A stretch of DNA of 58,429 nt, filler included, from Platydemus manokwari (taxonomy: Eukaryota), in assembly GCA_037951405.1 (NCBI GenBank). It is 6 parts of 6 records of this genome, joined end to end, with 100 filler letters (N's around TTAATTAATTAA, not from the genome) between each part and the next. Parts side by side here need not be neighbours in the genome. Positions count along the whole stretch, not along the records: positions 18,005 to 29,310 come from JBBMOY010776646.1; 5 more parts are not named here. One strand, given 5' to 3'. The translations under genes were made by a program, and so were the position numbers. The notes below the pieces were generated by a model. It made no database searches and had not been told where the DNA came from. It saw nothing but the letters and a program-made list of their open reading frames with translations. This document shows positions 1 through 58,429 of this stretch, piece after piece (the stretch's first letter is position 1; the number at the start of each line of letters is the position of its first letter).

Positions 1-12450: not shown

Positions 12451-15400
12451 GTCTATATCGAAATTTAAAAAATTAATTATAAATTTTATTTATTTCAAGA
12501 ATTTCTTCAAATATTGTGTATGTGTTTTGTCTTTTCAATTCTCTTTCAATGCTCGCTTTATAAATTTAATATATTATTATATATCATTCCCATTTACTTA
12601 TTGAATAAGGCTATAAATCGACAGGAATTAGATAAAATAATTTAAAATTACTTTTTAAACTAATAAATATCATTAACATTGACGAAAAACATCGAGATTT
12701 AGTAATCGATTCTTAAAAATCTATGATTTTTCGGAATTTCCATTAATTTAGAAATAGCTATTTAGGTATTTGTCCTCAATTTTGATTTTTCAGAATAATA
12801 TGTAAGAATTATAATGAGTTGTTTCAATAGCTACTGTTGTCATGTGTAATTCAATAATCAAAATAGTGATGTGTAATTTGATTTCAGATGATTTTAAGCA
12901 GCTGATTTCGAGTTTTACAATTACGGTGAGAAAGTGATTCGAAAACGGTAAAGATTCTTATGATCCAAAAATCACCCTGGCCTAGAATTTGATCACGCAG
13001 CACAAATTATATGGTTTATTCAAAAGAATCAATATATTTTTTGAAAATAATATCATGCAGACATTGTCGAGTATGAAAAATAATCTTTTAAAAAATAATT
13101 AAAAATTCGGAATAAATATCATTTGAAAAATTCTAAAAGAAAATCATAAATAATTTACTTAAATAAAAAAATAAAAATTAATAGAATGTTCTAAAACGAT
13201 CTGGTTAAATGAATCGATTTAATATTGGATGCGGGAACATTATAAAAATATCTATTCTTGACAAAAAAACTCTCAGTTGGGAGCCAGGTTTTGGTTGCGT
13301 TTTTTGAGAAATTACATGGAGTTCTAAAGTCGTACTGATTGGTACGTGTGCCAGTTAAAAACCAAATTTTGGTTGAATCGTTGTGATACTTTGTGAGTCG
13401 AACTAATTAGAAATAACGTTAGAAATAAAGGTTGAAACCTTCGATTGTTGGAATCAGTAATTATTTGGTTATTCAGAATTTAGTCCATAGAATTATTAAA
13501 TTTTCAGCCTTTGGATAAAAATCAACTCCTTTTCAAGCTTAATTAATCGATATCAATAAAGCCAAAATAAATAAGATCTTATTCTTGAATGAATTCGTTT
13601 ATATGTGCAATTAAATTTCTAATAAACAGTGATAATATAAAATATTTACATAATCTTCTTAATAGAATTTGTAACAATTATCGATTTTCTGTAAAATTTA
13701 CGAGTTTAGAAGTAATTTATATATGTGTATGTTGTTTTTTGAAATGAAGATTTCATAAATTTACAACCGGTTACTGATCAATATTTTTGACATTGAAGAA
13801 TCCTAGGAATTATATGAAAAATATATTTTATTCTATTTAAAATATCACTTCTGTTTTTGTCGTGAAATGTAATCAATTTATTTACAATATCTCATGACCA
13901 ATCCCGATATTAATTTAATTTTTTCCCTTTTACGCAATAATCTGTCAAAATACATTGATAAGGAAAAGAAAATGAAAAAAATGTCTGATCTTTAACCTCT
14001 CCTTTTCATTAATTGTACTCGTTTCAAACAAACATAGGCTAAGGTTTAGGTAACATCGACCTATATATGATTTTTATATCATTCAGTAAAATATGTTAGC
14101 ATAATGAAAAAAATGCGAAAAAATTTGAAACCCTTAGAATTCGGTCGAAATATCTCTCCGTTATTTGTCAATCAATGGGAGGAGGATTTGTGAATCTGGA
14201 TTAAAATTATTGATGGTGATTTAAGATACTTTGGAATTTATAATCAGTAATTTACGTTAATATTTTGTTCCCACGTGATGGAATAGCATTATAATGATTT
14301 AACAGCAATATTATATACATTCATCTGATATTTGTTTTATTTTTGAGGCATTATATAAAAAATCCAATATTTTTCACTTCGTTAATATAGATAGTTGCTT
14401 ATCGGCCGATAATCACGTGATGATTTAATTCAGATGTATTAATTTGTTTCGATAATTTTATGAAATATATTTTTATGTTGTTGTGACTTTATAAAATGGA
14501 GCACTTTGCTAACCATATTGACACTCAAATTATGATGAGTAAGAAATAAAACCTAAAATAAATTCGGTCCAACATTGATTAGACATATATCACGATTTTT
14601 GAATACGTTTTAAGCAAAGAATTTTGACTTATTTTTTTGTTTCCATTTGACATCCAATAAAACAAAAAAGGCAATTGAATATCGTGATTAATTGAGAGTT
14701 TTTGGAGTTATTTTCAATCATAAATTTGATACACCAATTCATTATTATTCTTTTACGTATTCGATATTGGGAATCAATGGAAAAAAATGTGGAAAACTTA
14801 ATGAATCGTTCCTTTATGGTCAATAGCAATTGCCGAAGGGGCAATAATGTCTACTTGTTAAATCTCATTGTTTCTCATATCTGATCAAGCGTGACCTAAT
14901 GAAGTTCATTCTCATCCCATATATTACGAAATCATAAAATTACCTCGTGATAAAATTCTCGATATTCACATTAAATAATAAGTGGATTATTTTTTCTCCA
15001 ATTTTTTGTTTTAATATTAATGGGATTTTTTCTCATTTCTCCATCATGTTGAGATTTGGAAAAAAACTCAGAAGAAAAATGCAATCGATTTTCAAATCAT
15101 AAATTTTACACATCATGAACTGTTTTATTCGAAATTTTTGCTTTTTTAAATTTCTCTCGGATGACTTAGAGAAAGTAATAAACAAGAAATTGAGTTTTTT
15201 CTAAATAACTTTCGATAAAATAATTTTTCACTTAACTTTTAGTAAAATAAATAGTTTCCTCAGAAATAATCTTAGTGTGAAGTTTGAAAATTAATTATTA
15301 TATTAAATATAAATATATAAATAAATATATTAAATATATAAGTCACGACATCAATTTATATAATTAATTGCAATTATTTAAACAAAATAATATAATTTTA

Positions 15401-16633
15401 TGTAAAATCTGAATTGAATCTTTAAAAATTTAACTCCTTTAAAAATTCTCACATCCCCGTCCTTAAAATCTTGGATTTTCTTAATTGTTTCTGCATTGAA
15501 TACCCAAGATAAAAACATAAAAACTCCTATTGTTCTATCTTCTTTATATTTGGTTTTATATCTTGTTTAGATATCCTTTCCATATTCTCTACATTTTTAA
15601 ATCTTCTTTATATCTACTTTATATATTATCTGTATGGTCCCTATATCTTACTCCTTCTCTTCCATTATTGTCAGTCATTGGTCTTCTCTGAATCGAATCC
15701 TAGATGATTTTATAAATAAATTGTAATTTTAAAATCCTTAAAATATTATCAATTGAAACAGTTTAAAATATGAATCGAATCCAAATATGTGTTTATCGTG
15801 ATAACTGCTACAATATAATTAAAACCACAGAAGTACATTTAATTAAAATGTAAAAAAAAAATATCTCAATTGATTAGCTATATTTTTAATATCAATTTAT
15901 TTTCTATTTAAATCGATTATTTAAATACTAATTTGTTTCAAAATTTCCAGAATGTTATAATAATTATAATTATAATTATCACTACTGTAATCAATGCTGC
16001 ATTACTACAGAGTTTAAAATATGAGTTCCAGTCGAAAGAAAACAACATTATATTGGTTTTTATGGCTTAATCAGTACATTCATCTGAACTGTGAAATTGA
16101 AATTTCGATAGTCATCTGCAATTCATCTGAAAATTAATCAGAACAAACAAAAAAAGCATATTAAATTCTTTAAAAATTAATTTTCCGAAAATTACGAAAT
16201 ATTATCTTGATTGAAAGTATTGATTTGTTAAGAATAAATAATAGAACACGATTTAATAATTCTTTTATTCAATCGATTCCGAAAGTTATGGCTCATTGAA
16301 TAATTTATTAAAGCCAATATTTGGAACAACAATAAAATTGAAAATAAGAGATTAAATTAAAATTATCAAATGCAAGAGTGAAGCAATCATTGATTTCATT
16401 TATATTTTATTAGCTAGCTCAACACTTTTTTTCATGCAAAGAAATTTGAAAGTACAACATGTTATCAAATCAGAACGATTTTAAAAAGTAATACAAACAC
16501 ATGCACACATATATGTGTTAAAAAGTGAACTATACCCCTTCATTTATATTGATCTACCATCGCAGAAACTATTTCTGTGTGTATAATAAATCTGACAATA
16601 ACTGATACGGTTACTGCTGCAACTACACTAGCT

Positions 16634-17190
16634 TGTTTGGTGGATCAAAAATCAATCAGAAAGATCACAAGGACCAAGGAAAAAGCTCTAAAAAGGGGCC
16701 GATATAGACAGACGCGATAACCACATGTGCCATCAGCCAATCAGATTCGGTTTAATATTGATTCATATTTAGAAGCTAAGAATCGATAGGCACATACCCA
16801 CAAATGGCAGCAAGCTTAAATATCCGTCAATGACACGAGAGATGGTAGGCAAATTTCAATCGATCCAAAAACAAATTCATAAATGGAAAACGATGATTTG
16901 TAAAATAAAGCAGATACACTCGATAGGTCAATAAAAGAAATTGAGTTCCATGAATGTCTGCCAGTCTATTTTGGTCGGTAACTCGAGTGTTCAGTTTATT
17001 TTTGTGTGATTTTTAATAATCAGTCTTTTTGATAACTTTCCATTCTGTTTTTGTTTTTCGGGTGGTGATTCCGTCTTGAGTGATTTACTATTGTGAGTGT
17101 GAAAAAATTTACTGTAGTCATGGAGATTTTGATCGTGATATTTCGGTTAATATATAGTTGGATATACATTGTTGATTAATATACCCAGAA
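16634..17190 (+). mobile_element. Solo LTR copy B (557 bp), 4-bp TSD AGCT
   Basis: Starts TGTT and is flanked by AGCT at 16630-33 and 17191-94. Long alignable core with copy A (CAGCCAATC.GATTC...CATATTTAGAAG...CAAATGGCAGCAAGCT.AAATATC). Confidence 0.7.
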
Positions 17191-17904
17191 AGCTGTACTT
17201 TTAAATTAATAGCACATACTGATACTCTAGTAGCTACACTAGCTGAAAAATTCAAGATTATCTTGCTTTACATTTCTGTTCTCTCTGAATGGCAAATTTC
17301 TCAATTCCATTAATTTATATATCGATTTCAACACAATCTTATCATGAAAATCCAAATTTCATAACACTGAAACTCTAGTGGTTCTTTAGTTAATTTTTTT
17401 ATCATGTCATTCGAATAATATTCGTTTTCAAAATGATATTTATTAATACACGCACATATATCTTATCCGACAAGGTGGTCAATTTTTGTCAGTAGAATTC
17501 GAAAGTCATTTCTACTTTGGATTTTATTTTGTATCAAATAAACCAAATAAACTGGAGTCGCGGATTTTAATTAATGAATTAATAAAGGGAAAGACTTCTC
17601 ATCGAGTCTTTGGTATCACAGAAAACAAACCCTCAATTTAGACAAGTTTAGCGCTATAGGTATTATGTAAGATAGTGATTAAAGTTCAATGAATATTCGT
17701 CAGCATCAATACCTTTACCGTATCAATCAATTCAGCCAATTAAAACACGAGTATAAATATTATATAAATATTAAACGGTAGCAATACGCAAACTGTGTGA
17801 TTTATTTATGAAATTACCCATCAAGAATTTCATTCTCTCGACATTATTTTATTATCATGGCACTTTTATTACCAAATCATTGTATTTTATCCGTGTATGG
17901 TGTT

Positions 17905-18004
17905 NNNNNNNNNNNNNNNNNNNNNNNNNNNNNNNNNNNNNNNNNNNNTTAATTAATTAANNNNNNNNNNNNNNNNNNNNNNNNNNNNNNNNNNNNNNNN
18001 NNNN
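17905..18004. other. Artificial contig spacer N44-TTAATTAATTAA-N44
   Basis: Identical to the other four spacers. Confidence 0.97.
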
Positions 18005-18419
18005 GGATAATCCATAAAGTATTTTTAATTATAATGCATATCATTTAACATATAAATATCGCTTTATTTTTATGGATATTGATGTTTGAAAATGTCATTA
18101 CTGTTACTGTAAAGGGTCATGATAATTTATGTTGGATAATAAAATCGAAGAATCATTGCATTCACAATAGAAGCTGGAAATGATATTTGTTTTCAATGAT
18201 AAATTAACTATCAAATCATATTTTTATGGCACTTGGACGATTGACAGGTTATTGCCAATAAAAGTAACAAAAAACTATGAAAAATTTGCTTTCTCGACAA
18301 TGAAATACAAAACAGGTTTATTAAAAACAAACAGACCCATAATCTTTATACAACTGGTTTGATACATTGGAGATTTGGATTCTTTGTTCTGAATAGTTCA
18401 TTAGTTTAATACTTAAACG

Positions 18420-21400
18420 ATGGTTGGACTCACTGATATGATATACCGATGCTACTGATTCAACCATGAATCTGTTCTGTGACAGTGATATGTTGGATAA
18501 ATTTGAGGAAATAAAAATATTCCTTCATACCTATGATCAATATCCTTTTTTCGACGATATGTGGTATTGATATATACGATGTCGATCTATCTAGTGGGAT
18601 TGAAAGTGATTCTATGGTTGCCAATACTTCTACTAGAATTCATATTGACTTGGTTTCTGATTGTGATGACTCTTTTACATCATCCCAGTGTATTTTGGAT
18701 TCACAAGAAATAAATGACTAAAAACTATTTTGTGATACTAGAACCTCTGATTCAGTTCCAGTTTTTAATATTATTATTGATCTTACAACTAAAGAAAATA
18801 CCATCGATCTTTTGATCTTCAAAGCGTGCTTGGATTCTAATGTTTGGTTTACTTTTTGTACAGTCAAAAAGTCTTTTTCATTACCGTGTAACATTAATGT
18901 TGCACGAATTAAGAAACATTCTGCCTCCTTATATAAGATTACCGATATTTCTAATAGTGGAATTGAGTGCTATGGTGGGTTTGTTGGTAACGCTGTTGAC
19001 TTTAAATCGCATTATCTTTCGCATAGTATTAGTTCGAAAACTAATACTGAGTCTGTCTTTAGATGATGAAACTTTGGTAAGGTTGCCTTTAGGGGAAGAT
19101 CTTACTTCGGAATGCCTAAGCGGGTCGGAAATAGAATGGTTTATTTGCCTTAGATTGTTAGGTAACTGTTGAATTATTTTTAAACCCCAACAACCTGCTT
19201 TTCCCATTTCTCGTCTTAAAACGGTTTTATTTTATGACAAATCCCCGTTTCGGAACATAAGAACTTCCAATATAGTTCTTTGCCTTATTCATTGAAATAA
19301 CGATCATTGGCTTGTTTGTATTGTACATATAAGCGAGAAAAGTCTTATTTGTTTGAGCAGGCGAAACGTGAGGTTACTGATGAACAAATCATTTTATGAA
19401 TAAAACTCAATTGGCTATTGGAGAATTTATTCGCACGAAGACTTTTCTTTTCGTTTACTTAGTCTTATATTGAGAATTTCCCACTTCAACTTCCTTCAAT
19501 TGACTGTGGTCTCTTTGTGTTAGGGTATATATTAGATAATTGTTATAATATAAGTTTCGCTTCTCCAGTTTCGGATCTTAGAACTCAGGTTAATAAATGT
19601 CTGAGAGAGTTTATTGATGGGAAACTAGGTCTTGAAATGACTAAAATAAAGACTTGACCAAGGTTTTGAACTATTGGCATAAGCCAGTGATGGTCTTACT
19701 ACGTGATAGGTTTAAGATGAAATTTAAGTATCTTTTTGATGTAGAGAAAGAGCACGTTTAGTCGATATTTGAACTTCGGAAAGCATGCAGTATTATGCCT
19801 AAGAAAGTGGTGTAACGCATTCTTTCATCATTGTCTCCCACTTCTTTGCATACTATAGAGGAAATTACGAAACATTACACATATAAGTCTCCACTACCTT
19901 CTACTGGCTTGAATATAGATCTTCCATATTCTGAAAACAACTTCACAAATGACTCTATTTCTATTGAAGAGATTGCTAATACCCTTAAAAATGCAAGTAA
20001 TTCTGCTTCATGACATTATAGTCTTTTGTTCGTTGATTGATGTGAGATAGACCCAAGTTTCGTGTTTCTTCGCAAACTATTTAATCTTATTATATTGAAA
20101 GGGCGTGTACCCTATCAGTGCAAGAAGTTTAATACTAATCTTATTCTAAAACCACTGAAAGATAATCAAACATATCTTGTGTCATTTTGACGATCAATTG
20201 CGCTGATGGACACGTCCTATAGAATCTTCTTTACGATTCTAAATAATAGAATTTTTCTTTAAATAACTTGTGGAAAATTTTTATCAAAGAATCAATGGCA
20301 CTTCAATAAGAGGATGGTTGTACTGAACGTAATGCTTGTTTGCAGTCGAGTAGCAAATCTTGTAAAATAAGTAGGGTAAATTGTCTTTTTGTATAGTTGG
20401 ATTTGAGGGATGCTTCCCCTAGTTTGTCTCGTGAATTTCTCTGGTTAACTTTAGAAAAGATAGGTTGTGCTTCTGGCACAATTAACTTACTCAAATTTTT
20501 TATGAGAATGTTTCAACAACCTATCACTATGGTGGAATGGTAACTCCTTTAAGTGAGATAGTTAAAGATGTTGCCTTTATCCTTTATCCATGACTATAAT
20601 TTTTGGCAATTGACTTCCTATTTAAATGTTGTGGTAATCTTTAACGTCCTTTCATATTGGGAGGCATGGAATTCTTCATATTAGCCTATGCTGACTTAGT
20701 CGTTATTTCTTCAGATGCAGCTGGGATCGCTAATAGATTAGATAGAATTGTGGAATTAGCTTCAAAGGTTCACTTGACTTTCAACACTAGTAAGTGTGGT
20801 TATTATTGTAACAATTCTGAATTGAGGACTGAGTTGAAGATATATGACACTGCAGTTCCGATAGTAGATTGTGATAATTAATACAAATATCTTGGAGTTC
20901 CTTTTGGTTTCCATAAGAGTAAAGTTATTGGTGATATTTTAAATAATATCATCTTTGACTTAGAAATGATTTGTAACACGAAATTAGATCCGATTCAAAA
21001 ACTAAATGCCTTTAAAGTGTTTTTACATTTCATCTTTGAAATAGGGAAATCAGTATTTTATATCTTTCTCCTCACAAGAGGAAAATGGGTGATCAACCCA
21101 GGGAACCTGGATTCCATGAAAAGATACGCCAACTCATTAAAAAGGCAATTGGTGTTGACTTTTTTTAGGTGACGAATTATGATTTCATCTCTACTTGTAG
21201 GATATAAAGTGGTTTGAGCATTATTTAGGGAGAAATTGGCTATTATATATAGGTTATTGTTGGATCTTTCCAGCTTTGGAGTAGTGCTGATTCTAATTTG
21301 CAGGTTTTGTAAAAATAGGTTGATTGCAGTTGTAAGCAGAACATTTTCCAAGTCTGAAGAGATTCAGTTAGAGAGGTCTCTTGCTTAACTAAATAATTGT

Positions 21401-23240
21401 ATAAATGATGAGCATCTCAGTACAGGTTCGAGTGGGGATACTGGCTCTGCAAAGTAAAGGGATTGATTGTAAGTTTGTCTAGGTTGATGGTGAGTTGTAT
21501 TTGAAAATTGTTTGTAGGGAGTCGCAATATATGATTGGAAAAAAGGAGAAAAATAAGGTTTGCTCAATAATACATGAAGCTTTTTGTCTTATATGCTATG
21601 AATCTTGGTGTACTAAAAAGTCTCAGGGATTGTTGACAGCGACTTCAAAATTTGCAGTTGATATATTGGACTCTATTGTTTTGGCTCCTCAGGTTTGGCA
21701 CTTCTTGGGGCTAGGTAGGAACAATTTGCTTCTACTTAACCATACGGTGTTCCGTGGCCTAATATGTATGAGTTGTGGTGTGTCAGTAGAATCGATGGCT
21801 AATCATTGAATTCTTATCTATTTTAATCTGTTTTATTATACAAAATATTAATTAAAATCAATATATGATTTTTGTATGTGAAGGAATTGATTGGATATTC
21901 TGAAAAAATTTAAATGTTTTGTTGATTATTTTAAGAAATAGAAAAAATTATTTTATATATCACAAAATTATGATTTTTAAAACCTCGGTGATTCTGTTGA
22001 ACTTGTAACTATTCGATATATTTTGGTTGGCAGCCCGTATAGTGGAACGACAAAGTATAAACGAGTATTACTGGGGTTTTCGAATAGACTTATCTCATAG
22101 GGTTACAATGCTGACACTGACTGTCCGCCAACTAAAGTGAAGACACTGTTAAGACCGGATCTGATAATTATAAATAAGACGAATAGAATTTAGAACACTT
22201 CCCCTGTTGACTTTTTTTATTTGATTCCGTTGAGAATTTCAAGAAAAACTTGGAGAGTAATCATAGAAAGTACGATCGATTGCTTGTTCAGATTGCTAGG
22301 AAATTTAGGCATTCTGTTAGTGTTTATGTTATAAATATTGGTTGTTTTGGATCTTGAGATCCTCAAAATGATAGTGTACTTAAGCGTAAAGGACTGGATA
22401 AAAAATAAACCTCAGATTTGACTTCACTTCTGATAAGTTCTTCAATTAAAGAGTTACAAAAACTTTATCGTACACGCATGGCAAAGAAACTTAGGTCTCC
22501 AATTTTTTGTAAATATGCTTATTTGTTTATTATTGTTCATTCTGCGTTTGTGTTTATAAAGTTTATAAAGAAACATTTTGTTTACTACAACTTTTTATTG
22601 TTGTATGTGTTTTATAAGGTGCAAACTGAGAATCAGTACAGTCTTCTCCACCTTTTTATCCAATTGTATCAATGTGTTCTTAGCAAGTGTGTTTATCTTG
22701 GTTCAAAAATCAATTCTCGTGGTGGATTGAGTCCACCTGTAAAAAAGCTTATACTATGCGATCAGTCGAGAATTGTCTTGGGTGAAACTTAGTTATTATA
22801 CAATTTTTTGACACTTTATGAAACAATACTGAGTTTTAGAATGAGAAAATTAGAGAAATTTTATTATGCTAAGAAAATTATTGAACCTTCAACGGTTCTT
22901 ATCAGGTGATTCGCCTTTTCGAATTGAGCTTATTTTGCCGACTTTGTGATCTAGAACGAAAGTCTGCATGACGCGGTCCGTCGGGTTTCTCTCGGGGTTT
23001 CAGACTATTTAATGAACGAAATACTTGTAATCTTTGGTTCAGGCAGTTGAGGTTTACAGAATTTGACTTGAAAACTATCCAGGTCTCGAGGATTTGATAC
23101 TCTGATGTTTCAAGCAATTGGACGTTCTTAAGTTATGCTGCGGGATGAGCGGCGACTTAACTTTGTTTTGTTGTAAACCTTTTTCATTTGAATGCTGCAT
23201 ATACATATATGAGCGTGCTTTTCCAATAAATTATGTTGGT
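18420..23240 (+). mobile_element. Decayed NeSL/R5-type non-LTR retrotransposon (Ulp1 protease - RT - CCHC - restriction-like endonuclease)
   Basis: Ulp1/C48: IVLCLIH*NNDHWLVCIV (His at 19305) and FPLQLPSIDCGLFVL (Cys at 19505). RT: ISIEEI..L..ASNSA, GRVP..CKK, *RSIALMDTSYRIF, DGCTE, *LDLRDA, ILAYAD-L, FNTSKC, YKYLGVPFG, LDPIQKL. Zn knuckle CMSC..ESMANH. RLE: LRPDLII (22149), KYD, IGCFGS*DP.N. AATAAA near 23225. Many stops and frameshifts; ends approximate. Confidence 0.85.
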
Positions 23241-24473
23241 AATTTTCCTCAAACAATTTCGTCAATATTCGTCGACAAAACACTCATTGACTTTAGTTAA
23301 AGGTATTTTCTTAATACATAAATAAATTCAAACGAAAATGTATTACATACAGTAATCTTTTCGAATCAATTGTGTTTTAAGAAATGGGTGATCGAAATGA
23401 TTACAGTATAATATATTAATAACTCATAAATATTGTCCATCACGAAACAATAAACAAAACTATGAGGTGATTTGTCATTGACTGACTTTCCTCATGAAAT
23501 CTTTAATAATTGTAATAATTTGAAATTATGTTTTCATTTTAAAGTTAAAAAATAATTTTATTTTTCATCTGGTATTTCTACAAATTATTGAAATCAGTGA
23601 ACGCTTATGATCAATCGGGTCTATATTTTTTAATGATATCATCTAGAAGAATTTCTTGTTCACCTGCTTAAAATTTTTTAATAAATTCATTCACTGCAAG
23701 AACTCTATTACAAAAATAGCACGAAATGGAAATGTCCTCGATATAAAAATAAAAAGGCAAAACATGTACTTGTTAAATATCATAAATAATTTCATGAATC
23801 GTGTTGGAATTTGCTTTTCAATCTGATCAGTGAAGATCTCCTTCGTTTGAATATCATTACGATGTCCAGTAATTTACTGATTGGCATGAATTGGTTTAAA
23901 ATAATTTTATCCAAGGTTAATAAAAAATTATAAGAACTTGGAAAAATTATTATTTCCGAATATTAAACAATGGGATATCGTTACGCTAATTTGTGAAGAT
24001 ATTATATTTTTTCAATGGACATTTAAGGATTAATATATTGGTAACCTACCAGGATTAATTGATGAAAATATCAATTAGAGAATATTAGAGAATATAATAA
24101 TTTATTAAATTAATAATGAGGATCCATAATGACAACCTTTAAAATATATGAAAAATATTCTATTTTAGAATGATGGAACTGACAACAAGCTCTCATTAAA
24201 TAGTTAATATAAATAATAAATGTACGATATATACGGAATCGAGTTTGTGATATCGAAATGATTTTAGAAGAAGTAAAGATTTATTCATATTCAAAACATT
24301 GGTAAAAATATTTTTGAAAAAATCATTCAATTGCAGTGTTGAATGATGCGATATTGTTACTGTTGAGAATGAGTTTTGGCACAAATTATTTCAATTCTTA
24401 GTGTGAATAATGTATTTAAAAGAGTCAGAGAAACAATTGTGCATTTTTAATAGTGCAGATTGTTTCCTTAATT

Positions 24474-25433
24474 TTAGAACTTTTGAAATACTCTTGATGT
24501 TATTGATTTAATGATATACTTCCAGAAATTTCGAAAATTTGGAAATATTATCAAATAAGCGATTGGGTGAATAGCTGTCAGGCATCCAACAGAGAAATCA
24601 TTATAATAAAAGTAACAATTCGTTATTTCCGATGCTAAAAGATTCATAGAATACATTGAAAATAATAATGAATTGAAGAACAGAATGATGGCATAACTTG
24701 AATTGGAAACGATGTTGGCTAAGGTGAATCGGGTTAATATTTTCTTCCGACTGTTATTGATGTTTTGATTATTAATATTAGCTTTGCTTTTTATGCTCAG
24801 ATACAGAAAATAACCAGAGACACAATTTAAAATTACGACAATCACTAATGGACCAATGTTACTAAATAATGTATACATTTGCGTGTAAATTATTGATTTC
24901 TTAAATTCACAAGAATAATTATTTTGATGTATTTCACTTGAAATATTTGAGTATCTTGTGGTAATCGTAATAAAGAATAGACTTCCACATTCTAAGGTAC
25001 ATGCTGTCAAAATTACCGAAATTACGTAGAAATATACTTCAAACGATTTTCTATGTTTGTAATACATAGGAAACACAATGCATATCGATCGATCGATTGT
25101 CAATGAAACCATCAAAAATATACCAATGTTTATTAGAATCCAATAAACAGGTTTGATATATAAAATATAACAATAAAATTGAACATAAATCGAATTTTTC
25201 GAAAGAAAATAAGTCGGTTCCTGTATCGGTTCAGTGCACAATAATAGCAGAGCAATCACATCGAAAATCGTTTCAAATTTTATGAGAATTGTTGCCGTTC
25301 TTGAGGCAATTTTGTGTTTAAAAATGAATATCAACAGCATTATATTCAATAAAAGAAAAACAGAAATAAAAATATATCGAACAGTTACAAATCCAATATA
25401 ATCACCAACATTTGTATTGATTAGAAAAATCAT
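24474..25433 (-). CDS. Intronless orphan rhodopsin-like (class A) GPCR, 319 aa
   Basis: Seven hydrophobic segments, Cys at the top of TM3 and in ECL2, TIDRSICIVFP (DRY variant), TM7 IHPIAY followed by FPNFRNF (helix 8). Confidence 0.85.
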   Translation of the reverse strand: MIFLINTNVGDYIGFVTVRYIFISVFLLLNIMLLIFIFKHKIASRTATILIKFETIFDVIALLLLCTEPIQEPTYFLSKNSIYVQFYCYILYIKPVYWILINIGIFLMVSLTIDRSICIVFPMYYKHRKSFEVYFYVISVILTACTLECGSLFFITITTRYSNISSEIHQNNYSCEFKKSIIYTQMYTLFSNIGPLVIVVILNCVSGYFLYLSIKSKANINNQNINNSRKKILTRFTLANIVSNSSYAIILFFNSLLFSMYSMNLLASEITNCYFYYNDFSVGCLTAIHPIAYLIIFPNFRNFWKYIIKSITSRVFQKF

Positions 25434-26654
25434 AGTTATAAGATAAAATAAAATAATTTTTTACTATTTCTTATAATAATCAAAAAAACATTTAATTTGC
25501 TCTTCAGAATATCCAATCAACTCCTTTACATACAAAAATCATATTTTGATTTTGATTCATATTTTGTATAATAAGATATATTAAAATAGATAAGAATTTT
25601 ATAAATTAAATTGAGATCTGGGTTGTCACAAACGGAATCTTTATAAAATTTCTAATATTAATATCCATCATATTCAAAGACGTGAAAATTCTCAAATCAT
25701 ATTTTTACAAGTAAATCAATTTAGGGTGATGAAACATACGGCTTATTTTATTTATTTTATTTTCAAAACATACAAGCTTTCTTTATGTTCCAAAAATTTT
25801 CAATAAAACAGTAGAAATGCTACTGATTTGGCAGTGGAATCTTCTTTTAGTTTGATTCGATATAGACTTCTAATTGGGTAATGAAATAAAACAAAGCTTA
25901 ATATACATTATAGTCAAGTTTAAATTACCGACTTTTGGACCCTAACCTTGTCATAGGAAATATAAATATTTAAAATTTAGAAACAGTACCTAGCCAATTC
26001 GAATGTCTCATGTGTCCTTGTGATTAAAAATAAAGAGTTATTGAGATTTACAAGTTACTAAGGGTATATCAAGCTGTTAATACAAATTGATGAGTTCAAT
26101 GTGTTGGACTTTTATGTCATCAATTTGGCATACTTCTGCATATCTAGCGTTTGGCATGAAATGTTCCCATTTGAAGACTTGAATTTGACAAGATTTCTTG
26201 TTGAAATTCAGTTTAATTCAAAAAATTAATGCTCTTCACATTCTATAGTCGACAATGACGACACTGGTCATTGGAAATATGCCAAGATATTTTGCTGAAA
26301 ATATTTTTGAAGAGACTCTTCTTTCAAATGATAAATCAGCTCGATTCGTGACTGGGTGATATCATATGGATAGGTATTTTTTATCAATCATAGATTTCTG
26401 AAGAATCTAGTATAGAGAGATAGTAGGGTCATGGTGCATGAATAAAATTATGCTCCTCGATGTATTATGAATTGAGGGAATCATGTAATAATTGATAACT
26501 TTGCTTAGGCGGAATTGTTTTATATATTTTTATTTCAAATTATATATAGCTTTGTTTTTATCAGTAAAAAAATATCTAAAGATCAAGGTTCAAATTTTCT
26601 AAGCAGATCTTTTTTAGATAAATTTTAGATAATATTAACAAGACTGGAAAGTTC

Positions 26655-26758
26655 AAGATTTAAACTTAAATAAATCGATTAAAATTGGTTAAATGATTTA
26701 GTCTCAAAGATTTAAATTTAAATAAATCGATTAGAGTTGGTTATATGATTTAGCCTGA
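26655..26758 (+). repeat. Tandem 52-bp duplication immediately upstream of the mariner ATG
   Basis: AAGATTTAAA(C/T)TTAAATAAATCGATTA(A/G)A(A/G)TTGGTTA(A/T)ATGATTTAG occurs twice, starting at 26655 and 26707. Confidence 0.9.
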
Positions 26759-26761
26759 AAG

Positions 26762-27700
26762 ATGAAGGCAAAGCAACCCGACATAAATTTCTTCGTTGCA
26801 ACTTTAACACGAAACAACTTTTCGGCTACCGAAATCCATTGCTTTCTTGTTGAAAGTTGGGGAGCAAAAAAAGTCGGTAAACTTCGAAGAGTACAGCAGA
26901 TTGCCAAAGAGTTTTCAGGAGAACAGCAAACACTTTTTGAGCGAAAAGAAGGTTCAGGAAAACTAAGAGCGAGCACTGCAGAAAAAATGTCATTATTGTA
27001 TGTACAATGATCGACGAAGATTGCCAATTAAGCTGTCCAACCATTTCAAGAATCACTGACATTAAAGGAACGAATATTAGTCGCATATTGAAACAAGAAC
27101 TTGAAAAGAAGTCATTTTGCAGCAGATAGGTTCCTCACATTGTGACGGATAATAAGAAGAATCAGAGTTACTTGCTGTCAAGAAATGTTGAATGTTTATT
27201 TTGCAAGAAAGGCTAAAGGAAATATCATTGTGATCGGTGAAAATGAATTTGATTTTGAGGCGTACCCCCAAAGGAATAAAACCGTGTTTGGATGAATGGA
27301 ATTGGTGATCGCCAACTATTGCTAGGCGGACAATATCTGATAACAAAGTTCTGATTATTGTTACCGGCAAATATGCAAAATCATTTCGAAATTCTTCATG
27401 AGGGTAGATCCTTCAACGCTGAGAGATGCCTATAATTTCTTTAGAATATGATTTTAAAATTTCACACAAAAATACCTGTTTGGAAAATGGTCATTCAGCA
27501 TGACAATTTCAGACCTCATGCAGCACAGTTAATTCAACTTTGGCTTGAAGAACATCGCATCTCTCTATTAAAGAAACCGGCCTACTCACCTGACACAAGC
27601 CTCATGGATCACTTTATCTTCAGGAACTACGAGTGCTAGTGACGTGGAAAATATTTCAGGAGAAGTGAGCAACCAATTTCACCAATATTTGGAGTCAACA
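26762..27700 (+). mobile_element. mariner (DD34D) transposase pseudogene
   Basis: N-terminal HTH-like SATEIHCFLVESWG; SR*VPHIVT (WVPHEL motif, TAG at 27127); IVIGE; QHDNFRPH and PAYSPDTSLMD with 34 residues between the last two catalytic Asp. Stops and frameshifts; TIRs not found. Confidence 0.9.
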
Positions 27701-29310
27701 TCGGAGGCCAAGCTCACACTTTTGGTATAATTACACATGTGATTTCTACAAATAAATGTTTTAAATTGGTTTCGTTTTAATTTTGATGAGATTTCATCGA
27801 CGTAGAAAAACAAAATTTGTCTGTGTTTTTTTCACTGTTTTCTTTAATTTTCACTATGTCTGATAGTCTTCTCTCACGCTGATCTTCCCAAAACCTCAGA
27901 TTTAGTAATATTCCTATTAAGGTGGACATTTTTTAAACTTCTCTTGAACAGATTTTAATAGGTAGAAAATTTTTGCACAAAATTTGATAATTGCAAATTT
28001 AATTTTCTGCAATGTTAATAATTGATATCAATAATTTAAATTCTTTAAATGTGATAATTTTGGTAATCAGTTCCTATATTAAATGCTGCTGTGTAATGAA
28101 ATACAATCTGAGATACAGTATTATTTTAATTCCCAATGTTGGTACAAATAATTTATAATCCTCTTATAATTCTAAATGCTCTAAAATCATCACTTTATTA
28201 ATCCACATTTTAATTACAATGATTCAAACAAATTATTCTTTTTATAAAAATGCTTTTTGAAAATTTGCAAATTACAATTCATTATAAATCCCCACTGTTA
28301 AAAATTCAAAGTCTTGTTTTGCGAAAAATAAAAATTCAGATATTTCGAATTTGCAATGAAAAAATACACGATTTGGCGTATTTATTTACTTTACTAGCTT
28401 GATTAGTTTTTGATAGCTGTAAATCTTAATTTAACTAAAAAATACCATGTAAATTTGTTTTATCATATTGATACCAATTAAAGTATTTTATGTTGCCTAA
28501 ATCAAATGACGTCAAAACAAATCATCATTTACTTATGATGAACTCATATTGTAGCTCTATTTATCGAATTATTGGTGTATATATTTGACAAAATTTGCAA
28601 TTCCACGAATTTTCGGAATAGTTTTGAATAAAAATAAATGATTTATTTAAATAAAATACTTGATAGGTTTGAAGTAATGTATTTATGAGGACTTTATTAA
28701 ATTATCATTTGTAAAATCTGCTGTGTCTAGCTGATGTAGTATCAAGGAAGACAACTGCTGAAGGCCAACGAAACAAATCAATTAAAAATGAGGTGAGGGA
28801 TATGCCACCGCCTCGAAACGAAAATTTTGTGTTGAAATAAAATTTAGCATTTTTTTTGCAATAACACTTATTTGTTTGACTCCAAAATAAAATAAGTTTT
28901 TTCACTGGGATATATCACAATGTACGACATCTAGCACACTAAGGCCCAGTACATAATTAAATTAGATTAACACAAAAAGCAAAACAAGCCTGCAAACAAT
29001 TTTGAGATACTAGCCGAGTATTTGATTCTATTCTAATTAATATCTTCGTAAATATTTTTACAATCTTTTTATCAACAATTGAAATTAATAGTATCTGTAA
29101 TAACTATCACGAATAGTTTTAACAGAAATAGTCACCTGGTCCTAGTTCAATGAAAGTTTCGTCTTGTGTCTAGCTCACTAAGATTCTGATTTTAATTCAT
29201 TAAGTTTCTGACTAACTCTAGTATTGTTTCTCAATGACAGTCTTAAACATAATGTCATCATACATATTTAATTTTAAATTACATTACTGTGCTGTAAACA
29301 ATACAAGCAA

Positions 29311-29410
29311 NNNNNNNNNNNNNNNNNNNNNNNNNNNNNNNNNNNNNNNNNNNNTTAATTAATTAANNNNNNNNNNNNNNNNNNNNNNNNNNNNNNNNNN
29401 NNNNNNNNNN
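29311..29410. other. Artificial contig spacer N44-TTAATTAATTAA-N44
   Basis: Identical spacer; it supplies the false stop of ORF 29363..30265. Confidence 0.97.
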
Positions 29411-32400
29411 AGAAGTCACAAGCTTTATGCTTTCGTTTATTAGCCACGGTCCGGGACGAGAATCCATCGCATGTTTTTTAAAACTTGTCACTAAAACTGA
29501 TGCCATCCGTTGATGTAAAGCCAGAGGCAAATATAAATGTGTTTCAGCAGAATTACCAAATCCCCAATTCAAATTGTTGAACACATGGCGACCCAACTGG
29601 TTACAAACGCTGTTTGGTGGATTATCAAGTAACCAAGAAGACAGTAATCGAAATTCAGAGTCTGACGGAACCATTAAACAGAATGGTAATTCCCGGAACA
29701 AGAAAAGACCCATTTGTCCGACTGTCAGATGCCATAATTTAATCGATTCAAGAATAATGGACAGAGCTTGATGATGTTGAAGACACAAAGAAGACAACAA
29801 CTCACGACCAACTTTGGAAAATGAAGATCTAGTTTTCGGTATAACGTAACAGATTTGGAAGATTAAGTTGGTAACTGTGTTGAAAATAAGAGATTCTTTT
29901 TGGATCATTAATCGAGATTCTAAAGCTAAATTCGATATAGCTGTTAGCAAATAGATGGCATCCTCCTGTGACATTGGATCTATTGCGATTTGTAAATTAT
30001 TCAGCCACCATTCATTGTCTTTTGGTGTTTCTTGTTGATTGTAATCGATTAGACGGACCAGGAATCGCAATTTGCATTGAGGCGATAACATACGCCAAGG
30101 GAAATCAGTTAAACATTGCCAATTTCCGAAACGCCTATGCCTGAGAATAGAAATAAGAGAATATTCATAAACGGCCTCATATTGTGCTAGCAATTGGATC
30201 TGGGTATCATAAGTAAATATATATTGGAACTTGGGTAACACAGACATTCTTAGAACTGATTCCAAATGATCTGTCAGGAATTGTATTGTGTGTCTTGAAA
30301 GTAATAAATTAATAAAAATAATAATAAAAAATTAATAATAATAAATTAATAAAAATAAAATTAATAATTATAATCAATTATTAATAATAATAAGAATAAT
30401 AAAATTAATAATAATGAAATAATAAATAAATGATAACAATTATTATAACTGTTAAAATTTAATAAAAATAACAATCATTCATATAAATATAAATTTATAA
30501 AATTCATATAAGCAGTCAAACTTACGGATTTATCAAAGAAATTCAATTTTTTATATGAATTAATCTCAGATTTTTCACGTAAAATAATTAATGTTTTTAT
30601 TTGTATTCAAAGCTTTTTGAAGTATCAAATATATGATTCTATTTATAGTAACAATTCTATTTATAGTAACATAAATTGTGATCGAACATTCTCATCTCAT
30701 CACATATAATGGATCTTCATTTAAAAAAATAAACATTCATAATTCAATATAAAATTAATATTTATCAAAGATAAAACATTTATCAACGAATGCAAAAACA
30801 AATATAATCAATTATTATTAAGAAATTTACTTTATGAGTCGAGTGATACGTTTGTTTAACGATTTATATCTTGTATTATTATACATTTCGAGTCCACAAC
30901 TGAGTATTTCAATGACTTCCTGACAAAATGCCAAAATCTTCATCAATTTTTCCGGATGACAGCTTCGACCTGGATCGTAATCATCTTGATTTTTATCCAC
31001 TTCCAAAGCTGATCTAAAGATGCTAGCAATTGGAATTTGGCTCAAAAAAGCCATCAAATCACTTTCATGCAACAATGACCAATTGGATCCCAGACTACTG
31101 TCGTCCTCACCTTCAGAATCGACCAATGCCCAGCCGGTGTCATCGGGATTGAATGCTTTCAAAAGATCCTCTCTGATCTTTCGTGATCCGAAAAGCATTG
31201 CTAAAAATGCCATTGCTAATTCAATTTCATTTGGCTGTACCAATCCTGCACCCCATTCACTAACACCAGCATTAGCATGCAATAATTCCCAAAACAAATA
31301 CAATCGCTCGATATTCGAACCGCGAGATACTATAACGGAACCCAAATACAAAATCCAGTCCTGCAAAGCCTTGGTGCAATCCGGATGAACTTGAATCTGT
31401 CTCAAAAACCGAAACAATACACACAAGCATTGCCTTATCATATAGTTATTGCCCTGGCTCTTCACACCGACCAAATAATCATCCACCAGAGCCTTATTCA
31501 ACCCAGACTCGTATTTTAATAGCGTATGCTCATCAAGCAACTCCTCGTTGAAGCGCTTGAGTTGGGATTCTAATAGTTTAGCAGCTTCATTATTGAAACT
31601 CGCTTGGTCGTAGGTGATACTTTTCACTTGTAGCACATTGTCTCGGCAGCGAGCTTCTCGCTTTTCGGTTTTCGTCACAACTTCCCATATGATTTGCTCT
31701 TTCGTTCGACTTTCATCTCGTAAAACTTTTAATTTTTGTTCAAAATTATGGAGTAACTGAACAGAACGTTGATATGATGTAATCAAATCGGTAAGGGGAT
31801 GGCCACTGGCCTTCATGTCCCTGGTGAATTCATTTTCATACTTCTCCAAGTTGTCTAATGTTTGATTCTTATAATAAATCTTCATTTCCTTCATAGATAT
31901 AGGTTCCGGTAATAGCCATTCTTCAATAGGCGCTGCTGGTTGCGTAATTCGTTCAGTGACCATATCTAAAGAATTCTTATTGTTGTTTTCTGCAGTAACA
32001 ATTTCGGTTGATAATAAACTCTGATTTAGAGAAGGATAAAGTTTCTGAATGTGCATACTGTTGGAGATTGATGAATTGATTTCAACTTCATCGTGACTAA
32101 TCACAATTTCATTCACTTTTACCGTTTCTGAATTCAAATTTTTGCTAATTGTGCCATTTTTGTTTATTTCTGTTTTTAGTTCAGTTTCAAGTTGTTCATT
32201 TATTTTTAAATCTGATTTTGTTTCAATTTCGATATTTTCATTTAATTTTAAATCTGATTTTAGATCATCATTTTGATTATGTACTTTTCGGTCTTTGCTA
32301 GATTTCATACTCATTGAATTATTCATATCAACTTCTATTGAATTTAAATCTGGTAAATCTGGAACTATGTTATCCATAATTTTCGATTTCTAAATATCAA

Positions 32401-32484
32401 TAATATAACCCATTTCATCAATAATAAAAATTTAAATTACACCTTAACCTTAACCATTCTTTTGGTAGGTATCATTTCAGCCAT
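29411..32484 (-). CDS. EPG5: Ectopic P-granules autophagy protein 5 homologue, 5' part; exons 32484-32443, 32389-30831, 30293-29411 (truncated at spacer)
   Basis: Phase-consistent GT-AG introns of 53 and 537 nt give MAEMIPTKRMVKVK-KSKIMD... and ...RLIK-HTIQFLTDH. WALVDSEGEDD, WSLLHESDLMAFLSQIP and KILAFCQEVIEILSCGLEMYNNTRYKSLNKRI match the conserved EPG5 N-terminal region. Confidence 0.9.
30301..30510. repeat. AT-only low-complexity (AAT-like) tract in EPG5 intron 2; 18-bp tandem duplication at 30636-30671
   Basis: Directly visible; ATTCTATTTATAGTAACA occurs twice in tandem. Confidence 0.85.
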
Positions 32485-34449
32485 TTGAGAAATATTTTTT
32501 ATTAATTTCTAAATTCTAAATCAAATTAAAAAAAAATAGAGCAGAAGAATTATAAAATTTCAATTAATTTACTTTTGAATTAATAATTTTTCATTAAATG
32601 TTAATTCATTATATTAATTTACTAAAACAAATTTCTGAATATTTGAATAAATCTATGATCGAAAGTGACTCTGTCGCAACCTAACTTTACCTTATACTAT
32701 TTATATACTATTTATATTTAACTCGAAAGTTGTTGACTTCAAACCTCACTGAAACTTCAATTAATCTTTACAAAAGTAAATAAACACAAACTATAATTAC
32801 TTCTGTTAAATTAAATCAAATCAAAAGTCGAAATTAAATAATTAAAAATATGTTATTAAACAACAAATTTCAAAATCGTTAAAAAACAGTAATACAAAAG
32901 GACATTTTAAAACTTTGAATAATAATTGATTTTAACCTTATCGATCAAATCAGATCTTCCTAAATTAATAAATTAATATTAAGAAAGATAATTAACAAAA
33001 ATAACCAGATTGTGCGAGTAATTATAAAGCATGGAAGTTGTTAACCCACGTAACCAAATTTAATAATTTAAAATCACTAAATAAAGACGTCAAGTCATGA
33101 GTGACCAAAAATACTATTCATCTCACTTGCGCCCACAGAAATTGAAAATATATATACCCAATCCAATCAGCGTGAAAGGTCATAATTTTCAACTACCATA
33201 ATTTGACATACAGAATTTCTACCATAATTATCATCATCCAGAATTTGAATAAATTATAATTCGTCATTACAAAATTTCAATAGAAGAATCAGGACATAAA
33301 TTTTAGCCATAATTTTAGTAAAGGACTAAGCGGATGATTTCAATAAGAAACCTTCTTAAGTAACAGTTTATTTTAAGAGTTCAGTACTTTTTTCATACTA
33401 ACTTCAATTTTCTTTTTACATAGGCTTTATTGATTGTATGGCTCACCACCGTACTGTCAATTTTTTCATTGTTAGTTGAATGAATATGTATCTCGCCGTT
33501 TCTGTTTTTCACATCGAATAAGCAATTAAACATATTACACGAAGCATTTATTGCATCCATTAGAATTTCCCGTTCTTAATTATTTCTGTTTCAGGATTAT
33601 ATCTTCATTATTTATCATTTTATTTTATATCAAGTTTATCTTTTTTCTTCATGAGCTTGATCAATATTTTACACTTTGAGTAATATCAGACAAATTAATT
33701 CAAACCACACACAACAGTTTATAATAGAAGTTTATGGTTTCTAAGATTACTTTGTAATATAATTATGGAATCGCAGATTAGCTATTATCGTTCCTTAGAT
33801 TTGTTTATAGAGTGCGTGCAATAATTTTGACTACTGTCTTATATATGTATTGATGAGCCACGTGAAGATATTCTATACAAATATTAATTTGACGTCTTGA
33901 ATATGTTTTACGTGCAATAATTTATTTTCGAAGAAAATTTTTCAATAATTAAAATCACTATAGTAAAGAGAATTTTAGTGTGCTTATATTTATTCTGTAT
34001 ATATGGTTCAAAAGCTTGCTTATTTTTATTCTGTGAACATTTTTATTCTGCCGCACTTATAAGACGTAATTGGCTATTTATTAGTGGTTATTTTATTGGA
34101 TTTTTAAAATTTTGTTTTAATGAGTCAATTTATTTTAAAGAATATTTATATATTTTAATATAATTTTCTTTCTGGAATCGATCAAACTATTTTATAAATA
34201 TTATATATTATAAATTATAATAATAAAAATATATGATACTTTTATAGATCAATGCAAATATAATTGTGAGGTCATTCAAAAAATTATCAATGAGCCAAAA
34301 ATTAAAATTAAAAAAAATTAGAAATTAAATAGCCTTTAAATATATTAAAATTTCTAGTTGTTTGAGTGCTTTAAAATAATCAAATTCTTTGTCTGACCTC
34401 AAGGTCACGAAAAATTTCATCATTAATTATTTTTAGTAACTACGTCAAT

Positions 34450-34920
34450 CCTAAAAATAGAAATTGAGGGCTGATCGGTTTTCATGTTGAGTTCAAGAAT
34501 ACCAGAGCTTTGTGATGGGTTCTCGCGCTGAATTTCTTCCCGTAAAAGTATTGTCTAAAGTAAATAACATACTCAAGGATAGCCAGCAGTTCCTTCCTAG
34601 TAACACAGTACCTTTCTCGTGACTAGTCAGCAATCGAGAATCATAGTCTATAACTAATTCTGTTTCTTCTTCAGTAACTTTATCCTGATCATTGTAATTC
34701 CTTATCTCACCTGCATTTGTGGTATATAGTGGAGCCGCTATTAAAGGACAATCTTTGAAGAATAGCCTGTAATAGTTTGTTAGCCCAATAAATCATCGCT
34801 GTTTGCTAGTACACTGTGGTATTGGGGCATCTCGTATCTGTTCGATTTTGTCGTAATTAGTCTAAAACTTAGTGATAAGGGTACATTTCTTAGGATTCAC
34901 TTTCAGACCAGACCATTTGC
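34450..34920 (-). mobile_element. Ty3/Gypsy RT-connection/RNase H remnant
   Basis: DKIEQIRDAPIP...R*FIGLTNYYRLF...IAAPLY, VIDYDSRLLT, YCVTRKELLAIL, YFRQYFYGKKF..RTHHKAL. Internal deletion and frameshift. Confidence 0.85.
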
Positions 34921-35320
34921 AATTTGGATGACATAGAAGCAAATCATGAGTCCACAATCATATCCATTAATTTGAAAGCGGACATCCGATAATAGTCACC
35001 CGATGAATCTGTAGTTGGTGCCAAGTAATTTGTTCTGCTTTTGATGAACACATTGGTGAATATTTTCATTGGTGTTTCTTTATCAAAAATTAGTTTAATC
35101 GGATTAATATAATAGTCAATTTTGAACACATTGTCAAAAATTGCAGAATTCAGTGTATACTTGCAATGTTAGACGAATATTTGAAGGATATTCATGGTAT
35201 CTGAGTATAAGAACAAGATAGCTGGATCAAAGCAATACGGTTGATTTTTCGATGCAGATGCACTATACTTGTTACTGTCTATATTCGCTATCGAGGGATT
35301 AGTGTTTTTTATAATAGTTA

Positions 35321-35430
35321 AGTCATAAGCACATTCCGTCATAATATTTATTTGAAAAACTACATTAAAGCCCCAATCAATTGTTTAAACAAACACCACG
35401 TGTTTATTTATTTAATCACATTACTATAAT
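35321..35430 (+). repeat. Dispersed ~110-bp repeat, copy 2 (copy 1 at 1581-1690)
   Basis: See copy 1. A more diverged partial copy may lie near 37830. Confidence 0.75.
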
Positions 35431-37039
35431 AATTGTTAATTTGATGTCGCTTCTGATCGTTCTGTAAGATGTTTTTTAGATATATTTTTATCCTTAATGC
35501 AGCATGCATTTGTTGATTTTCATCTTCATATGAAATAGAATTATAATTACATGCTTGTATTTCTTTATAATCATTCAAATAGTTAAATTCATCGAGGGTT
35601 GATTAAAAATTATTTATTATGTCTTTTGAATCCAAGCCAATGGATATCAATTTTCATTTTCTTACTTGAATTTTTTTTAAGACTTTCTATTTTCTTTTGG
35701 ATTGAAATGAATCATTGAAGCTTTATTTATTAGATCATCAAAATCTTGGAGGTTTGTAATGGATAATGCTCTTCTTATTTATCGTTAGTTTCCTGTCTAA
35801 TTTTGGCCAACAAAGACATTTTTTCTGCAGATTTATCTGAACCACCTCATCACGTCATGAATATCAATTATTTCGGAATGTTTATAATTATGATTTATTA
35901 CCGATTTCACATTTCCGGAAATTTAAGCACTATACAGGTTGGTTTAGGCAAAAATTGAGTTAAATTAAAATAAAATTGCTTTTGATGATATGTCAAAGCA
36001 TTTCTCAGAATAAATTAATTCAGAATAAATCTTTTAGTCTTTGATAATTGGAAATACCTTTTAATTAAATGAATAAATGTGAATATCTTAATTAATTTGA
36101 AATTATTTATTATTATTACATTTTACATGTTTTTATTTATTAAAGACTGTAAACATATCATCAATTATATGTTTTTATTATTTTGTTAAATTGTTCAAAA
36201 ATAAAAATATAAAGTAAAATAAAAAATAATTATTATTACAATATGCGTCAATGACCCTTTATTGGAATGCTACAGAATAAAAAGATGTATTAGATTATAA
36301 ACAATGTTTATTCTAAATATTGTCACTTGTAGAGCTTGAATTTTGATTGTGGAATTTCATTTGATCATTAATGTTCTGCATTGATATTACCTAAAATTTC
36401 AATACTTTTGAATGAAAATTTTGTTACAAACTATTGTTGAAATTTTATGAGTTTTTAAATGAGTGATTTTATAAGTTCCACTTACATATTTACTCTTTTG
36501 TGGTTTAATTGATTATTCATATCCAGATGTTAGGTTCGTTTTTTCTACTAATTCTCTTTTTTTCATTTCTGATAATTTTGAAAGACGGTTAAACACTTCG
36601 ATAAATTAATGTCAAAAATAATTTTCTAATGAAATTTAATTAAAAATCTTGTTAGTGTATTAAACAATCAGCTTGAATCATGAATAAAAACAACCGAATC
36701 CGCATGTTTGCTCAATTTTATTTTCCATTAGCAAATATATGTTTGAGACTTTCACAGAATTCAGTTAAACCCTTTCATAATATAAAGCCCATTAAATAAT
36801 TTAATATTATATAAAAATGTAAAAAGCATCATGAATTCGTATCTGATGTGTTTTCAAAAGATCCATGCAATCAAAACCATAATGTTTCTAATACTGTCAT
36901 TTGCTTATTGAATTATAGTAATACAGGCAACGTATTTTGAATTAAGCAAAACCACGACACACAAATCGGAAAACGATTTAGGAAAATTCTATCATTATCA
37001 CAACAAGCTGATTCTAGAGACGTCTACATAAATTCAAAG

Positions 37040-37330
37040 AACAGTGGTGCAGAACTATGTGATCTGTTTGACGAAGGCCATATACAGCAGATTATTCAAG
37101 CAGACAAACTGCTAAATTCATGGAACGCAGATCTGAAAAAATTATTCAAGGGATATTATGCCAAAAACTAGCGCATGTTGCACAAAATTGTAAAAGCGAA
37201 AAAGTCGTGATGTGCTACGCCTGCCGCAGAGTAGACCATATATCGAGAAATTGTCTAAATGCCATAGGTGTCGCAGATGTCAATACCAAAGACATAACGA
37301 CAGTGAATATTTTACGAATATAGAGAGAAA
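37040..37330 (+). mobile_element. gag-like CCHC zinc-knuckle remnant
   Basis: ILCQKLAHVAQNC and CYACRRVDHISRNC (CX2CX4HX4C), with a third degenerate knuckle (CDLFDEGHIQQ) upstream. Confidence 0.6.
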
Positions 37331-38417
37331 AGAACGACAAAGGTCCAACTTTTAGCAAAGGATATCAATAAACCAGCGAAGCATTGATCACAGACAGAGT
37401 ACCATAACAAGATGGTCCATAAACGAAAACAGATAGAGTTTCGACAAACAAAATTAAGGAATGGTGAATCGAAATAATAGACAAGTAGCTGCAGTTGAAT
37501 AGGAATCAAATTTAAATACAGCGAAGAACACCCCCAAAGAGAACGCGCTTACTCCCAAAAATTTTAAAAAATAATTTACAAAATTTAAAATTAAAGTTTG
37601 TTAAAAAATAATTTTTATATTAATAGAAATTTGAATTTTTAAAGAATATTAAAAAATAATAGAATATTTGTTTGGAAAAGATGTAATATAAAAAAATTCT
37701 TGCGTGTTCAAAAATTATGACTTTTGAATCCAACATGAAAAACGAAGAAGTGTTAGCAGCTAACACAAATAAATCAAGGAGAATGCGACAGGACACAATC
37801 ACACACCAAACACTGCTTAACATACAAAATAAAATATTTATTTGAAAACCTCACAGAATTCAACCGAACAATTTCATAAATAGACACTATAAAGCGCAAT
37901 GAGTGCCTGAATAAAATTTCATGGCATTATTTAAATAAAACAGACTTCCCAGTTGTTTAATGAAGTTGGAAGCAGAGGTTGTAGACTGCATTTTTTGTTT
38001 CTTGGTAATACTTGTTATGGTTTGCTTACTCTTTATGAATAAATGCACATGCAGCTTTGTATTTGATCGAATATAATTAAAGAATCATTTGTTATTCCGT
38101 TAGTGTCCCTTTCACATTTCTTGAATTCTTCTATTATTTTGTTAAATTAACGTTCTTCTGGATAATAATAACAATATATACAATCACTAGTGAATTTATT
38201 ATTTTCTTTAACACATCGTAATGTTTACATCTTGCTTTAAATATAATATTGTATAATCAAATAATCCTCTCGAATTGACTTTATTCCAAATATCTTGAGC
38301 TCTTTGATATTCTTCTTCTGCTATTACACTTAAATTTAATTTAAAATATAAAAATTCTATTGGTGGTAATCTAGTTTTAAATAATATTTCTAATTATGTT
38401 ATATAATTATATACATA

Positions 38418-38491
38418 CCAGGTGTGTCGGTAATTCCTTTCCGGTTTTTGTAACAGATGTCACTGGCCATAAGAAAAATGGTTTGTTGATT
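38418..38491 (+). mobile_element. One end of a mauritiana-type mariner: 32-bp TIR after TA, truncated by the spacer
   Basis: TA|CCAGGTGTGTCGGTAATTCCTTTCCGGTTTTT followed by CAGATGTCACT. The CCAGGTGT start is as in Mos1-type TIRs. Confidence 0.75.
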
Positions 38492-38591
38492 NNNNNNNNN
38501 NNNNNNNNNNNNNNNNNNNNNNNNNNNNNNNNNNNTTAATTAATTAANNNNNNNNNNNNNNNNNNNNNNNNNNNNNNNNNNNNNNNNNNNN
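38492..38591. other. Artificial contig spacer N44-TTAATTAATTAA-N44
   Basis: Identical spacer. Confidence 0.97.
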
Positions 38592-38699
38592 AACAATTCT
38601 CTTATTCATGTAAATAATTATCTTAAATTGTGCAAAATTTATTTTAAAACTTAAAAAACCCTATAACTTATAAGACCAAAACCCAACAAACATAAAAAA

Positions 38700-39090
38700 T
38701 CTAAGAAATTTTTTAAGTTAAATTGTTGGCACAAGGATTATATCAAGCTCAGATTTAGTTGTCATACCTTAAAAATCTTCTGATGAATATAAATATATTT
38801 CAGTTGTTATTGGTATATACCTAAGATATGGCTAGTGTCTTTCTTTGAGAGATGAAAACAAGAGACTTTATTTGAAGCATTTGAAAGTTATTTTGAAAAC
38901 GATTCAACGACGAGGTTAATGTTTCAAAGTATTCCAAAATTTATTTGGTTTGATAAAGAACCTGGAATAACAAGCAGAAATTTTGAAAAGTTTATGAGGA
39001 TACAGTTTTATGTCATACTGTTTTTTTGGAAGATTTATTAGGAACTTGAAAATAACGCTGTAGAAACATTTTATCCATTTTTTTAAACCT
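38700..39090 (+). mobile_element. Polinton/Maverick-like retroviral-type integrase remnant
   Basis: YQA/DLVVIP*KSSDEYKYISVVIGIYLRYG*CLSLRD (cf. QADL...YKYILxxIDxxSRYAWxxPLK), then IPKFIWFDKEPGITSRNFEKF and NAVETF. Confidence 0.6.
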
Positions 39091-40319
39091 AAACTTTGGA
39101 TTGTTTTACAAAATCTTCATCTCTATCGTATTTTACTATATCTTTTTGTTTTTTCGAGGGGGACTTGGGGTGGCTGAAATTTTTTTGCAATTTAAAGTGT
39201 GTGTCATTATTCATTGATCTCTCATACCACTTACGCGGGCAATACTATTTTTTCTCTTATTCCTAAATTTCATTTATTGCTTTATAATAGTATTGTTGTT
39301 TTTGCAGGCTTTATAATATTACCTTAGATAAGATATATATAAAGGGCTCAAAAATTGAGTAGAAAATGTGAATTGTGACTGTTTTATTTTAAATTATTAT
39401 TAGGATTTTACTCCAGCAAATGCAGTTCTTTAATAGAAATAAATGAATAACATATACACCAATATTTCACAAAATATAATGGTCAAAATGAAATGCAATA
39501 TTGAAAAAGATGAGACAATGATAATGTAATAAATAGAACAAATAACTAGGATTGAATTGAAATACTACTTAAATCGATTACTAAAATTGATTACATATTG
39601 ACACGAATATTGTTTGTGTTTCTAGTTAAAATTAATCTTAGGCCGGAAGGTCATATGAGTCCAGTTTGCTGTAGGCTTGACCGATGGTTCAGTCTAATAG
39701 TGCCGCAATCACGAATGGCAAGATTAAGATTTTAGCTTTGATTTCAGAAATTAATTAAAACTCATTTGAACTGGGTTCGTGAGGAATAATTGAATAATTG
39801 AAACAAAATTGGTTAACCATGCTGATAATTATCAGATCCATTTAAACAGAAATGTGGACCAGTATTAAAATTAGAAATTAATTGAAAATTTTGAATTATG
39901 TCAAAGTTTTCTATTCAACATAATTCTTCGATCAATACCAAATTATTACTTTTGCTAATATTTCTTTTTTCTTTGTCGTCACTATTTACATTCTAGAATC
40001 AACACGCTAAATATTGATTTAATAGGCTTGAACCGACACGGTAAGTATTGATTTCAAGTAGAAATTTTCCTTGCAGAATGTAAACGTGGAAAAAAAACAA
40101 TTGTCATTAAAAAGTGATTAATTTATTGGTGTTACTGCTGAATTTTTGTTATTGCTTTTTGCTCGTGTTTTCATTAATTTATATTTTATTTATTCATTTA
40201 ATTTATCTTTTATTTGTCTTTTTATCCTTTCTATTACTATTTTTAGCTTTTAGATTTCTTTTAATCTAAATTTGGTTATTTATTCTTACATTGATGCATT
40301 GCCAACTTTAAACATCCAA

Positions 40320-40650
40320 AATCCACTTTTCAGCTCTTCTTTCCCCTTATTCTTTTCTCCTTTTTCAAACCATTTTAGACTGAGCCACTACTGCCGGATG
40401 TAGGAGTCTCTATTGATATTTTAAATTCCTTTTACTTTTCTATTAAACTCTCTTTTTCTAACATTGCCTAGCATTCTGGCGATTGTACTGTTTGAAGTTT
40501 CGTTGGTTGTGTGATTTAAAGGTTTGGTTTCGGCGATTTTATTCTTTCTTGAACCATATGAGCTAATGTTTACGGGTATTTTTATCTTCGTCGTCGCTCT
40601 CCTCTATATTTGAGTAGAGCACTAACAGTTCTATGGTTTCCCAACGGATC
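40320..40650 (-). mobile_element. L1/Tx1-like LINE ORF2 linker remnant
   Basis: IRWETIEL... followed by SLKWFEKGEKN (cf. WxExGEK motif between the EN and RT domains). Many stops. Confidence 0.35.
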
Positions 40651-41037
40651 TATATGTCTGATTGATTGTACTGAATTTGATTGTAAATTGAAATCGAATT
40701 ATTTTATTTGGTTTTGCAATCATTAGGCTTTAGTTCGAAGTTTAATATGATCACTTTAAGAACCAATTTAATAATTAAGATTTTGATTTGAGAATTGAAA
40801 AATAGAAAGAAAGAAATTAAAAGAACCACCAAGATCAGTGAAGAATTGGATCTTAATAATTATAGTCGTAATACGAGTTTATTTAATTCTTTCTGCTATT
40901 ACTGTTATTTTTAATAAAAGATAATTAAACAAAAAACGTTTTGTTTAAATAAATGGTTAATAAATTTAATTTAAAATAGATTTAAAGTATGCTAAATTTG
41001 TCACTTTTAATTTATATTTATAGTTAATTTTATTAGA

Positions 41038-41802
41038 ATGTCTGAATCGAAAAAAGCCAAAGTCACTTATGATTCTGAGATATGTAATTTTGATTTTATT
41101 TGTGATTATGTCTCTAATGAAGATTCCGAAATGATTGTGAAAATCCTTGAAAATTATATTCCTGCCGAATTCAATGTTAAATTGGCTAAATTGTCCGAAT
41201 TAATTGTTGGTAATAACGAGTTAACCTTAGTTATGAGAAACTGTTCAGACGAAGCTGATTCGGAAAATATGGACGCTGATCCTGAAGAAGACGGCCTTTT
41301 AAGCTTGTCTACAGTTATTGGTCTTCAGAAGAGCAAAAATGATCCGTCTGTTGTTCAACTTCTTACTACGCTAAACAAAAGAATGACTAACACTTTAAAT
41401 GGTAACGACATATTAAAAATTTTGGATGATCCCTCAAATAATGTTGGTTTAATAATCAATGAAAGAATAATAAACGATCCACGTCTTACAGTTCAAGTGT
41501 TAGAAACCCTTTTTGATGATATAGAGAAATTTAAAACTACTGACAAAAGTCTCAATTATACACACTATTGTCTTTTAATTTCATGTTCGAAAGTCAATAA
41601 TTCTGATGAAATTGATTTCTATCATAAAGAAATGAAAGTAGTTTATGAAGCATTTCCAATGAAATCTTTATTTAAAATTGATTCGGAAACTAATATTGAA
41701 ACTGTAGATAAGAAGACTATAATTACAACTTGTGGATATCGAGCTTTCGTGATATTCGCTGCAAATGAAATAAAACAATTCATCTCGTGTATCAAGCAAT
41801 AA
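41038..41802 (+). CDS. BCCIP: BCCIP/Bcp1 (p21 C-terminal binding protein) homologue, single exon, 254 aa
   Basis: NFDF...EDSEMIVKILENY, LAKLSELIV, an acidic loop, GLLSLSTVI, NVGLIINERIINDP (cf. VGLLLSERFINxP), YTHYCLLIS, C-terminal YRAFVIF. Confidence 0.8.
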   Translation: MSESKKAKVTYDSEICNFDFICDYVSNEDSEMIVKILENYIPAEFNVKLAKLSELIVGNNELTLVMRNCSDEADSENMDADPEEDGLLSLSTVIGLQKSKNDPSVVQLLTTLNKRMTNTLNGNDILKILDDPSNNVGLIINERIINDPRLTVQVLETLFDDIEKFKTTDKSLNYTHYCLLISCSKVNNSDEIDFYHKEMKVVYEAFPMKSLFKIDSETNIETVDKKTIITTCGYRAFVIFAANEIKQFISCIKQ

Positions 41803-42964
41803 ATATATACATTTAACTTGGTTTTTATTCGAATTTTGTTTATTGATTTTTCGAATACAGTTAATTTTTTAATTAAAGAGAAATTACTTAAATTTTTATC
41901 ATACGTTACTATGGATACATGTTACAGGATGTAGTTAAAGGAAATAATTGTGATTATTTTTATTTTACAATTTAGATTGCATAGAACCTTAGAAAAATGC
42001 GATCACTTGATTTAAGTAGTTATTAAAAAAAATACAATTTCACAAATAAATCAATGTTAGAATAGTACTTAAAATCCTAATTTTAATTTTTTGTGATTAT
42101 TGGCAAATACAAAACAGACTCTTTAATAATATACTATTAATCACACTATATTTTAAAGAGTAAATTTTGATTCGTAAATACACTTAAAAAGTTCGATTAC
42201 ATGCTATAATGTTTGGCGACCATTCAAACTCACCCTGAAATAGGCACTTGTTCTGCATACAATAACTTATCACACTTAAAAATGGTCTTTAAATAATTAA
42301 TTTTAGACATTTTGTAAACATCCTATCAAAAGATATTCACAAACTCAAATTATATCAAAATTAATTTCAAAGAATGTATATTTCTACGACGCAAACACCA
42401 CAAGGTACTAAAACTTACTACATTTGGCAAACAAGATCGAGAATTTATCAGGAAATTATAATATCATAATATAATTAATTAAACGATGATTATCAAATAA
42501 TTTCTAACAACTTATGAAGCTATGTTGATGGTAACTATTATCAATCCAAAACATTAAAAAAAATCAATAAATCAGCAAATTTTTAAAAAAATATTTTAAC
42601 AAATTTCTTTACGTTATTACAATCTCATATATAAAGATGAACAAATTATACGTTCAATCAAAGTAATTAGAAATGAAAAGTACTATAATCATTTGAAAAC
42701 GTCAAAATAGAGTTTCTTCGTCCAATATTTAATGATTATCAAACTAAACAAGTCAGTTGATAATCATCAATTTTAGATCAACAAATTTTGATTGGGGAAA
42801 ATCTTAACGAAAAAAAAATCAAAACTTATGTATTGCTCACAGTCAATCACACCAAAAAAACATTAAGACAAATACAGCCGATGGAGAACTTTTAATACCA
42901 GCGGTAAAAATTTCCAAATATTAAATGTAATACTCATAAACTCGGTATATTCATGAAAAACAAG

Positions 42965-45900
42965 TTATGAAACACCCGCAGATTTTTGTCCTTCCAAACG
43001 ACTAGGATTATTGGATTCATTGAGAGTTTCTACAACAAAAAATCAATTAAATTTGTTAATTAAACTTACAAATTATCCGATAAAATGAATTATAATGTAA
43101 ATCTTTCAAATTAAAAGTATTGTAATTAATAAAGGGGATAAAATATTTATTAATATTGCGAACTATATCAAACATGTATTTATTGTAGATCTAATAAATA
43201 ATAGCTTTGGAAGCTTTTTCAAATATTTATCTATAACAGTGACGCTTTCTCATTGTATTGGGGTTTTATATGAGCTCTACATTTCATGACAAGTTAATAT
43301 TTCAATACAACATTGAAAATATTCACAAGCATATATCATTTGAAAATATGTTTTATAATTATATAAAAAATGCCAAATCTCCCTCCTATTTTTGCACAAT
43401 TTAAAAAGACACTTTTACAGAAGTAATATTTATTTTATCAAGATTCTTAACAAAATTCAACAAAAGCCAATTGAAGGGAAAAAGTAGAAATGAAAATTTT
43501 TAACTGATACTAACAACTATCATTGCATAACTCACATAAAATTGTTAAAACTAAAGAAAAAATTAAATAGTGAATATCAGTGAATAATAAATTAATAAGA
43601 TATAGACGAAAACATTGATCAAATGTTGAGATGTTTCCAATTAAAATGAAACAAAGTTCAATCAAATAAATTAATGATAAAAACAATATTAATCGATGTT
43701 AATATGCTCTATAATTTGTTAAATGGCTACGAAAGGCGCACCCTTATAAAGATAATACAAAAATTTAAATCAATTTTGTGTCCACTATTTGTAGTTTGTT
43801 TCTGTCAAATTTCAATCTATTGCAACAAAACCAAATGGAAAACAAAATATTTCCAGTAAATCCATGGATAAATCAATAATTTGATTTAAGATTCGGTAAC
43901 CTTAATAAACAAAAATATTTCCAGTAAATCTATGAATAAATCAATATTTTGGTAATATTATTGTAACGAACATTTCTATAATGGAACTGACGCCATAGGA
44001 GTAAGAAAATAAGATCAGACAAACGAATTTTATTATATAATAGGTTCAATAAGACAGTTTTAATAAACATTAAAATATTGAAAGTTTAATTCTCTTCAAA
44101 TAAATGTCGCACATAATATTTAGGAAAATCTATTCAATTGTGAATAAAATTTGTAAGATTATAAATTAAAATACGATATCATTTCATAATTTTATGAATA
44201 CGAAAAGAATAAAATTTTAAATTCAATTTTAATAAATAAACATTTGAAATGAATCACGAGAATTTTAATTTTACAAGCTAGGAAATACCGATTTTGGAAG
44301 AAATCTACAAATATAGTCATGCCAATTGGGAATCATATTATTAAATAAAACCTTTATATATAAACACAGATCGATTTCATATTTTAGTATTACATTGGAT
44401 TTCTATCAATGCTATTAGAGTTGGCTAAGCTGAGCCAGTGATAATTCTAATAGCTAGTTCATAAATTGTAATTTCTACTAATTATCATTAGAAAGTACCA
44501 TTTTATAGCACTATTAGACTAAAACACATACAAATTTACTCAGCCATTTGATTGTGGATATCTATAAAACATGATATTTTTAACAACATGGGTAACCTTT
44601 TTCATATCAAGTGTATTTCACTTGACAAAATTCACAACATAAAAAATGGAAATATTATATTAAAGATAAACATTTGATCGAAAATATATTAATCATATTA
44701 TGATATTAAATTGTTAAGATCAAAGCAACATGTATTACTTATTAAATTTATTATCGATAATCTGAAGAAATTAATTTTCACCAACCATTTTCTAGATCGG
44801 TTGTCATTTGACCTGAAATGGTAGACGCTGTATTTGCAGGGTGAGCAGGCGAATTTGGTTTTTTCAAAAGACTGTTGAAGAAATTGGCCAAAACACCTTC
44901 ACCAGCACTGTTTGCAGGTGATCCAACTGGATACGTCTAATTATCAAGAGTAAATTTTGCAGCAGGAAATACAAATCATTTTAAAATAATATAAAAAATC
45001 AAATGTAATATCTGTATTTCATTATTAATTATAATTTCTATAATAGATTTCACATTTATTAATCCAAGGCTTATTATGAATTAAATTACAAAACAAATCT
45101 CACAAATTATCAAATTCTATATCAAAATAGAAAGATCATTTTTAAAAATTATTATTATCAACAATAGAATTTATTTATAACTGAATTTCTCTATTAGCTT
45201 ATGTTGATTTATATGTAATCAGTGAGATAAACTGGACCATAAGTAGTAAACAACTGTTTCCAGTAAGGAAAACTTGATATTAAATACGTTATAAATTGTA
45301 TTGAAGAAGGCCGATAATAGTTTGACAAAACATAATAAAAGTTAATGTTAAAAAATAAAAGAAAGCTAATCAATAAATGAAACTAGGCTCTCATCACATT
45401 TATGTAAAACAAGTTTTCCCCATTGGTCATGACTATTCCAAATTAATGATGGACACATCCTGTTAAATCACACATCACGCATATCAGTTGTGACGATGAC
45501 ATTGTGTGAATAACAGAAAATTTATTATAGAAAATCTTTATCAGTGCTTCTGTGATTGGTTTATATTATTGATTACAAATGCTTAAATTCTATGAACAAA
45601 TTATTGAATTTCAAGCTAGGCTTGACTTATTATTATGTACAGACAACAAGATAAAAGAAAATCTATGGTAACCGTTTGCAAATATTTGTTTAAAACGTAA
45701 CAAATCACAAAATTCATATTGGCACATAATAAAGAAGTGTGTTAAATTGTTGAATAGCAGCTTTGGATTATCTTAAGAATAATAATAATATTTATTTCCA
45801 ATATGAATGTGATTATTTCATTTTCAAGCACAATACATAACAAATATAATATAATTGAAACATATGAAATAAATCAATTAATTGAATTATAATCTTATAA

Positions 45901-47438
45901 AATATCAATTTATAAACCATATATAATGTGCAAATTGATTTTGATTTGAAAATCTTATGATAATTAACAAATTCCAGATAGCAATTTTATGATATTCTGA
46001 TCATAAGGAAGCGTTAATTGCATTAATGGATATAATTATTGTTTTGTGTGAGAGAAAGAGAATCACATGAACGAATATATCGATGTCTATATGCAATATT
46101 ATCATCTCTCTCATTCAATCAAAATTAAAGAGAAACATATATATATATATACAAGACAAATTCAATGAAATATTAGAATAGCACATTAATAAATGTTGGC
46201 ATCAAAAAAGCATAATGAAAAGTCTATTTATTGATCAATACAGTAGTGATATTTACGTGTTGCTATACACGCTATGGTTTTGTCAAATAGTGATCAATGT
46301 AAGATTTCAATGACAAAATTCCATGATTTCATTATAGTATTACAAATGAAATGATTATTTTCTGATGGGAAACAGTTATTTATTGATGAAAAGCGATCAA
46401 ATATTCAAATATCAATGATAAGACATATAGTATAATATTCATCATAATAATATCACAACATATAATATAATATTAGTTCAGTACTCACCGATTGAAGATA
46501 AAAAAATTGAAAAGATTGATTTAATGAATTATCTTGTTAAATTAATGAATTACATTTTATAATATAATTATAAAAGGTAATATTGTCATTATATATTGAG
46601 CATCTGATTAATTCTACACTGTGCTCTATAATTGATATCGAGCCATTACAATCGACTGATTACTCTGTGAGACATTTAATATAGAAAAGTAGAATTACAA
46701 CCCAAATAAACATAAATGAAAACCAAACAAATCATAACACTCATTGTGAAACCTTAATGATTGACGCAATGGAGCTCAAACTTTTTGTTCTTGATAAGCA
46801 ACATTCAGTATTACATTTATTGATAAATGATTGATTTGGCTCAATTATATTCACATGGGAAATAGGGAAGCATGGTTGGTTTACCCACTATTGAATATCA
46901 ATCAATGGATACCAGGTTATATGTAGATAATATTAACATTTCTAAATCTAATTACTTTTGTCTTTAATGCTGATATATGACCGGCCGCTGTCGGACGATT
47001 TTTAGGGCTCTTCTTATGTTGTGAGTCTAAATCATTTCCTTGAACGGATCGATTTTGATTTTTTTCCAATTCTCGATTTAAATTTTCGAGAAATAACTGC
47101 TCATCTTTTGCAATTATTTCTATATCTTTATTGCTCGATCTTGACTTGATAGGTTTTGGAATCCATTCATTAAAATTAACTTTACCCTTATGAATAGTCA
47201 GATTTCCTTCTTGAATTTTGATCTTTTTCAAAGTGTCCCAACCAGTTGGTCTGTGGTGAAAATGATATTACAAAGTAGATATTTTATAAAAAAAAATTCT
47301 ACACAAAGACACAATCCTTTTCAACAATGTATGCCGATTGAACAAAAGGAAATCCATATACACGATGATATATATAACGTTTCAGCAAATCACAATTTTT
47401 ATCTTCTTTAACTGAAGTGTAAAACAAAGCAGCACCAC
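42965..47438 (-). CDS. DYNC1LI: Cytoplasmic dynein-1 light intermediate chain, 3' exons: 47438-47303, 47250-46956, 44936-44778 (stop) or spliced on to a candidate last exon 43029-42965; 5' exons not in this contig
   Basis: [29 protein letters not shown]...[37 protein letters not shown] and [14 protein letters not shown] are LIC hallmarks. The 52-nt and 2019-nt GT-AG introns are phase-consistent. Confidence 0.92.
43840..43951 (+). repeat. ~45-bp direct repeat, two copies ~68 nt apart
   Basis: AAACAAAATATTTCCAGTAAATC(C/T)ATG(G/A)ATAAATCAATA occurs twice. Confidence 0.85.
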
Positions 47439-47919
47439 CTGAAAGTAGTATTCGACATGATGAGCGAGTCAAATATTCAAAAAACAAATTTTTTTAAAAT
47501 CAAATATAATTCAATTTCAAAAAATATTTTCAAATATCAATTTCTGAATTTATACTTCTTACAAAATATTATTAAACATATATAATGAATAGAAATATTT
47601 ACCGAAATATAAAGGAATAACTTCACCAAAGACAAGTTTTAAACAAGACTAGTTGGGATAAAGAAATAATAAAAACCCATCACGTCTCATTATTGTAATT
47701 ATCATAATATTTCGATATTTCTTAACGATAAAATAGCATTATAGATAAGATTTAATATTGAGAAACTCTAAATTTCAATTCTGCTAAAATTGGCAAGAAA
47801 AGCTGCTTCAATAACATTTGAGTAAAGATCTTATTAGTCATTCACCAGATTAAATAATATATTATCAAAATCCTTTCTTATTGGTTAATTATCTGGATAG
47901 TTGCATTAACAATAGAAAC

Positions 47920-48019
47920 NNNNNNNNNNNNNNNNNNNNNNNNNNNNNNNNNNNNNNNNNNNNTTAATTAATTAANNNNNNNNNNNNNNNNNNNNNNNNN
48001 NNNNNNNNNNNNNNNNNNN
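47920..48019. other. Artificial contig spacer N44-TTAATTAATTAA-N44
   Basis: Identical spacer. Confidence 0.97.
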
Positions 48020-49302
48020 TTCGATGTTCATAGAACATTATATTTTTAAATGTAATTCAAGGCAAAGTTTTGCCACAAGTATAATTTGGTTTTGAGAATT
48101 TAATCAAATTATTATTATTATTAAACACACAAAATATAATTCTACGAATTTCTATTTGGATTTTAGCTCTTCTAATTAAAACAAAATCACGAAAAATCAA
48201 TGAGCAAATTAATGATTTTCTCGTATGATGCCTGTGAAATGATGGAAATCTAAACGTTGAAAGGTTACCGACTTATTCGAGGATTCATTAGCTTATCTTA
48301 ACCATCGTTTCAATAGTCGAAAATATCCGATTATTATTCAATGTTTCATTTAATTATAAAAAAATCAGTGATTAATTTCTCAGAGCCGATATTAAATAAA
48401 TAACCACTGTTATATAGCGGATAGACAGGTCATATTATTTTTTGTTTTACATTTTCTATATATTCCAATTTCAGTCGAGTTCATTAATATCAATATCCGG
48501 AAACCATGTGCCCACCCGCACAACAGCTCGTGCAAGTGAATCGGTTCAGTAAAACCCGTACATTAAACAATCTTGTTAAACAAAAAATTGTGAAGAGGAG
48601 AAATATTTTGTGACAAGAATTGAACTCTAAAAATAATTTTTGATTTAATTTGATCAAATAATCAGTTCAAACATCATACCGTTTATTGAGTTGTTTGATT
48701 GGTTAGATTAAATGACAAATGAGGATGAGAATTTTGATTTGAAACATGATCGATATCAAGTTGTGTGTCTGCGTCTGTGTGTATTCTTAGTTATTCATAA
48801 TTGATGTCAATACTTATTATTTACTATTTTTTTCCAATAATTATTCAAACAAAAATACTGGAAAATAAAAAATAACACAAATCGAAACGAATAAAATTTC
48901 CAAAACGGATCAGACAATTTCGTAAAAATCAATTTTATCAAATATATTACATAACGACTGATATCGATACAATCCATGAGACAATCGAAGACATGAAATA
49001 ATATTGAATTTATTTCCCACGGTATAGCCATATGAGAAAACAAGGACCATCCATTATAATTACATTTTATGACTATGCAAGAAATTACTGTTCATGATAA
49101 ATATTTATTTAAGAATCAAGAGCCAATTAAATCAATAAATATTCATACTAGACTGTTTAGAATATCGCCAACATTAAATAAACGTTAAACAAAATAATTG
49201 GATGCTAAGGTCAAATCGATAAAAATAATATTTAGAATTTTCTATTTGTGAATATTATTATTAATTTAATAATTATCAATACATAAATTGCAGGTATAAA
49301 TT

Positions 49303-49303
49303 T

Positions 49304-49361
<58 letters not shown>

Positions 49362-49362
49362 A
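49303..49362. repeat. Compound palindromic microsatellite (CA)n(TA)n(TG)n
   Basis: Directly visible; self-complementary alternating purine-pyrimidine tract. Confidence 0.95.
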
Positions 49363-50224
49363 ATGTAAAAATAAATAGCTCGGTCTACATCATTAACAGT
49401 AACCAATGGTAATGGATCTGAACCTGAAGTAACAGAAACCATCCAGACGGTAAGTCTGCTATTAAAAGACAATGCTGTGTCCATGTTAATATTCGGGATT
49501 ATCAGTTAATAAAATTTTCTGTTGAGATTAATTAACGGTTTATCGATATAATACTGAACAAAATCACTCTTTGAACATTTGTTTCTCAGTTCCAGAAATC
49601 AACATGCTATACAGAATCTTCATTATTATCAAAATTATCCGAATATGTTCACTATAATATACAATGAAGAGAGAAAAATAGCATATCGAGAAAACGATGG
49701 AAAAGGAAATTAAATAAATGACGATGCGAATAATATGTTGCAAACGAAACTAACACCCACCACCTAGATGAGTGCCATAGACGTGGATTGTATTAGGTTT
49801 TCTGTTACTGATTTAGTAACTATGACGACTATAAAATCGGTTTAGTCATGGGCCACTTATTTATAACTTTAATTCATCTTGAAATTAAATAAATATTTTT
49901 CAAACAAAAATTATCATTGTATGGAGATTAAAATAATTTATCCTCAATTGCCCTTAATATTCTGTACGATAATATCACATCGATCAGTAATTGTTTATTG
50001 CCAGATGTGAACGAACAAGACAGACGATGAAGATAAAGGTTGTATAAACTTTCAAAAATCGGTTGTAACGAAATGAATATCAAATTAATAAACCAATAGA
50101 AAAGTCGATAATAAATAATAAATAATAATAATATAAAAAATACTCTATATCAAGAATAACAAGAGTATTCATGAAAAGAGAAGCAACAACAATGTTTAGA
50201 AATAACGAATGAAATAAAACCAAC

Positions 50225-50461
50225 CTCAAATTCTGGTATTCGAGTTGGAAATGCAGGATTCTGATGACACGACAATTTCGAAAGAGATGAAAGTAATTTA
50301 TTAACTTCATCTTGAGAATCATTTTGTGGTTCGACATTGGTATTGCGCGTCTCATCTTTATCCGATACAACATCTTCTCTGTCAGATGGGATTTCTTTGG
50401 TAGAATCTGGAAATTTGTCACTGATTTTATCCATTAACAAGTTCCATTTTTTCTTGATTTT
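50225..50461 (-). CDS. Candidate internal exon (79 codons, phase 0-0) of an unidentified gene; further candidate exons at ~49370-49480 and ~48950-49070
   Basis: TTTTTTTCGCTTAG acceptor, open frame KIKKKWNLLMDKISDKFP...AFPTRIPEFE, GAG|GTTGGT donor. No family recognised. Confidence 0.4.
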
Positions 50462-53400
50462 CTAAGCGAAAAAAATCAGATATTAAATTCCAGATCAATA
50501 AATGATTCCATCAATATCATTGAACTATATGTATATGACCTATTTATCAACAATCTATCATATTTATTATGATATCGTATATTAATAAAAATAGTGAAAA
50601 ATAGATTGCAGATTTTTATCTGATAACAATAAATTAAAAACTGATCTGCTGGTGCACTGCACTGCAATTGGAATCGATAAATCATAAAATCTCAAATATA
50701 TTTCCAACCAATGTGTCGTGTAAGCTGTGCGCGCCCACACAAGGAATACAGCGCACAAAAGTTTCTTACTGAGAATCAACTCAATGTCAAAAGCTTTGTT
50801 TAAATATCGGTTTTGAAAATGGAATTTTTATTTCTTTAGCAACAACAAAAAAAATATTTAAGTAAGGTTTTATGATTGTTGAAAACAAGGGCTACTTAAA
50901 TTTGTGATAATCGTATATGGTGTGGTAAACTACCCATGCGTCGTTCAGTGTGTTTGCTCTGTATTATAGGCAAAAATTTATGCACATGGTATCAAGGCTG
51001 TTCACTTAAAGTTGTGGATTTGGAGAAAGAATGAATAATGGCTTGCAACTTGAAAGACTAATTTTATAAAAGTAGAGTAATATTAACACATGGCTTTTGT
51101 GTTTAGTTTAATGAATTCCATTAAAACGCAGCAAAGAAATAGAATGGGTGATGTACATCTGGACATGATTGTAAGAATTAGAAGCTATATGGTGTGGTTG
51201 ATTTAGATTGTGTGTACAAAGCATGGGTACAGGCAAAAGACAGTGCACACAATTTCAGACAAGCAAAGTATAAACAAAATATTAATAGAGGAAAATAAAC
51301 TCAGAATGATGATTATGATAATAAATGACATGGGAAACGGTTAATAAATCCTTGTTAGGGATTTATTTAATTCATTATACTAGTTCATTTAAACTAAAAA
51401 TCATTAAAATAGTCCACAGATAAGAAAAACAATGATTTGTCAATGAAAATAAAAAGAATGAAGCTCGTTCAATATCAATTAATGACGAACAGTGGTTGAT
51501 ATGGATGGTTTTTATATGGGACGAAAGTTGAAAAATTAAACGAGGATAATAAAAAACAATCGCTGAGATAGTTAGTTCCCAGTAAAAAAATTTAGTTATT
51601 CGAATGAAGATTAGTTCAAGTTTTGCTCTACTGGAACTTTTAGGAAAATGGTTTAAAAACGACCTTAAACGATTATTATTTTTCAATCAATATTAATAAG
51701 AGTTAAACAATGAATTATTGGCCCACACGTCTTTTTTGAACAATTTTATCATTTTATTATTAATACCATGATCATTATGCTATAAATCACACACTAACGA
51801 TTCAAACTTTCGAGACTGATGGTAAATCTTTGAAAGTTTAGAGATCAAATTTTATTTCAAAAAACCATAGCTCAATGATTGGAGTTATTGTTAAAATATT
51901 GTATGGGTTATTAAATCCATGTTTTGATATTGGAAATGTAAATCAATTGATAAGATATACAGCAGTAAAAAACTGCTTAGCAAATCTGATATAATATCGT
52001 TATGCCCGCTAAAATCGAATTTGATAGAAATTCGATGAAGAATAGCAATATTTTTCTTCCTCATATTTAGGTGTTCTTCTATAAACACGATATGATCTTA
52101 TATATTTCATTGTTCATCTTAATTTTCAACTTGAGCTTATAAATTATAAATTAATAATTATAAATTGAAGAAATAATCATACAAGGGGTATTCCTGTAAG
52201 CCCTGTAAAGCAATCGCAGATTTTAAAAATAAATAAAACTCAAATTATATAATTTTTAAAATGGTCTCTATTAAAACACTCGAATTATCAACTGAATAAT
52301 AATATTATTAAATTTCTATGACAGTGAATGTGCGTAATATGTAGTAAATAAATCAAGACATGCACAAGTACATACTAGTAACTATAGGTACGAGATAATC
52401 AAAAATACGACTTAAATTAAAAGTAAAAATCAGCACTTTTGAGAGCACTACAATATACGACTAAATCCGAGATATCCCGATCGGACTGAAGAAAATCGAC
52501 TTATTATATACGTATATATATCTTCAATTCGAGGACATTAATTAATTTATATTAGAATTTGATTATAAAAAAAATCAATAATAAGAAATTGTCAAGAAAA
52601 TAAAAGAATTTCAAATAAATTAATCTCGAAACAGCATAGATCATTTATAATGAATATAATAGGTAATATATGATAATTAAAGAGTCAGAAATATGAAAGA
52701 GAATTATTAATGAATAAAATATGCGTAAAAAATCATTTGTGGTTTGATCGAAAGAAAATAATTTCGTCGACAAAATAATTTATCAAAAATACACCAGAAA
52801 AAATCGTCATTGAAATTTTTTTGAAAATTGCACTTTCGATTAGTGAGGCAATTTGCAATTGAATTCAATTTTTAAGGGTTTAATTTTTATAAAATTTGAT
52901 TTTATATCAAATAATATTAATTTGTTTAAATAATTGTATTGAAATAAATTTTTAGTACCATGTCTTTTCAGTTCTTTTTCGAAGCATGTTTTATAAAATA
53001 GGTTTACAATTACCAACTAATCTAAATGAATCAGCAAATAGATTTATTTGATCTGAAATCTATGATATAATTTGTTTTAATGATACCATTTACCATGATA
53101 TTGATCGATGTGACATCGGTTTTTTATAAAGCCAGTGAGAAAAATATCACATGCCGACTTCAATTAATAAATTATCGAATTTAAAGTTATTATAGAAAAC
53201 AAAAGAAAACACCACAAAAATCGTTACATTGGATTGGAAGGCCTGGAATAATTATATAATATTATAATCACAATAATGATTATGATATAATTGTACAGTA
53301 CAAATCAATATGTACTTTCATAACCTTCGGATTTATCAGCTAGAAAATAATGAGTCATTTTTGGGAGTATTAATAACTAGTCGATTGCATAGCGATTCTA

Positions 53401-56030
53401 ATTTTATCGATTACAGCATCGATATTATTGATAATTAATTAGTAGTACGGAAATTGTTATTTTTCGAAACAAAATAATAAAACGGTTAAATTTTCTCAAA
53501 ACATACATAACTATAAATTAAGCTCTTATTTTATATTTTCAAATCAAACTTCAATATTTGAAAAGATTTAAATAAAACCATCCACTATTTGTTTTTTAAT
53601 TAATTGTTTTAATCAAGAAAAATTTTTTTTTTAATAAAATATGTTTAATTAAATGTTTTAATGAACAATTTGTGCCATTCGATATATAAAGATATTAATC
53701 GATGACGGACAACATTTTCGCAACACTAATAATTGTCAATCGCCATCTCATTGTTTACACATTTTTGTCAGACATTTCATCAAATTTTCTCAAATATCCT
53801 TTCCTATCCTTTTCCTATTCATAAAAAGGTTGAAATTCACACAAAATCTCGACAAATAAATTTCATAACAAAATCCTGTGAATCTCAAATTGGCATTGCG
53901 AATATTTGGAGCCAAAAATGAAAAATCACTTTAAGAATTTATATCAGAATATTAAATAAAATCAGGAAAAATCATTGATTTATATATATTATTATTGATT
54001 TATATTTATTTAACCATTGAAAGAAACATCAATTATCGAAATTAACATGAAATAAAATCAATAAAAATATCTTAATTTAATGATTATCAACTTAACAAGA
54101 TAATCTGATCGAAACTTCGAAAATAAATAGCAAATGATATGGCAGGCCATTCAGTGTGGCAGTGATTTGATCGATTAAAATTACTCGTAACCATGGAATC
54201 GATTCATGATCTCACTTTACCGATTGGCTGATAATATTCTATTTTCATTGTAATGAACCTCAAATTACAGTTGTAATAATCGAACTATGTCGTTATCAAA
54301 CTCTAAATTCAATCCAGAAAAAGTCAAACATTTATTCCCGATCAACGTACTTCCAATTTCAATAAAGAAAATCAAAATGAACATGAAATGATTAAAACAA
54401 ATAAATGACGACCAAAGGAACTAATAATAATACATTTTATCATTATATAAACATTCATTCTAATTCATAACTTCGTATTAATTGAAATTAAGAGCGGAAA
54501 TGATCAAAAAACACACAAAAATTGTCTCCAGAAGCCAAATTTTTAGATGTGATGTTTATAAAAATTTTAAAAAAATATTCGAAATTTTAACTTTATTTCT
54601 GCATTATCTTAAGATCGAATAAAGAAGAACTATTGAAATAATTTATCCCCTTGGTAAAGTTAATTTGATTTATTAATATATTATTTATTCTTTCTTTCTA
54701 TTATGATTCGATAATATTGGAATTATTTTATAGAACTGTTTAGTTCTCCCATTGAAGAATGGTCTTGGCATAATATAAGCCGTAATTAGAATGGATCGAT
54801 TCTACAACCCAATATGATTAGAGAATAAGCAGTTACAAGTTTGAGATATTAGTCGAAAACAATTTCTTTTCCTAAAAATAATAAATATCCAAGTCGCTAA
54901 ATGATTTTTTTTATCATATTTTGATCCTTAATTTTGAACTCGTGAATGGGCATCAATAAATAGATATTCAATGAACCTGTTAATTCACTAGCAAAATAAA
55001 TTTCTTTCAAATCGTTCGTGAAATATCATCAACAATGATTTAGATTTTATATAGATCAGTATACAATCCATCAAAATTTCCATACACGAAACAACAATCA
55101 ATATCCATCAATATTATCTCGAAGCGAATATCGAAACTTTATCGGAAAACACAATACAGACTAGCTTAGAATGTTTCTTGGTTTCGATAATATCTCTAAT
55201 ATAATAACATATTTTGTTGTCATTCGAAAGTCGTATCCATTGCAGACTCTTATTAATTGGTACATGTTCTTGTAAATTGATGTCAATGTCTTGTTTTTCG
55301 ATACAAGGAACTATATCCTATATATACATAATATTATCACATACAATTAATTGTTAATTTATACGATTCCCGATTCAATAAATTGTCGACAACTACGCAA
55401 ATCTGGATATTCTAAATCACCTATTAATTCTCTACCATTCATAGACGTTCTATTATTAGTAAATGAATCGATTACTATCATTTTAATGCTACATAAACAT
55501 CTGGAAATTTGGATGGTTTAATTTTGAAAGACATTTACATCATCATAAAGAACAAAATCGAAACTATGATTAATTTGATATGAATAAAAGAAAAATGGTA
55601 AAAATATGGATCGATTAAAAATAAATTGTTTCAAATCAAGGAATATTTGAAAGAAAGCGTATTGGTGAACCGTTATAAAAATAATGTTTATGAAGAAATG
55701 CCATAAAACGTAATAATTTTTCTCAAATTCTATAAAAATGAATGTAATAGCAAATTGCGAGACACAACCCGTAATATGATTCTTAAAATGCTTAAATCTT
55801 ATGTGATAGATATTGCGTAATGGAACCGAAGAACAATCATATTAGCTCATCTCTGATCAACAGTCGAATATAGTATAAGGATTCTGATACCATCAAATTA
55901 GTTTCTAATTGTCATTGATATGACCAACTAAGCTAGCCTGAACAAAACTCGATCTATAATTAAATATGTAAGTCCTCCCTAAATTGTTAGTTTTTTTTTT
56001 GACAACGCATAGGAAGCGAAGTCATTTGAC

Positions 56031-57122
56031 ATGATAAATATAGAATTCGAATTGAGCCCATATTTAAATGAGATGGGAGATGATTATCAATGGAGAAAAT
56101 ATCCACCAATTACCAGCTTCAGTATTTTATCATTTATTCTAATAACTGCCAAATTGGTATTGATTATTATGGACATGCCAAATCAATCATTGGCTTATTC
56201 ACCGAATACAAGTCAAACATTTGATTTAGCTCAAATCAATAGGATTTTAGTGATTTACGGAAATCCGATATTCGGAATATTGGGCTTAATCACTAATCTA
56301 TTTGCATGCATAACTCTACCATTATCCCATACCAATAAAAAGATAAATCGACATACAATATATTTGACGGTATTGGCATTGGTAGAATTGTTATTCAATA
56401 TCATTTGGTTTTGGTTGCTACTTATACCGACCTATACATTTAATATGTCTCATTATTACCACCGAAACAATATTGCATGTAAAATATACAATGTTCTCCT
56501 GCAATTCATATTGAGTCTAGCTTTAAACATCGTATTAACCATGGCAATTGACCGTTGTCTGGCATTTCAATCGCCATTTCAAAGTCGAAATTGGAAAGGT
56601 AAATCGGCGTTGATGATTTGCTTAGCAGTCACTCTAATCAATCTGATCCTGAGCTTGCCATATGGTTTCATACATATAATAATCCAAATCGATGAAAATC
56701 AAACTCAATGTGACGTATTCTATGATCATAAAATAACCGAACAAATCTTCACATGGTTTCAAATTCTCATACAACCCAATGGACTGGTGATTATCGTAGC
56801 GACTTTTCTAGCCAATACCGTACTGGTTTACAATTTGCGGAATCATTATCGTAATCGAAATCGTATTTTCAATTTCAATTTGCGATTCAAACGAAAAGAA
56901 TTCCGATCGAGTATGGAAATCATTTGTCTTTCCATGATATTTCTGGCACTAACATTCAGTATCAATGTGACATATATCATTTGGATGTTCACCAAATCTA
57001 TTGTCACACATGAATTGGCACAAATACTGACATCGTTGTTCTTATTCCAGCAAAATAGTTTGTTCATTTGTTATACGATCAGTCGAATGAAGTATTTTTT
57101 CACTCATAAATGTTGTATTTAG
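56031..57122 (+). CDS. Intronless rhodopsin-like (class A, peptide-receptor-like) orphan GPCR, 363 aa (possible start at 56169)
   Basis: TM1 GILGLITN, TM2 YLTVLALVE, ACK at TM3, MAIDRCLAFQSPF, TM4 LSLP, ECL2 Cys; degenerate TM6/TM7 motifs. Confidence 0.88.
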   Translation: MINIEFELSPYLNEMGDDYQWRKYPPITSFSILSFILITAKLVLIIMDMPNQSLAYSPNTSQTFDLAQINRILVIYGNPIFGILGLITNLFACITLPLSHTNKKINRHTIYLTVLALVELLFNIIWFWLLLIPTYTFNMSHYYHRNNIACKIYNVLLQFILSLALNIVLTMAIDRCLAFQSPFQSRNWKGKSALMICLAVTLINLILSLPYGFIHIIIQIDENQTQCDVFYDHKITEQIFTWFQILIQPNGLVIIVATFLANTVLVYNLRNHYRNRNRIFNFNLRFKRKEFRSSMEIICLSMIFLALTFSINVTYIIWMFTKSIVTHELAQILTSLFLFQQNSLFICYTISRMKYFFTHKCCI

Positions 57123-58429
57123 GCAATAAAACGATATATAATTATATAATGATGAGAATGTGTTTTAAAATTGAATAAATAAATATCATATGGTGTTTGT
57201 ATTGTATTTAAATAGATTTTTCGTGTCTTGGCTTCTCAGTTCGTTTTTAATGTCTGGTTTTTCAAATAATAGCAGCTACCAATTTTGGCTTGAAATCAAT
57301 ACAATTTTATTAATAAATACTTCATTAAAACAAACACCGTAGCTGATATCGATCATATCACTACATATACATTCATGCTATTGATGATACTTTCACATAA
57401 TATAAAACAAAACACAATGAAATTCATCAAAAAGAGAATTTGAATTTATAATAAAAATTACAAGTAAAAATTTAATCAAAAAACCAATCTTCTCCAGACA
57501 TCAATTGTGATGATGTTTTCAATTTTCAATAAAATGGCCCATTGTTTATTATGAGCGACCAACAATACGAAATTAAGCCCCCCCCCACATCATTGTGTCA
57601 GAATCGACAAAACATGTGATAGACAAACTAATATCTGTGAAAATTGAATTTCATCCTGTTGATCGACAATCAGAATTTAATATCGAATAAAATCATCATA
57701 TGATTTACCAAATAAAATATTCTCATTCAATTATCGATTTAAATTTGTCGAGATCTTTGAATCTTCAACCAATGAGGATGACAAGTGTTGAGAAATTGTA
57801 AAAATAATGAACAACAATTTCACATTATTTATGATAAAGATTGAAAACCATGGATTGATATGGAAAATCGTATCGAGAGAGGAAATAATAATGAAAATAA
57901 TTTGCTTACCGTTGAAATCTCCCAAAACAATATCAGATAATGAAATGTTTTCAATTTAAATAAATAAATAAATGAAAATCAACCGCCGAATAAAACAATG
58001 ACACTGATAATATATTCAATGAAACAATCGTGAATCAATGTCTCCCCAGACATAATGGAAACTAATAATCGATATTGAAATTAAAAAAAAGGAAATCCAT
58101 CATTTAACTCATTTCCATTAATTTGTGATATAGTTTCCATTGCCAAAACAAATTTACATAAATCATTTTCCAATGTCACCGGAATAATTATATTTATATC
58201 ATTATTATTATTAATGACATCATTATGTGCAACTGATGAAAACAAGTCATGTCGTTATTATAATTTAATAATAAAATCGTCAATTAACGATAAAATAATA
58301 ATAATATATTCATATAACGTGATTATTAATGATAAATTCTAATAAAATTCCAATAAACTGTAAAAATGAAGAAGAAAAAACATTAGTAAAATAAAGTAGT
58401 TATGGATTATAATCATTTAGCCCATATAT

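What the first reader, a model, noticed from the sequence alone, without database searches (positions are those of the whole stretch)
18533..19530. Tandem SIM-like motifs upstream of a Ulp1 SUMO-protease domain in an RLE retrotransposon
Seen: one reading frame (a single TAA at 18719) encodes an acidic, Ser-rich region with four hydrophobic-DL motifs: YDVDLSS (~18575), IHIDLVSDCDD (18638), IIIDLTT (18770) and TIDL (18800). After a frameshift comes a Ulp1/C48 domain (His 19305; Gln/Cys in PLQ...DCG, Cys 19505), then RT and RLE. Established: (V/I)DL(T/S) cores with acidic flanks are SUMO-interacting motifs, arrays of them give poly-SUMO binding (RNF4; SENP6/7-type chain editors), and NeSL-clade elements can carry Ulp1 domains. 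Inference: the ancestral element encoded a poly-SUMO-targeting deSUMOylase fused to its RT, possibly to counter SUMO-dependent TE silencing or to remodel chromatin at the insertion site. I am not aware of the SIM array being described for these elements.
Basis: partly seen in the sequence, partly recalled or inferred. Interest (0 to 1): 0.78.

Follow-up and report, generated by a model that had tools for sequence, protein, structure and literature searches.

The report
SUMO-binding-like motifs before transposon protease
A decayed copy of a multi-copy retrotransposon carries four closely spaced (I/V)-D-L motifs in an acidic, serine-rich leader just upstream of its SUMO-protease-like domain; they are clearly not chance and look like SUMO-binding motifs, but SUMO binding could not be tested here.

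Summary
In one frame (a single TAA in 182 codons) lie YDVDLSS, IHIDLVSDCDD, IIIDLTT and TIDL, at the stated coordinates. The region has 20% D+E and 25% S+T.

Four [IV]DL within 80 residues is not chance. No dinucleotide shuffle of the piece (0 of 300) and no residue shuffle of the region (0 of 20,000) reaches it. Generic SIM cores, however, are not enriched beyond the region's composition (3 seen, 1.2 expected, P=0.13).

Downstream are broken Ulp1/C48 remnants. His, Gln and Cys have Ulp1-like spacing, and the Cys-box piece matches PF02902 clusters in the ESM Atlas. A broken RT follows. The RLE is absent: the copy is cut inside the CCHC motif at 21806.

Contigs of a public run show a multi-copy family whose homology begins near 18553. 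No widely shared change appears in motifs 1-2 beyond I>V and C>S. Other copies link the leader, Ulp1 and RT.

No relatives of the leader were found in any searchable collection, so conservation across families and SUMO binding remain untested. Best reading (about 45%): a SIM array guiding the fused SUMO protease. Rivals: another peptide motif or a folded beta-structure, or a DNA-level repeat (T[TC]GATCT[TA], 4 of 4 occurrences here).

The parts
18553..21806 (+). Decayed, 3'-cut copy of a multi-copy non-LTR retrotransposon (leader - Cys/His region - Ulp1-like - RT - start of CCHC)
   Evidence: Contigs of run X1 at 80% likeness or more: 134 laid. Depth is source-only in 18440-18552 and rises from 18553. 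Frame reading.
18533..18718 (+). First open piece of the former ORF (ATG at 18533), acidic and Ser-rich, holding motifs 1 and 2
18575..18595 (+). Motif 1, YDVDLSS, followed by GIESDS. It has only 2 aliphatic residues in any 4-residue window, so it is a weak SIM candidate. It resembles the PIAS2 peptide VDVIDLTIESS.
   Evidence: PMC9071424.
18638..18670 (+). Motif 2, IHIDLVSDCDD: core IDLV plus an acidic/Ser tail. Of the changes shown (best-supported rows only), five contigs have I>V at the first residue and six have C>S.
18719..18721 (+). The single in-frame stop (TAA) of the leader
18770..18790 (+). Motif 3, IIIDLTT: core IIDL plus TT, the best match to PIAS/RNF4-type SIM cores
   Evidence: PMC3901395.
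18800..18820 (+). Motif 4, TIDLLIF: core IDLL with no acidic tail. It lies next to a small GATCTT tandem duplication.
18830..19034 (+). Cys/His-containing stretch ending in H-x3-H. Possibly a decayed zinc finger; not established.
   Evidence: by eye. No Pfam hit. Structure model of low confidence.
19035..19654 (+). Ulp1/C48-like remnant, broken by stops and frame changes (frame 0, then frame 2)
   Evidence: ESM Atlas for 19463-19654: 26 of 30 hits are PF02902, score 0.95, 203 shared features. Piecewise Pfam and PDB searches were blank.
19305..19307 (+). Putative catalytic His (NNDHW)
   Evidence: The bin holding it is a peak of depth among copies.
19487..19507 (+). Gln (19487) to Cys (19505) in PLQLPSIDCG. 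Gln-Cys is 6 residues and His-Cys about 67 residues, as in Ulp1/SENP (spacing recalled from memory).
19990..21170 (+). Reverse transcriptase, broken (frames 1, 0, 2). Contains an LDLRDA block and a YAD-box block.
   Evidence: RVT_1 E=0.11 on one 78-aa piece. Three of this copy's stops here are sense codons in most other copies.
21765..21806 (+). Start of the post-RT Cys/His motif (C-x2-C-x9-H). The element is cut here.

Best explanation
The stretch is the 5' part of a dead, 3'-cut copy of a multi-copy non-LTR retrotransposon. Its single ORF once read: acidic Ser/Thr-rich leader, then a Cys/His region, then a Ulp1/C48 cysteine-protease domain, then RT, then CCHC (and presumably RLE). The leader carries four [IV]DL motifs in about 80 residues. 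The most likely function of these motifs in the active ancestor is as SUMO-interacting motifs. Each would add a beta-strand to the SIM groove of SUMO, helped by acidic and CK2-type phosphorylatable flanks. Together they would give avidity for multiply or poly-SUMOylated proteins and so steer the fused SUMO-protease domain to them, as in Ulp2, SENP6 and SENP7.

Shown here: the motifs, their non-random clustering, the coding character of the frame, the adjacency to a C48-like domain, and membership of the same repeat family. Inferred: SUMO binding, protease activity on SUMO, and any role in transposition or in countering host silencing.
For: - The motifs and their frame are verified.
- The cluster of 4 [IV]DL is reached in 0 of 300 dinucleotide shuffles and 0 of 20,000 composition-preserving residue shuffles.
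- The frame has 1 stop in 182 codons where about 12.6 are expected.
- The region has D+E 20% and S+T 25%.
- Motif 2 uses different codons (ATT GAC TTG) from the others. This argues for selection on the peptide.
- In 5-7 other contigs covering 18625-18662, the only widely shared differences listed are one synonymous change, I>V and C>S. The last gives VSDSDD.
- Contig records link leader-RT, ZF-Ulp1 and Ulp1-RT in other copies.
- The Cys-box piece matches Peptidase_C48 clusters. His, Gln and Cys have Ulp1-like spacing.
- Literature: the SIM definition and phospho-flanks (PMC12751080); VIDLT as the optimal PIAS core (PMC3901395); multiple SIMs in Ulp2/SENP6/SENP7 extensions (PMC12687455); Ulp1 domains in NeSL and Utopia-1_TSP (PMC4640811).
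Against: - Generic SIM cores are not enriched over the region's composition (3 observed, 1.2 expected, P=0.13).
- Motif 1 has only two aliphatic residues in any 4-residue window.
- Motifs 3 and 4 lack acidic tails. They could be the two strands of a hairpin (NIIIDLT-TKEN-TIDLLIFK). The low-confidence model puts strands there.
- A DNA octamer, T[TC]GATCT[TA], occurs 4 times in the piece, all within 18582-18820, and one of them is out of frame.
- Few other contigs cover motifs 3-4 (depth 19-47), so their conservation is not shown.
- No relatives of the leader were found anywhere.
- In this copy the leader and the His-box of Ulp1 are in different frames, so continuity of the ancestral ORF is inferred.
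- The catalytic Asp is not identifiable.
Confidence: 0.45

Rival explanations
1. The [IV]DL motifs are real, selected peptide features but not SIMs. They could be another short linear motif for an unknown host partner. Alternatively, for motifs 3-4, they could be beta-strands of a small folded N-terminal domain that precedes the Cys/His region.
For: What is statistically enriched is the tripeptide [IV]DL, not the SIM consensus. Motifs 3 and 4 are 9 residues apart with a TKEN turn-like linker. The AlphaFold model places strands on both, at low confidence.
Against: The model has pLDDT 45.6 from a single sequence and so carries little weight. Motifs 1-2 lie in a very acidic, Ser-rich stretch typical of disordered regions. 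The fused domain is a SUMO-protease homologue, and [VI]DL[TS] is the core of the best-known SIMs (PMC3901395). The CtBP (PxDLS) and HP1 (PxVxL) patterns recalled from memory do not fit, because there is no Pro.
Confidence: 0.3
2. The repeat is selected at the DNA or RNA level. Under this reading T[TC]GATCT[TA] is a cis-acting element at the 5' end of the element, such as an internal promoter or a protein-binding site, and the peptides are a by-product.
For: All 4 occurrences of T[TC]GATCT[TA] in the 11.3-kb piece lie within 18582-18820. One, at 18812, is out of frame with the others.
Against: Motif 2 encodes IDL with different codons and is not matched by the octamer. The out-of-frame copy looks like a local tandem duplication, GATCTT(TT)GATCTT. 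The frame is open over 182 codons. The RNA fold is no better than shuffles (z=+0.57). No Rfam family, ribozymes included, was found.
Confidence: 0.12
3. The leader (18553-18811) belongs to a different repeat or insertion that merely abuts the Ulp1-RT element in this copy.
For: Depth of other contigs is higher on 18553-18778 than on 18779-19230. One contig joins 18752 to 19807, skipping the ZF and Ulp1 parts.
Against: That same contig continues collinearly into the RT (19985-20257 and 20666-20826). So the leader is linked to the element body, on the same strand and in the same order, in a second copy. What lies between its two sides is 'not known' and may be diverged rather than absent. The open frame runs on from the leader into the Cys/His region.
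Confidence: 0.05
4. The cluster is a chance product of AT-rich, decayed sequence.
For: The copy is heavily decayed. I, D and L codons are common in AT-rich DNA.
Against: 0 of 300 and 0 of 20,000 shuffles reach the observed cluster. Other copies share the sequence of motifs 1-2.
Confidence: 0.04

Closest known systems
NeSL-1 (Caenorhabditis) and Utopia-1_TSP (Trichinella spiralis), RLE-type non-LTR retrotransposons with an N-terminal Ulp1-like protease (PMC4640811)
   Same: A single ORF with N-terminal Cys/His motif(s), a Ulp1-like cysteine protease upstream of the RT, and a Cys/His motif after the RT. No APE domain lies before the RT.
   Different: No RLE is present in this copy, which is cut at 21806. 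RT phylogeny was not testable. No snRNA, SL or rRNA target was found at the flank. An array of SIM-like motifs is not mentioned for those elements in the paper I could read. The host is not identified and may not be a nematode.
Ulp2 / SENP6 / SENP7, SUMO-chain-editing C48 proteases with several SIMs in disordered extensions (PMC12687455)
   Same: The architecture: a cluster of SIM-like motifs in an acidic, Ser-rich extension next to a C48 catalytic domain.
   Different: There is no detectable sequence homology of the leader to any protein. Here the protease is fused to a reverse transcriptase. Binding and chain preference are untested.
RNF4 and PIAS SIMs (IVDLT/VVDLT recalled from memory; VIDLT core and PIAS2 467-VDVIDLTIESS-477 from PMC3901395 and PMC9071424)
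   Same: IIIDLTT and IHIDLVSD(C/S)DD share the psi-psi-D-L-(T/V/S) core with an acidic or Ser tail. Motif 1 with its tail (DVDLSSGIESDS) resembles VDVIDLTIESS. There are four motifs within about 80 residues, as in multi-SIM readers.
   Different: This is motif-level resemblance only. Motif 1 lacks a third aliphatic residue. Spacings of 21, 44 and 9 residues are longer and more uneven than the compact RNF4 SIM cluster (that comparison is from memory).
Ulp1 domains in DNA transposons (Ginger1, Mutator-like elements; PMC2836005)
   Same: A TE-borne C48 domain of unknown role.
   Different: Those are DNA transposons with a C-terminal Ulp1 domain. No SIM array is reported there.

Membership tests
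Peptidase C48 (Ulp1/SENP) | Catalytic His, Gln (oxyanion) and Cys in conserved blocks with the family's spacing | tested here: met
   NNDHW (His 19305) and PLQLPSIDCG (Gln 19487, Cys 19505). Gln-Cys is 6 residues and His-Cys about 67 residues. The reference spacing of Ulp1/SENP1 is recalled from memory.
Peptidase C48 (Ulp1/SENP) | Catalytic Asp about 17 residues after His | tested here: inconclusive
   A frame change falls in this stretch. The position reads Ser in one frame and Glu in the other.
Peptidase C48 (Ulp1/SENP) | Significant match to the family profile (PF02902) or to a solved C48 structure | tested here: inconclusive
   Pfam on stop-free pieces of 35-64 aa gave no hit. PDB phmmer on two pieces gave no C48 hit. 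ESM Atlas features of the 64-aa Cys-box piece gave 26 of 30 hits to PF02902 clusters, score 0.95, 203 shared features, recognition 2482.
NeSL/Utopia-type RLE non-LTR retrotransposon | Reverse transcriptase domain | tested here: met
   RT blocks can be read in three frames. RVT_1 gave only E=0.11 on one 78-aa piece. At three stops of this copy, most other copies have sense codons.
NeSL/Utopia-type RLE non-LTR retrotransposon | C-terminal CCHC motif followed by a restriction-like (PD-(D/E)xK) endonuclease | tested here: not met
   Only C-x2-C-x9-H at 21765-21806 is present. From 21809 the sequence is an inverted duplicate of 25369-25598. This copy is cut, so the family's state is unknown.
NeSL/Utopia-type RLE non-LTR retrotransposon | RT groups with NeSL/Utopia in a phylogeny | not testable with these tools
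   No reference RT sequences of eukaryotic elements could be obtained. Word, HMMER and locus searches found no relatives.
NeSL/Utopia-type RLE non-LTR retrotransposon | Insertion in a specific repetitive target (spliced-leader or U2 snRNA gene) | tested here: not met
   Rfam at E up to 1 finds no RNA gene next to 18553 or anywhere near the element. The 3' junction is lost.
SUMO-interacting motif (SIM) | Four-residue core with at least three V/I/L (PMC12751080) | tested here: met
   IDLV, IIDL and IDLL qualify, that is motifs 2, 3 and 4. Motif 1 (VDLS) does not. Such cores are not enriched over composition (P=0.13).
SUMO-interacting motif (SIM) | Acidic or phosphorylatable stretch flanking the core | tested here: met
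   SSGIESDS follows motif 1. SDCDD follows motif 2 and is SDSDD in six other contigs. TT follows motif 3. Motif 4 has none.
SUMO-interacting motif (SIM) | Located in an accessible, disordered region | tested here: inconclusive
   The composition is typical of disorder. The single-sequence model of 18722-19063 has pLDDT 45.6 with strands on motifs 3-4.
SUMO-interacting motif (SIM) | Binds SUMO | not testable with these tools
No job was sent.

The most novel reading that the evidence does not exclude
Active members of this family encode a SIM-guided, poly-SUMO-directed deSUMOylase fused to their reverse transcriptase. It strips SUMO from chromatin or silencing factors at the element or at its insertion site. 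That would make it a transposon-borne counter-measure to SUMO-dependent silencing, or an aid to target-primed integration.
Probability: 0.15. Interest if true: 0.8.

Novelty: new variant of a known kind. Interest (0 to 1): 0.45.

Why it matters
Ulp1/C48 domains recur in unrelated transposons: NeSL, Utopia, Ginger1 and Mutator-like elements. Their role has stayed speculative (PMC2836005, PMC4640811). A SIM array next to such a domain would be sequence-level evidence that the domain acts on SUMO conjugates rather than processing the element's own polyprotein. It would also suggest a preference for multiply or poly-SUMOylated targets. That gives a concrete, cheap test: peptide or leader binding to SUMO chains, and Cys-dependent chain cleavage. 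Because SUMO is tied to heterochromatin and transposon silencing in animals (my own knowledge, not tested here), it would point to a possible anti-silencing function. Three full-text searches found no paper describing SIMs in transposon-borne Ulp1 proteins. The searchable library is incomplete.

Tried and rejected
**Relatives of the leader**
- Word search with 18722-19063 and with 18515-18718: blank.
- Full HMMER scan of 1.84 billion representatives with 18722-19063: 3 hits, all spurious matches to unrelated repeat proteins.
- ESM Atlas with the same piece: no usable hit.
- Metagenome scans with two RT pieces, and a viral-contig scan with the leader: no confirmed relative.

These blanks say little, because the collections may not hold this organism's transposon ORFs. 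The word search also cannot see long ORFs.

- Conservation therefore rests on the summary tables of one read-laying run. The run used may be the source of this DNA.

**Ulp1 identity**
- Pfam on ten stop-free pieces: no C48 hit.
- PDB phmmer on the His-box and Cys-box pieces: no C48 hit. The pieces are too short.

**Other checks**
- Structure of 18722-19063: pLDDT 45.6, no conclusion.
- RNA fold of 18545-18830: z=+0.57.
- Rfam: no ribozyme or target RNA gene.
- Complex prediction: not used, because no SUMO sequence can be supplied under its rules.
- The third word search was left unused, because no stop-free query is long enough to reach full-length relatives.

**Rejected on pattern (recalled from memory)**
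- CtBP PxDLS and HP1 PxVxL motifs: no Pro.
- Ulp1 cleavage sites: no Gly-Gly.
Full report
**What is there**

The piece (18005-29310) is 30% G+C. On the + strand from about 18530 to 21806 lies a heavily decayed protein-coding region, readable only by changing frames.

In the frame with position mod 3 = 2, the stretch 18515-19063 has one stop (TAA, 18719) in 182 codons. The piece's six-frame stop frequency of 6.9% predicts about 12.6. The 79 residues that span them have D+E 20%, S+T 25% and K+R 5%. The six-frame background is 6%, 14% and 12%.

**Is it more than chance?**

[IV]DL occurs 11 times in all six frames of the piece (about 22,600 codons). Four of these lie within 77 codons of one frame here. 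None of 300 dinucleotide-preserving shuffles of the piece gives four within 80 residues; one gives three. None of 20,000 shuffles of the region's own residues gives four [IV]DL, with a mean of 0.21. The tripeptide cluster is therefore real.

One qualification matters. Generic SIM cores (three of four positions V/I/L, with an acidic or hydroxyl residue at the odd position) are seen 3 times against 1.2 expected from composition (P=0.13). The statistics support 'a repeated I/V-D-L motif', not 'SIMs' as such.

**Downstream domains**

After a Cys/His-containing stretch ending in H-x3-H (about 18830-19034; no Pfam hit), the reading passes to frame 0 (LSGSEIEWFI..., then NNDHWLVCIVHI with His at 19305). 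It then returns to frame 2 (PLQLPSIDCGLFVLGY, Gln 19487, Cys 19505), with several stops on the way.

Gln-Cys is 6 residues and His-Cys about 67. As far as I recall, this is the spacing in yeast Ulp1 and the SENPs. The Asp position falls at a frame change and cannot be called.

Piecewise Pfam and PDB searches found no C48 match, because the pieces are only 35-64 residues. The ESM Atlas feature search with the 64-residue Cys-box piece gave 26 of 30 hits to clusters carrying PF02902 Peptidase_C48 (score 0.95, 203 shared features, recognition 2482). I accept the C48 assignment as probable.

The RT follows at about 19990-21170 in frames 1, 0 and 2. It shows recognisable blocks (LDLRDA..., a YAD-box block) and a weak RVT_1 match (E=0.11).

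About 200 residues after the RT comes C-x2-C-x9-H (21765-21806). There the element ends. From 21809 the sequence is an inverted duplicate (83% over 230 nt) of 25369-25598, which is the upstream region and first 24 codons of an intact 319-codon ORF on the minus strand.

So this copy has no restriction-like endonuclease. The 'RLE' in the finding's title is an expectation from the architecture (no APE domain before the RT, a Cys/His motif after it), not an observation.

**Other copies**

One public run (coded X1, contigs only) holds the stretch at 100%. It may be the source of this DNA and is therefore not independent. Its other contigs are informative.
- 134 contigs lie on 18440-21806 at 80% likeness or more, and 133 of them are below 95%. 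This is a multi-copy, diverged family.
- Depth is source-only in 18440-18552 and rises to 70 in 18553-18665. Family homology therefore starts at about 18553, some 20 nt after the ATG at 18533 and just before motif 1.
- At 18625-18662, five to seven other contigs are laid. Only the best-supported 40 of 272 difference rows are shown. Among them, the differences from this copy in the leader are one synonymous change, I>V at the first residue of motif 2, and C>S in its tail, giving VSDSDD. No widely shared change therefore appears in the VDL or IDL codons of motifs 1-2.
- Motifs 3-4 lie where depth is only 19-47, so little can be said about them.
- Three contigs that run on past 18682 keep an open frame with a similar I-I-D-S-Q-E stretch (loose ends).
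- Contig records link parts of the element in other copies. Record 2 links the Ulp1 His-box to the RT, record 3 links the Cys/His region to Ulp1, and record 4 links the leader to the pre-RT region and the RT. What lies between the two sides in record 4 is not known. This argues against the leader being a separate insertion.
- Three of this copy's in-frame stops in the RT are sense codons in most other copies. Less decayed copies probably exist.

**Relatives elsewhere**

None could be retrieved. Two word searches were blank. The full HMMER scan of 1.84 billion representatives gave only three spurious repeat-protein hits. The Atlas gave no usable hit. Two metagenome scans and one viral scan found nothing confirmed.

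Conservation of the motifs in other Ulp1-bearing families, the test that would matter most, was therefore not possible.

**How it most likely works**

The published SIM definition is a four-residue core with at least three hydrophobic residues (V, L, I), flanked by acidic or phosphorylatable residues (PMC12751080).
- Motif 2: IDLV plus SD(C/S)DD. Fits well.
- Motif 3: IIDL plus TT. Fits well.
- Motif 4: IDLL, no acidic tail. Fits the core only.
- Motif 1: VDLS plus SGIESDS. Lacks a third aliphatic residue, but with its tail it resembles the PIAS2 SIM peptide VDVIDLTIESS (PMC9071424).

VIDLT is described as the core of one of the tightest SIMs (PMC3901395). Multiple SIMs in the disordered extensions of Ulp2, SENP6 and SENP7 are implicated in recognising poly-SUMOylated substrates (PMC12687455). 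An array of such motifs directly upstream of a C48 domain is therefore most simply read as a targeting module for a SUMO protease. I put this at about 45%.

I put it at about 15%.

**Rivals**

(a) Another peptide function, or beta-strands of a folded domain. Motifs 3 and 4 are separated by TKEN and could form a hairpin. The single-sequence AlphaFold model places strands there but at pLDDT 45.6, which decides nothing.

(b) A DNA-level repeat. T[TC]GATCT[TA] occurs four times in the piece, all between 18582 and 18820. Three are the VDL/IDL codons of motifs 1, 3 and 4. One, at 18812, is out of frame and looks like a small tandem duplication. Several points speak for the peptide level instead. Motif 2 encodes IDL with other codons. 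The frame is open. The RNA does not fold better than shuffles (z=+0.57). Rfam finds nothing.

(c) A separate insertion, or (d) chance. Both are unlikely for the reasons given above.

**Comparison with what is known**

Ulp1-like proteases upstream of the RT are known in nematode NeSL families and in Utopia-1_TSP (PMC4640811). Ulp1 domains also occur in Ginger1 and Mutator-like DNA transposons, with only speculative roles (PMC2836005). This element shares the NeSL/Utopia architecture, but clade membership is untested. There is no RLE in this copy, no phylogeny was possible, and no RNA-gene target lies at the flank.

I found no paper describing SIMs in transposon-borne Ulp1 proteins. The library is incomplete.

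**Verdict**

I rate it a new variant of a known kind, of moderate interest.

The copies were only described.

Noticed in passing
window 24474-25433 (-): An intact 319-codon ORF with an ATG start. By eye it is a multi-pass membrane protein with a DRS-like and an NPxxY-like stretch, so possibly a lineage-specific rhodopsin-type receptor. It has no Pfam hit at E up to 0.1.
   Followed up: partly
window 21809-22024 (+) and 25369-25598 (-): An inverted duplication (83% over 230 nt; 92% over the best 96 nt) of the upstream region plus the first 24 codons of the 319-codon ORF. It starts exactly where the retrotransposon copy is cut, so a rearrangement probably removed the element's 3' end, including any RLE.
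   Followed up: partly
window 27448-27636 (+): A 63-codon open stretch matching DDE_3 (DDE superfamily endonuclease), E=3.4e-05 and below Pfam's cutoff. Probably a remnant of a Tc1/mariner-type DNA transposon.
   Followed up: no
window 18582-18820 (+): The DNA octamer T[TC]GATCT[TA] occurs four times in the 11.3-kb piece, all here. Three coincide with the VDL/IDL codons and one is out of frame.
   Followed up: partly
window 19915-19923 (+): A fifth in-frame IDL (GLNIDLPYSENN) in the linker between Ulp1 and RT. Three other contigs differ at the Ile codon only synonymously. It has only two aliphatic residues in the core.
   Followed up: partly
window 20040, 20190, 20879 (+): Three of this copy's in-frame stops in the RT are sense codons in most other contigs of the family. 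Less decayed copies probably exist in the same genome.
   Followed up: partly
window 26655-26763: A 52-nt unit repeated 2.1 times in tandem (89% matches).
   Followed up: no
window 18816-19169 (+), frame 0: A second long open stretch (118 codons) overlaps the open frame-2 stretch 18722-19063. The third frame has 32 stops over the same region, so codon-position composition is strongly periodic there.
   Followed up: no
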